NCBI RefSeq assembly: GCF_964194025.1
Contig: NC_134472.1
Coordinates: 22,878,001 to 22,942,000, forward strand
Direction of reading: 5' to 3'
From: Convolutriloba macropyga
Taxonomy: Eukaryota
DNA: 64,000 nt
Below are positions 1-64,000 of this stretch, piece after piece. Positions within the stretch are counted from its first letter, which is position 1. Every line of letters begins with the position of its first letter. The position numbers and the translations under genes were made by a program. A model generated the notes under the pieces. That model worked only from the letters and a program-made list of their open reading frames with translations. It was not told where the DNA came from and made no database searches.

Positions 1-1680
1 TACATGGACGTCATTCCGGACAAAAGTTTTCAAAGTCAAATTGGGACCTAATATTACAAAGCACGCTAGGTGGAAATAGGTTTCAAACAAGTAGACTAAC
101 TCGACTTTGGGATTTCTAGCTCGACATAAAGGCCCAAAACGTTTAGCATTCTTCGCGTTTCAACGAAAGAAGACAATTTGATAACTGAACTTGTCATTTG
201 CACACTAGTTTGCCTAAACACTCATTTTTTGGAAGGAGACTACCTGGGACTGCCTCATTTGTTTGGGGAGCGAGCAACAGATGGAAATAAAAACAGCGAC
301 ACTTGCAGGTGTTTGTTATATGTCTGTCGACTACAAAACTGTCACTTGATGTAAATTTTCCCTTACGGAGATAAGTTCGAACAAAAAGTTCAGTAAATTA
401 ATTAAAATTGAAGCCATTTTCAGCTGAGCAGATCAACATCATGTTCATGAGCACAGATTAACGTCTTTATTGATAGCTGTATGACGTCGGATGTTGAACT
501 TTCCTATTCCCAACTTTGAGCTCTAGTGATTGTGATTCCTCTGATTGTGATATAGATATAAGAAAGGAAAGAAAAGATAAACCATATTTATTTAGTCAGC
601 TTGAGGACAAAACCCATCATTTTTCATAATTATTTGCATTTTCAAATCAATTTTTTTAAATCAGAAATCTCATAATCCTGAAATTTAATTCTGAAATTTC
701 ATTTTGATCGGCAACCATAAGGGAAATTGTAACTGCCGAACGATCCAGAAAAGTAACGGTTTATACATAACTAAATGTGGATAGAATTGTGCGATGTCTT
801 TAAAAAATAGTTAGTCGATTAATAATTAAACTGAACATGAAACGCATACTTGCAATAGTCAGTCTTACTAATTTAAAATTGCAATCATTTATATTTTTAA
901 TTGAGACCATAAGTGGGCGTATTTTATGCCCTCGTCTTACGTGACATATAAAGAAGAGCTATGAAATGTTGCTGAGATTTGAAGCACCGCGTTAAAGGTT
1001 AAATGGGGACATTGACAGAATAGAGGCTATCAGTTTTCTAGAATTCCCAAAAACAGTAGTTGTTTTCCTGAAAACTTTTGCAGCAATGATCACCTAGGCT
1101 ATTGTTCTTGTGTATCTCTGGTGAGAACCAATGAAACTTTCTTATTATAATTCTCATAGTCATGTTGATGTCAGATTATGAATCTGGTCCCATTTCGTTT
1201 CATGTCATGATTACTGAGTGTTCACAGCAATTTTCTAGCTAAACGTTTTGAAAATTCATATTGAAATAATTCATGATTGAAGATGATTTGTCATGGATTG
1301 AGTAACGTACTCTAAAGAACTTCAATTTTCTTAGATTTTTGATCATTTCTCAAGTGGTTCTAATGCGAACTATATTTGACGGCAATCATGATACAAATGG
1401 ACAGAGAATTATTAGGAAACATAGTTGACTCAGAAACTTCTTCGCTGTTTCAGGTGATGCTGCCCTTAATCATATCCTACTTTGCAGAAGTGAACATAGT
1501 GACGAGTAAAAAGCTGTACGTTGCCTACGAGGAAGGCTATTTCTTCCCTCAAAACTCAACTGCTAATCCGCAGCCAAGGAATTTTGGGGAAATCCATGAT
1601 GGAAGATTTGGTGAGTGTTTGCATTTGAGTAATGTAATCTTGTGCAACTGCAGCTAAACTGAAATACGAATTACTTGATT
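1..1680 (+). repeat. Diverged copy of 29201-30820 (TXNDC11 intron 1 plus exon 2)
   Basis: Colinear similarity with substitutions and indels in the intron; the exon is almost identical. Confidence 0.93.
1454..1610 (+). CDS. TXNDC11: Second copy of TXNDC11 exon 2 (allelic or paralogous)
   Basis: Same splice sites and peptide as 30594-30750 except N vs D. Confidence 0.65.
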
Positions 1681-3235
1681 AATAGCCGCACAGCGATAGC
1701 TGGGGCTATTATTGGCCTTCTCTTGGCTTTTTTACGACTCGGAGAGGAGTATTGATATTCTACAGGTTTTTACGACTCGAAGAGGAGTATTGATATTCTA
1801 CAGGTTTTTTTTACAATTCAAAGAATTTGAATTGTATTGGGGCGCTGTCTTTTTTACGACTCGAAGAGGAGTATTGGAGAAGTCCTTTTTTTAAATCAAT
1901 TTTATTGGAGTGAATTTTGAAGCGGGAAATGAAACGCGTGAAAAAATTTGGAGTGATTTTGTTGCTGAACAAAAATGAAAAGCGGAGCGAAAAGAGAGTG
2001 GTTTTTGTTCATACCGCTGTTTTTGAGAGAGAGCGAAAAATTGATGTGCGAAAAAATTTTGTCTAAGCGAGCGAATTTTTTTGTTCACGTGCGGCTTTTT
2101 GAAAGCAGTTTTTTGCAGCTTTTGATGGTTATGAGGTCTGATTATGATATTGTATTAGTTTTAGGCTTGTTTTGATAGGAATTGAAGGTTTCAACCAGTT
2201 AATTTAGGTTTGATGCTAATTTGGAGGTTTTTGATCAGTTTTTGCTGATTTTTGGACGAAATTTAATCATTTTTTGCCTGTTTTTTTGTTTCAATGCTTA
2301 AAGTGGGATTTCTTTAGAAGATTGTTACTTAAGGAGTATTCAGATACCAATTGACTAAAGCTTTCTTGGTATAAATCACTTTTTTATTTGGAAAAATGAC
2401 AGAAAAATTGAGAAATTTTTTACCATTTTTCATATTTTTTTTTTGAGTTTTCCTTTTTTTTAATCTTAGACAAGTTTCTTAGCCTATTATGACTTGCTCA
2501 TTGTTTTGCGAGCTTTTCATTGCTCTAATTGCAAAGGAATTTTGTTTCCTTGTACTATTAAGGAAAAACTCAATTTAAAAAAAGTTAAGGTTTTCTAGTT
2601 TTTTTTGTTCAATTTGTTTATGAATGCCGTTTCTATTCTTTCTGAAATGTTTTATGGCATTTTTGCAGGGTCAGGGTTCACAATTGTTGTTCTAATTGTT
2701 TAGTAATAAGTATGGGCAATTTTCTCCTTCGAGTCGTTTCCGGAATTCTTCCGGCTATGTTTTTAAGATCTGTTCACACATTTTCATGATTTTTGATGTC
2801 AAATTGGAGTAGTGATTTTGGTCACGCCGAAACAGGAAGTGGAGCAAAAAAGCGAGTGGTTTTGCGGCATGATTTGTTTCACTCCAAATTTGAAGTAGTG
2901 AGAAAACGGTGTTTGAACAAAAATTCGCTTTCTCGCTAATGGTTTTTTGTTCACATGCGGCAATTTGACATTGATTTTTACTGTTTTTTTTTGTTTTGGT
3001 TCGGATTTTTTTCTAAATGGTTTTTCCAATCCATTCATCGTCCGTTCTAGGTGTATTTTTCTATTTAGTCAATGGAAATTCTTTGAATTGTACGTCAGGA
3101 CTTGTGCTGCTATGTTTTTTTTTTTTTGCAGAATGCAAGTTTGTTCATGACTTGAATTTTGACTTCTTTCTATTCGAGTTTTTACCTCCGTTTTTGATTG
3201 TTGACTTCTGTTTTCGAACATTGGACTTTAACAAT

Positions 3236-3435
3236 NNNNNNNNNNNNNNNNNNNNNNNNNNNNNNNNNNNNNNNNNNNNNNNNNNNNNNNNNNNNNNNNN
3301 NNNNNNNNNNNNNNNNNNNNNNNNNNNNNNNNNNNNNNNNNNNNNNNNNNNNNNNNNNNNNNNNNNNNNNNNNNNNNNNNNNNNNNNNNNNNNNNNNNNN
3401 NNNNNNNNNNNNNNNNNNNNNNNNNNNNNNNNNNN
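3236..3435. other. Assembly gap (200 N)
   Basis: Run of N. Confidence 1.
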
Positions 3436-4395
3436 CTTCCCAGAGTATGTGCTCTTGGACGTTTTTTCCCGCTAGCGTAAAGTTTCTTATGCTGCGTAGT
3501 TGATATGTTGTAGAGTTTGATTATTATCTATTGTTCGTGAAAAACCTAACAGTTAGTTTTTTAAATTTTTCTCTAACGAAGTGAAGCAATTAGTGTATTC
3601 GTTTGTCTTGCTTGATAGTTTTAATTTGTTGAGTCAATGTTAGACAGCTGAACTCAAGTGGCTGTTAAATATCGTTGAAATTTAACTTCAAAGAACTACC
3701 TGCGTGTTTTTTAAAGAAGGAACGTTGTTTGAGCACTTCGATATGTCCAGCAGCTCATCTTTTCCAATTTCCACCCCTTCTTTCTAAGCTTACTGAGGCT
3801 AAATAATTCAACTGAGTCATTTGCTGCAGCCTGCCGGTTATGCTCAAACGAATATTATTGAACGCATGCAAACGTTTTGGGAGTTTAATATGAAACATCA
3901 TGTGGTGTCAAATTCAGATGGAACATTCTGTGTGCTGCAGAGAATCACGTGCAGCTGCTTGCCTTTCGTCCATTTTAAAAAAAATTGTGGGAATTTACCT
4001 AATTATACATAGAAGACTTTCGAAAAAACTTAACGTTTGATGTGTTTGATTGAGGCTGTTCGTAATTGGTGCTAAAACTGATGAATTGTAATAATTACTT
4101 GCTTGCTCTGTCTGCGTTTTAGTCGCTGACATTGACGTAGCTAAAATATGAGAGCAGTTTATAAGCCAAACTTTGTTTTGTAACAGAACGCGAACCGGTT
4201 TCTATTGTTCGGTTATAAAAACTAGTTAGTCGACCTAGTTAGAGTACCTAACCAGAACTTAAAGAAAAAGATTAACTTCAACTGTTGCAAAAATGGATTA
4301 CTTAAGGTCTCAGCAGAATGTCAGATTTCATTCTGTGGGCCTCTTTATCGTCAAGCTATATTATTCTGTTTTTGATTCCGTTAATTTACCAACTC

Positions 4396-4885
4396 ATGGC
4401 CAAGATATCTGCCTTTGTTGTTGCAATCGCGACTTTCTGTGCAAGTCTTTTTCAATGTGTTCCTGTGAAAAGAGACTTGTCAGAAGTTAAAACCAATTCT
4501 GATAATTTGAAAACGGGCTTAAATCTGGGAGGATTGTACAGATCGATTTGCGAGCTCAATGTCACCAAAGAATGCACGCTGGATGATTCGTGTAAAGATG
4601 CAGAGCAGAGAAAAACGCAAAATACTGGCGACTTCAAGTGGATTTTGGAGTCATTTGACCTCTGCAATCTAGCCCAGCTTGTCACTGGATACGCTGAACT
4701 TGCCTCGGTGAAAAGGACGCAGCTTGAGAAGTTCATCAAGAACCAACAGAACGTGGCGTCATGGATGAGCTATCATCACGGACTGCCAAAATTCTGCAGA
4801 GTTGCAAAGACTTTCAGAGGAAATTCGACAGCTAGCAGTTTGAAGTTTTGTGACGTCAGGAAAATCTTCTGTTCACGACTGGCAA
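4396..4885 (+). CDS. Host gene exon: Cys-containing secreted protein of unknown family
   Basis: Signal-peptide-like MAKISAFVVAIATFCASLFQC, long open frame, GTAAGT donor at 4886 (phase 1). Confidence 0.7.
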
Positions 4886-5182
4886 GTAAGTTCATTAGTT
4901 AGCGTAACCCATGAAACCATTACTACATAAGGCTAATGACATTAGTTTCTTATAACGGTTAACTCTCCGGATGTTTGTTTAGATTTTAAATCAACTTTTG
5001 TAAAAACGTGAATTTTGCAATATAATTCAAAGCAAATTATGGTGCTATCATTGATAGTAACTACGTGGACGTCAAATAACGATGCGTCGAAAGTCTTCGA
5101 AATTAAGCTAGCATAGAAAAATTTGCAAGTATTAGTTGTCCCAGACAGATACTTTACCCAAGCAAAAAGCATCAGGGTTAAA

Positions 5183-5579
5183 AATTATGGATCATTTCAA
5201 CAATTGCCCCCCTTTGCAAAAGGGGTGGCTATCTTGAATAGAATTTAAGCGAGCAATTTATTAACCAATCAGAGACGACTAATAACTTTAATAATAATAC
5301 ACATACTATGTTAAATTGAATAGAATAAAATACGCCATGGTATAGCAACTAGCCAAACCGGAATACAAAGCGAAAAGAATTTCCCCCTGGCGGGTCGGTG
5401 GACGCGCGTCGATCCCACAGCGCATGAGAGGCATGGCCATGAACAGCGGTCCGCAATTATTCGGCTATCTAAACTGTAGGCCAAGTAATATCGTCGTAAA
5501 GTATAGCACAGAACCGGTGGTGATTCTCTACTAGGTACCAAGGGGGGGGGGGGGGCAATTGTTAAAAAGATCCATAATT
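5183..5579. mobile_element. MITE with ~30-bp TIRs
   Basis: AATTATGGATC.TTT.AACAATTGCCCCCC and its reverse complement at the two ends. Confidence 0.8.
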
Positions 5580-8500
5580 ACGCACAGTAGATGTTTATTT
5601 CGTTCATGTGCAATCGTCTGATAGTTGAATGAAGCCATATGATCTGCGCGTTTCAGCCAAATGTAGGAAAAAATACACCTACTGAAGAACTCTACAAAAT
5701 AGTTTTCGGCTTAGTTTACATCGGTTTGGTTTGCAGCTTAGTTGTGAGTGATCATATTTCATGCATAAATTTGTATTGTTTCAGGTGTTAGACTAGCGTG
5801 AAGAGAAGAGTTAGAATTAACTTCGAAAGCAAACATCGGAGATTCTGATTCACTTGAGAAATTGTAAATATTCTTAATTGCTCTCAAGCTCTTCGGACTA
5901 TTCAACGTAAAAACCAATATCCTTTTTATTGGGTGTTAAGGTATTGAGGATTTTGGCTTTGGATAAAGCGCAGTGTGGACAAACTATCGGCGTCAGTTAA
6001 CTGGAGTTAACTCTCTCAATTAGAAGTTTTAATGAAGTGAAACTTTAATTGTTATATTAATCAATCAGAATCAAATCATTGATAGATAAGAGCCGAAATG
6101 ACTTAATCCCTAGTTTTTTTTTAAAAAATGGAGATGTTATTTTGAAACGAGCACGAGGCATTGCTTGAGAGTAGTCCTGATGTTGCTCGGCTATCTTTAA
6201 TTTGTACAATTGTAAAAATAGAGTTGTAATTTGTATTTTATTTGTTCAATATGAAAGTGCTGATGTTGATAAAATGCTTTTTAAAAATTTTTGAATACAT
6301 GCCGTGTTGAAATTATTGTAAAAGATTTGAAATAATCGTAAAATAATGGTAGATTTGAAATAATCGTAGATTTGAAATAATTGTAAAATAGGACGAACAA
6401 TTTTAGTTAATTAAACTGCGTTCTGTGGACCTCCCGTGTTTGTCAATAAAAATGTTTAACGTTGCAAGCTGAGATTTTTGCAGTTCAACCAATCGCAATC
6501 TTTTTGAATTGTTATCAGGAACACAGCAGATTGTGAGATTCTGAGCGAATAAATATTGAGAGAATAAAAGGTTAGTTGGGGCCTTGGAGTTCCTGAGCCC
6601 AAGAAATAAATCTTGATTTGAAATAACAAACTGATAGTTGAGTGTTTAGTGCTTGTGTCTCCTACTCCGGTGGGGGCGGCTTCGAACCCTTCTTTTTTTG
6701 CACCCTTAAAGTAATAATCTAGTCTCAATTTGAGATGAATTTTACTTGTCTTGTTCTTCTTATGCCTTTTCAGCGAACCACTTTAACAGGAAGGTTAATC
6801 GACTTTCTAGCAAGGTGCAAGTTTATTTATTGAATGTGTGTCAATATCTAGCAAACGCTTTCAGAGTTTGCAGACTTTATTTTAATAATTTTTTAGGGCG
6901 TTGCTGAATATTTTCCCTTGCATATATTTTTCTTTTGCTCTTTATTTAGTTACCGATTCGCGTAAACGTGAGGTGTAATTAGCTTGCAACGGGACAAAAT
7001 TGATTAAATTTTTTAATTGATTTAAGTTGATTAAAATTGTTTAATGGTTGTCATGACTCTCACATTTGTTACCTTAAAATTGTAGTGGACGCTTGAAGTT
7101 TGTCACTTTCTTGTTGTTTGCTGTTTTTTTCTACTAGTGATATTATTGACAGGGATTTTGTTTTGATCGATGTTTCAGTTTGCTCATTGAATTATTTTAA
7201 ATAAAGACTTTTCATCTTAAAGGATAATAAGGTTTAATTATTAAATGTTCCCACCGTTCGTGAGCTGAAACTAATCAGTACGAACTAGTAGTTTTCATTT
7301 GGTGCATGAACAACGTCTGTGCTCCGCGATCATTCAGGCGAAGAAAATATGAAGATAGGCAAAGGTCTGAGCCTGGAAATGACGTTCGATCAACTTGAGC
7401 AAATTGATGGATTTATCGTTTTTTCATTGAATTTGTTAACGAAGAAAATTAAAACGAATATGAAACTAAGCAGCTAAGTAGAATCGCTATCGGGGAATTA
7501 AACGGCAAATGTTAAGCCATACAATGTTTTTCCGAGATGATTAGTTCCTACAAATAGCATAGAAATCGACTTTCAAGGTTTTTTCTTGAATCAATGGCTT
7601 TTGTGAACGAAGAGTGAAAAATACATGTTGTGAAAATTACTGAGCTTGAGACTCATGTCTATTTTACATTTGACGCAATAAAATTGGTTTTGGTTGTTTT
7701 GGAAATTTTGGCTTTTCGTCCTCAGAAACGGGATAAACAAGTAATGCGCGGAGGGCGTTAAGTTCTCTTAGCGGCTTTCGGCTGACTAGGCTCTTAATTA
7801 TTCGATTTGCCGAAACTGTTTTGGAGACCTAAAATTATTGGGGGGAAGAGCGATTCTCATTCTTGAAATTTGACCTCCTTCAGTCAACAGCCCCCCCCCC
7901 GTCGACTCGCCCCATCGCTGCCCACAGTCCGCTTATCCCCCGCATGTAGCATCTGCAAGCCCCCAGATGGGTACTACAGAATACAACCGCTCGCCGGTTA
8001 TTTGAGAGCAATTCTCTCGACATTAGTCGGTTATCTTTTTTAAGACAGAAAGCCGATTATATATTGAAAGTATTTTTTTTAATTTGGCCCGTCAATGATT
8101 TCATCTTGTCTTTGCTCTGCAAATGTTGCAGCAACTTAGAAGTGAATCTAGTTTCACTTTTTTCTTTAATTCCTGTCTTGCGCTCTTATTGACAATATTG
8201 GAAATTTCTATGTCACGCACAGACTCGCACCAGCTGTTCTGAGTCTATTTCTTTTATGTGGCTAAGTAGTCATGCTAACAAAAAATAAGGTAAACTATTG
8301 ATGGTGAGCTAAAATGTGCCGTTTTCTCTGTTGTTTGAAAACTAAGTGTCTGAAAAACGTTGAGCATTACAGAATTCCGATAGACGCTGATTTTTTTTAA
8401 TAATGAAGAAATTGTTTGACATTATCTGGCTGAGTTCATGTACAGGAGAATGAGTTTACTGTACTTCAACAAACTGTTAAAATTTTTCAAATTGGGATTT

Positions 8501-9540
8501 AAATTTACTGAATTGAAATGGTTCATGTGAAATAAAATTGCGAAATTGTAAAGTTCTGTTATTTTGATGAAGGAATACTTCGACCTCGAATATGTGAAGG
8601 GATCTATCAGGCATGCAAAGTCAGGCTAAGATTATTCAAGAAACTTGCTACCAACAGTATCAGACAGTGGTACTCCTATATCAAAAATGATCATTGAAGT
8701 TTTAAAAAACGGAAACGGTATTTATATTTTACTCGTTTAAAGTTTACGGCCTTTTTTATTTTATAATTTTTTTCAATTTGTACTTTCCAAAAGAAATTGT
8801 CCGAGTGTTAAAGAATGCCTGCCTTTCCAATGATATTCAGCGGCAATTTCTTGCCAATGATTTTTATTGCCAAATGAGAATCGGAATAACTGTGTCCTAC
8901 TTAATGCAGTGAATTAGTTTTCATTGTTTTTGATGATTTATTTACCCGATAATTTTACTGGAATAATATATCAATGTTATAAGGTATTGTTTATGTAATG
9001 AAATTGTTTTGAGTGGTTTAACTCTTCGTCAAGAAAATGGGATAAACAAATGTAGCCAGTTTTTTCAATGCCTCCCCCAATTTGATATTGATAAAATTAT
9101 TCTCGCTACTCGAAAGCTGACTTTTATTAACCTTCTAGAGTTGTTGGATAGCTGCTTGTCCGGGGTTATTCTATCATTTTTTCTCTGTGATTGGTTTTCT
9201 TGTTCACTGCTTCCTGGTTTTCGTACTCTGGTTTCACTTTTTTTGCTCTTTAGAATGCAAGCAATAGTGATCCTCTTCAGCGACAGAAGTTGTCCTTTAG
9301 CTGCTCTGTGTGCTTCTTATAATGTTAATTTACGCCTGATCGCTTTTACGTCCTAGACGTTTTGAGTTTTGCGTGATCTACTTTATTCTCCCATTCAATA
9401 CTCTAAGCAGGTTCACTCAATTGGTTCACTTCACTACTGGAATTCAAATTAGAAGGGCATTGAAATTCGCTCCTTTTCAAAATTTGTCTGTAGTAGCCTG
9501 CAATAAGATCGTTTGGATCACCTTTCTGAACTTATTTCAG

Positions 9541-9658
9541 CCCCCCCCCCCCCACCACCACCACCACCACCACTCAAGCAGACTGCGATAGAATCTAGAC
9601 TCGCGCAAGTCCATCAAATGCAACTCGTGTGGTCTTACGCTCTTGTACAAAGGTGTTT
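9541..9658 (+). repeat. Left copy of the ~120-bp direct repeat flanking the Polinton
   Basis: C13-(ACC)n-ACTCAAGCAGACTGCG...AAAGGTGTTT recurs at 23867-23990. Confidence 0.95.
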
Positions 9659-9695
9659 AGTAGTAATAGTTAAGCAAGAGTGGGGGGGGGGGTAA
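9541..9695 (+). CDS. Putative last exon of the secreted-protein gene, interrupted by the Polinton
   Basis: TTATTTCAG acceptor at 9540, phase 1, compatible with the 4885 donor. Encodes poly-Pro-LKQTAIESRLAQVHQMQLVWSYALVQRC; the presumed original ending LKQLS* lies at 23989-24006. Confidence 0.5.
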
Positions 9696-9770
9696 AAGGA
9701 AGTACCTATGTATTAGGATTAGGTATAGCCCATTTTCGCTCAAATTCCAAGGAAGTACCTCACAGCATGA
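9659..9770 (+). repeat. Left terminal inverted repeat of the Polinton
   Basis: AGTAGTAATAGTTAAGCAAGAGT-G11-TAAAAGGAAGTACCTATGTATTAG...GTACCTCACAGCATGA; the part from the G-run onward matches the reverse complement of the right end. Confidence 0.9.
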
Positions 9771-10320
9771 TACCCAAGCTGTTCACACGAGGGGGATTAG
9801 AAAGTTAATCCCTTAATATTAAATTAGGTCATTTACTCATTCCCAAATTGCACTTTAATAATGTATATTTTCAAAGACGTACCTCACAGCATGACACCCA
9901 AGCTGTTCTCTCAAAGGGGATTAGTTAGGTAATGTTTTAATATTAAATTAGATAGGGTGACTCATTTACACTACGTACGGTTTACGTGATTTCGAAAGAT
10001 GTACCTCACAGCATGATACTCAAGCTGTTCACACGAAAGGGATTAGCAAGATAATCCTTTAATAATAAATTAGGATGACTCATTTACAGTTACGTACGAC
10101 TTTTCAAAAATGTACCTCACAGCATGACACCAAGCTGTTCACACAAAGGGGGATTAGCTAGGTAATGTTTTAATATTAAAATAGATAGGATGACTCATTT
10201 ACACTTATGTACAGCTTCCGTGATTTTCAAAACTGTACCTCACAGTATGATACCCAAGCTCTTCACACTAAAGGGATTAGCACGATAGTGTCTTAACAAC
10301 AAACTAATAAGGTCATTTAC
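9750..10320 (+). repeat. Left subterminal tandem array, ~5 units of ~110-125 bp
   Basis: Core GTACCTCACAGCATGAyACCCAAGCTGTTCACAC...GGGATTAG at about 9755, 9879, 10001, 10112 and 10235. Confidence 0.93.
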
Positions 10321-10544
10321 CCACCCATTCCCATATTAACAAAAAAGTACAATTTTTTATTTTTGGTTTTTACAGATTTTTTTACAATTTTAATCAATTT
10401 TTTGTTTAAAATAGTGTTTCACTGTGTCGTTTTAAACTGAAGTTCCAATTTTCCGATTTCAGAAAAAAATGTATTATTGTTTTGAAAATGTCTATTTCTT
10501 ATTTTTTTTAGCCAATCACATAATCTGTCAGATCTGATTTTGGA

Positions 10545-11198
10545 ATGTTGATGCTGAAAAACATTTACGATTCATTTTGTCTTTTTTCTTGGTTGAACAT
10601 AAGTAGCCTAAAAAAAATGCAAAATACTCCAATTCTTCCTTTACTTCCTTCAACATCTTTTCTTTCTACTTTTCATTCAGATTTAGATTACGCTCCTATC
10701 ACGGAAGCATCAATATTTAAAACGGTAGTAACCGATAACAATTTGGAATTATCTTTTGAGGTGGATTGCACTAGAGTAACAATTAAAACTCAGACAACTA
10801 GCTTGACACTTCCGAAGGATTTGTGGAGAACTTTAGAGGCAGCTAGACATCATAACCTCCACCTAGCCGAAGAAAAAATCAACAATTCATTGCTTTCTCT
10901 CCAAACTTATTTTCAAACCATTGAAAAAATTCGAAAAGAACAAGGGTTTCACCCGTTGAAAGACAGCAAAGGAATTATGTTCCCGTACTCTCGTGACATA
11001 AATCACTACGGTGTTTGGTGGGTAGAAGACATGTTCTCCAAGCATGCTGACTCATTTTCTAAAAAACCAGAAGCCTTCAATCTGCCCGATTTCAAAGACC
11101 TTATTCTTCCTCCGATCCAGGAAACTGACAATGAAGAGACTCAATCATCTCATCAAAATATTCCTTTCTCGAACTATAAGTGTTCTCCAATAGAATAG
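10545..11198 (+). CDS. Polinton hypothetical protein (start uncertain)
   Basis: 217-aa ORF inside the element, CCAAT box at ~10512; no family recognised. Confidence 0.55.
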   Translation: MLMLKNIYDSFCLFSWLNISSLKKMQNTPILPLLPSTSFLSTFHSDLDYAPITEASIFKTVVTDNNLELSFEVDCTRVTIKTQTTSLTLPKDLWRTLEAARHHNLHLAEEKINNSLLSLQTYFQTIEKIRKEQGFHPLKDSKGIMFPYSRDINHYGVWWVEDMFSKHADSFSKKPEAFNLPDFKDLILPPIQETDNEETQSSHQNIPFSNYKCSPIE

Positions 11199-11229
11199 TG
11201 AGATAACTCGCTTTTGTTCGATGCTAAAT

Positions 11230-11490
11230 TCACCCTCACGTGACTAAATATAGAAAACTCATCTTTGGCATCACGTGATGTTACTAAAAATAGAAGTGAC
11301 ATAACTATTACGTCATGATGCACGCTCTATTTTCATTGGTTACGAATTATTTTATAACATCTCATTGGATACGAAGTTTATTTTTCGCTACTGTTCTCGT
11401 TCTTACTTAAATTTCATTGGTTCAAGATATCAACCCCTTTCTTGAAGACAATTTATTCATTTGTTTCTTTGCGATTTCAATATTCAGTTA
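11230..11490 (+). promoter_or_regulatory. Putative Polinton promoter/enhancer upstream of ORF 11553
   Basis: Two TCACGTGA E-boxes, a TTACGTCA CRE-like site, three TCATTGG (reverse CCAAT) motifs and a TCAGTT initiator-like motif at ~11484. Confidence 0.45.
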
Positions 11491-11552
11491 CCCTTGTAGA
11501 CCCAAATTTTCTGCTTTAAGAACTTTACATACTTCACATTCTCATTTCACAG

Positions 11553-12302
11553 ATGGATCAAAGCTCTGTCTCTCCTAACTCCAAAAAACCATTCTCCTTT
11601 CCCCTCCGTAAACGAGATTACAAAGGAAAACCAGTTGTTCCCTCACCACAATTGGAATACCACAATGAGAGCATGTTTTCTCTATTTAAAGACAACAACG
11701 ATAAAAAAGACAACACCGACTCAAAACCAAATGAGGAGCACGATGGAAGAAACAACTGTTGGTCCTTTCAAGAATACGGGAACCGGAAGTTTCAAATCAG
11801 CATCCCAGAGGAAACCGTCAACTCAAACTCTAACTGGACTCACTTGAAAGTATTTCGCGAAAATGTGGAAAGTGAATATGTTCTGCATCAATTTCTGATG
11901 CTATCGGCCAGAGAATTGAAGCTTGTTATTGAAAAGATACCTGAGATGATAAAAGAAGCACTACTGTTCGAACCTACTGTAGGTACTGCGAAGCTGGTGA
12001 TTGACGAAACTGTGTTCCAACCAACTGATGTTGAGGAAAAAGCAAAATTTGATGTGTTCTGGGAGGTGAGTGAGACTGCTCGACGGAAGGTGTGTGTAAC
12101 TAGAATATTTTTCCAAGATGACCCGAATCGATGTTACTTCACAATCAAGCTGTTCACACGAGGGAGTGAAAAGGACATTTTTAGAAGGAAATGCTTTCTT
12201 TCGGTCAGAATTGTTGAGATGGAGAAACTACACAGAATGATTGATGAAATTATTTCAGTGCTGAACAAAGTCAAAAATCAAAAAAGATCGCAAAGTGCAT
12301 AA
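11553..12302 (+). CDS. Polinton protein, possibly tandem PC4-like ssDNA-binding domains
   Basis: 249 aa; two similar segments with a beta-strand pattern ending in a helix (RKFQISI...FLMLSARELKLVIEKI and RKVCVTRI...FLSVRIVEMEKLHRMI), reminiscent of PC4. Confidence 0.6.
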   Translation: MDQSSVSPNSKKPFSFPLRKRDYKGKPVVPSPQLEYHNESMFSLFKDNNDKKDNTDSKPNEEHDGRNNCWSFQEYGNRKFQISIPEETVNSNSNWTHLKVFRENVESEYVLHQFLMLSARELKLVIEKIPEMIKEALLFEPTVGTAKLVIDETVFQPTDVEEKAKFDVFWEVSETARRKVCVTRIFFQDDPNRCYFTIKLFTRGSEKDIFRRKCFLSVRIVEMEKLHRMIDEIISVLNKVKNQKRSQSA

Positions 12303-12390
12303 CAGTAATTGTAAATTTTTAATATTGTATGTTGTGATGTTTGTATTTAATCACTTTTTAAAATTTAATGTTTCAATACAGTTGCTTGAT

Positions 12391-12789
12391 ATGAACATTG
12401 AGGAAATTGTAGCGTTAGAGAAAGAAATCAGTAAACTTTTTGTTGGAAATACAAAACGCAAAAATTATTTTTTGGCTGTCTGTCGAAGCTTGAACAAAAA
12501 TGTAGATCTGGATAAAATCAACAGAGAAACTCCGTTTGGGGGACTAATAGGAGTTGGTGACTCAAAGTTAGAAAAACTTCTGAATTGGTCAAAAATTTTT
12601 CGATTACATGCTACATTTCATGATGCCGCAGGATACCTGAAAACAAATCTAAATATTGGCCCTGGATATTGTTACGTTGTTCCATTTTTTAATTCTATAT
12701 TGAATTTTTGCTTCTTGGGACATATAACAGGTCTTGCATATTGTTGTTTTTTGAAAATGTCATCACGATTCCAATTAATCAAAGTGTGA
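12391..12789 (+). CDS. Polinton protein with an H-x3-HD motif (possibly PLA2-like)
   Basis: FRLHATFHDAAG and GPGYCY motifs; likely ATG at 12391. Confidence 0.6.
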   Translation: MNIEEIVALEKEISKLFVGNTKRKNYFLAVCRSLNKNVDLDKINRETPFGGLIGVGDSKLEKLLNWSKIFRLHATFHDAAGYLKTNLNIGPGYCYVVPFFNSILNFCFLGHITGLAYCCFLKMSSRFQLIKV

Positions 12790-12831
12790 ATCATTATTAC
12801 AAAAAGACGAACAAAAATCAGTTGCTCTCTA

Positions 12832-13086
12832 ATGACAGATCATCTCAATCACGCATCTGACTTTATTTTTGATAATAACAATCAGGAAAGACCTCCTTGG
12901 AAAATCTGTGGTCGCACTTGCTCTCGAACAGCTTTTTTGTCAATATTTCAGTGCTTAGTTGTATTAGTACTGCTTCTGTTTTCAATTATTAATCTTATTT
13001 TTGCAAGAACTTGTGACGAACGAACAGTTTGGATTGCTATTCTTTCAAGTGCCGTTGGTTATATACTTCCTAATCCCCGAACATAA
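12832..13086 (+). CDS. Small two-TM membrane protein of a type common in Polintons and related dsDNA viruses
   Basis: W-x2-C N-terminus, two hydrophobic helices, C-terminal GYILPNP; lies immediately upstream of the ATPase. Confidence 0.75.
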   Translation: MTDHLNHASDFIFDNNNQERPPWKICGRTCSRTAFLSIFQCLVVLVLLLFSIINLIFARTCDERTVWIAILSSAVGYILPNPRT

Positions 13087-13087
13087 A

Positions 13088-13828
13088 ATGAACAAAATCA
13101 TTTCAACAAACGAACGAATTTTGATGTATCTTGTTGGTCCTTCCGGATCTGGAAAAACTGTTTTTATCAATGATATGCTACGAATGAAAACTTTTCAGCC
13201 ATCATTTGATCGAATTTTATACTTTTATAAGCACTTTCAGACAATTTACGACATAATGATGCAATCAATTGCAGACATAGAATTCATTCAGGGAGTTGAC
13301 TTTGATTTAATCGATAACTTACCCGCTGACGGCACTAAATATTTACTTATATTCGATGATTCATTGGACATTCTTTCCAAGTCTGAAAAGTTCAACGGAA
13401 TTGCGACAGCCGGTAGACATCGAAACCTAAATTGTGTATATATCAAGCATAATCTCTTCCACAAAAACAAAACTGGACGTGATGCCGAGCTGCAGACTAC
13501 TCACATTGTTTTGTTCAAATCACCGAGAGATGTGCAGCAGATTGATATCTTGGGAAGACAGCTAGGACTCGGAAGACAACTAAAACAGTGGTATGATGAT
13601 GCAACACAAGAACCGTATGGTCATCTTATGATTGATTTGAGACCATCTACACCTGATTTGTTGAGATACTGTTCAAATGTAACATCATTTCCCTCAGATT
13701 TCTTCGTACCGAACAGTCGTGCTCGTATTACTGATATTAATTATAAACGCACAGAACTATTATACTCTGAAGCTCTTTCGGAATCTCAGCAAGAAATTTC
13801 AACCAGCTTTCCTTCTAAATTGTCCTAA
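13088..13828 (+). CDS. A32/FtsK-like genome-packaging ATPase
   Basis: Walker A GPSGSGKT, Walker B LLIFDD, arginine motif GRHRN, FKSPRD and PYGHLMIDL. Confidence 0.95.
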   Translation: MNKIISTNERILMYLVGPSGSGKTVFINDMLRMKTFQPSFDRILYFYKHFQTIYDIMMQSIADIEFIQGVDFDLIDNLPADGTKYLLIFDDSLDILSKSEKFNGIATAGRHRNLNCVYIKHNLFHKNKTGRDAELQTTHIVLFKSPRDVQQIDILGRQLGLGRQLKQWYDDATQEPYGHLMIDLRPSTPDLLRYCSNVTSFPSDFFVPNSRARITDINYKRTELLYSEALSESQQEISTSFPSKLS

Positions 13829-14060
13829 AGAGTTCATCAGATTTCTCTGTGAGTGTATTGTAAACTTGATTGAAGGAAACCTCACAGGAGTAAGAAAAAA
13901 TCAGTTTGTTCGCTTCCAAAAACAACTTAGAAAGCTCACGTCAAAATCAACAACCCTCAATTCCAGAAGACTTATATTGGGCTCGAAAGCTGGAATAACA
14001 ATATTAGGTTACATATATCAACCTTGTATGAACAAATTTTCAACTTTCTTCAATGAGTGA
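13719..14060 (+). CDS. Conserved basic Polinton protein overlapping the ATPase 3' end
   Basis: FLCECIVNLIEGNL...LRKL...RRLIL pattern typical of the ORF that follows the Polinton ATPase; no upstream in-frame ATG, so the start is possibly mutated. Confidence 0.7.
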   Translation: MLVLLILIINAQNYYTLKLFRNLSKKFQPAFLLNCPKEFIRFLCECIVNLIEGNLTGVRKNQFVRFQKQLRKLTSKSTTLNSRRLILGSKAGITILGYIYQPCMNKFSTFFNE

Positions 14061-14523
14061 GGTCAAAAAGTTTGTTCTTGTTCCAAAAGAACTGTGGAAG
14101 TCCAGAAAAGGGAAATTCCCGGAACCCTCCAGCGAGATCTATAAAAAGGAAGAAACTGTTTTTCCAGTTATCAAAAAAGCGAAAGAAGAAATTAGTTCCG
14201 AAAAAACCGATCGTCCACCTAAAGAACTTAAGACAGATCTGGAATTTCACTATAAGAACAGTCCCGAGACATTGGAAACTTTGAAAGAAATTTACGAAAA
14301 CAAACGATTGAAAGTTTCACTTTCCAATACAATTATTGTTGACAACGTTGACACAGGAGTTGATATAAAAACATTCCTTCATTCAATCAAATTGAAAAAC
14401 GCTCCAGTTGATCCAAACTATTTCCTAATTCTTAAAGTTCTAAATCTGAGACCACATCTGGTTAGAAACAACATTTTGAGGACACAGTATGGCTCAGACT
14501 GGTTCAATTACAGTATCAGATAG
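14053..14523 (+). CDS. Polinton hypothetical protein
   Basis: 156 aa, overlaps both neighbours as in compact viral gene arrays; KKFVLVP N-terminus. Confidence 0.7.
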   Translation: MSEVKKFVLVPKELWKSRKGKFPEPSSEIYKKEETVFPVIKKAKEEISSEKTDRPPKELKTDLEFHYKNSPETLETLKEIYENKRLKVSLSNTIIVDNVDTGVDIKTFLHSIKLKNAPVDPNYFLILKVLNLRPHLVRNNILRTQYGSDWFNYSIR

Positions 14524-15433
14524 AATCAAATTGCAGAAGTTGTATAAAGGGAAGGGATCAACAGCTTTCGGTTCTATCGACAACCTAACAAAATCAAGTG
14601 GAATAAGTCGCGAGAAAGTTACAGAATTTTTACAATCAAAAGACTCTTATACGAAGTACAAAGGGATCGGAAAAAAATTTCCCCGGCTAAATGCGCATGC
14701 TCGCTATATTGATGAGATTTGGTGTTTGGATCTTGCACAAATGGATAAACTATCACAATGGAACCGAGGTATCAACTTTTTACTCGTTACTGTCGATGTT
14801 TTTTCTCGATTCTTGCCAGTAGAAGCATTACGAAGCAAAGGAGCAGAGGGTGTGAAAGCAGCTTTTATCAAAATGTGTTCGAAAAAGAACGAACTCAATT
14901 TCCCGAAAAAATTATGGCTAGATCAAGGAAAAGAGTTTTTCGGAGATATGGCCAATTTCTGCGAGGATGTGGGAGTCAAATATTATCACACTTATAGTGA
15001 AACAAAAGTAGCTTTTGGCGAGAGAGCTATACGAACCCTGAAAAACTTAATTTACCGCTACCTGGAGGAAAAGGACACATTATCTTACATCAAAGACCTG
15101 CAAATGTTTGTTGACATCATCAACTCTAGAATAAATCGAAGTATTGGTTTGGCTCCCAAAAATGTAGTAAATGCTGACTTTTTGACTGTCATGTACAAGC
15201 GGATGAAACTACGAAAAAACAAAAAGCCTAATTTTAAAGTAGGTGATAAAGTTCTGTTGGTATTAGTAGGGCACAATTTTCGAAAAGGATATAAGCCTCA
15301 CTATACACATGAAATTTTCCTAATTCGAAAAATAAACACTTTGGCTCCTTTCCCGACTTACTTTGTTGTTGACCAGAAAGGAGAAAACATTGATGGAATC
15401 TTTTACGAGCAAGAATTGTCAAAAGTTAAATAA
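14489..15433 (+). CDS. Retroviral-like (rve) DDE integrase of the Polinton
   Basis: WCLDLAQMD, VDVFSRF, LWLDQGKEF, ERAIRTLK, FKVGDKV, FRKGYKP and FYEQEL motifs; no C-terminal chromodomain seen. Confidence 0.96.
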   Translation: MAQTGSITVSDRIKLQKLYKGKGSTAFGSIDNLTKSSGISREKVTEFLQSKDSYTKYKGIGKKFPRLNAHARYIDEIWCLDLAQMDKLSQWNRGINFLLVTVDVFSRFLPVEALRSKGAEGVKAAFIKMCSKKNELNFPKKLWLDQGKEFFGDMANFCEDVGVKYYHTYSETKVAFGERAIRTLKNLIYRYLEEKDTLSYIKDLQMFVDIINSRINRSIGLAPKNVVNADFLTVMYKRMKLRKNKKPNFKVGDKVLLVLVGHNFRKGYKPHYTHEIFLIRKINTLAPFPTYFVVDQKGENIDGIFYEQELSKVK

Positions 15434-15460
15434 TCATTTTTGAATTAGTCGCGCTAGAAA

Positions 15461-15799
15461 ATGGACGGTTACAATCTGCCTTATTTTAAAGGAGTTCCTC
15501 GTCAGAGAGGGCGTGGCTTTGGAGCCTTGGCAAGAACAGTCGCTAGAACAACTCTCCCAATTCTCAAGAAATACGTTTTACCTGCAGCAAAAAAAATTGG
15601 ACGAGATGTAATCGAGTCAGCCATTCCCGAAATTGGAGGTGTTTTATCAGGACAGACTTCAATTAAAAAAGCAGTAAAGAAGACTGCGAAATCAACAATA
15701 CGAAAACAAGTTGGTGGTGGTATGAAAAAGAGGAAAAACACGAGACAAAGTATCGTTCGGCAAAAAATTCGGAAAGACTTTCTGATGAACCTTGACTAA
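15461..15799 (+). CDS. Basic virion core protein (adenovirus pVII-like)
   Basis: QRGRGFG and QVGGG protease-site-like motifs, amphipathic helices, K/R-rich tail. Confidence 0.75.
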   Translation: MDGYNLPYFKGVPRQRGRGFGALARTVARTTLPILKKYVLPAAKKIGRDVIESAIPEIGGVLSGQTSIKKAVKKTAKSTIRKQVGGGMKKRKNTRQSIVRQKIRKDFLMNLD

Positions 15800-15840
15800 T
15801 CATTTTCCCAAACAAACGTCACAGAGTACAGTCAAACATC

Positions 15841-16639
15841 ATGAATTCGTTTTATCTTGAATTAGTGTCCAACGCTTCCTCTCAAGTTTATCCTCAAAAT
15901 ACAATGGCTTCATTCACTAATTTTCTTCCCGACAAAATTGAACTGGATGGATCTTGGGAAGTAGCTTTAGTCGAAGTATCATATCCCGGTATATGTTATA
16001 ACGTTGAAGGAGGATTGATGAACTTTCACTATGATGAGAAATTTAAGCATGTCTTTGCCATTCCACCAGCAGTTTTTAACTCTATGGATGAATTTGTAAA
16101 GAGTCTTACAGATATTCCCAAAAAAAGCACGACATCCCAAAAACTTAGATCCTCAATTTTCCATCAACATCGACAAAAAAAGTCGAAGACTAACTTTTTG
16201 CAATAGAGAATCTCAAAATGTATCATTCAGCAAAAGTTTGGCTGCTAACTTGGGCGTTGAAGCTGACAAACCTGTTATGCCTTATTCGAAAAGATCATAC
16301 AACACCAAGTCCTGGGCAACGGCTGATCTCCCTTTTGATATTACTGGAACACATACAGTTTTACTCTACTTGGATATAGTTGAACCCAATTCAGTCGGTG
16401 ATGTGAAATGTCCTCTTCTACGCTCCTTTCCATTCAAACACCGAGAGTTCCATAATGATGAGATTAAGAGATCGCAAGTTCTGAGTTATCGCAGTTTCGA
16501 ACACTTGAGATTCCATAAAGTAATCAAATCGAGTTTCCACAGTATCCATGTAGAATTAAGAAACGCTGCTGGACACCTTGTTCCCTTCTTCCCTATTGGT
16601 CAAGTTCAACTTACTTTATTATTCCAGAAAAAATCTTGA
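15841..16639 (+). pseudogene. Minor capsid protein (penton), +1 frameshift
   Basis: FYLELVSNAS...NTMASFTNFLP...WEVALVEVSYP in one frame; DIVE...VGDVKCPLLRSF...IHVELRN...VPF in the next. The second frame is open from 16100, so the shift is most likely in the A7 run at 16120-16126. Confidence 0.88.
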
Positions 16640-16679
16640 TCATTTCCTCAATTATCATTATAAAAAACGGTCGGCTAAA

Positions 16680-17918
16680 ATGAATTCCTTATCTCACTCT
16701 ATGCTCGACTTTTTTGGGAAAGTTCCAATTTTAGACCCAATTCTTTGGTCCAATGAACAACAAATATTTCCAACAAATTCCTTAAACGAGTCAACAATCG
16801 AATTTCAATTGGAAACTGATCGTAATATTTTCACTGACTTGCGATCTACTCGATTATTCATCAGAGGAAGGGTTATTAAAGGCGATCGAACACGTTTGGA
16901 TAATGCCGAAGAAACATTATTGGTAAACAATGCTCTTCATTCACTTTTTTCTAATTGCGAAGTCTATCTAAACAATGAACAAGTTCACAGTGCCAATTCT
17001 CTTTATGCTCATCAAGCTTTTGTTTCTGCTGAGTTTTCAGGTACAAAAGGAACGAAGGAAAGCTTGTCTCAATGTCAAGGATATCGATACGAGATTGAGC
17101 CAAACGGTTTTAATAAAAGACCGTTTACAGATGTTGTTTTTCAAAAAGATAAAGATGAGTTTACTTTTTACGGTCCGTTGGCAATAGGTCTATTTGCTTG
17201 TGAAACTTTACTTCTCCCAAATGTCATCCTCAGACTGAAGTTGATCCGGTCTTCTCCAGCGTTCTATATGATCGATACTGGTGGGCTGAACTCTGAGGCC
17301 TTAATTTTGGAAGCTTGCCTTTTTACTAGACAGGTAGCAATCTCAGATAACTGGATGAGAAGTTTCAAAAGCAGACTGCTTCGAGAACCTGCCATATTTT
17401 ACTATAATGAAGAGCTTCCAAAGACGTTTATTATTCCCGCAGGACAGAACCAGTTTATACAAGAAAATATATTTTCAAACAAACCAATTCGAATGATTGA
17501 TATTGCTATGAATCTAAATAATGAGTTCAGTGGAACATACAACACGAATCCGTTCCATTTTCGTAAATTTGGTCTTCGGCAAGTTAAAATTGTGCGTGGG
17601 AATCAAACTATAGTCAACTTGAAAACAGAAAATCACGTGAGAGCTTATGCTGAAACAATGAAAGCACTCAAGTTTGATGATGACGGTCCTAACATTCAAT
17701 ACAAGGATTTTGAAAACCATTTTCATTTATTTTTCGATCTTACTTCAACACAGGAGGCCAATGTCGAAATGCATTTTCCTGATGTAGTTGGAGCAGGAAT
17801 TCGTTTAGAGCTCTACTTTGCTAACAATTTGAGCAATACTGTAGAATTATTTGTTAGTGGTGAACGTATAAGTTCAATTGCAATTGATAAGGAGGGATCA
17901 GTCACCAAAAATGGATAA
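16680..17918 (+). CDS. Major capsid protein (double jelly-roll hexon)
   Basis: LDFF...IEFQLE...NNALHSLFSNCEVYLN...LLPNV.LRLKL.RS...NPFHF...FDLT motifs of Polinton MCP; likely ATG at 16680. Confidence 0.93.
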   Translation: MNSLSHSMLDFFGKVPILDPILWSNEQQIFPTNSLNESTIEFQLETDRNIFTDLRSTRLFIRGRVIKGDRTRLDNAEETLLVNNALHSLFSNCEVYLNNEQVHSANSLYAHQAFVSAEFSGTKGTKESLSQCQGYRYEIEPNGFNKRPFTDVVFQKDKDEFTFYGPLAIGLFACETLLLPNVILRLKLIRSSPAFYMIDTGGLNSEALILEACLFTRQVAISDNWMRSFKSRLLREPAIFYYNEELPKTFIIPAGQNQFIQENIFSNKPIRMIDIAMNLNNEFSGTYNTNPFHFRKFGLRQVKIVRGNQTIVNLKTENHVRAYAETMKALKFDDDGPNIQYKDFENHFHLFFDLTSTQEANVEMHFPDVVGAGIRLELYFANNLSNTVELFVSGERISSIAIDKEGSVTKNG

Positions 17919-18305
17919 TCAACAACTCTTACATGTTGTCAACAGGTTCCCACACCTAAAGTTCAAATACCTCGGTTCCTTCCCTGCAGATCTTCGACCA
18001 AAAAATTTACCTACAAACACGTTTTGTATAATCAACATAGATCCATCTACTCAACCGGGCTCCCACTGGATTTTGCTTGCGAATAAGAATGAAAGTTGTT
18101 CTACGGTGATTCGATGGGAGAAGTTTTGGAAAAATATGGCATCAGGACAAAAGCAAACTTTGGTTCATTAGTACAGGAGAAACTCGAAGATTCAGAATTG
18201 TGTGGTTTATATGCTATTTATTTTGCCCATGTGTTATTTTCCAAAGTCTCATCTAAATATTTAAATGATTTTCATATATTGAAGTTCTTTGCTGATGTTT
18301 TGTAA
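17911..18305 (+). pseudogene. Adenain-like cysteine maturation protease, frameshifted
   Basis: GSFPAD...IINID...PGSHW in one frame, FYGDSMG...CGLYAIYF in another; a 1-nt loss near 18093 (GAAAG) would explain the shift. Confidence 0.88.
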
Positions 18306-18545
18306 GTTTTGAAAACCAAAATCTTGAAATTTTTAAACAGTAATCCGTAAAATGTTGCAAATGGTTTTCAAAACTTTCTATTGAGGTTTTGTAATTTTGT
18401 ATTTTATTATTTGTATGTGTATTTGTATCTAATTCAGTTATTTCAAAAAAAAGGTCTTTTGTTGAAAAGAGATTTTGGTAGGAAAACTGTGAATTAAAAA
18501 AGAGGCGATATATATATATACATATATAAGACTAAGGAAAACGAG

Positions 18546-21210
18546 TTATAAATCTAAAGGAGTAGTGTGAATACCATCTTCACAGACTTTACGCTTGGGA
18601 TAAAAATATGACAGTCCCACTTTCTTTAGTTCATAGGTACAAACTTTCTTGTTGTCAACAACTCTGAAGCCACGATTTGTTGAATAAACTCGCTCCTCAT
18701 TGAAAAGAACTTTTCTATACTTGTTTAGGGGCTCCTCAATGTTGTTCTTGTTGAGTCCTTTACTTGATAGTTTAACTGTGTCTGTTTCCTCATCGTAGCA
18801 GCAGTACGTCTTTGAACAAAGAGCAATCATTTCAGAGCATCTAAATTCTTCCTTAAAAAGTCCCGGAGTTCTCTTGTCAAAGGCAGCATGTTTCCTGCAA
18901 CATTCTCGTGGGAAGAAATTGCTGCTAGAGTTTGCTGCAAAGTTATCATTGCAGTCGCTCTGTCTCATCCAGTACCACACTGATCGCATTTCTGGTCGAA
19001 TGATGTCTTCAATTTTTTCCTCACTAAGGGCCATGTAGAGACTGTCGGTATCCATTTCGATGAGTTCGTACTTGTTCTTATCACAGAAAGGGGTGAAGAA
19101 GTTGTATTTAAGTTGTAACATGGTGAGTTTGGCGTACTGGAGGATGAAGAAGCCTACAATGATTGGTTCTTTATGATCGATACGCGACTTGCTCATTTCT
19201 ACCTCATATATGTGCTCTGGTAGCTCATTCATAGTCTTGAAAAACCTATTGTTGATAAATTTGTCCACCTGTGATCCTTTCACGTACTTGGTATTCGTAT
19301 GTCGACTACGGTCCATGATCTGATATCCATACGAACTGTTTCCAATCAGCTTCATTGTCTCCGCAACGACTGTTGACTCCCTGTTCTGGTCTCCTTCGCG
19401 GCGGGCATCGACAACATTCTGAACAAATGTCTCAAAGCAGCGTCGGGGAGTGTATTGAAGAAACCAAAAGACGTCTTTCAGGATCACACCTTTTTCTAGA
19501 TAAAATAACAAAAGTGGCGTGATAACTGGTCCTCGTTCAAGCTTGAAACTGGAAATGAGCTTTTTTCTGGGTCTGGATAGTAATTTGTTGCGTTCTGCAA
19601 ACTCTTTCATATGGTCCCCAATATCATCTCGTCCCACTTCACAATTCTTGAAAATTGGAGGAACGTCTTCAAAGTAAGGATACATTTCCTCTGGGACTTC
19701 AAGACTACAATCGACGACACCAAACAGTTCTCCACGTTGAATTTTCTCAATGAGCGAGTGCTTGTTCATCGCTGGTTGGAAGGGATAATTTGACTTGAGA
19801 AAGTCTTCAACCCCATTTGTGTTTTTGCTCCTCCACTTCTTCCATTGACACTCCCAGATCTCTTCAACATTCAACCCCAATCCCTTCAGGTACTCTCTTC
19901 TATCATTGTCACGTTCTCTCCGCTTCAATCCGCTTTCAATGTCCTCGAAGAGAAGCGGTTTTTCCTCTTGACACGGACAAAAATGAAAGAAGCAACCCAT
20001 CGCTTCAAAAACCGTGTTGCAATGGTTACAAAACCCATCAACTAAATAAGGACCGAGCTTCTTTTGTTTCTTGTGTGTGAACTGGGTTTGTATTTTACAA
20101 TTGGGATGAACCTGTTGGAAGTAGTCCATGACCTGCTGTTCAAAGTAGCTTCTCCAGTTCCTGTTCGGATGAAATTTTTCAGTCTCTTCATTGTACTCCC
20201 ACTTTGTATAGGGTCCTGTTGGCATCTCTTTTGTCATGGAAAAAGGGTACAACTGACTGGCATCTATTCCGACGATGGACTTGCAAACGTTTTCTGACTC
20301 TCGAATTTTTGTTCCACCAACTTTTGCATACCTTGTAAAGATAATTGAGGGTCCCCCTGTTAGCCACTTTCGAATGTAATTACCATATTCTTTATCCTTC
20401 TCACAAAACGGAAAAAAAGCTGCATCTGTTGACGAATGAAGGAACCTGTTTGCCAAGTTGGGAAGAGTGTAGCCCAACTTCAACATGTCTACTTGTCTTG
20501 AGTGGTAAAAACTGATCATTTTCTTCATAGCCTCAAGTGTAGGTTCGACATCTTTGTTATTGTACCACATGAGGAAGTCACGAAACGTCTGCATACCTCT
20601 TCTTTCCCATATATTTTGGAGCTCCGAGTAATTTTCTTCGGCATTTTGTGGAACTTTCTTGAGTCTCAACTTCTTCAAAATTTCATCCTGCTCCATTCCA
20701 CCGTTTTTCAATTCCACAAACTTATTGTAATCGACTGAAAGAACGTTGTGATTCTTCAACTTGCTCCAAAAGCTGTCAATTGGTGGCAGTTGGGATACAT
20801 TCAACTTCTCAATACTGTCGAACCATTCATAGGGGAAGAAACCTTTCTCTTCACTCGCTCCATAGGCTTTTAGGAAGTTATCCAAAGTTGTCGCTCCTCC
20901 CAGGAAGTTTAAAATGTCCAGAAACTGTAAACCAAGAAAATTCATGCCAATATATTTATTCCCCATTCGAATCACTTTAGGAATAACGTTTTTTTCTATT
21001 AAGAGGTGATGCAGAAGATACTCTTTGATTAAGTTCAAATCGTACCTCGAACTGTTGAAACCAAACACAGGAATGGTGCTGTAATAGTGCTCAAAATCTT
21101 GTCTCAAGTTTGATAACATCTTGAGCTCACATCTCAGTCTCTGAATTTCAAGGTCTTCGTCTTCCTCGCCGTCAGGTTCCGCCTCGTTATCAATTAAGTC
21201 TTCCGCTCCG
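18546..21210 (-). CDS. Protein-primed family B DNA polymerase, N-terminally truncated, with a VSR-like nuclease insertion
   Basis: ExoII FNSSRYD, ExoIII YNNKDV, DASQLYP, KLIGNSSYG and MDTDS. The frame stays open upstream of M(21119) (GAEDLIDNEAEPDGEEDEDLEIQRLRCELK) until it meets the repeat array at ~21210. ExoI and the terminal-protein region are absent. Confidence 0.95.
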
Positions 21211-22112
21211 GTAAATGACCTTACTGAATTGTTAAGAGATTATCTTGCTAATCTTTTTCGTGAGAACAGCTTGGGTATCGTGCTGTGAGGTATATTATTG
21301 TCAATTGACATTTTCAAAGTGTAATATGTGAAAAGGTAAATGACCTTACTAAGAGATTATCTTGCTAATCCCTTTCGTGAGAACAGCTTGGGTATCATGC
21401 TGTGAGGAATATCTTTGGAATTTGACATTAGTAAAGTGTAGTATGAGAAAAGGTAAATGACCGTACTGATTTGTTGTTAAGGCACTATCTTGCTAATCCC
21501 CCTCGTGTGAACAGCTTGGGTATCGTGCTGTGAAGTACATTATTGGAATTTAAAATTAGAGAAGTGTAATAAGGGAAAAGGTAAATGACCTTATTATTTT
21601 GTTGCTAAGTCATATTCTTGCTAATCCCTTTCGTGTGAACAGCGTGGGTATCATGCTGTGAGCTACGTCTTTGGCATTAGTAATGTGTAATATGAGAAAA
21701 GGTAAATGACCGAAATAGATTGTTAAGGTTTTATTTTGCTAATCTCTGTCGTGAGAATAAATTGAGTTTCATGCTGGTTCGAAATGAGTAGTTATTAAGA
21801 AATTCCCCCTCGTGTGAACAGCTTGGGTATCGTGCTGTGAAGTACATTATTGGAATTTAAAATTAGAGAAGTGTAATAAGGGAAAAGGTAAATGACCTTA
21901 TTATTTTGTTGCTAAGTCATATTCTTGCTAATCCCTTTCGTGTGAACAGCGTGGGTATCATGCTGCGAGCTACGTCTTTGGCATTAGTAATGTGTAATAT
22001 GAGAAAAGGTAAATGACCGAAATAGATTGTTAAGGTTTTATTTTGCTAATCTCTGTCGTGAGAATAAATTGAGTTTCATGCTGGTTCGAAATGAGTAGTT
22101 ATTAAGAAATTC
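21210..22112 (-). repeat. Right-arm tandem array of the same ~120-bp unit in inverted orientation, with an internal 307-bp duplication
   Basis: Repeated GGTAAATGACC...CTAATCCC..CGTGwGAACAGCTTGGGTATCrTGCTGTGA; 21498-21805 is nearly identical to 21805-22112. Confidence 0.93.
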
Positions 22113-22348
22113 AACTTCTTATCTTTTTTACAAACGAAATTTTATTCAGCTGCGGGAAACATTGTCTTCCTTTGTTAAATTTGAGACTCAAATAAGTTGT
22201 AAATTACACTTAATTACACTTAATTTTTCATCCGGGGTTCGAGTCCGGGTGGGATCGTCTTTTGCTAAAACTGATTTTGTGTTAATAAATTAGGATGTGA
22301 TTACGTTATGATCCATTATAAATATGATTAAAATCTAAGTCATCTCAA

Positions 22349-22420
22349 GTACCAATGGTTCAGTGGTAGTATCTGAGACTCCCATCCGGGGGTCCCGGGT
22401 TCGATCCCGGGTGGGGTCCT
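22349..22420 (+). ncRNA. tRNA-Gly(CCC)-like sequence / Pol III type-2 promoter inside the Polinton (not a canonical tRNA)
   Basis: A box TGGTTCAGTGG (22356-22366), CT-CCC-AT loop, B box GGTTCGATCCC (22398-22408) with a paired T arm; acceptor and anticodon stems pair poorly. Confidence 0.65.
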
Positions 22421-22452
22421 CTTGTGTTGTTCAATGGTTTCTCGGCTGAAAA

Positions 22453-22618
22453 TCTGGTGTACATTGGCGAGCATTAGCCGGCGGGGTTTTCTATATAGAG
22501 TCTGATAGTTGCATGGGTATATGTGATAGGTAAGACGGGAGTTGACACATAGCGCATATCACATATACTCTAAGTGGCTTTCAGACTCGCAGAAAACCTT
22601 CAGCCATCAATGTCCAGA
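22453..22618 (+). ncRNA. Long imperfect RNA hairpin downstream of the tRNA-like element
   Basis: Pairings 22483-92/22591-600, 22498-505/22581-88, 22507-12/22574-79, 22515-28/22557-70 and 22453-67/22607-18; non-Watson-Crick pairs within these helices are G-U on the + strand. Confidence 0.6.
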
Positions 22619-23137
22619 AGCCCTAATGAAACTATTTTCTTTCCATTAAAAAACCCATTTTTTCCGAAATTTGACACCTATTGTACCCCCACATCATCCT
22701 TAGAATGATACCATTCATCAGGAATAAACTGTATTCAACAACTAACATCTATTATGAAAAAAAAATTTGAAACTCTAAACTTAAAACACAAGTGTCTTCA
22801 GCTCTAAATTATGCACATTTCATTAGCAGATTGAATTCTGTCAGATATTTTGTTTTTCTGTATAGAACACCAAACTGCTGCGAGTATGTCGAAAGACTTT
22901 TGAAATACAAAACAGAAATACTCACTTGTAAGTTTTCCCAATTTCATTTTCGACTACACATAGTAGTTTGATTATTGTCAGATATTTTTTTATTCTGTAC
23001 AGATAATCAAATCACTAGGGGTAAGTCGAACCAGCGACTTTGGGGTTTGTTTATGTTTTTGGTTTTTTTGTGAACCGTCTGGTCCTTTTGTTATTTTTTT
23101 TGGTTTTTTTTTATTTTTTTTCTATTTTTAGGCTGAT

Positions 23138-23362
23138 CTAAATCAGATCCAGATCAACTAAGTTCTTGTTGAGCACCTTGCAAATGGCCTTGCAGTTTCT
23201 ATATTTAACTGCTCGGCCAGTGCGTTTGGCTACTTGTTTGCGAACACCGGGACGGCCCCCGGTTCTCTTAGCCATTTGAGGCCTGCTGAATTTGGGAGTG
23301 GGAGGAGAACCTCCCCAGTCAGAGACTGGTTCCTCCTTGATAGGTGTAGTTGGCAAACTCAT
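23138..23362 (-). CDS. 74-aa Polinton protein with a histone H3-tail-like segment and a SUMO consensus motif
   Basis: RPQMAKRTGGRPGVRKQVAK compared with H3 [22 protein letters not shown]; IKEE motif; AAAAATG start context, TATA and initiator upstream, AATAAA downstream; GC-richer than its flanks. Confidence 0.72.
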   Translation of the reverse strand: MSLPTTPIKEEPVSDWGGSPPTPKFSRPQMAKRTGGRPGVRKQVAKRTGRAVKYRNCKAICKVLNKNLVDLDLI

Positions 23363-23405
23363 TTTTAGCAAAAATTCAACAACAATTTTGTTAACAAAAG
23401 AACCA

Positions 23406-23440
23406 GAATGAAATGTGATTTTGTGTTGCAGCTATTTATA
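23406..23440 (-). promoter_or_regulatory. TATA box plus initiator for the H3-tail-like ORF
   Basis: Minus strand TATAAATA (23440-23433) about 30 nt upstream of TCATTC (23411-23406). Confidence 0.62.
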
Positions 23441-23785
23441 CTCATCCCAAATACACAAGTGTGCATGGATTAATGCTCGGAGATTAACTCACACCAAAAC
23501 TTTTACATTTTTAACCAAATTCTCACCCCCACACAGTATGAGCCATCTATCATAACAGTATGTCATTTATTAACACCCACACAAAAATGAACCATTCAAT
23601 AATTTTTAATTAAAACACACTGTTTATCTATATGAGTTTCTCATCTTAGTTCATTTAAATCACTACAAGCACTTAATCCCCTAATGACTAAAACAATCTT
23701 TTCTCACGCTACAGTAAAACTTAATCCTTTGTAAACAAAATATTGACAAGAAAAAATGGACAAAAGTGACTACGAAAATACCGGT

Positions 23786-23880
23786 GAGTCATGCTGTGAG
23801 GTACATCTTTGGAAATTGGAGGGTAGGAGGCTATACCTAATGTTAATACATAGGTACTTCCTTTTACCCCCCCCCCCCCA
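23786..23880 (-). repeat. Right terminal inverted repeat, lacking the outer ~22 bp
   Basis: CATGCTGTGAGGTAC...GGCTATACCTAAT..TAATACATAGGTACTTCCTTTTA-C13 is the reverse complement of the left end, but the expected terminal ...TTGCTTAACTATTACTACT is absent. Confidence 0.88.
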
Positions 23881-23990
23881 CCACCACCACCACCACCACC
23901 ACCACTCAAGCAGACTGCGATAGAATCTAGACTCGCGCAAGTCCATCAAATGCAATTCGTGTGGTCTTACGCTCTTGTACAAAGGTGTTT
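23867..23990 (+). repeat. Right copy of the ~120-bp direct repeat flanking the Polinton
   Basis: Matches 9541-9658 except for two extra CCA units and one C/T substitution (caactcg vs caattcg). Confidence 0.95.
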
Positions 23991-24799
23991 GAAACAACTA
24001 TCATAAAAGTGTATTTAATAGCCGCCGTCACCATGGTCGGCTATTATTAGCTTGGGTTTGTTATTCTTTACCCAAGTTTGCTGATTTTTTCGACATATTG
24101 CGTGAAATAATTTTGGCTTTGTCGGTTAAACAACAGTTGCTCAGCAGAGAAATCTAAAATGAACAAAGTATTGAAAATAAATAAAAATAGAAACTTGATG
24201 AACACATGAAGCTCAGTTTTGACGCCCGGTATTTCTAGTTCATTGCAATTGGTACTAATTCGCAGATGTGTTTGATTTTTGTATCCTTCAATAGAGTAAT
24301 ACTACAAGCAAAACCTATCATTAAGACCGAATATTACGCCAACAATCCAATAATACAGCTGACTGATGTCAATGATCCGATACTGTTAGCTTTTACGTAA
24401 ATTGAGCTTAATAGGTGAAATGACATTTAACGTAATCTTCGATATCAATGATGATTTTTGGTAGTTTTGAACCCACTCAGCCTCCTGAGCTTAGTTAGGT
24501 AAAAGCGAAGAGAAACCCTCGCCTGTCGTTCGGTAATTAGTTATGTTTAGTGTTTAGAAAGATAACTCATTTTTCATATTTGCAATTGCTTCAGTGACTT
24601 GCTTTGTAAACAAATTGATTAGTTGTTTTTTTTTGCTAAATTAATTATTAATAAAGCCTGACCCTGACTAGAGATGAAGTCAACTATTGCATTTAATATA
24701 TACCATTGGAAAGATATTTTATCGGTTACTATAGATGGTCACATTCTACGGGGGAGGGGGGTTCCAGGTCACTTAGTTACGTGTGTCTTTCTGTTTCAG

Positions 24800-24927
24800 T
24801 GAGCCTTCGTATCCAGATCAACCCTGAGAATAAGAAACAGTTCGAGGTGACACCAGAGAGGGCGTTTGCAGACTATGTGTTTGCACAGGTTATTCTCCAC
24901 TTAGTGGTGATGAACTTCATCGGTTGA
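24800..24927 (+). CDS. DAD1: DAD1/OST2 oligosaccharyltransferase subunit, last coding exon
   Basis: (V)[41 protein letters not shown] matches the DAD1 C-terminus; TTTCAG acceptor at 24799. Confidence 0.93.
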
Positions 24928-26152
24928 GAAGATTGCATAAATTTAAGCAGCTTTCAAAATGAAACAAAAGGGATGATGAACGAACTAAATTTGTGTAATC
25001 AATTTATGGTTGAGCGGATTTGTGGTCTAATATAAAAAAATGGTTGAAAATGGTTGCCAAATGTCTGGATTATTAGCCGGGTTGACGGTCGTGATAAGCT
25101 TGCGTTCCTTTATTAAAATTTTTGTACTATAAAACTTTTTTTCCACGATAATTTTAGTTTTTAGTGTATCATCGTGAGTTTTGATCAACCCGGGTAATCA
25201 ATTCAGATTTTGTTGGAAAAACGAAGAAGTTTATTGTAATGAACATCTGCTTATGGATGATAAAAAAATAACGTAATGTAAAGTATATAAGTGATCTGTT
25301 TATACATTGGTTCAGGATATATCGAATAAGTTATTTATCCGTCATGCTTCAAAAATGGCTCCTTTGTCCCCCACCCACATAAAATTTTGAGTTCCTAGAA
25401 ATTGTAGCTGCTCCGTCGATGAATTTTAAAAATATTTGTTCTCTGAAAATTTATTTGTCTTTGGGATTGGCAATTTTTTTTAGAAATGGCTACAGACATT
25501 GGTGTTCAAAGGAGTCTGATACAAGTATGTTGATGTTGAAGCTTTGGTTATGAGCTAGTTATAAATGCCTTCTAATGTTCAGTGAAACATGTGGTCTATT
25601 TAATGCCGTGGAGCGATAAGCGTTTATTGTACAGCTTATGTGTCTTAATGTTATTGGTTGTTTATATTCTTTGTAATCCATATCCTAATAGTTTTTGATG
25701 CGCTCCTCGGAATACAATATCTTGAAAAATAGCAGTCATGTTTTTATCAGATGGATGTTAATTTCTTTGCAAGCAAACAAACGTAGTTTGTGGGATGGAT
25801 TTTGAGACGTTTTCAGCCTTTGAAGTTCTGCAAGACCTAAAATGAAGCGTTTAGCCTTTAAATAATTGATCAAATGGTGATACATTTACGATGAATTTTT
25901 GTTCAGTATAAAAATGCGAACTAAGAAACCGGTTTATAATCTTCTAAGCTATAGTTTGCAATTTCAGACTTAAAATGGATGTCTCATTATTTTGCTCGCG
26001 AACTAAACAGCGGAGCAAAATAGATTAGTATTTATGTGAAAATTGAATTGCTTTTAAAAGACATCTTTGTGGTAGAAACGTGTAGCGACATCATTGGTTA
26101 TTTGTTTGTCCTTTATCTAAATGTTGTCAGCATTGATGCCGTTTGAGCTACA

Positions 26153-26644
26153 ATGTTGGAGCCATCAATATTTAATCAGTCTTCAATTGTGGGAGTTGAA
26201 TTAACAACATCTACCGTAGCTTCGATTTCTCCACAAAAATCCTCAAAACTTTCCCCGTTAGAAAACGAAACGGAGCAACGATCAGAGGATTTTAGCGCAA
26301 TTAGATCGGAAACTGACAAAGATTTATCAACGATTGAAGCAATTGAACAGAGATCCCAAAGTTTGACGGTAAGTTCCCTCGAAGAACTGAAAACACCTGA
26401 AGTTTCAGAATATCGTGAACAATTAATTTTTCAACAATTTGAAAAATTGAAACGTGATCAAGAATCTGCAGCTGATCTGAACGTTTTTGAACGACTTCTG
26501 AAGCAACGGAATTATAATCACGATTGGGTTTCTGTTATCTGCATATCGCTTTTGGTTCTGCTTGATTATTGGACGATCGTTTTAGCCAAGTTTACAAAGA
26601 TGCTCAAATCTAATAGACTGGAGAGCTGTGCTCTGATCAATTCA
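26153..26644 (+). CDS. TXNDC11: TXNDC11 exon 1; full join 26153-26644,30594-30750,36463-36611,37613-37775,39488-39645,39975-40109,47712-49187 (909 aa)
   Basis: Low-complexity N-terminus followed by a hydrophobic segment; GTAAGT donor at 26645, phase 0, compatible with exon 2. Confidence 0.7.
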
Positions 26645-28239
26645 GTAAGTTTTGAACATGCATTTAAAACAGTGCAGTTAAGCTGATTAGTTAGTTAGGT
26701 TCATGTCCTACAAGAGCCAACTTGTTCAAATCGCAATATTACAACGCTTGCTACCTTGATTTTTGATTTTGTAGTAATCGATTGAACTTCAACTCCTCTA
26801 AATTTTTTAAAAAAATGCCAGGAGTATACGGAGGAAACCCAGATAGAAGTTAGAAGTTCAGTCCAAGGTAAAAGCTGTTCAATTTGACCATAAAACTCTT
26901 AAATTCACTGCAGAAATTTACTTCAAAAGATGTAGTCATGATCAAGTTTCACGTGGGAGTGGACTTGGTTTCTTACGGAAAAACTGCAAGCTTCTATCTC
27001 CATGCATATTACTGTCATTTTCTAAAATCAAAAATTTTAGATAATGAAAAAACTTCAGCCGAATCAAACAATTGAAAACAATCAGAAATCCAAATGTTAT
27101 TGCAAATGCTTCTGAAAAACAAGTAATTTTCTATGAAAACTGCGGTTTGAGCATGATTTTTTTTTCGTCAGCGACTGTATACTGAACGTCCGAAGTTAGT
27201 TAACATCTGTCATTTTTACGAGTTAAAACCAAGTTCGATGGTATAATATTCAATTTTGGTATTTTCTCAAAAGCATAACTTCGCCATTGATCTCGCATGC
27301 TGGCGGACATGCTTGATTGGTAGTTTGAGATCATGCGCATCGGTAGCTTTCCAGTTAGTCTATTCTAAATTTGGTGAACTAACCAAATTTGCTCTGTCGA
27401 ATGTGTTTCAACAGTGAATGAATTTGCATTTGTTGTTTTTTTCATTTCTTTTGTGACAAACAACTGTACTATAGGATATATCTAGTAAGCTGTGTTCAAT
27501 CTCAAACTAAAAGGTAAGAAATACCACTAGGGCAGGAGAGAAGTAGCGTAAACCTCATTTTCCAGACTTGGTGACCTGATTTGGTTATTTTGCGCCTACT
27601 TGAGCATTTTGACTTTTGTAAAGCGCGCGGTCATAAAATTGCTATCAGCTCTCTTCGAGGCTCTGTGGGCTCTATGTGTACGATTCAAAAAAGGTTCTGA
27701 GCGACGACGGTTGAACGAATATTAATTTCAAGGTCTGAAGTGCAATTTTGAATTTGATGTAATTTACCACCGAAACTAGTAGTAATTAATACGAATTTCT
27801 CGCCTGTGGTTCGGGAGCATTTGTTTTGATGCTGGTTGGCTATGTTTTTAAATTGGAACATGTGACGTGGAATCAAGCAAGGTTATGTTGCTTGATTCTT
27901 AAGATAAAATTAATTTTTTTCTCTTTTGTTCCTCTGATGAGTTCCTTGTCTTCCTGCTCACTAAATCTGTGGTCAGTTACCGAAATCGGGAGGCCTTTGG
28001 AGTGGTGGTCAGCACCTGCGCAAGGATCAATAAATCTTGGGAGTTTCAATGGAAACACAGTTTTTGAGTATATCTTTACCCTTGAATCAGTCTAAAGATA
28101 GCTTAGCGGGGACATGGTTTTCAAACTTGAAAAGGGGACTTCCTGTATTTATAATAACAGAGACCGGCGTTCTAGAAAACAGCAGCGTTCCAGAAATCAA
28201 GGCTATATCTAACCGCGCGAAACCAGTGTGAAGAGATTT

Positions 28240-29420
28240 GAATCAATTTTGTGGTCAGATCACATCACGACGTCTGTTTGTCCACTTGCTCAAGTATGGA
28301 GCTGAGAAATTTCAATGCGAAACAGTTTTCCTCCGAAGAGTTTCAGACGTTTTGTTTTTTACAGTGAAATTCAGAGTACACAACCAAACCAGAGGCACCA
28401 CAACAATGGATTATCTGAGAGGTAAAACAGAGTTTTGCTGAAAATGGCAATGTTTTTTGAGAAGTGTTGCAGGACATTGCTGGAGATGTCAAGATAGTGA
28501 CTCAGGACTTCGCAAGGTGATGATTGAAAAAGGAGTCCTCCATTGAACCCGAACCAGGCAAGAAAGTTTAGACAAGAAAGTTTCTTTTCACGTGAGATCA
28601 GAGGTTCGAGACCTTAAATTTTCATAGTCTTCACATGGAGAATACATGGACTGCAGCAAATTTGAATCCAAGGCACTCAAAAACTCGAAAGAAACTTCGA
28701 TGGTTACGCAAACTATGACAAATGATAACTGGTTTACATAACTTAAACACGCATGGTAATTGCAGTTCGATGCGTGATCTGAGCGGAGTCTGAAAACAGT
28801 TCTATCTCTGATAACACATTTGGCTACTTCGTGAGGTTGGAGATGATCTGGAAAACATGGCAAGCAGATAAAGTCAATCAAGCAGAGAAAAAAAGTTAAG
28901 CAGACTTCAGATAATGAGAAAGCAGCCTTAGATGAGGAGTCCTTTCCAACCCTTGAGTTTTTCAGATTCAAGGGTTAGCACAATGACACATCTTAAACCT
29001 ATCAGGGTTGATTTCAATGATGATGAACAGGAGCAAGTCGACTAAACGACACGACTACAAACTTTTCCGCGGTTTTTAGAGAATCAGGAATTCACCTAGC
29101 TGTTACCAGGCAAAGTAATGAGTCGGACCAATGAAATCGACCAGTGAAGTTTGAGGCTCTCCAAGATAACGATACGTGGAAACTAGTGAGACCGCCCAGA
29201 TACATGGACGTCGTTCCGGACAAAAGTTTTCAAAGTCAAATTGGGACCTAGTTTTACAAAGCACGCTAGGTGGTAATAGGTTTCAAGCAAGTAGACTAAC
29301 TCTCCTTTGGGATTTCTAGCTCAACATAAAGGCCCAAAACATTTAGCATTCTTCGCCTTTCAGCGAAAAAAGACAATTTGATGCCTAAACTTGTCAAGAC
29401 GGCCTTACGACACTCATTTT
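28240..29420 (+). mobile_element. Degenerate Ty1/copia LTR retrotransposon fragment (integrase to RT start)
   Basis: Broken frames give PEAPQQ/NGLSER*NRVLLKMA, SKFESKALK, and EFEALQDNDTWKLVRPP...FKVKLGP...YKAR*V..GFKQ. Confidence 0.8.
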
Positions 29421-30593
29421 TTCGAGGGAGACTGTACCTGGGACTACCTCATTTGTTTGGGGAGCGAGCAACAGATGGAGATAAAAACAGCGACACTTGC
29501 AGATGTCGTTTGTTATATGTCGACTACAAAACTGTCACTTAATGTAAACTTTCACTTACGGAGATAAGTTCGAACAAAAAGTTGAAGTAAATTAATTAAA
29601 ATGATTGAAGCCATTTTCAGCTGAGCAGATCAATATCATGTTCATGAGCACAGATTAACGTCTCTATTAATAGCTGTATGACGTCAGATGTTGAACTTTC
29701 CTATTCCCAACTTTGAGCTCTCGTGATTGTGATTCCTCTGGAATTAGATAAGAAAGGAAAGAAAAGATAAACCATCTTTATTTATTCAGCAAAATTTTTC
29801 ATAATTATTTGCGCTAACAAATCAATTTTTTTTATCAGAAAACTCATAATTTTTCTGAATTTAAATTCTGAAATTTAATTTTGATTGACAACCATAAGGG
29901 AAATTGTAACTGCCGAACGACCCGCAAAAGTAACGTTTTATACATAACTAAATGTGGATAGAATTGTGCGATGTCTTATACTTGCAATAGTCAGTCTTAC
30001 AAATTTAAAATTAAAATCGATTATATTTTGAATTGAGACCAAAAGTGGGAGTATTTTATGCCCTCGTCTTTTACGTGACATATAATGAAGTGCTATGAAA
30101 TGTTGTTGAGATTTGAAGACCGCGTTAAAGGTTAAATGGGGACATTGACAGAATAGACGCTATCAGTTTTCTAGAATTCCGAAAAACAGTAGTTGTTTTC
30201 CTGAAAACTTTTTTGCAGCAATGATCACCTAGGCTATTGTCCTTGTGTATCTATAATGAGAACCAATAAAACTTTCTTATTATTAATCTCATAGTCAAAT
30301 TGATGAACTCTGTCAGATTATGAGTCTGATCCCATTTCGTTTGATGTCATGATCACTGAGCGTTCACAGCAATTTGCTAGCTAAACGTTTTGAAAATTCA
30401 TTTGAATTAATTCATGATTGAAGATGTTTGTCATGGATTGAGTAAGGTACTCTAAAGAACTTCAATTTTCTAAGATTTTTGATCGTTTCTCAAGTGGTTC
30501 TAAAGCGAATTTTATTTAACGGCAAGCATGATACGAATTGACAGAGAATTATTAGGAAACATGGTTAACTCAGAAACTTCTTCGCTGTTTCAG

Positions 30594-30750
30594 GTGATGC
30601 TGCCCTTAATCATATCCTACTTTGCAGAAGTGGACATAGTGACGAGTAAAAAGCTGTACGTTGCCTACGAGGAAGGCTATTTCTTCCCTCAAAACTCAAC
30701 TGCTAATCCGCAGCCAAGGAATTTTGGGGAAATCCATGATGGAAGATTTG
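30594..30750 (+). CDS. TXNDC11: TXNDC11 exon 2
   Basis: TTTCAG / GTGAGT boundaries; VMLPLIISYF...GYFFPQNS...EIHDGRF. Confidence 0.8.
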
Positions 30751-31499
30751 GTGAGTGTTTGGATTTGAGCAATGTAATCTTGTTCAACTGCAGCTAAACT
30801 GAAAAATGAATTGCTTGATTTGTATGCTGTCGAATGTTAACCCGTTCCTCCTTGGTTGTTCTGCTTTCGAGCAAAAGAAGGGTATTTTGTCAGTTGTCCA
30901 CCTTATCTAGTATTAGTTGATCGAAGGAGTCATTAATTGCACACAAATTTTATTATTCAAAGTATCTTGTTTAGCCTAATTGTTGTGATAAACTTATTAA
31001 ATAGTCTCCAAGTGCACCCGGGAGGCTATTTTATTTTGTTTCAGCTCTTGATTGTAGTTATTAACTGTGGTATCAGAGGTCGGACTTTGCTTGGTTAGCC
31101 CCAGTTACCGGGGATTTCAGATTCCGGCGGAAGAATATATACGAGAGTTACCTACGATTCCATATTTGGTATCAAGTATTTGGCGAGAGAGTTCTCCGCA
31201 TCTGCTTGATTGTTTTCCCCCCATTTTTGGCCATACTAAATTTTTTTAGTCAAATATTTGGTGTGAGTGTTCTCCACATTTGTTTGCCTAATTAGTTTAG
31301 GCCCCAGCGGTCACTTCCCTCAGTCCCCCTTTTATCTCAAGTTACAGTGGTGCCGCCACTGCCCTAACCTCTCTGCAATATTTGTAACGAGCCTTGCAAT
31401 GTACAAGGAGTGCATTTTGTGTCAAATATAGGAAAATATATGTTTACTTTGGTTGTTTGGGATTTTGAATTACCGCAAATATCAAAGAAGTGATCTACT

Positions 31500-33760
31500 G
31501 ATCATGTGTTGGTTTTACTCCAATCTTCACTGCAGAACTTTTCGCGCTGGATAAAATTACAGCCGTTGAGACAAAGCTCGATTATTTTGATTCTTTTATT
31601 CGCTAGGTGACATTGCTACGCAATGAGATAGCGTTGATAAAGAAGCCAGAATTCCCTTTTCTAAAAGCAGCAAAAAGTTGACCCGCCAGGAATCGAAACG
31701 ACAGTTGGTCCAGTTATCACAGTGCAACAGTAAACAAAAGAGAAAGGCGGATGAATTTGAATTTGAAACTGTATAGAGAAAAGTAAGATCAACTAAGAAG
31801 GTAAAAACGGGAACCAACACATCCAGTAGTCATCAAGGTTGTCAGAAAGTCCCCGAAGCGTTGTCATTTATATGTAGGTCGATTGAGTCAGAACATAACA
31901 GCATCAGAAATGGAGTACTGTAGAAAATAACGTTGAACTACTTCATATTCCCCAAATTTCGAAGTCTCAAGCTCAATTGAAAGCTTTCCATTGGCTATTT
32001 GTTCGATGAGGAGAATGTTGAGTTACCTGACTTCTTGCCTGAAAACGTTATGGTGTCAAGATTTTACCTGAATGAAGCCACCCGTGATTGGCTGAAAAAA
32101 GTGGATCATAATTGACTACTAGCCAGTCCTCGATTAAAACAACGGACGATACAAAGATCTGCAGAACTGAAAATTTGTCTACAAAATGTACGCTCTGTCA
32201 GGAACAAAACAAAAAATGTAAATGCCCTCTTGGAAGTAAATGAATTTTTTTAGAGTATTTAATAGAATCGTGGATTACGAAAAACTCAGATGAAGATTTT
32301 ATTCTAAAGCAGTGTTGTCCCCCAGAATTTCTTTTCTACAGTGCACCAATGGTTAATAAGAGAGGAGGTGGAATTTGCCTCTTTGACAGAAGTGATCTCC
32401 ATTTGGAAAATTTTGAAATGTTTACCTCTTAATTTTTTGAGTGCCGTTATGCCTCTTTAACTGTTGGGGCTACCACTAGTTTAGTAATCTTTGTTTATCG
32501 ACCACCTGGATTAAATGTTAAATCTTTCATTGATCACTTTACTATTCTATTCGAAGAAAAAGGCTACAATTTGACAAGACTGTTCTCCTGGGTGATTTTA
32601 ACATTTCACTGAATGTAAAGACCGATGCATCGAAAATGTGGAAATTGTTTTTTGAAGATTTCGGCCTGACTCAGTACGTCTGCGAGAAAACGCATAGAAG
32701 TGGTAGGATTCTTGACCATGTAATAGCGTCAAACAATATTTCAATTAGTGTTAAATCGAAAAGCTTCAATATTTCTTCGGACCATTCGTTTATTTGCTTC
32801 TCGCTCAGAAATGTGAAACAACGCAAATCTCAACAACAGTTGATGTATGGAAGTCGGAAGAAGTTTGACTCCCAAGCTTTTATTAAGTTAATGAAGCCGT
32901 GTGGAAATTTGATTTTGCCTCAAATATTGATGAAGCATGGGATATGTATCTAAGGTTTGAGGAGACTATTTTGGATTCCGTTCTACCACCCAAAATAAAA
33001 ACATTTACTCAACATGAATGCCCATTTTTGACTATCTTTTGAGTTTGAAACGAAAGAAGAGAAAAGCAGAGCGTAAATATAAAGTCGAAAGCATCTCTAC
33101 TAAAATCTGAATATGAAATTGTAACCCATATGTATTCTTAGAGATGCGTAGATTGTACATTGAGAATGCGTTGATGGAAAATTGTAGCCGTAAAAAGTGT
33201 GCCACCTTAAAATTAGTTATTTCTGTGTGTCGTAGATGTTATTATTTCCTGCAAAAAATTTGTTCCATCAGAGATACATTCGACAGAAAGTCGTTGATCG
33301 AGTTAGTTCGAGTAATGATCCTCTCGCGACTAGATTACTGCAACTCACTGTACTATAGACTACCTGTGTATAATATACAGAAATTACAGCGTATGAACTC
33401 AGCATGTCTCATTTTTAGGCTATCACCTGGTTCATCAACAACAAATTATATCAAACTGCTTCTTTCGCTACCCATGAAACAACATGTCCTCTACAAATTT
33501 CTACTTTTTGGTCACCGTTTGGTTCACCATCCGTGGGAAAATTTCCGTGTATCGTGGCGCATAACTTTTCCGAAATGAAAAGGTGACTAGATGCCGTTAT
33601 GCATACAATTTGAAGGTTTCTAATGTCAGGACTTCAATTGGGCGGAGATCATTTAGTTTTGCGGTTCCTTTTGAATGGAATAATTTGCCTTTGGAAATGA
33701 GACTATTATCCCATGAATTTGATCATCGGAAAAAACTGAAAACTTTTTTTTAATCTTTGA
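31500..33760 (+). mobile_element. Degenerate non-LTR retrotransposon (L2/CR1 group), internally deleted
   Basis: APE motifs LQNVRSVRNK, RGGG, YRPPG, GDFNI, THRSGRILDHV and SDH; post-RT motif LSRLDYCNSLY; many stops and frameshifts. Confidence 0.85.
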
Positions 33761-35847
33761 TTCTGAAAGCAGTTTTTTAGTTTGTCATTGATGCGTAAAC
33801 GTATAATAAATACGATGCTGACCGTAGATTTTGTAACGTTCATTTTGAAGCTTTTGTGGACAAATGTAACCACAGCTTCAATTACCCTAAAATTTAGAAT
33901 CCAAATTTTGTTCATTGATAGAAGCTAATTTTCAATTTGTATTTTTTGCTGTTTTTTGCAAATTAAAGTTTCATTCCTTAACGCCTGATTGATTGCTCAC
34001 GAACGAAGTTTGAAGGAAAATTATTGTACGCGTGGTATTTTTTAATGCAAAATTTTTGCTTGGCCGTTTTGACTTTTCGAGTGACTTTTAGGTCCTTACC
34101 TTTTTTCTGCCTGATCTAAATTTCTCCCAAGTGTTGGCTGCTGAACTTAAGTGGTGGCAGTTCACTACTAAAAGTCAAATTAAAAAGGCGCCAAAAGCAT
34201 TGCAACTTTTTCACCTAATTTTTCAATCGATATTTCGTTTTGGCTGATTTTTTATAGTCATCTGTTAACGTAATCCACGGGAATTTGTTCGTTTCGTTTG
34301 TTCATACAGAAGTAAGTTGTACAAGTAATATATTTTCACTTAGTCTTTACTCGCTTTGCCGCTACACCCTTAATAGACTTACACGCAGAAAAGCTACCTT
34401 GAGTGCAAGGTATTTCTTAGGCAAGGTATTTCTTTAGCGCTCGAGCTTTCTTTGCACCAACTTTCGAGAGCTGCCAGGAATTTCTGAAAACCAACAAATG
34501 CTTTAAAATTTGTTGTTTCAAAGTCCGAATATCTAATTACTGAGCTAGTTTTCTCAGGTGTAAAAATAGGAGCATAGTTGAAAAAAAATTATGGGGCAGA
34601 TCAATTTCTTTGGAAAATTAATTAGCATGAACTGCTCTTGAAATTTTTTGAAGCTACTATTGTATCAGTATGTGTCTTTTTTTTACAAAACCAAAGCTGA
34701 ATATTGGTTTTTGATCCGCTTTTTTTAAATTCAAACAGTTCGAATTGTTTTCTGGGGTTCTGTCGTTTTTTGTTTCCACATATTTATGGTTTTTGAAATC
34801 AAATTGCAGTGGTGATTTTGACCACGGTGAAGTAGTAAAGGAGTTCTAATGCGTGCAATTTCCAAGTCTTTTTGAGGTCTAGTTTATTGTTTAATTCGTT
34901 GATTTGTCACCTCACTCAGAAAACTGATTCTTACTCTGAAGTTCAGTTCAATTTAGTACGCATTTTCAGCCACTTACAAGTAGAAAAAGTCACGTTCGGA
35001 TGGTTTTGGTTCGTATTCTTCTAACCGGAACGCCCTTGAACAACTCGTTCGACGGTAGTTGGTAATGTTACATGATCAGTGGCAAAAAGGATTAGTTGTC
35101 AGAAAAAGATTTCAACTCCATATTTTATCGGCATTTGATTTTCAAATATTTGCAAATATCTGTTTAAAAGCCTCGAAGCGATAGCTGAGGCTATTATTGG
35201 CCTTCTTTTGGTTTTTTATTTCGTCAAGATTATTGTTACGACCATATGCCGTCACAATCTCTTCAAGTCTTCTTTTTGCTCATTCGTTCGTGCAATTTCA
35301 ACTGAATGGCGTGCGTGACGTCAGTTTTTACTCTTTGCGGAGCGAATTTTTTGTTCATTTGCGTGATAAGGTTTTGGTAACACGTGATTTACCTCACTCT
35401 CAAAATGACTTCCTCGATGTGAAATTGACTTTTCTTTACTTTAATTCAAAGAGATAAAGTCAAGTAAGTGTATATCGCTCTGATTGGAGGTTATTTAAGA
35501 GCAGCTTATAGATGCAGCAATAAGTTATACAGATTCTTAATCAAAGTATAACATCTCAGCCTTTAGTGAAAACAATATACTTGTTTTTTGATCTTTTTTT
35601 ACTTTCTTTTTGAGACTGCAGATATACGAAGCTATTGTGACAAATTTCCTGCAAAGTGTCAGCTATGTTTTCATTTTAAAATCTCCTCGCTCATTTGGTT
35701 TTTATATCGCTCCATAAAATACTAAATGTTTTTTGTCTGACATAGAAGCAAAATTTAGAATTTTCAGCCCTTACATTTATCAGCTAGAACTTGGTTTCAA
35801 TTGCTAATCTATCAAGTTAGCCTTTTTAGTTGATTAGAAATGGTTTG

Positions 35848-36197
35848 AATTGTTCTCGAACGACAATAACGCGTTGATCTTTTTCTCATGCAAAATTTTT
35901 GCTTGACCGTTTTCGCACTTTTGTTTTAGAACCTTCTTTAGTGACTTTTTCACGTTTCACTTCATTTTTGAGTGATCTCAATTGCTCTCATTGTTTGTCG
36001 GTAATATAAAAGCGATTGCGAGGGTTGAGGATCAAAGCCGTTGTAGATTAGTGGAGAAGATGTGAGACTGGAATTCGCGGTTTCGAACCCCTGAGGTGGG
36101 AGTTTTGCACTCATAGGAAAATTTCTAAGCTACACCCCCAAATTAAATCGCTCTCCGCCTGTCGTTCGAGAGCATTTCATCCGACGTTAGTCGGTTT
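35848..36197 (+). mobile_element. Non-autonomous Helentron-type (HINE/DINE-1-like) element; relatives at ~7715-8032, 36692-37366, 40606-42130, 49470-49762 and 52089-52381
   Basis: Subterminal inverted repeats AATTGCTCTCrAACGA / TCGTTyGAGAGCAATT followed by a 3' hairpin CCGAC-GTTA-GTCGG and TT. Confidence 0.7.
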
Positions 36198-36462
36198 ATG
36201 TCTGAAGTTTTTTGTGGCCCCAGGGTCGAAATACTGTTTTAATTTCCTGATTTATTGGATGGCTAATCGTAAAAACAGCTTTTATTCCGTTAAACTTTGT
36301 GTTAGTGGTCGAAAGCTACGGCTAGAGTATAAATTCGATGAACTGGAGGAAATGAAAATGGATAATAATGAGGTCCTCGCCGAATTTGACTTTCAAACTA
36401 ATAATTCTTGAACTTAAGTTTAACTGCAAGTGCTTAACTGTGCTGTCCCATTTATTTTTCAG

Positions 36463-36611
36463 AGTACCTCAGTCACGTCTACGCTACTAATGACGTAGTA
36501 GTCATCATGTCCTACACTCAATGGTCCATCAACTCACTAGACTCCCGGAACATTTTCCTCCAGTTAGCCAAGTCGTTTGAAAAGGAGTACGACAATTGGG
36601 ATCATTTACAA
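36463..36611 (+). CDS. TXNDC11: TXNDC11 exon 3 (start of first thioredoxin-like domain)
   Basis: EYLSHVYATNDVVVIMSYTQWSINSLDSRNIFLQLAKSF resembles the TXNDC11 Trx1 region; splice phases fit. Confidence 0.8.
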
Positions 36612-36972
36612 GTCAGTTAAATTTAAAATTTTCAGACAGAAATTTTAGATTTGAAACGGTGGCGTAAATTTTGTGATATTGCAGCTTCATTAATTGCTCT
36701 CAAATGACGTTTGCAGCAATTATATTAGTACTATTGGTCTTTTTTTAATGCGATTTTTCGATTGACCATTTACTTTTTGTCATTCGAAGTGGGACAAATA
36801 GGCAACGTCCGCGGGCGCTAGATATGCTAGATCGTTGTGTAGCTCGCTTAGAGACAGTAGCCTTTAATTGTACGGTTCAGTGAAGCTGCTTAGGAGGGAG
36901 AAATTATGCTGTGGGGGGACACCCACTTTTTTTCACCTGCCCGACCCATGAGGATAGCCACAGTCAAAAACC

Positions 36973-37310
36973 GGTGACCGGACAATAGATCGAAAGGACA
37001 ACAGATCGAAAACAGAGGAATTGGGGCAATAGATCGAAAATTAATCTCTATTCTTATTGGTTGAAATTAAGCATTAATTGCGAGCTGCAATATAATTACC
37101 ACATTATGGCCATGCCTTAGCGGCCCGTGGGACTTGATATGAATCTATCACAACCGAACAAAATATCACAACAGAACATCTTATATGCTGTATAATAAAT
37201 GAGCGCTCAAATCTGATTGGTCAATACGCAATTTAAATAGTTTAATTTTCGATCTATTGTCCCAATTTTCGCTTTCGATCTGTTGTCTTTCGATCTATTG
37301 TCCTAGCACC
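36973..37310. mobile_element. Mutator-like MITE with a 9-bp TSD, nested in a Helentron-type element
   Basis: TIRs GGTG..GGACAATAGATCGAAA with internal repeats; TCAAAAACC duplicated at 36964-72 and 37311-19. Confidence 0.88.
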
Positions 37311-37612
37311 TCAAAAACCGTTCTTAGCCAATCGTTTAAGAGCAATTAGTCCGGCGTTAGTAGGTTACAAGCTAAGATCTATTAATATGTGCTGTTTCTG
37401 TGCAGTCAAATATTTCTAGACATTTCGTGAGTTAAGTTAGCTTTAAGTGAACTAATAAATACTTGATGATGGCAGATGAGAAAAACCTGGATACATACAT
37501 TTAGCAGCTTTCCGTTTTTTGATGTTATATAGCATGTTTGAATTACGTTTGCATTAAGTAAAGTTAACCGGCTTTATACCTTTGAATTGATAGTGAGTGT
37601 AACCGTTTGCAG

Positions 37613-37775
37613 ATTGGCTTCGTGGCCATCAACTGTTGGCTGCCGAAGAGCGAGTGTAGAGACGCCTCAAGGGGTCTGGGGGCATTTCCTCGATTCGTCA
37701 TCTACATCCCGGAGCTTCGCTACCACATTTGGTACAATGGGCCAGTTACTGTCACGGCCTTAAGAAGCGAAATAG
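37613..37775 (+). CDS. TXNDC11: TXNDC11 exon 4
   Basis: FVAINCWLPKSECR...FP...YNGP matches the TXNDC11 FVAINCW...CR...FP...YKGP pattern. Confidence 0.88.
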
Positions 37776-38084
37776 GTCTGTCATTTGTGTGAAATAATTT
37801 GAGAGGTTTTCTGATTTGAAAGACTGCATTGGTTGTTTTTGGCTTAAGCTTGGACTTGTTTGATTTTTCACCATAATTAAATATACCCTCATAGTTAATT
37901 CATACCGTTGTGGAGGGTATCAATTACAGGTGGTGATATTCCACATATTGGCAATTACATTACATAGCAAAACAAAAACTTTCGACGAAGGCTTTGGAAA
38001 AGCTTTTCAGTACCTTCCACTAACAGGGTTTTTATTTGTAGGATGTAAAATTATTACTATATTTCTTTTTCTGATTAGCTTAAC

Positions 38085-39110
38085 GCTACTCCTAAGGACG
38101 ATACCGTTATTATAAATTTTGATACCTCCATTGACAAAAGCAAAATCAAGTTAGAGCAAAATGCAAACAAACTTATTCGATTTTTTCATGAACATCACCT
38201 CACAGTTAATACCTCTAAAACTGAATTCATGATATTTGGTAAGAGCAAAAGAAAAGATTTCAATGAACAGATAATTTTAGATTCAATTCCAATAGACAAG
38301 AAACCTGAAGTAAAATATTTACGGGTTCACATAGACAGCAATTTAACGTTTCAAGAGGAAGTGAAACATATCTTACGAAAAATGGCCCAAGGAATAAAAA
38401 CAATTTATGCTATTAGAAAATCAATTCCACAAAAACTATTGATACTTGTCCTAAATGCCCTAGTATTAAGTCACTTGCACTACTCAGCGGTTATCATTCA
38501 CGCAATTGAGCAAAATTTAATAATGTCTCTTGAGAAACAGCTTAACTGGTCATTACGAGCAACCTTTTTTAGACAGAAATTTGAATCTGTTCAAGATATT
38601 AAATGCAGTCGGAATATACTACCCGTAAAACTCTTTTTAAAAACAAAAAGATTACAATATTTTTGGAAAATAAAAAAACAGGTACGACCTGCTGTTTCAC
38701 CAACATCGGGACGTCCTTTAATCACCTGGAATCTTCATGAGTCTATAAGGACAAAAAAATTGTTCTGGGACCAAAAATTTATCTCTATCAAAAGGCAAAA
38801 CTCGTTTGTTAGATTAGCGATACTAGATTGGAATGAACTACCCAGCGAAATTAAAATCAAACTAGACAAAAAAAGCTTCCCCAAGCAACTTAGAACTTTT
38901 TTCTCCTCAGCTTACAAAAGGAACCCTTTTTTGTGGAAGGTTACTTGTTCAACATGGCGTGACTTTAAATTTGGAAAATGAATTAGAACTACTGTTTACT
39001 GGTTGGGTTGACTTTATAAACTTAATTAATTTTATTTTGAGATATGCGACTTAATTTGAATTTAACTCAAGTTTTCTATTATAATATGTAAATAATAAAT
39101 CCATTTAAAT
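38085..39110 (+). mobile_element. 5'-truncated LINE (RT C-terminal region and 3' tail)
   Basis: KTEFMIFG...VKYL.VHIDSNLTF...NALVLSHLHYS...WNELP motifs of a CR1-group ORF2; followed by (TA)n at 39178-39212. Confidence 0.82.
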
Positions 39111-39171
39111 AATTACACTGACGGACTAATATCAATTGTACTCGTTGATGTAGATCGGAATTCAGTGTTTT

Positions 39172-39215
<44 letters not shown>

Positions 39216-39487
39216 TGCCGAAAAGTGGGGGTAGTTCCAAGTGTTCATATTAATTTTTTTCCAAAGGCATGAATCGTTAACTAATTGTATAAATAAAAGG
39301 GCCGAACGTCTTGGTCTTAATCGCCATGTTTAAACGTTTATCTCGCGATTCTTATATGTTATGTTATGTTAAGTTGGTTCATTGCCTGTAGCTGTAGGGC
39401 CATTTCTTTGGTTCTGGAAATTTAATTTTTCTGCAAGCTCCATTTGACCTTCCAATGAGTGCAGTCAAGCGTCGGTTAATGTTTCAG

Positions 39488-39645
39488 CGCGTCTCTTAAG
39501 CCCTTACACAGTTTTATCAAGCTTATCCGAGTTTAGAAGTTCACTAGTTACCGACTCCAACGCAGCCTTAGTCATAATACCCTCCAAATCCAGCCTCTCT
39601 TCAGCTGAGGGCCAGTCAACTCTACTAGCTCATCTTCTTGGGACG
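39488..39645 (+). CDS. TXNDC11: TXNDC11 exon 5
   Basis: TTTCAG / GTGAGT boundaries; ARLLSPYTVLSSLSEF; phases fit. Confidence 0.75.
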
Positions 39646-39974
39646 GTGAGTTGATAACATGTTTTTGCTTACGTCCCTAGGAACATTGCTGAGCTGTGAG
39701 TTTTGTTTTCAGGTGAAATGTGTGTGATCAAGTTTTTAAAGTGACGAATGATTGGTTTTTTCCTTCAACCCCACACCCTCCCACCTATTTGTCGGCATAA
39801 AGCGTGTATAGCCCCATCATTTTAAATATACCTCATGATTGGCTATAAACTAAGAATCCCTATTTCCGTCTTTTAATTAGTGTTGTTTTGCGCTCTTGAA
39901 GCGGAAATTTCTTTTATCAATTGAGTTGCCTAATTCAAGGTTTCAACGTTGATAACACCTGACTGTTGTTTTAG

Positions 39975-40109
39975 CTGTACCAGCTGTCTCTGAAGATGTC
40001 CCCTATGGTACAGAGTTCTCCATGGAGTGTGCCCAAAATTACACTAGTAACAAATGACTCGTTAACCACTCATATATGCTCCGTTGATTGTGGTTTCGAT
40101 ATTGCAACG
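39975..40109 (+). CDS. TXNDC11: TXNDC11 exon 6
   Basis: TTTTAG / GTAATG boundaries; open frame, phase 0 at both ends. Confidence 0.72.
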
Positions 40110-40605
40110 GTAATGTTTTTAATTGCTCTCGAACGAAGTTTGAAGCTATTAAATATAGTCGTGGTTGTCTATTGCAAAATTTTAACTTGACCGTTCTAGA
40201 GTATTCCTTCGCTCGTTTGAGCGATTTTTAATTGCTCTCAAACAAAGTTTTTTATGCGGTTCTTCGCTTGGCCATTTTCTGTCTGGCCATTTAACTTTTC
40301 GTCTCAAAAACAAGATAAATAGGTAAAGCCCGGAGGGCATTAAATGGTGGAGCTGCTCTCTTAGAGATTAACACCTTTATAGTCTTTAAGTATGCATTCA
40401 ACAAAACTGTTTTGGGGAGACATTTTTATGGTGTGAAGGCTGGTTCGACCCCCATCACTTGATCCCCCCATGCTAGCATCAATGAGGCATAGCTGGCGAC
40501 TACCGAACCCAACCTCTCGCTGGTCTTTTGAGCTCGATACAATTCAGTTATTAATAACCGCAAAGCGATAGCTGGGGCTATATTATTGGTCTTCTCTTTG
40601 TTTTT

Positions 40606-42130
40606 AATTGCTCTCAAACGAAGTTTATAGCAATAGCAATTATATTAGACCTCTCGCTCTTTTTTATGCGACTTTTCATTTGACCGATTTTTCGTCTGAC
40701 GTTTTTGACTTTTTGTCCTCAAAAACGGGATAAACAGGTACGCCCAGCGGGCATTAAGTGCTCTTAGAGCCTTTCAGCTCTGTTTCAGCTCAAACTCTTT
40801 CGGAGACTTGTACTTATTGTGTGAAGGGTGGTTCTTAGAGCTTGAAGACACCCCCACTGTTGACCCCCACCCCCCCCCCCCCCGCTATTCCCTCAACTGT
40901 TGCCCAACCCCCTCCCCATCAGCCCCCAGTGCCCCCCCCCCCCCCGTAGCTACGTTCGAACAAACCATTGCTAAAAAAGAGCAATTTTTTACTAGTTTTC
41001 ACAATTTTTTTCAAGCTTTTTTAAATTTTTTTGTCATTTTTCGAGTTCTTTCGTAGGTGTCAAAGAACCCGCTCCAGGGTTTTATAATAACTAACTGCAT
41101 GGTTTCTAGTAGTAGCGGAATGATTTCAACATTTTAACATGAATTTTAGCATTTTTTTGACAAAACGTGCAAATTTTCTCAATTTTTTTTGACATTTTTT
41201 CATTAACCACGTCTTTCCAGACGCAGGGGCCCGAAGACGTCCTTAAGGGTTTGATAATAGATTACTGAAAAAATGTTATTGCCTTTGAATAGCTTTCAAT
41301 CATTTAATAGGACAATTTTTAGCGATTTTTTTCTTTATAAAACTTTCATATTACAAGTTTTTTAAAACTTGTCATTTTTTAGGTTTCTCCAGCCTCAAGA
41401 GCCACATAATCTCCTCTAGGGTTTGATTATAGGTTAATGAATAGCTTCCAGATGTAATGAAATGTTTCTCAAGATTTTATAATTAATTGCATTTTTCCGG
41501 CACCAGGGTCCTAGGTTGCTCATCCAAGGTTTGATTAAAAGCTGTCGCTTAGTTTTTGAAAATAAGGGAATTTTGATCAATATTTTAATGAATCCATCTT
41601 TTGCAATTTTTGATAAAATTTATTTTTCAATTTTTGAAAAATTATCATGTTTCGAGTTTATGGATCTTATTGAGCCAGTGATACTATTTAAAGCTTGAAA
41701 TAGGGATACTGTATGGTCTATTGTGTTAATGAAGTTGTTCTGACGATATTAATATCACGAATTTTTGGTCAAGATTTTGTTAAAATTTGCGATTGTTTTT
41801 AAAATTTATAAAAATTTCATTTTTGTCCTTTTCTGAGTTTAACGATCATTACTGGCCAACAAAGCTTTTCAAGTCTTGCAGATGGGCTACTTGACATAAC
41901 TCAAGAGACAAAAAGTAGTTTTGAATGTGTTCACTGCAAAATCTGGAAGCTTTTATTTTAAATTATGCAATAATTTGCAAATTTTTAAATTTTTATTTGA
42001 TTTATTTCCTAACAAGAAAACTTAAAGTTGCAGAGTCGAATCAAGCTAAAGCTAGCCTCACTAAACCGTGGCTAACTACTCACGAAGCCAGCTGGTCGTT
42101 TGAGAGCAATTCGCCCGACGTTAGTCGGTT
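40606..42130 (+). mobile_element. Longer Helentron-type non-autonomous element
   Basis: Starts TAATTGCTCTCAAACGAAG, ends TCGTTTGAGAGCAATTCGCCCGACGTTAGTCGGTT. Confidence 0.65.
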
Positions 42131-43227
42131 ATGTTTTTTTCGTCTAGATTTTTGCTGCGACCATATGACTGCACAATCACTTCAAATCTGAGGAGCTTAA
42201 AATCTAAATATGCGATTTCAACAATACTTTGATGCGACAATATCATGCTGTGAAGGGCGAATCTTAAAATGAGACCCCCCCCCCCCTCAGACACCCCTTC
42301 CACCTTCCATTCACCCCTCCCCCCAATATTCCCCTTCTGCGCTCCTCCACCTGGCGATTTGAACTCCCCTCTCGTTCAGCCCTCCCAGCCCTAACCCCTC
42401 CCATCACTTACTCCCCCCACACTAATGGTAGCATCACTGAGACCAAGCCGGCTGCTAACGAAGGCAACCGCTCGCAGGTCGTTTGAGAGCAATTCGACTG
42501 ACGTTAGTCTGTTATTTTTGAACTTTTTGAGAAACTTTTTTACTCTTGACTTTTTGTGTGATCGGAATTGCTCCATTTTAAGATGAAGCCGCGATTTTCT
42601 CGATATTTTAGTTCAGAAAGTCTCGGGGAAAAAGTGCCGGAATTGTTTAGTCTTTTTCCTTTCAAATAATGGTATTCTGAATTAAGTTCGAATAACATCT
42701 TTTGAAGTCAATGTGAAGTTGTATGCTGTGACCGTTGCTGAAATTTGGTGATCTTGGCATTTCAATCCAAAGAATTTGGATTTGACGGGTACTGCCTTCT
42801 CAAGATCTCTTTGCACTTTTTTCAAGTCAATTTGGTGTGACCAAAGTATTATTCGAGTAGTCATTTCAATCACGCCAAGTAGTAAAGATAGCAAATGGCT
42901 TTAGGGCTAAATTTATAAATTAATTTTAAATTAGTTTATCTGTTTTCACTGCTTTTCACTAGATCTTTTCATAAATGCTTCGAAAGATCGAAAGATAACT
43001 TTTGAATTGTTTATTTTTATTTTTACCGTCCGTTAGTGCCAATAATGACACCTCTCCTTGTTCCGACCCCTCTTGAGGGGGGAGGAACTATATACTCAAA
43101 TGGGTTTTTTTTTTGTTCGGACAATTTTCGCCGATCGATATATTCATCGTAGAAAGTTGAAACTGGTATCATTGGAAAGCTCGTCCAACGTAGAATATGG
43201 AATTAAAAAGGTTTTTCTCATTTTCGT

Positions 43228-45655
43228 CTTTTACAGGGAGTTATCGAGGTTTAAACTGAGAAAAGTAGAGTGAATTCCGTTGTTTTTATTCACATTTTTC
43301 GAAATTTTTGCCAAAATTTTCGTCAATTTTGCTAAAATTTGTTAAAATTTTAAGAATGGTGTTGTTGATTTTATTTAAAAGACAAAAGTATTGTTGATTA
43401 TTCTGATTTATTTCAAAAATTCGGGCTAAGTATTTCAAAATTCAGCCTTTTCATCAAAAACAGCACGTAATAAGATTCTTTAGTCCACTTTGAATAGAAT
43501 TGCCGGAAGACACCCCCAACTAATACAATCTTTGTAGACTCAAAAGGTGGCTATTGCTACTTCAATTTCTGTTGAGAGTTCTCTGTAATCAAAACTATGC
43601 CTTTTTTTGCTAACTTTACTCGTTGATTATCAAAAACGTAGCATTTATTTTTGAATTTTTAACTAAAATATTATCTATATCTATTGCATTCGAAAAATTA
43701 AATGATCCTAATGGACGAATAGCATTAGCAGAGCTAATTTTGGACCGATCTTGGATTGTTGCAATCCAAAAAGAATTCGGATTGTAATTAGTCGGTCTTT
43801 TTTTTAAAAAAAAAATTGATCTTTTTTATATTAAATAAAGAACAGAACATATGAAATCAAAGCTCAGGAGTGATAGGTCCAATTGGTTTTCTAAGCAGCT
43901 CCAAGCTATTGCCTTTGGTTTTTTACTTGGAAGCTAATGGTCGTTTTGACTCTTAAAAATATCTGATTTTTAAATAAATAATGGCTTAATGAACTTTTCC
44001 TCTATTTTTCTCTCTTAATTTGGTCAACTTCTAGCTTAGTGTCAGCAAACAAAGAATGTTTTTCTTTCTACTGATGTGAAATTTTATCTCTATTGCGATT
44101 AAAAGCATTAAGTTATTGTTTTCTGGCTTTGATACTATTAGATTTCAAATTTTTGTTTATTTTTACGTATTTGCCAGTTTTTCACGTTTTCTAGTTTTGT
44201 CAAATTATTACATTATTGACGGTTCTCATATCACATTATTGGCATTCAAAATAAGGCACAATTGAACATATTAAAATCCTGAATGATACGGATTATCGGT
44301 TTAACGGTTTCGACACTCCTTTCTTGAAGAATTTAATTGAATTTTTAATTTTGTCTTTAACTGTCGTTTTTACTTTTTCGTTTGTACTTTGTCGTTTAAG
44401 TCGTTAAAATTTTCCTTTATAATGACACGTTTCATCTGCTTTTACAGGGAGTTATCGAGGTTTAAACTGAGAAAAGTAGAGTGAATTCCGTTGTTTTTAT
44501 TCACATTTTTCGAAATTTTTGCCAAAATTTTCGTCAATTTTGCTAAAATTTGTTAAAATTTTAAGAATGGTGTTGTTGATTTTATTTAAAAGACAAAAGT
44601 ATTGTTGATTATTTTGATTTATTTCAAAAATTTGGGCTAAGTATTTCAAAATTCAGCCTTTTCATCAAAAACAGCACGTAATAAGCTTCTTTAGTCCACT
44701 TTGAATAGAATTGCCGGAAGACACCCCCAACTAATACAATCTTTGTAGACTCAAAAGGTGGCTATTGCTACTTCAATTTCTGTTGAGAGTTCTCTGTAAT
44801 CAAAACTATGCCGTTTTTTCGCTAACTTTACTCGTTGATTATCAAAAACGTAGCATTTATTTTTGAATTTTTAACTAACATATTATCTATATCTATTGCA
44901 TTCGAAAAATTAAATGATCCAAATGGACGAATAGCATTAGCAGAGCTAATTTTGGACCGATCTTGGATTGTTGCAATCCAAAAAGAATTCGGATTGTAAT
45001 TAGTCGGTCTTTTTTTAAGAAAAAAATTGATCTTTTTTATATTAAATAAAGAACAGAACATATGAAATCAAAGCTCAGGAGTGATAGGTCCAATTGGTTT
45101 TCTAAGCAGCTCCAAGCTAATGCCTTTGGTTTTTTACTTGGAAGCTAATGGTCGTTTTGACTCTTAAAAATATCTGATTTTTAAATAAATAATGGCTTAA
45201 TGAACTTTTCCTCTATTTTTCTCTCTTAATTTGGTCAACTTCTAGCTTAGTGTCAGCAAACAAAGAATGTTTTTTCTTTCTACTGATGTGAGATTTTATC
45301 TCTATTGCGATTAAAAGCCTCAAGTTATTGTTTTCTGGCTTTGATACTATTAGATTTCAAATTTTTGTTTATTTTTACGTATTTGCCAGTTTTTCACGTT
45401 TTCTAGTTTTGTCAAATTATTACATTATTGACGGTTCTCATATCACATTATTGGCATTCAAAATAAGGCACAATTGAACATATTAAAATCCTGAATGATA
45501 CGGATTATCGGTTTAACGGTTTCGACACTCCTTTCTTGAAGAATTTAATTGAATTTTTAATTTTGTCTTTAACTGTCGTTTTTACTTTTTCGTTTGTACT
45601 TTGTCGTTTAAGTCGTAAAATTTTTCCTTTAAAATGACACGTTTCATCTGCTTTT
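43228..45655 (+). repeat. Tandem duplication, ~1211 bp x2, within an AT-rich repeat element
   Basis: 43228-44438 is nearly identical to 44439-45655; CTTTT microhomology at the junction. Confidence 0.93.
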
Positions 45656-47711
45656 CAAGGAAAAATAAATGAGCCGATATACTGATATTTGGAGATAGCT
45701 GATGGCTTTCATGACTTTGAAAACAATTTTTTTTCCAAAAAAAATTTTTTATTTCGCAATTTTCTTTTTATTGTCTTTTTGTTTCCTAGTCTCCCTAATT
45801 ACAGTCAAATATGACATTATTCTTTTCAGGGGAAGGCGTCAAAAGGGATTGATGTCACAAAATCTAATATTTTTAAAGAGTTTGTTATGACTGGCTTCGA
45901 CACCGGTTTTTCACAAAAAAAAGTTAATTCATTTGATTTTTGTCATATTTGACGTTCTTTTTGTTGACGCAAGACATATTCTGAGTAATTGTAGGTCTCA
46001 AGGGCTTCCTCTGGACGAAAAACTGAACCTATTTAATTATTTCATTTCGTAATTAATGGATTTCATGACTTTCATTTTATTTCGAAATCAAATCAAAAGT
46101 ATTGCTTACTTTTGCCTTTTTTCTTTTTGCCTACTTGTTACCTAGTCTCCTTAATGAAAAGCCACATACTACATTATCGGTGTTTGGAGAAGGCAAAATT
46201 GAACATTTTCGGGGCCAAAATATGGCTTTACGGCTTCGACACCGTTTTCTGGCAAGGTTTAATTGGATTTTTGGTTTGCCTTTTGTTCTGTCTTAAAAAA
46301 ATCGAATATGGCAGGTCTGAATGCCCTTCTACAGACGCATCGATAATTGTAAATGCAATATTTTAACTGATTTCTAATGGCTTTCATTACTTTGAAACTA
46401 ATTGTTTTAAAAAAATAAGCGAATTTAACTTTACTGTTTTTGTTCTTTTCTGTCAAATTGTTACTACGCCTTATTATGGACTGGCCCCATAACATTTCGA
46501 GGGATTTTCAAGTTATTCTGTTTAGTTTTAGTTTTATCTGACGCTGCGTTGACTTTGTTATTAAGTTCTGTTTTTGGAAACGGACATAAAGTTTTTGATG
46601 TAATTAATGTTTGTTTTTGTTGTTTGATTTTGCTGTTCGTCTTAGCTCGCTTTCTTAATATTGGCATATCTCATCAATCTAGTGCATCATTTTTACTCCA
46701 CCGTGTTATTTGCTTTACAGACTATCTTTTCGTTCGTACTCTATTTTTTTTTTTTGAAAAATACTTAGTTTTTCTTTGGTTTTTTTGGGTTTTTTTGGGA
46801 TTCCCAAAAATAATTTTTGTGTTTTTCTATCTGTTTCTCACTTGGTAGACAATTATGTCAAAATTGTGCATGAGTGGGGTCGGAACCTTATATGCGATCG
46901 CACATTACCGAGCCTTTCTAATGTTGTCTTTCTAATGACGTATGTGGTCTTCTCTTTTAGTTTTCATATCGACCGCATGTTATTTGTTCTTTATTGAAGT
47001 ATAGTTTGAGCTATTTAATGTTATCAGCCCATTTTTTCACAGTAATTGTTTTCAACAAGATAGCAGTTATTTTTTCAAAACATTTAACCGGTTTTTGTTG
47101 ATATTTTTGTTGGTGTCTCTTATTTTTTAGCCACTGGTCTCATGAGCCCTACAATGAGGTTTTTGAAGCTACTGAATTATTGATTTTCATGAGTAAAGTT
47201 TTCAATTGCTCTCAAGCGATGTTTTTAGTAATTATATTAGTCCTGTCGTTCTTTTTATGCGATTTTTCGCTTGACCGATTTTTCGTCTGACCCATTTGAC
47301 TTTGCGTCCTCAAAACGGGATAAACAGGTTGAGCCAGCGGGCATTAAGTTCTATTAGAGCCTTTCAGCTCACTAGTTTCCAAGTCTGCGATTCCCCTTTG
47401 TACTCTGCTGACGTTATGCATAATTAACTGTTCCAACATTTTTCAAAAAAAAGTGTGAATATACATTTGAGGCAGGGGTTTTTTTCTCAGTCAATTTTGC
47501 ACGTTTTGTTTACTCATCGAAGAGAAAGAAATAAAAAACATTTTTTATCTCACAAGAGTGTAGTTTTCATTCATATAAAACGTTTGGGAACCAAATTTGA
47601 TCAAACAAAAGTTACCATCTAAGCTTTCATCGCACAAGTTTTAGCTTATCTGTTAGCATAAATTTTCCTAGCTGTGAGTACAACCAATTTAAATGACTGT
47701 TTTCTTTTCAG

Positions 47712-49187
47712 TGCCACGATCTGATGGAGGAGCACGTAGCTGTATTGTACAGAAATCAGAAACCAATCAGATTTATCCAACTGAAAGACTATTACACACT
47801 ACTGAATGACCTATTAAATGCTGTGCGGTTGCTTTTTGCGCCATCTATTCTCGACCGGGCATGGAAAAATTCCGAAGTTTCGTATTTGTTCATGCCAGGA
47901 TTTGTAGCTATGCCTTCTGTTACCTCACGCACGTCGAACACATTGGACGGAGTTTTGAAAAATAAGAAAGATTTCACAATTGTTCTGAACTCAAACAATC
48001 GAGCCTTGATCAACGATTTTATATCCGTGAAAAATCTGATCGATCGATGTCGAAAACATTATAAAAAGTTGTATTGCGTTTCTGCAATTCACAATTTTGA
48101 CGTACAGTTTGAAAGAAATTCGTCTGTTGAAAATAGATACTGTCAGCTTTGCTCCAAACATTCCAATATCTCTAAAGTTTTATCTCTGTTAGATAGCGAA
48201 TCCTCTGATTATAATAGTTACATTTTGATGACTTTACAGAAATCTTTCCAAAAATTTTGTTATTCTTCGTTGGAAAGTTTAATCTCAGGAAGTGAAATAA
48301 TTTCAGATGACTTCAATTATCAATTAAGCTTATCAAAATTGAAAACAGCGTTGCTGCATTCAAACACAGATTCAGTTGTCTTTGACCAGGCAATATTAAT
48401 TTCACGTTGCAACCATAATAGGTCAATGAACTTGGCAATTGCATCTCAATTACATACCTGCAATCCGATTTACGAAAGCTGTAATCTTGGAGAATTCTCA
48501 TATCTTGTAATTTACGACAGGTTAAGAAATAACAGAGTGTTCAATTATTCAGTTAACACTATTTCTGATATTATTTTAGTAATCACTGATTTAGTTAAAC
48601 AGTCGTACAACCTTTTGACTACAAACTTCTCTCAATTTTTAAGACCGCCGTCGCATTTTTTACACAAAAGAATGGGCGTCGCTGTTTTACCCCACGCACA
48701 ACGAAAAAGTTATGAATACATTAGCAAGCTAGAATATGGAGACGTTAACACGGCCGATAACAAAGGTGGTACTTTAGCCAAATTATCACCGTATTGTCGC
48801 TCTGACGATATTTGGTCCGGAAACAATACAAATAATTGTCTGGTGTTACATTACAACAGCTGGTGTGGTTTTTGCCAAACAGTTTTACACGTCTTTCACA
48901 CCGTGGGAAGTATAATGACGTCGTCATTTCCAAATGTGACTGATTTCGTCAAGGTTAATTCTGGTTTGGAACCCGTGCCGACGATACACCGCGTGAACAA
49001 GTTCCCAACAATAGTGTTTTACCCTGCGGCCGAATTTAACCAGAAAGAGTTTATTCTTGATGACGAGGGAAAAGTTATCCAAAGGGTAAATAGAGTGAAA
49101 AATTTCACGTATACGTATCCAGAAGATATCGCGATTACAGTGCCTAATTTGTATGGGTTTGTCAGGTTGCATTCTGGCGTTTATTGA
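47712..49187 (+). CDS. TXNDC11: TXNDC11 last exon with the WCGFC thioredoxin domain
   Basis: LHYNSWCGFC, FPTIVFYP and YPEDIAITVPNLYGFVRLHS match the TXNDC11 C-terminal Trx region; TTTTCAG acceptor at 47711. Confidence 0.9.
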   Translation, partial: CHDLMEEHVAVLYRNQKPIRFIQLKDYYTLLNDLLNAVRLLFAPSILDRAWKNSEVSYLFMPGFVAMPSVTSRTSNTLDGVLKNKKDFTIVLNSNNRALINDFISVKNLIDRCRKHYKKLYCVSAIHNFDVQFERNSSVENRYCQLCSKHSNISKVLSLLDSESSDYNSYILMTLQKSFQKFCYSSLESLISGSEIISDDFNYQLSLSKLKTALLHSNTDSVVFDQAILISRCNHNRSMNLAIASQLHTCNPIYESCNLGEFSYLVIYDRLRNNRVFNYSVNTISDIILVITDLVKQSYNLLTTNFSQFLRPPSHFLHKRMGVAVLPHAQRKSYEYISKLEYGDVNTADNKGGTLAKLSPYCRSDDIWSGNNTNNCLVLHYNSWCGFCQTVLHVFHTVGSIMTSSFPNVTDFVKVNSGLEPVPTIHRVNKFPTIVFYPAAEFNQKEFILDDEGKVIQRVNRVKNFTYTYPEDIAITVPNLYGFVRLHSGVY

Positions 49188-52100
49188 AGAACTCTTGCGA
49201 AATTTTCTTTAAATTGAGTAACAGTGGCTACTTGAATACATGTGAAAATCTGATTTGAGCATTAAATTGATGAGAGTTATTTAGGGTCCTTATTGGTGAG
49301 TTGTATTATTTTAATCAGTGGTTGTCTTTGACTCTGTTGATATAGCCTTCTGATTTTGCTTTGTTCTTGATGTTTTTAAGTTGTATTTACTATACAGGAA
49401 GTTATAATTAAATTATTCAAAATCGCTTGTCTTAACTATTGCCTGAAATGTGGAACTTTCAAATTTTTTAATTGCTCTCGAACGAAGTTTGAAGCAATTA
49501 TTGTTAACATGTTGGTCTTTTTATCCAAAATTTTTGCTTGACCGTTTGTTCTAGAACATTCTGTGATTTCTTAAGTGAGTTTTTCAAGCTTCGCTTCTTC
49601 GTTTTGAGTGATTTCAATTGCTTTCATTCTGAAATGAAATTTGTTGCTAATATAAATGTGAATTTTAGCGGCTGAGTAGCACCAAAAAATTTTAAGCTGC
49701 ACCCTAAGTTAAGTTGCTCCCAGCCCGTCGTTCGAGAGCATTTCATCCGACGTTAGTTGGTTTATGTTATTTTTGCTCAAACATTTAAATATACCAAGCA
49801 ACTGGTCTTGTTGTGAACTGCGCTCTTCATTTTATGCAATTAAAATACGAATGATCTTTTCGATTCACTTTTTGGCGTTTAATGTTGCGTTATCTAACAT
49901 TCAGATTTTTGAGATCTGAACTCATTTTCTGCCGAAAGACAAATAAGACTGTAAATTACTTGTTTAATTGCTCTCAAACAAAGTTTGACAGAATTGCTGC
50001 ATTATGTAGTTTTTTAAAAAAATTCTCCTCTGTGAGTTAACTTTCCATCGAGTCTGTTGTTTGAGAAATTTGTTTGACGGTAGTCGGTTTTTATGTTTTT
50101 CGCTGTGCACAGGTCTTAATTTTCTCGCTTGACTTTGACTTAAAATCACTGTTGCAATTGAATGAAAGTCATTGAACCTATTTACGTAATATAGTGAATG
50201 AGTTCAAAGTAAAAATACCAAAATCATAATAAAGTCAGCAAGCGAGAACATAATTAAGTCAGGTTGAAGGCCAGAAGAGCAAATGCAAGTTCATTAGTAT
50301 CGAAGTTGTAATCCTTCAATTTAGGAGCTGAATTCTGAATAATTGTGAAATCTAACTAAAACTGCTCTTTAAATTAGGAAATTATAAGGCTGTCAGTTTG
50401 TCTCTTTTTTTCTTTTCATTTTTCTATCCTCATAGATGTCACGGGCAGTCATTAGTGGGTGTTTCCCAACAGCCTACCGGCTATTTATTCAAGTTGTAGT
50501 TCTCGATCAAAAAGCTCGAGATATTATTCGTGACGTTACTGCCTTTCGCATGACAGCAGGCTTTAATCACAGTCTCAGCTCATTTAGTTTTAATTTGTTT
50601 GCGGTTTAAGAATCAAACCATGTAGTCTGTGTTACGGTTTATGATTCGAACGCGTTTTTCTATTTGCTTTTTGTTGATTTCCTCCAGACAATCGGTGCGT
50701 TTTGTATTTCCGAGATAATGAAAAATTACTTCGAAAACCATTGCTTCAAATTTTGTTTCAGTCAGAGGGAAGGAGAAGAGGTCGCTAAAGAAAATAGATT
50801 CTAAATTCAAAAGCTGATAAACTAAAATTAACAAAAAAAACAATCACTAAAAATGATTGATGAACTATGACAAATTTTTCGTATAAAAGTTCCTCAATAA
50901 ATACTTTCTTTCAAATCAATAACAAATGAAATTAAACATATCCACATTGTTTAATTTTTGTTAGCTGAGTTTGAGAGAAAGCCAATGAAATATTACGGCT
51001 ATATTAAAAAGCATGTTAGTCATGCGTTCATGATATCTACAGGCGAAGGACTTTTATAAAAACTGATCAATAATGGATTAAAATTGATGAGGTTAACTGG
51101 ATAGAAATTAAAGTTATGGAATTATCTAAACTAAGTAAGGTTAAGAAATAACAGAGTGTTCAATTATTCAGTTAACACTATTTCTGATATTATTTTAGTA
51201 ATCACTGATTTAGTTAAACAGTCGTACAACCTTTTGACTACAAACTTCTCTCAATTTTTAAGACCGCCGTCGCTTTTTTTACACAAAAGAATGGGCGTCG
51301 CTGTTTTACCCCACGCACAACGAAAAAGTTATGAATACATTAGCAAGCTAGAATATGGAGACGTTAACACGGCCGATAACAAAGGTGGTACTTTAGCCAA
51401 ATTATCACCGTATTGTCGCTCTGACGATATTTGGTCCGGAAACAATACAAATAATTGTCTTGTGTTACATTACAACAGCTGGTGTGGTTTTTGCCAAACA
51501 GTTTTGCACGTCTTTCACACCGTGGGAAGTATAATGACGTCGTCATTTCCAAATGTGACTGATTTCGTCAAGGTTAATTCTGGTTTGGAACTCGTGCCGA
51601 CGATACACCGCGTGAACAAATTCCCAATAAAAGTGTTTTACCCTGCGGCCGAATTTAACCAGAAAGAGTTTATTCTTTATGACGAGGGAAAAGTTATCCA
51701 AAGGGTAAATAGAGTGAAAAATTTCACGTATAAGTATCCAGAAGATATCGCGATTACAGTGCCTAATTTGTATGGGTTTGTCAGGTTGCATTCTGGCGTT
51801 TATTGAAGAACTCTTGCGAAATTTTCTTTAAATTGAGTAACAGTGGCTACTTGAATACATGTGAAAATCTGATTTGAGCATTAAATTGATGAGAGTTATT
51901 TAGGGTCCTTATTGGTGAGTTGTATTATTTTAATCAGTGGTTGTCTTTGACTCTGTTGATATAGCCTTCTGATTTTGCTTTGTTCTTGATGTTTTTAAGT
52001 TGTATTTACTATACAGGAAGTTATAATTAAATTATTCAAAATCGCTTGTCTTAACTATTGCCTGAAATGTGGAACTTTCAAATTTTTTAATTGCTCTCGA

Positions 52101-53760
52101 ACGAAGTTTGAAGCAATTATTGTTAACATGTTGGTCTTTTTATCCAAAATTTTTGCTTGACCGTTTGTTCTAGAACATTCTGTGATTTCTTAAGTGAGTT
52201 TTTCAAGCTTCGCTTCTTCGTTTTGAGTGATTTCAATTGCTTTCATTCTGAAATGAAATTTGTTGCTAATATAAATGTGAATTTTAGCGGCTGAGTAGCA
52301 CCAAAAATTTTTAAGCTGCACCCTAAGTTAAGTTGCTCCCAGCCCGTCGTTCGAGAGCATTTCATCCGACGTTAGTTGGTTTATGTTATTTTTGCTCAAA
52401 CATTTAAATATACCAAGCAACTGGTCTTGTTGTGAACTGCGCTCTTCATTTTATGCAATTAAAATACGAATGATCTTTTCGATTCACTTTTTGGCGTTTA
52501 ATGTTGCGTTATCTAACATTCAGATTTTTGAGATCTGAACTCATTTTCTGCCGAAAGACAAATAAGACTGTAAATTACTTGTTTAATTGCTCTCAAACAA
52601 AGTTTGACGGAATTGCTGCATTATGTAGTTTTTTAAAAAATTTCTCCTCCTCTGTGAGTTAACTTTCCATCGAGTCTGTTGTTCGAGAAATTTGTTTGAC
52701 GGTAGTCGGTTTTTATGTTTTTCGCTGTGTACAGGTCTTAATTTTCTCGCTTGACTTTGACTTAAAATCACTGTTTCAATTGAATGAAAGTCATTGAACC
52801 TATTTACGTAATATAGTGAATGAGTTCAAAGTAAAAATACCAAAATCATAATAAAGTTAGCAAGCGAGAACATAATTAAGTCAGGTTGAAGGCCAGAAGA
52901 GCAAATGCAAGTTCATTAGTATCGAAGTTGTAATCCTTCAATTTAGGAGCTGAATTCTGAATAATTGTGAAATCTAACTAAAACTGCTCTTTAAATTAGG
53001 AAATTATAAGGCTGTCAGTTTGTCTCTTTTTTTCTTTTCATTTTTCTATCCTCATAGATGTCACGGGCAGTCATTAGTGGGTGTTTCCCAACAGCCTACC
53101 GGCTATTTATTCAAGTTGTAGTTCTCGATCAAAAAGCTCGAGATATTATTCGTGACGTTACTGCCTTTCGCATGACAGCAGGCTTTAATCACAGTCTCAG
53201 CTCATTTAGTTTTAATTTGTTTGCGGTTTAAGAATCAAACCATGTAGTCTGTGTTACGGTTTATGATTCGAACGCGTTTGTCTATTTGCTTTTTGTTGAT
53301 TTCCTCCAGACAATCGGTGCGTTTTGTATTTCCGAGATAATGAAAAATTACTTCGAAAACCATTGCTTCAAATTTTGTTTCAGTCAGAGGGAAGGAAAAG
53401 AGGTCGCTAAAGAAAATAGATTCTAAATTCAAAAGCTGATAAACTAAAATTAACAAAAAAAAACAATCACTGAAAATGATTGATGAACTATGACAAATTT
53501 TTCGTATAAAAGTCCCTCAGTAAATACTTTCTTTCAAATCAATAACAAATGAAATTAATTATATCCACATTGTTTAGTTTTTGTTAGCTGAGTTTGAGAG
53601 AAAGCCAATGAAATATTACGGCTATATAAAAAAGCATGTTAGTCATGCGTTCATGATATCTACAGGTGAAGGACTTTTATCAAACTGATCAATGATGGAT
53701 TAAAATTGACGAGTTTAACTGAATAGAAACTAAAGTTATGGAATTATCTAAACCAAGTAA
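48519..53760 (+). repeat. Tandem duplication, ~2.62 kb x2 (48519-51138 and 51139-53760)
   Basis: Near-identical copies at an offset of about 2619, covering the 3' half of the TXNDC11 last exon, the 3' UTR and downstream DNA. Confidence 0.95.
51139..51806 (+). pseudogene. TXNDC11: Duplicated partial TXNDC11 last exon (Trx domain only)
   Basis: Open frame with 6 amino-acid changes versus the first copy; starts in mid-exon. Confidence 0.8.
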
Positions 53761-54883
53761 AGCGGAGCAAAATTATTCAATAACGTAAACGGTGAAGAGA
53801 TGACATACTTATTCTGATGATCTTATTCACTATTGTATCAAAATGACTTAGGTTCAAAATAAATAACCCATTCAAAACGTAATCACTAGATTGTGTTTCT
53901 CATATGATCGCCCCGAGTTGAGCGAAAAAAGGTGAGCCAATAAGTTGAGCCAATAAAAGGTGGAATATGAACGAACACATTGAAATGAGACTCCGCTAAA
54001 GTCCATGCAATGATGATGATCTAAATGTGTATCAATTATTCGGTCCATGTTGAGCTTTTAAATGGGTTCATTGCTTAATCGTTTTGGTAATCTAAATTGC
54101 TCTTATTTAGAGTTTAAGCGGCTTCATTTATTCGCCGGAGTTAAAACAAAATCGAAAGAGCAGAAATTGAATTGGTTTCCTTTTTAATTTGAAATTCTGT
54201 TGGACGAAGTCAACAGTTGAATGTAGGGTGCTCACAGCTGTTTTGGAGCACATCTAGCTTTCTGGGTTCTGACCTTTTTTTACTACCTGGTATGTATCTT
54301 TGTTTCTGTTAACTACTGTTTGGTTCCGAGTATGGGAATAGAGTCAATCTTTGTTCCACGTGATAGAGTGGAATAGCAAATCATAGACCCGAATGAATAA
54401 TGACAGGAATAGGGCGTTGTTTTTTTCGGAGATATTTGATCTAAGTTTGTCATTCTTATTTCATTTCGTTATGGAAAACGGGCGCTTGCTAATTTAAGAG
54501 CCTTTCACATAAAGAAAGAAAGAATTAATTTCTCCAATGAAAAAATATACAAATTACTGCAAATTACTGCAAAATACAAATATATTGTATTGGGGGAGGG
54601 GGGAGGGGGAGGGGGAGGGGGGGGGGGAGCAGACGACGGGGCTATAGACACCCACTTTTCAGTCTACTCCAGAGCTGAGTATAAATAAAACAATAATTAC
54701 TATAATTCGAAAAGAAGAAATTATACAAATTAACACTGTTTGAGAGATAGGCAATGTGACAAAAATTAAAAATCAAATAGAAATCGTGCATCTTAACCAT
54801 GAACCGTGATGAAAAAATGATTAAAGCTATAAGAGGAGGGGCGCAAGCAGGAATGTTAGGAAAATGATGCTTTCAGGTGTGAA

Positions 54884-55047
54884 ATGTTTTCGATAGGACG
54901 TGTGGTGTCAACTATATGTCGGAGGGCAGCAACACCTTCGTCCTCATCCTCCATTTTAGCCCAATCAGTAGTGTCCACTCCGTCTGTTGTAGCTGTGCGT
55001 GGGATGGGTGGGGGTGGCCAATCTAGATTCCTCATTAGACTCACAAG
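54884..55047 (+). CDS. NDUFB5: NDUFB5 first coding exon; full join 54884-55047,55325-55422,60912-60973,61393-61499,62099-62291 (207 aa)
   Basis: Mitochondrial presequence-like MFSIGRVVSTICRRAA...VRGMGGGGQSRFLIRLTR; phase 2 donor. Confidence 0.8.
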
Positions 55048-55324
55048 GTTCTAAATTTCTTGTAGATGAAACGAAAAATCTTAGATTCATGTATGCCTTG
55101 CCTTCTTTGCTGGACTGTTGCTTGCTCGTGGGACAACAAATTTAATCAACAAGAAACAACAGCTTTTATATTCTACCGACCTCTTCCTGTTTTCTGAATT
55201 AATTTGACTTTCTGCAACGAATAAGCGTTCAATTACATAAATTTCTCCAAATGCATAGTTGTCGGGGAACCGGAAATGTATGGAAGCTTATGTAAACTTT
55301 GCTTGACTTTTTCATGTTATTCAG

Positions 55325-55422
55325 ACATCAGAGGACGAAGTTCATGCGAAGTGCATTCTTCTACATCTCTTTACCAGGACTGCCAATTTTGTATGCTGTC
55401 TACTACGGTGTCACCAGGCCAG
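55325..55422 (+). CDS. NDUFB5: NDUFB5 exon 2 (TM helix)
   Basis: KFMRSAFFYISLPGLPIL resembles NDUFB5 RFLKLLRFYIALTGIPV; canonical splice sites. Confidence 0.82.
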
Positions 55423-58114
55423 GTCAGAATAAAACACTACTTATAATAACAAATCAGCATTTTCAAGCTTGCGGGAATCAACAGAATTCATTTCAGACAA
55501 ATGTGGAAAATTGTTGGAAGAAACAGATAAATATTAAAAAAAAATCAAGTTACTCTAAATTCAGTATATTTCACGGGCGATTCTGAATGAAAACCAATTA
55601 TTGTTTGTAAAGGGGAAAACATAAAACCTGCTCTACGCTACTCGTATCTTGGTGTACAAATTTGTTCAATTCAACATTTGAAGTTCACGTGAATTCAGTT
55701 TAACCAAAATGGCCACAAAAGTTTACCGACAAATTAACTGCGGTATAAAAGACTTGTTATTAATTGCCTTGAACGGCGTTAGAAGAAATTAGTGTAGCCA
55801 TGTGTGTCTTTAAAATATGTGAAGCTCTTTAAGCTTTAACTGTACGGACCACCGAAACTGCTGAGGAAGAAGAGAATCATCATGGTTTTGCCTATCCCCA
55901 AACCTCAATTGCCTGTCCCCGAACTTCCTCTTAACCAGTGTAGCTGAATTTAGCTTAATTTAGTTAAAGCCAAGGCTGATCCCTAGCCTGTCGCGATAGC
56001 GCGCCAATCGATTTGTTTTTCTCCAAAGTTTGATGACCCTCGATCTGGTTACAAAAGCTCGCATCGTGCCAGCTGAATCTAATATCTAACAAAAATGCTC
56101 GTTAATGTGCGTTCGCACACGATGTTCCGACCCGACATCATGAACATTTTTGAGTTAATTGTCAACCAAATGAATAGATAATCAAAAATCGATGTTTGAG
56201 TATAAAAAAATCGTTACACAACCAAACTACTAGTTGGATTACATAATGCAATGCCTCTTTACAGCGCTCAAGAGAGCTGCCATTTAAAAGACAACAAAAA
56301 ACAACAACATAAGCAAAAACAAGAATTTCATGGCAAAAACTCAGTGTTCAAATTTAATTGCAGCTAGTAACAACGTCAAAATGCAATAGGATAAAACCTT
56401 AACTACACAAATTTCCTTGTTCTTAACATCAAAGCAGATGAGAATTCTCATTAATGAGACTAGGTAACAAGTCGGCAAAAGTGAGAGATTATGAGGCGAA
56501 ATTCAAAAATCAGTCAACTTTTTTTAAACCGAAAAATTTCAAAAGTTTTAAAAATCATTACCTTTTAAAGAAATAATTAATAAAAGTTACTAAGAAACCA
56601 ATGGGACCTGTCGTTGGTTATAAAAAACCATAGAAACGGACCAAAGAAGCAGAAAATAAAAAAATAAAAAATACAAACAATTTGCGAAAACACAAATTAT
56701 TGAAGCAATTTAAGTCATTAGCTATTATCTGAATATTATGTATTTTTATTTCAAATGCTAGTTAAGCAAATTATGCTAAAGTTTTTGAAAGAATAAATAA
56801 ATTCCTTTTGGGCTACATTTGAAAGTCATCTCATGTTCGAAAAGAACAACAAAAACTGAAAAGTTTAAAAAATCTGAAAACGAATATCATGAACTAAAAG
56901 ACTTTTCGCTCTAAACTGACTGCATTGAGTAAAATGATTCATTCAATCCTCAGTTAGAAGTTTATGTGAAAATGAAATTTTCAGTGAAAACTTTTTTAAA
57001 CAGCAATGGGATTCTTCTTTTTGTATAAAAATGACTCCAAAATTAGCAAATTTGAACAAATATATTAAAACCACGAAATTTTTGAGAAAACTCGTAGTAT
57101 CAGCGCGATTAAATTCAAAAGCTTTCAACGGAAGTCAATAAAAACACTAAGTTATGCCTAGATGGGAAGACAAGGTTGTTGTTATAGATTTGTCTTCAAA
57201 AAGACATCACAATAGTTCTTATGACTATGAAAACGACAACAAATATAGGCAAAATTTAAAAAAGTTCAGGAGAAAAGTGCGAGAAGAAAGTGTCGAAACC
57301 ATTTAAACCATAAGTTTTTTCTGAAAACTTTTTCTACGATCCGTTGAAAGTGTTCTTGAAGCCAGTGAGAACTAAAATTACGAAAAAAATATCAAAATTT
57401 AAAAAAATATGAAAATATGGTGGCATCGAAATTATAAAACCAATAGTTAGCAGATAAAACCGCTAACCGGATTATTTTGGTTGCATTAGAAACGATGAGG
57501 ACCATGTCATTACTGATACTAACCTAGAGCTCACAAAAATAGGTTTAAGATCGGTTATTGTTCAAAAAAATTTTCGAGAATTGATTTTTCAGGATTTAAT
57601 AGCCATTAGCTTTCCACTCAAAGCACCTAATGCTCAGTTGGAAGCCTGTTATACTTTTCTTTAACGATTCTATGCCCGACCTCCAAAATTTGAAAATGAA
57701 ATTCAAAGTTTCTTTTAAAATTAAACGAGTCGCAGCCAAAAAAACTTTAGTGGGTCCTTGAAAACGAGTTTTTTGTTCATTAGGAATCATTTGAGTGTAA
57801 ATAAGACTTGTCATTAACGGAACCTTGATATGAAGTGACACTTCTCGAAGTGACTAGAAAAACAATATAAAATATGAGAAGTTTTCTAAAAAAAAAGCCC
57901 TCGAACTGAATTAGAATTTTTTTGAAAGTAAACTTCCCTATGAGACCAGAACTAGCCTTTTTATCGCCCTTCGTCTTCTGTCAGGACAAAATTGTCTCAT
58001 TTTGGAGCGTGAAATGTAGTTTTGTATTAATTTTTTTGTGGAAAAATCTGAATTGGAACAAAAATTACGCTAAAAGTGAACAAAATCATACCAAATATCC
58101 AGTGTTCACACAAA

Positions 58115-58310
58115 ACTTTAAACCTCGATAATTCCTCGAAAGATAAGAAATTAAAGAAATATTTTTATTCCATATTCTACTTTGGACGAGTTTTTTAATG
58201 ATACCATTCACATCTCTACGATGAATATATCGATCGGCCAGAATTGTCTGAACAAAAAAACCCATTTTAGTATGTAGTTCCTCCCGATACAAGTGGGGTG
58301 GGAACAATAA
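58115..58310 (-). repeat. Inverted diverged copy of the repeat end at 43055-43255
   Basis: Shared GGAGGAACTA.ATACT.AAATGGGTTTT...GCCGATCGATATATTCATCGTAGA...TTATCGAGGTTTAAA. Confidence 0.8.
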
Positions 58311-60911
58311 AAATGCAGACATGCAGGTCTTGGTGAGCATGCGAAAGTTTTAGGATTATTGCTAACAAATTTAAGCAGAACATAACAAAACAGCTTGTAA
58401 TTTAAAATAAAAACGGAAGCAAATCTGATTGTTGAAAACATTGAGAAGTGCTGCAAATAGCCTCTTTGATCAGAGTTCTGAAAGGTAAAATATGTTCTAA
58501 GAAGTGCTGGAATGACTTGCTCATTATGCAACATATAAAAAGATCAATTAACAGACTATTTATATTTATATTTTTGGAGCATTTATATTTTATATTTATA
58601 CGCCAACAGTTGATGAATATTTAGCCTAACGGGTGGTTATATATTTGAACTACCATGCTACCTCCTCAAAATATCATAATAACAATGTGACTAAAGTGGA
58701 TATATATTGGACTACTTCTTTTTGGCGTAGAATTTTTTTATGGATTGGAACGAGGCCAAAGACCATGTAAAACCATAAAAGCGTAAGCAAATAATAGTCC
58801 AAGGAACTAAATTTATTCATCCATGAGAAAAAGATTTAAAGGACGAAAGCTGAAATTGTTCTAATGTGAATAAAAAATAGGGTTCCTACGGTTTGGTTGT
58901 TTACATCGACAGAAGTTATGTTTTAAGAGGAAGTGAAAAAGGAACTTAAGATGGCTTGTGGCTCAATAGCATATATTCAGTTAGAAGCTGTATAACCAAA
59001 AGCACGATCAGAAAGATGCTGAATGTTTTTCAGCACTCTAACCATTCTAGAAAGAAATGGCCAAAATTTTAAGATCTGGAACGCAATTTAAACTGGGCAG
59101 TTGGGCTTGCTTTTTTTAAAAAAAAAGGTACTACCTAACTCAAAACGAACTGAAAATTGTACCAGTTGCCTATTTGTATCAAAATGACGCCTATCATGTT
59201 TCTGGAGTACAAAACGCCATACCTGCAGCAGACACAATAAACGGCCCTCCCCTCCAAAAATGGGAAATTGTGCTCCAAAAATGGGAAAATTAGAAAACAA
59301 TATGTTACTTGAACGAATCACCATTATCCGTAAATGCTGAAAAAAAAATTCGGGAAATTCTTACGATCAAAAGATTTGGATTGTATAGGGGCAGTGATTT
59401 TCTGAAAATTTCTTCACACAGTTTTCGACCTTGTGATGTCAATGAGAAGTCAAAAGCGGTAGTGATTTAATGATATCTGTCTTGATAAAGTATATGGGAA
59501 TTTTTTGACTTTTGCTTATATTTGCTCATCTTATTGTTGTGTTACCGCGTAGTCTCATTGATGATTTGATTGACCGCGTAGTCTCATTGACCGCATCGTC
59601 TCACGAGTTTTGTTTCGTCTTGTCCTATCGCTAAGTCTCAAAAATGATAGGCCACACTGGCTTTTAATTGAGAGACAAAAAATTAAATATGGTTTCCAGT
59701 TGGTAGTTACTAATTTCTGACTTTGTCGCTATGTGCTCTCATAAAATAGTATTGAATTTCTTAGTTTCGCCCGTTTTATTGTTGTATCATCACTTAGTCG
59801 CAAGAACGACATGTCCCATTGGGTTTTGAATGAGGTATGGGTAAACCCGGTTAATAGCTAATGGTTTTTCATCTTTTACAATGTTTTCGTCATTAATTAA
59901 TAAGTTGTTCATGCCTTCTTGGCATTTGGTCTCTTTAAGGATAGGCGACTTGAGTTTTTTTTAATAAGGAATTAAAAACCTATTTATTTTGATCAGTTTT
60001 AATTAATTTTTTGACTTTGGCACTGTGTTTAAAAACGTTGCTTTTTTCTTATTTGATGTGATTGTTCTGTTTTCGTATTGTTTGTTTGTTGTCTTGTGAT
60101 TTAGTCTCAAAAATAAAGGATTTCACCAGCATTCCACTGCATCAAATTTTATCCATTCAATTTTTTTGTTTGCTTTTAATAATTTTCATGAGACAGTATC
60201 TTTTCGAACAGTTGCTGTTTTTTTAAGAAAATCGTTCGTTTGTAAGTTTTATTGTCAATCTGTCCCTTAGTGTAATTAATGAAAGAATTTGTGCCTTTTG
60301 ACTTTAAATCAAAAAATGTGTTAAAGTTTTCTGTATATAAACGTGTTTAGATGATTTTGACGTCAAAAATGGAAAAGTTTTCTTTCTGAAAATTGTTTTT
60401 TTGCTATTTTGTTTTCTTTTATGTTTGCTTTGTTGGCAATCAAAGGCTAGTTGTTTTTAAAAAATCTGTTTTGTCAGGTTATTATTGTTTTCATTTTTTT
60501 GGATTGTAGTTCAGGACCTGTCCAGTTATGTTTTTTTCTTTATCTTAGTTTTCAAAAGGGATTCGTTTACTCTTATAGTAATCTGAGTAGAAACTCATGA
60601 AAGCATCTTCGTTTTAGCTTCCTTTTTGATTTGGATTTCTGCCATTTATATTTTTCCATTTACGTACGCGCTATTCAATAAACTAGCTCTTGATAATTAT
60701 AATTGGTTTGTTTACACTGCCTTAATTTTGATGTTCCGGATATATGATGTTGGAATATCAGTGTTCCTTCTCTAAAATGCAAAAATATCAAGAACGAGTT
60801 TTACCCGGAACTTTTACATTTTATGTAGAATGATTTGGATGGATTAGCTGATTGCTGGATAGCTGTTAGTTTTTAAGCTTTTAATTTTGGTCTTTTTATG
60901 ATGTGTTTAAG

Positions 60912-60973
60912 GATACGCAGTACTGAGGGACATCCCAGAAGGATACGAGCCAGAATACCACGAATACTTTCAC
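60912..60973 (+). CDS. NDUFB5: NDUFB5 exon 3
   Basis: GYAVLRDIPEGYEPEYHEYFH matches the NDUFB5 signature G.A.L..IPEGY.PE..EY. Confidence 0.92.
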
Positions 60974-61392
60974 GTACGTTTTTTAATATTCGCGTTTGAG
61001 AAAGAAATATTTAAGGAAGTTCAAAAAGAAGTTAGAATGCTTAGTTTTAATTTTGTTGGTTTTCGAAGTGTTTGTTGCAAGTGATCGCGCGAGCATGAAA
61101 TGAGATAAGACTTAAGCCATTAAATGGAGGTCCTCGCAAAAATAAAATCCTCCTCATTCTGGTACATTTGTGCAAATTGGGGCTGTAAGTCTTAGTCATG
61201 ATTTGGGACAAAAAAGACTTGCGGATATGAAACTGCGTTAAAATGGTCCCAAGGGAAGTTTGTTTGAACAAAATGTTATATAGGGTGAAACTATGTTCGG
61301 AAGTAGGAGCTCGTTACTTTTAAAGAGAGGCTGTCGGATTTATAACTGCAGTTTTATTGATCAAAGTATTTATTTGTGCCTTTTCATTTTAG

Positions 61393-61499
61393 CACCCAGT
61401 GACTCGATTTCTGGCCAAAACCTTTTCCAGTCATCCTCAAAGGTATTACGAGAAGGAGCTGGGAAAAATTGAGAAGACCAGACAGACTGTCTTGCAACG
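61393..61499 (+). CDS. NDUFB5: NDUFB5 exon 4
   Basis: HPVTRFLAKTFSSHPQRYYEKEL matches the HPI.R..A......P...YE pattern; TTTTAG / GTGAGC boundaries. Confidence 0.9.
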
Positions 61500-62098
61500 G
61501 TGAGCTCCCCAGCTTAATTCCCCAGCTTGTCATTTTTATGATCCCCGAAATACCCAAAGTACCAAAGTAATTGTTGCCAAACTCTGAGGAAATGATTATC
61601 GTTTCATTTGTATTCCTTGATGCGATTATGCAATCAGCATATATCCTTGTACGTGTGTTCTTCACGAATGTTGCCCCCGCCCCTCAAGTCAAGGTGACGT
61701 TGTATGAATTTTTAACATGAGTGCATTATTTTTCATATGGTTAATAATCAGGCCCCATATTGGACTTCAACGTACTGATTCTTCGGTTTCTGTGGAACAG
61801 TAAATGATTGAAATTTAGTAGGTTTAAACCCCAGCCGGTAGAAAATAGGTCCTATCACATTATATTCCCAGTAACTTTACCTTAATAGGGGGGCTATAAT
61901 AGGAAAGACCCAAAATGACCTTATTTATGGTTCATATTTTCATCTAAATAATTTCATAATTCTGATGGTTACTCGCACCTACTATTAGGCTTACAAAGCA
62001 TTATTCCTGTCAAAACAAGTGTAACTTTTTGCGTACTCAGGTTTGTGGAAAAAATGTTCGATAGATGAGAGGGAGAAATAAATTCATTCTTCTTTCAG

Positions 62099-62291
62099 AA
62101 TGTGCCAGGAGCGAGCAAAATTGATCAACAGGAGGACAGGGGAGTCGATGGACATCAATGATCACCTGATGGTGGACAAATATAAACAGGGAAGGACGCA
62201 GAACCAAAAAACACAACTCATACAATCTCCCAACAGCATTTATAACGCCAAGGACACAATGAAGTTTGCATACGATAAACACGGTCAATAA
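62099..62291 (+). CDS. NDUFB5: NDUFB5 last exon
   Basis: TTTCAG acceptor, phase fits exon 4, open to TAA. Confidence 0.78.
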
Positions 62292-64000
62292 GTGCATATT
62301 AGACTACTGTTTTTCGACGTATCGAGTTATGAATCGATTGAAAAACTGCTAGGACACCGAGTGAAACTATTGATGGCGAGCGTTGAAACTCAGTAGTTTA
62401 AAATGCTTAATTTACAAGCGTACGTGATTTCGGTGTCCAATTTTATTTCCGATTCATCATGGGGAGTATCGTTAGAATATTGAATTCTTGGATAGTTTTG
62501 CAGGTATTGCTAAATCAACAAATACAGAAGTCACGTAAATCTGTAAATTGAAGCCCGTTTAAAGCCAGATTGTGAACTTGTTGAAAGGAGGCTTTAACTA
62601 GTATTCAAAATGACTGATGAAGTTTTAAATGCATATTTAGTTCAATTTATAGCTTAAAAACTTTTCGTAGATCTCGAGACTTAGTTCATTGCTCTTAAAC
62701 GAAGTTTGTAGCAAGTATTTGGACACTGTTAGTATTTTTAATGCATTTTTTGCTTGATTCAGTGAACTCTATATGTATGGCTCACTGAAATTGTCTTTTT
62801 AGTCTCCGATTTGATTATTCGTCGCGAGAAATAGGATAACTTGAAGTCCGGGATATTGAGGCTTGAGCCCTGATGGGTTAATTGTTCCATTATTTTTTCA
62901 AAATGGGGGAATATATGTGCGAGGCAGGCGTTTTTCCGTCGGTCAATTTTTCACTTTTTGTTTACATCATCTGGTAGCTTTTAGATGCTAGTTTTGATTT
63001 TTAAAAAACTACAAGTTTTTATGCAAGTTGAAAAAAGGAGCCATTTATTTAAAACATTGAAAGAAAAACAGGTTGAGAAAAAACTGATTTTTTTTTTGGG
63101 GGGGGGAGGGGGTTGTGGAAAAATGTAGAGGCTTTTAAATTGCTCTAAAAATATAATACTTGGAAAAATTTTCTTGAACTTGCGTTAATGTTATATAATA
63201 GATTATAGAAATACTTCCTTGAAAGCAAAACAAAGAAAAATCTTTTCCATTTTTGCCCCCGTACGATATATATCCCCCATTAAGAGACCACGCGTCATTA
63301 CATAGTAAACTATTGTACAAAATTATGGTACGTTCAAAGAATACACGGACACCAAAAGGGGGAACAACGGAAAATAGCTGGAGAATTTCTATGAAAATCT
63401 TTATTATTCAAACGTCAGAAACGGAAAAAATCTTAATCTGTTGCGAGTTCTTTGTCCTCTTCTCAGTAATCATATTCATGTTTGTATTTCTGTAGGTCAA
63501 TTGGTTTTCGATCACAAAAAAAAGGGAGAAAAATTTAATGGAACATTGGAATTAACAGTTAAACAGACTGTAAAATTCTGTTTTAAAAGCAAAGAATATT
63601 TACTTGCTTTTGTCTTTGAAATTTTAAATGGTGTCTCCAGAAATGGTATTGCTGTATGGTTAGTTAAATTTTCTGATATTTTTTTCGAAAACCGTATCCA
63701 AATGAAAATCTGTGATACTCCTTTTTTAAATGTAAATTACAGAAAACAGTTTTGCTAGAAAAAGAAAACGGGAAAAGATGGAATAAATCGTATGTCTTTG
63801 GCATTTTCTCTGGCCTCTCAAAGAAACCTTTTGTGCAAGTTAGGACTTCTATAAAATAGACCATCTGATGCAACGGAAAACATATGGGAGCATTTAATCT
63901 ATTCTATCGAAAAAGATCAAATGTTTTTGAAAGAACGTAATTTAATGTAAAATTCTGCGGGTACAAATGCTTAACTTGGAAGCTCCTGCAATATTTCTTT

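Follow-up and report, generated by a model that had tools for sequence, protein, structure and literature searches.

A tRNA-headed hairpin unit at the right end of a Polinton

The 64,000-nucleotide stretch of DNA analysed here (the window) contains a Polinton/Maverick copy which carries, close to its right end, a predicted Pol III transcription unit composed of a tRNA-derived head, a long imperfect fold-back and several oligo-T stops (Table 1). Tandem repeats of ~120 bp and an outer inverted repeat are found at both ends of the element, and ahead of its right repeats this copy is ~2.8 kb shorter than its sister copies. The RNA unit resides in a 1.7-kb module that is present at the right end only, the left end being without it, and that displays a TCATGCTG motif at each of its junctions. 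Four DNA-type contig sets from one study cover this module of the window; they attest to its presence only and do not provide independent support. A search of sequencing runs listed no RNA data set for it, which speaks neither for nor against transcription. A 118-bp stretch of host flank occurs twice, once on each side of the Polinton (9541–9658 and 23873–23990, 97% identity). This duplication is far longer than the short target duplications usually seen, and the Polinton looks truncated at its right terminus.

Table 1 Features of the Polinton copy and of the RNA unit in its right-end module (positions in the window).
Feature	Position	Strand	Description
Polinton/Maverick copy hosting the RNA unit	9659–23876		Gene content and ends
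Packaging ATPase	13088–13828		Pfam Pox_A32
Integrase	14489–15433		Pfam rve
Capsid-sized ORF	16680–17918		Size, motifs and gene order; not a Pfam match
Polymerase-B-like ORF	18546–21119		Size, motifs and gene order; not a Pfam match
Right subterminal ~120-bp tandem repeats	21210–22112		Include a recent 307-bp duplication, 21497–22112
Accessory module, 1.7 kb	22086–23780		Splits a repeat unit in the right terminal region; holds the RNA unit
Decayed duplicate of the head's 3′ half	22226–22265	+	B box without A box; 82% to 22393–22426; less conserved
tRNA-derived head	22349–22420	+	Predicted internal promoter of type 2 for Pol III; lacks the cloverleaf of a tRNA
A box	22356–22367	+	
B box	22398–22408	+	
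Long imperfect fold-back, ~205 nt	22433–22636	+	73 predicted pairs, 9 of them G-U; starts ~12 nt past the head
Internal T4	22487–22490	+	Possible leaky Pol III stop
pri-miRNA-sized upper stem	22498–22588	+	34 nt on the 5′ arm (22498–22531) above a 5x2 internal loop; ~22-nt loop
Terminal oligo-T stops	22635–22663	+	T4-C-T3 at 22635–22642; T6 at 22658–22663
Second hairpin in the module	22950–23030		z −7; 7/80 lineage-fixed changes, sequence not frozen
74-aa basic ORF	23138–23362	−	Faces the RNA gene; AATAAA at 23115 on the ORF's strand
Outer terminal inverted repeat	23781–23876		Matches the left end at 9682–9770

The head keeps the promoter boxes of a tRNA gene but not its fold

The head carries the single A/B box pair that a relaxed pattern detects on either strand of the 64-kb window. 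Its A-to-B span of 49 nt equals that found in a host tRNA-Gly(GCC) array, and the anticodon position is occupied by CCC (22381–22383). Without gaps, the head matches host tRNA-Gly(GCC) at 46/72 positions, concentrated in the A and B boxes, and a decayed Gly(CCC)-like copy of the host at 45/72, again mostly within the boxes. ARAGORN, run at its default settings on the window and on the copies scanned, calls no tRNA; with the threshold lowered, a pseudo-tRNA with broken stems is reported at the head. The intact acceptor, anticodon and T stems of a cloverleaf, by which a tRNA gene is defined, are absent, and the 5′ head has no notable fold (z −1.1). An earlier note on this DNA had pointed out A and B boxes at tRNA spacing and a likeness to tRNA-Gly(CCC) without a proper cloverleaf, and both observations are borne out.

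The fold-back contains a stem of pri-miRNA dimensions

The same note had described a fold-back of ~165 nt that starts about 30 nt downstream of the head and has more than 45 paired positions and a 28-nt loop. The fold-back is indeed present and its pairing is more extensive than was claimed, with 60 pairs predicted for 22452–22618 alone and 73 over its full extent; however, it is longer and starts closer to the head (Table 1). The loop measures ~22 nt (22532–22553) and reaches 28 nt when weak apical pairs are disregarded. The T4 was correctly placed, whereas the run reported as a T7 at ~22657 is a T6.

For the core of the fold-back (22484–22600), the predicted folding energy is −47.3 kcal/mol (z −7.6), and none of 200 shuffled sequences folds as well. 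In a scan of 1,596 sliding windows of 160 nt, the window with the hairpin has the highest composition-corrected folding excess (−22.1, the next being −15.3), and its shuffle z of −6.8 is almost tied with that of the window at 50841. By strand, the z of the core is equal (−6.6 and −6.8), while the full fold-back prefers the plus strand (−6.3 versus −3.7 on the minus strand). Within the full-length RNA, the core pairs have a mean predicted probability of 0.90 and the outer pairs of 0.94. Further strong hairpins are located outside the Polinton at 50841–51000 (z −6.7) and 1681–1840 (z −5.9); both are probably parts of host repeats.

The upper stem of the core has the dimensions of a canonical pri-miRNA stem (~35 bp plus an apical loop). 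Drosha substrates are described as having a ~35-bp stem optimum and as following a 13-nt cropping rule (PMC7174388). Judged by eye, none of the basal UG, apical UGU, CNNC and mGHG motifs stands at what we take to be its usual place. The predicted 3′ arm starts (22557–22563) like what we take to be the seed of the miR-2/K-box family; a genome search with the Rfam mir-2 model gave no match among the 60 of 246,061 candidates that were scored. An Rfam scan of 21500–23500 with E values up to 10 produced no match at the gathering score and six matches at chance level. An RNA terminated at the internal T4 would be ~142 nt long and without a significant fold (z −0.1), and one ending at the terminal stops is predicted to be ~290–315 nt long.

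The unit is an accessory of one Polinton subfamily

The RNA unit has 21 matches in the genome, and a search with the head alone returns the same 21. Twenty of them adjoin the subterminal repeat of the Polinton family and the remaining one its terminal repeat. Most copies have polymerase or ATPase sequence nearby; a pair on C12 has terminal sequence but no core gene within the 20 kb examined, and nine copies sit in a rearranged tandem array on C9. This array (C9:47.09–47.11 Mb) consists of about nine ~2.1-kb copies of the right-end module that belong to more than one lineage and contain template-switch-like changes in the hairpin. Complete pattern scans of the genome yielded 17 hairpin-arm and 10 head matches, all at Polinton-end copies, and one extra match, which is an unrelated, decayed host tRNA-Gly(CCC)-like copy; these scans detected no hairpin copy away from Polinton ends. 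Exact-pattern scans of viral and of metagenome contigs gave 0 and 0 matches. In other Polinton families, whose ends were partly covered, no such A/B pair was found by pattern in 24 stretches and no similarity by BLAST in 18.

The Polinton family itself comprises about 100 ATPase copies at ≥85% identity, and the module with the unit is missing from 20/20 right ends of the closest sisters. The insertions that do carry the unit include old (15–19% diverged) and young (1–4%) ones. Its confinement to Polinton ends and its absence from most sisters identify the unit as subfamily cargo, as opposed to a dispersed SINE or a core component of the Polinton. Because most family members are without it, we classify it as an accessory of one Polinton subfamily.

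The earlier assignment of the unit to the Polinton is thereby upheld, as 21/21 copies adjoin the family's repeats. The earlier note had also considered that the segment might be a host SINE present at many non-Polinton loci and absent from sister Polintons. The absence from the closest sister ends is real, but no non-Polinton copies were found. The host repeat at ~36045, which had been noted as loosely similar, resembles the unit only weakly: its local alignment score of 44 is barely above those of shuffled sequences (mean 28, maximum 45 of 500), and a host tRNA scores 69. A dispersed tRNA-SINE identity was rejected on the grounds that, although an A/B-box head is present, every copy lies beside Polinton repeats and none is independently dispersed.

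Purifying selection on the block in the mobile lineage

Changes among the copies were split into those private to one locus, which represent post-insertion decay, and those common to lineages, and a change was counted as lineage-fixed when it separates the young group from three or more old loci. Near-duplicates were left out, and the A2 alignment thus comprises 15 of the 21 copies and the module alignment 16 copies with the block plus C635b, which is without it; the C4 copies were left out of the lineage-fixed count. Private changes are uniform, with 196/2516 in the unit and 962/11413 outside (P 0.32), so that the block does not owe its conservation simply to a lower mutability in the host. 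Lineage-fixed changes amount to 1/290 in the unit versus 99/1362 in the rest of the module. This contrast overstates the effect because the module is a mosaic, the synonymous divergence of its small ORF being 0.38 versus 0.075 at the four-fold sites of the polymerase, and stricter yardsticks were therefore used.

The depletion persists relative to the immediate flanks (22/536, P 7e-4) and to the upstream flank alone (10/252, P 0.004). Under the same two-locus criterion, the unit displays 1–2 changes in 262–282 sites versus 12/160 at polymerase four-fold sites (P about 2e-4). The unit changes as slowly as codon positions 1+2 of the polymerase (8/1170), and the lack of a difference from all polymerase sites pooled (15/1395, P 0.33) carries the same message. 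No lineage-fixed change is found in the 219 sites of 22422–22640, which span the fold-back, and the 50-nt bins covering 22336–22685 hold one change altogether. This frozen stretch matches the predicted transcription unit.

On the branch shared by the C12 pair, the unit is again depleted of changes (3/253 versus 38/570, P 4e-4; hairpin 0/183), and the changes in the ORF on this branch fall preferentially at third positions. No depletion in the unit is seen on the branch common to the C9 copies (19/280 versus 52/1255). Mismatches, bulges and G-U pairs of the fold-back are retained on both active branches, and conservation of its loop and outer stems equals that of the putative mature arm. Private decay has reached ~8% in old copies versus 1–2% in young ones, so that time has passed while the block changed at 1/290 sites. 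Thus, in the mobile lineage the block evolves under purifying selection, and the unit is a real, constrained, subfamily-specific non-coding unit.

These data bear on the possibility that a captured tRNA-SINE-like or palindromic fragment travels in the subfamily as a neutral passenger, its low divergence being due to recombination among lineages. The degenerate tRNA head with its partial duplicate, as in SINEs, the mosaic structure of the module, its patchy distribution and the template-switch-like changes in the C9 copies are all compatible with such an origin. However, apart from the one decayed host tRNA-Gly(CCC)-like copy, neither head nor hairpin was found away from Polinton ends, on two branches the divergence of the unit falls short of every neutral yardstick, the most conservative one included, and the gap in private decay between old and young copies shows that there was time for changes to accumulate. 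The neutral-passenger explanation is already disfavoured by these observations, and we regard it as improbable.

Covariation is not seen and the G-U bias is weak

The earlier note had stated that departures from complementarity are G-U on the plus strand. When the arms are aligned strand-neutrally, 5–6 transitions of the G-U type are indeed counted versus 0–2 of the A-C type, and the full fold-back prefers the same strand; however, the excess has a one-sided P of 0.03–0.23, 5–8 transversion mismatches are also present, and the core folds equally on both strands. The covariation across Polinton copies that had been put forward as a check failed to appear: 28/118 changed pairs are kept versus 28% expected by chance, the covariation score of 0.039 is equalled or exceeded in 290/500 shuffles, and RNAalifold does not recover the hairpin. 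Covariation is expected to be missing if the active lineage is frozen and the old copies are decaying, but its absence leaves the RNA structure without comparative support.

In the C9 copies, 2-nt deletions in one arm are matched in the other and the apical palindrome has been perfected, and one C9 unit displays a double change that restores pairing. DNA template switching is described to homogenise hairpin arms and can give such patterns (PMC8604942), and for this reason we do not count the C9 arm changes as RNA covariation.

An alternative is that the block acts as DNA, with the A/B boxes forming a TFIIIC-bound boundary or promoter near the element end, any RNA being a 142-nt by-product, and the inverted repeat serving as a single-stranded DNA hairpin or a protein site. 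Its location inside the terminal region, the second B box upstream, the tRNA gene kept in both ends by another Polinton family, the equal folding of the core on both strands, the T4 that precedes the core and the absence of covariation would all fit this scheme, and a cis effect of the Pol III promoter has been raised even for the TMERs (tRNA-miRNA-encoded RNAs) of murine gammaherpesvirus 68 (MHV68; PMC4337559). Yet the constraint runs 220 nt beyond the B box and stops at the T-runs, the arms have stayed imperfect on the active branches instead of becoming homogenised, the plus strand is preferred by the full fold-back, and the block is missing from most family members. Taken together, these features make a purely DNA-level function quite unlikely.

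Comparison with known Pol III hairpin RNAs

In the TMERs of MHV68, a 5′ tRNA-like module with an internal Pol III promoter is followed by one or more hairpins and by internal and terminal oligo-T stops (PMC4337559, PMC8223928). By its sequence alone, the unit resembles them in its gene-internal A/B boxes, downstream hairpin, alternative oligo-T stops and residence in a virus-like element. Unlike theirs, its head is not a cloverleaf, and an overlapping pattern scan finds one A box where TMERs are described to have three overlapping ones (PMC8223928). Furthermore, the unit is a single gene with one ~205-nt fold-back whose core starts 60–75 nt past the head, a distance at which RNase Z cannot define the end of a small RNA. 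On the best reading, the unit would work like an MHV68 TMER but is not one.

Adenovirus VA RNA is organised into apical stem, central domain and terminal stem, with box A within the latter (PMC7589676). Akin to VA RNA I and II as they are portrayed there, the unit is a single A/B-box, Pol III-type gene with a long imperfect stem that, as predicted, Dicer could cut; unlike them, it has no Rfam match, its promoter lies 5′ of the stem, it is about 300 nt long and it is a subfamily accessory. Identity as a VA RNA was rejected, there being no match to a VA family model and no VA layout in the predicted fold.

The Pol III pre-miRNAs of bovine leukaemia virus (BLV) are compact and bypass Drosha (PMC12498455). 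The parallel, going by that description, is an integrating element that employs type 2 promoters to produce hairpin RNAs from host chromatin, as is predicted for our unit; the core of our unit, however, has long arms on either side and would have to be cropped. In 8,300 genomes of Polinton-like viruses and virophages, 558 tRNA and 10 miRNA-family matches are reported (PMC12220804). These, too, are Polinton-type elements carrying a Pol III or non-coding RNA gene, but in the account given there the genes are library or ARAGORN matches read as translational tRNAs, whereas in our unit a degenerate head is joined to a hairpin, with no match to any family. Among the titles and abstract openings covered by our literature search, most of them from outside the subscription journals, no tRNA-headed hairpin RNA of an animal Polinton was found.

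Finally, tRNA-derived SINEs consist of a degenerate tRNA head, in which the A and B boxes are retained, and of a body unrelated to it. The unit shares this architecture, but its 21 copies moved with the Polinton, no dispersed ones were found, and it is under purifying selection.

A model for the function of the unit

Combining these findings, we propose that the unit is likely a Pol III RNA gene whose predicted hairpin would be cut by host Drosha and Dicer into a ~22-nt regulatory RNA, a reading to which we assign a probability of roughly 0.45. TFIIIC and Pol III would start transcription near 22349, with the head serving as a promoter and not as a tRNA. Some polymerases would pass the T4 at 22487 and stop at 22635–22663, giving an RNA of ~290–315 nt; passage through a T4 and the use of more than one stop have been reported for Pol III and for TMERs (PMC8223928, PMC4337559). 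The upper stem with its 34-nt arm would be cropped ~12–13 nt above the basal loop and then diced, with a predicted duplex of about 22510–22530 / 22557–22578. The resulting small RNA, or an abundant precursor that occupies the pathway, might dampen host defence or regulate host genes to the benefit of the element. One Drosha-like and two Dicer-like loci are present in the host. The Drosha-like gene (C5:38.03 Mb) is a single, apparently intronless open frame of 2,231 codons, which is unusually long.

Besides the selection on the block, whose frozen stretch coincides with the predicted transcription unit, the high pairing probability of the core and the Drosha-like and Dicer-like loci of the host, we count for this model (i) the length of the modelled upper stem, which fits the ~35-bp optimum, (ii) the imperfections kept on both active branches, whereas template switching homogenises arms, and (iii) the presence, in another Polinton family, of an intact tRNA-Met-type gene near the ends, which indicates that capture of Pol III genes recurs in this genome. 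We count against it that (i) the T4 ahead of the core could end most transcripts before the core is reached, (ii) the loop and outer stems are conserved to the same degree as the putative mature arm, which is not required of a plain miRNA, (iii) covariation is absent, the G-U bias weak and the minus-strand folding of the core equal, (iv) the pri-miRNA motifs are misplaced and the C9 copies, with their arm-perfecting changes, are undepleted, and (v) the unit is absent from 20/20 sister ends and the module is a mosaic.

Alternatively, the Pol III RNA might act at full length, decoying Dicer-2-type proteins or other sensors of dsRNA in a VA-RNA-like manner, and not as the source of a single miRNA. 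The entire 290-nt block is frozen, loop and outer helices included, the outer pairs are confidently predicted (mean probability 0.94), the host possesses two Dicer-like loci, and the tRNA-like module of a TMER is described as able to carry function on its own (PMC4337559). Nevertheless, neither the VA family of Rfam nor any other is matched at the gathering score, the promoter head stands outside the long stem whereas box A of VA RNA sits in the terminal stem, and the core has pri-miRNA dimensions. A decoy role is on balance unlikely, if still worth serious consideration.

Polintons have been argued to be endogenous viruses, and little is known about how they deal with their hosts; their adenovirus relatives use RNA to manage host silencing or immunity. 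Starting from the preferred model of a processed Pol III hairpin RNA, we tentatively suggest, at somewhat less than even odds, that animal Polintons make Pol III small RNAs of their own. A captured tRNA promoter, a pri-miRNA-like hairpin and a convergent small basic protein would then form a host-manipulation cassette at the element end, corresponding, in endogenous form, to the TMERs of herpesviruses and the VA RNAs of adenoviruses. The unit itself, in all likelihood a gene for a Pol III hairpin RNA, appears from its sequence to be a variation on a known viral strategy. Constrained as strongly as polymerase codon positions 1+2, such a non-coding gene offers a concrete handle on whether Polintons use RNA to cope with host silencing or immunity. 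Furthermore, as only a minority of copies carry the unit, natural comparisons with and without it are available inside one genome. Since no Rfam family covers the unit, standard annotation would miss such genes.

Neighbouring features and tRNA genes of other Polinton families

The small basic ORF of the module accumulated 20 synonymous changes at 53 sites versus 14 non-synonymous changes at 169 (dN/dS about 0.2) and is under purifying selection. Relatives of this ORF are found at the ends of a distant Polinton family, in which the head and hairpin are absent from the end examined. Its most conserved stretch resembles what we take to be the N-terminal tail of histone H3, a resemblance recovered neither by phmmer versus the PDB nor by Pfam.

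The second hairpin lies between the RNA gene and the ORF and has a direct-repeat relative at 22824–22893. One both-sides change is common to seven old copies, and the hairpin folds far better in its young form (−28 kcal/mol) than in the old one (about −16 kcal/mol).

Other Polinton families carry a tRNA-Met(CAT), presumably of the initiator type, near their ends (L126, 8245–8316, minus strand; L128, 4862–4936, minus strand; L137-L163). In the L126 family, ARAGORN calls a tRNA in 25 of the 27 copies examined, 23 of them as Met and often in inverted pairs. The first T-run is located ~300 nt downstream of this tRNA-Met, the trailer being without a notable fold (z −0.7), and in most of the 90–92% copies the gene is better conserved than its flanks. 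The tRNA-Gly(GCC) genes of the host form a large tandem array at C2:6.51–6.57 Mb with many variants, some of which have changed anticodons, such as AGA on a Gly body.

Follow-up and report, generated by a model that had tools for sequence, protein, structure and literature searches.

How Polintons handle the chromatin of their hosts is little known, and their accessory genes are mostly uncharacterised. One such gene in Convolutriloba macropyga raises the question whether a Polinton may carry an imitation of the histone H3 tail. The window analysed, i.e. the whole stretch of 64,000 nt taken from contig NC_134472.1, contains a minus-strand ORF of 74 codons (23138–23362) in the pPolB-side arm of a Polinton, where no other gene lies closer to the terminus. 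According to the original prediction, this is a stand-alone gene with its own promoter and polyadenylation signal, whose product would act as a decoy for the writers or readers of H3K9, K14 and K18.

The host element (9659–23877) is a defective copy of a Polinton/Maverick, with pPolB and a retroviral-like integrase; inverted terminal repeats and a 6-bp target duplication are seen in sister copies. The 3′ part of pPolB lies on the minus strand (18546–21119) and is labelled after a 1452-codon ORF in the sister copy C635; Pfam gave no polymerase match for the 857-aa part present in the window. On the plus strand (13088–18305) follow the genes for an ATPase, an integrase, a basic core-like protein (15461–15799), capsid-like proteins and a protease, assigned by Pfam (Pox_A32, E=2e-8; rve, E=2e-8; a weak Peptidase_C5 match at E=0.075) or by position. 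The capsid-like ORFs gave no family match in Pfam, and the core and capsid labels rest on position and the usual Polinton layout. The window copy lacks around 3.3 kb, including a 192-aa ORF and the 5′ part of pPolB, as well as the right terminus, and its penton-like and protease genes carry frame breaks. A direct repeat of around 118 bp flanks it on both sides (9540–9658 and 23872–23989), and at the site of the missing right terminus a C-rich tract joins this repeat.

The complete arrangement is seen in three full-length sister copies (C1, C13b and C15; 17.2–17.6 kb) bearing the gene, all three of which show AGTAGT ends and exact 6-bp target duplications. Their order from the terminus is the 74-aa gene, with its ATG around 540 bp in, a repeat array of around 125-bp units, the 192-aa ORF and pPolB. 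The 192-aa ORF (L058:8046–8624) is absent from the window copy and gave no convincing match in a Pfam search. Its N-terminal ~135 aa are common to at least 150 genomic places, often as inverted pairs close to Polinton termini; it moves independently of the 74-aa gene, with C3389 carrying the 192-aa ORF alone. Derived structures were also found, i.e. a tandem array of 10 terminal segments with the gene, two of them still open (G000:C9:47,094,000–47,111,000), and fold-back derivatives with a gene-bearing arm at both ends (G000:C11:7,543,424–7,556,346; C12:32,915,848–32,930,231; C12:40,651,000–40,662,700). Two fold-back elements of a second family, family B, were inserted as units, given their near-exact 6-bp target duplications with one mismatch each.

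The 74-aa ORF is a real protein-coding gene under purifying selection. In a genome search for copies of the gene, in which 35 of 35 candidates were scored, all eight copies of a young subfamily (A1) were open and 91–100 % identical, while only 3 of the 14 copies of an older subfamily (A2) were open. Comparison between the two subfamilies gave a dN/dS of 0.20–0.30 in 21 of 21 A1–A2 pairs (p between 2e-6 and 5e-4). No purifying signal was seen for pairs inside either subfamily; within A1, the differences are few and amino-acid changes are not depleted, which is expected after insertion and therefore uninformative. Differences gather at third codon positions (27 of 46 and 24 of 45). Stops interrupt every one of the six frames except the annotated one, and the idea of a non-coding or opposite-frame constraint was rejected. 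The view of a stand-alone, conserved Polinton gene, open in young copies, with a low dN/dS and with homologues elsewhere, is thus borne out.

At the nucleotide level, the ORF (23141–23362) is 79 % identical to its counterpart in C635 (G000:C635:34,306–34,527), with a dS of around 0.67, while the 300-bp non-coding flanks are less diverged between the subfamilies than the ORF (89 % vs 79 % identity). This gap points to either constrained flanks or recombination-driven allele swapping. The window copy itself carries G at residue 17 (23313), where all seven sister copies have E; since four read runs show the sister letter only, G17 must be either private to this copy or an error of the assembly. 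The same four runs behave as DNA, with even cover of the flanks and around tenfold depth over the gene.

The signals named along with the ORF were all located in the sequence. On the minus strand, these are a putative TATA box, TATAAATA (23433–23440), an initiator-like TCATTCT (23405–23411), likewise putative, which would place the +1 position around 31 nt from the TATA box, and a weak AATAAA (23110–23115) within an A-rich tract. The TATA box is present in four of the five upstream regions examined for the gene group of the window's own family (group A) and has a TATA-like counterpart in group B; older copies retain both TATA box and initiator, and AATAAA was found in 4/7 downstream regions checked.

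The gene belongs to an optional module of around 1.7 kb (22080–23790, ends approximate, minus strand), which extends from the terminal segment to the subterminal ~125-bp repeat array. In all 14 module-less arms that were aligned, the terminal 115 bp and the repeat array lack this block between them. Of the best 150 pol matches, more than 90 reach an identity of 83 % or higher with the window pol, and among the matches at this level seven belong to gene-bearing copies. The other family-A copies sampled (20/20) had neither the gene nor the 192-aa ORF, and in 17 of these 20 the terminus was seen 1.3–2.6 kb from pol. On two pol trees the module requires five and three changes, i.e. it was repeatedly gained, lost or recombined, and its gain and loss are independent of pPolB.

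Inside the module lies a degenerate tRNA-Gly-like sequence (22348–22419, plus strand) with Pol III A- and B-box-like motifs. It was called by ARAGORN at a relaxed threshold only, with no call at the default threshold and no Rfam match, and 19 of its 21 genomic matches (77–100 % identical) lie beside gene copies. A partial second copy is found near 22229–22262. It may be a Pol III element that serves as a barrier or yields a VA-like RNA; alternatively, it may be what remains of a captured tRNA or SINE.

Homologues outside family A fall into two further groups. Family B is a second Polinton family with a different terminus and a pol of around 40–60 % identity. Its homologue is located around 620 bp from the element end and is also directed inward, i.e. 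in the same subterminal slot, adjoining the terminus but facing the 3′ end of pol. All five copies of family B in the genome are truncated or frame-broken, and an open version of 95 aa is present in another ENA record. Over the 21 codons shared by A and B, pS is 0.76 and pN 0.16 (p=1.5e-5), a comparison which includes a serine codon-family switch. A profile search over 1.84 billion proteins returned seven matches, i.e. four family members and three repeat proteins, and one match opened the third group (C), comprising six ENA records (P0010, P0015 and P0019–P0022) that encode 122–140 aa on contigs of 604–885 bp, around the size of single transcripts. P0008, P0009 and P0011 were discarded as chance matches inflated by repeats; L156 and the C8 match were set aside as spurious.

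Beyond these groups the searches gave nothing credible. No further homologue was found in 911,730 six-frame residues from other Polinton stretches, in 11 pol-upstream stretches of more distant families or in 20 stretches surrounding 192-aa ORF relatives. Viral and metagenome contigs gave no related loci and phages a single match at E=0.8; a longer or fused homologue was not seen among 7999 scored candidates, which is weak evidence. The 74-aa protein of the window hit no Pfam family at E 0.1, and 11 homologues gave two weak and unrelated Pfam matches. In the PDB, the sequence search returned ribosomal uS2 at E ~6 only and the profile search nothing, and the ESM Atlas leads, all below 0.9 (HTH proteins 0.88; RAD51-interacting 0.78), were rejected. 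Judged by sequence comparison, the gene therefore appears to represent an undescribed microprotein family without a credible Pfam, PDB or Atlas match.

Two parts of the protein are constant between A, B and C, i.e. residues S19–T34 and the last 20 residues, with a near-invariant core and diverging flanks. The 16-residue core (23261–23308) holds S/T-P sites of the proline-directed type, followed by Q-x-A-K-R-[ST] in its first occurrence (Q29–T34), and 15 of its 16 residues are identical between the window copy and P0019 of group C. A second Q-x-A-K-R-[ST] (Q43–T48; 23219–23236) follows 14 residues after the first; older group-A copies retain it, although both the residue at x and the codons have changed. 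A1, A2 and C each have two occurrences of the motif and B a single one; the strict pattern has a single occurrence in the 911,730 background residues. Upstream of the core lies a predicted psi-K-x-E SUMO consensus (I8-K9-E10-E11; 23330–23341), which reads IKEE in 8/8 young copies, VKDE or VKNE in most older copies and VKWE in group C. The SUMO site thus holds for groups A and C but is missing in B, while the IKEE, the S/T-P sites and the two Q-x-A-K-R-T-G stretches agree with the original description, as does the absence of a histone fold. The SUMO, kinase and export patterns used here are matches to consensus sequences.

AlphaFold predicts residues 1–53 without structure, probably disordered, followed by an amphipathic helix (54–70), with a mean pLDDT of 64 and a pTM of 0.23. 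The block of the C-terminal helix and hydrophobic tail (23141–23203) reaches a pLDDT of 69–86 and shows a dN of 0.04–0.09; in young copies, the leucine spacing of the helix resembles that of a CRM1 export signal.

The likeness to H3 is marginal as judged by alignment. Against host H3 1–40, the best local match is ungapped and covers 22 residues with eight identities (score 38), which gives the window copy p=0.012–0.022 with the query shuffled and 0.07–0.09 with H3 shuffled, uncorrected for the choice of ORF or target. A score of at least 38 was seen in 1/107 basic background windows. Six genomic relatives gave p=0.03–0.47 (standard gap costs). In a further test with p=0.014 for the window copy, five database relatives were at p=0.24–0.55, and the element's own basic core-like protein reached a score of 40 (p=0.013). 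The core-like protein thus resembles H3 as well as the 74-aa protein does.

The alignment originally proposed survives as this marginal ungapped match, but its list of kept H3 residues mixes two registers, and a joint match of TGG11–13 and RKQ17–19 requires two gaps that compensate each other. Without gaps, K9 stands opposite R33, K14 opposite P38 and K23 opposite R47, while K18 faces a lysine in the young subfamily only and I or V in older copies. Across six register rows, K9 faces R in all six, K18 is matched in two and K4, K14 and K23 in one each. Only A1 has the full RKQ17–19, group C has lost GG, and nothing in H3 corresponds to SPPTPKF, which makes up half of the conserved core. Since R takes the place of K9 and only the young subfamily has RKQ17–19, a decoy for H3K9, K14 and K18 is unsupported: the family keeps no lysine at H3 acceptor positions. 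PDB searches to E=10 returned no histone. As an aside, the host encodes a divergent H3 variant (L040; G000:C5:67,543,000) that has T in the place of S10 and carries an insertion around residue 31. What survives is suggestive, in that the motif kept and duplicated by selection appears to be the H3-like part.

On this basis, a narrower form of mimicry can be considered, in which the repeated Q-x-A-K-R-[ST] imitates H3 4–10 (KQTARKS) with R at the K9 place. Such a pseudo-substrate would, owing to this R, occupy writers or readers of the H3K9 region unmethylated and blunt silencing. When the four host core histones were scanned with a matrix derived from all repeats of the motif, the best site was H3 4–10, one group-C repeat reads KQTAKRS, the Q-x-A units of group A are 14 apart like Q5 and Q19 of H3, and Q5, G12, R17, Q19, A21 and R26 match in 3/3 group-A sequences tested; moreover, the motif is selectively kept and duplicated, with the SUMO site adjoining in A and C. 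However, the matrix result (p=0.03–0.11) is close to that of the core-like protein on the same test (0.03–0.14), and the whole-protein scores, the un-H3-like SPPTPKF half and the PDB searches speak against it as well. In addition, the R8 position holds K, and H3K9 enzymes generally require R8. We consider this explanation unlikely, though with a real chance of being right. Compared with known viral histone mimics, i.e. influenza NS1 (ARSK), adenovirus pVII (AKKRS) and bracovirus H4 (PMC6028506), the family likewise shows a short basic H3-tail-like motif in a probably disordered protein, and its A-K-R-[ST] comes near the AKKRS of pVII. It differs in lacking a lysine in H3 acceptor context, in a motif that is not terminal and in a similarity no better than that of a basic-protein control; those mimics either retain a lysine open to modification or have been characterised by biochemistry (PMC6028506), which sets them apart from the 74-aa family.

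The same arginine can be read differently, i.e. as an anchor for the H2A–H2B acidic patch, as in viral peptides such as LANA, IE1 and foamy virus Gag (PMC9040877), which would make the protein a nucleosome tether and a candidate patch binder. The R is near-invariant in a short, probably disordered peptide, two motif copies would add avidity, and the M30…R33 spacing equals that of M6/R9 in LANA and M483/R486 in IE1 (PMC9040877). Yet the residue before the anchor is K, compared with a hydrophobic residue or Thr in LANA and IE1, the M is present in some repeats only (elsewhere T, V, K, I or A) and the invariant Q is left unexplained, making a tether quite improbable; in addition, the 74-aa protein is a stand-alone microprotein, while the viral peptides are tethering tails of large proteins (PMC9040877). 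A role in the virion core or in DNA condensation, as for pVII or pX of adenovirus, would fit a small, basic protein (16 K+R vs 5 D+E), and pVII itself has been called an H3 mimic for its AKKRS (PMC6028506). We regard this as more improbable still, as the gene lies outside the virion module, on the opposite arm and strand, in an element that already has a basic core-like gene, while most copies do without it and groups B and C carry acidic stretches. The loss of GG in group C points in the same direction, as does the lack of a conserved adenain-type cleavage site, judged against its usual consensus. Least probable is a degron or kinase decoy, in which E-G…S-P-P-T-P would sequester a ubiquitin ligase, kinase or phosphatase of the host as a phosphodegron or docking motif, with the basic part serving localisation only. 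E-G and S-P-P-T-P-K-F do match the basic motif in conservation, and group C repeats W-S-P-P along with it, but A and B/C are two residues apart in the spacing from E-G to S-P-P, and several unrelated motifs fit equally well.

The reading that we prefer, and to which we give an even chance, is that of a small, mostly disordered nuclear regulator that acts via short linear motifs and is not a histone copy. It would be expressed early from its own TATA promoter, enter the nucleus via its KR pairs and be switched by proline-directed phosphorylation (SPPTPK) and SUMOylation at K9, while the core would dock onto one host nuclear or chromatin factor. Docking would make the nucleus more permissive for the element, as with the motif-based early proteins of small DNA viruses. 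A regulator is supported by the same slot relative to two different termini (540 and ~620 bp) and by the structure-less, low-confidence N-terminal part with one helix. On the other hand, short motifs match by chance. KR is a minor-site motif of importin-alpha (PMC3946659), and group A carries KR-x12-KRxxR, sharing its KR pairs with bipartite NLSs; compared with the classical form (PMC3946659), the second cluster departs from K-K/R-x-K/R, B and C do not preserve the spacing and the conserved stretch exceeds what an NLS needs. An NLS also leaves the invariant Q three residues before KR unexplained.

The closest parallel to such a regulator is given by the accessory genes of Polintons and adintoviruses ('Oncoid', 'Adintoc'), among which Starrett et al. 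2021 locate the motif-bearing regulatory 'Oncoid' genes upstream of PolB (PMC8502044). Oncoids are defined by LxCxE or by a CR1 motif with paired CxxC (PMC8502044). The group-A gene is likewise located upstream of pPolB in an animal Polinton, and both are small, short-linear-motif proteins outside the core gene set; the motif set is different, as the A, B and C sequences contain neither LxCxE nor paired CxxC. In a search of open-access papers by title and beginning of abstract, no histone-tail mimic of a Polinton was found; the main text of PMC11738798 contains neither 'polinton' nor 'adintovir', and the term 'histone' is absent from PMC11131425.

Considering that the gene travels with the tRNA-like sequence, it is tempting to speculate that the module is a swappable anti-silencing cassette, combining a SUMOylatable H3(4–10) pseudo-substrate with a tRNA-like B-box barrier or VA-like RNA. 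We hold this to be unlikely; if true, it would give Polintons their first described decoy of a histone tail. Near-identical natural elements with and without the gene exist. Should the partner of the core belong to the H3K9 or SUMO silencing machinery, the family would represent a transposon-borne histone decoy, while importin-alpha as the only partner would make it an ordinary nuclear accessory protein.
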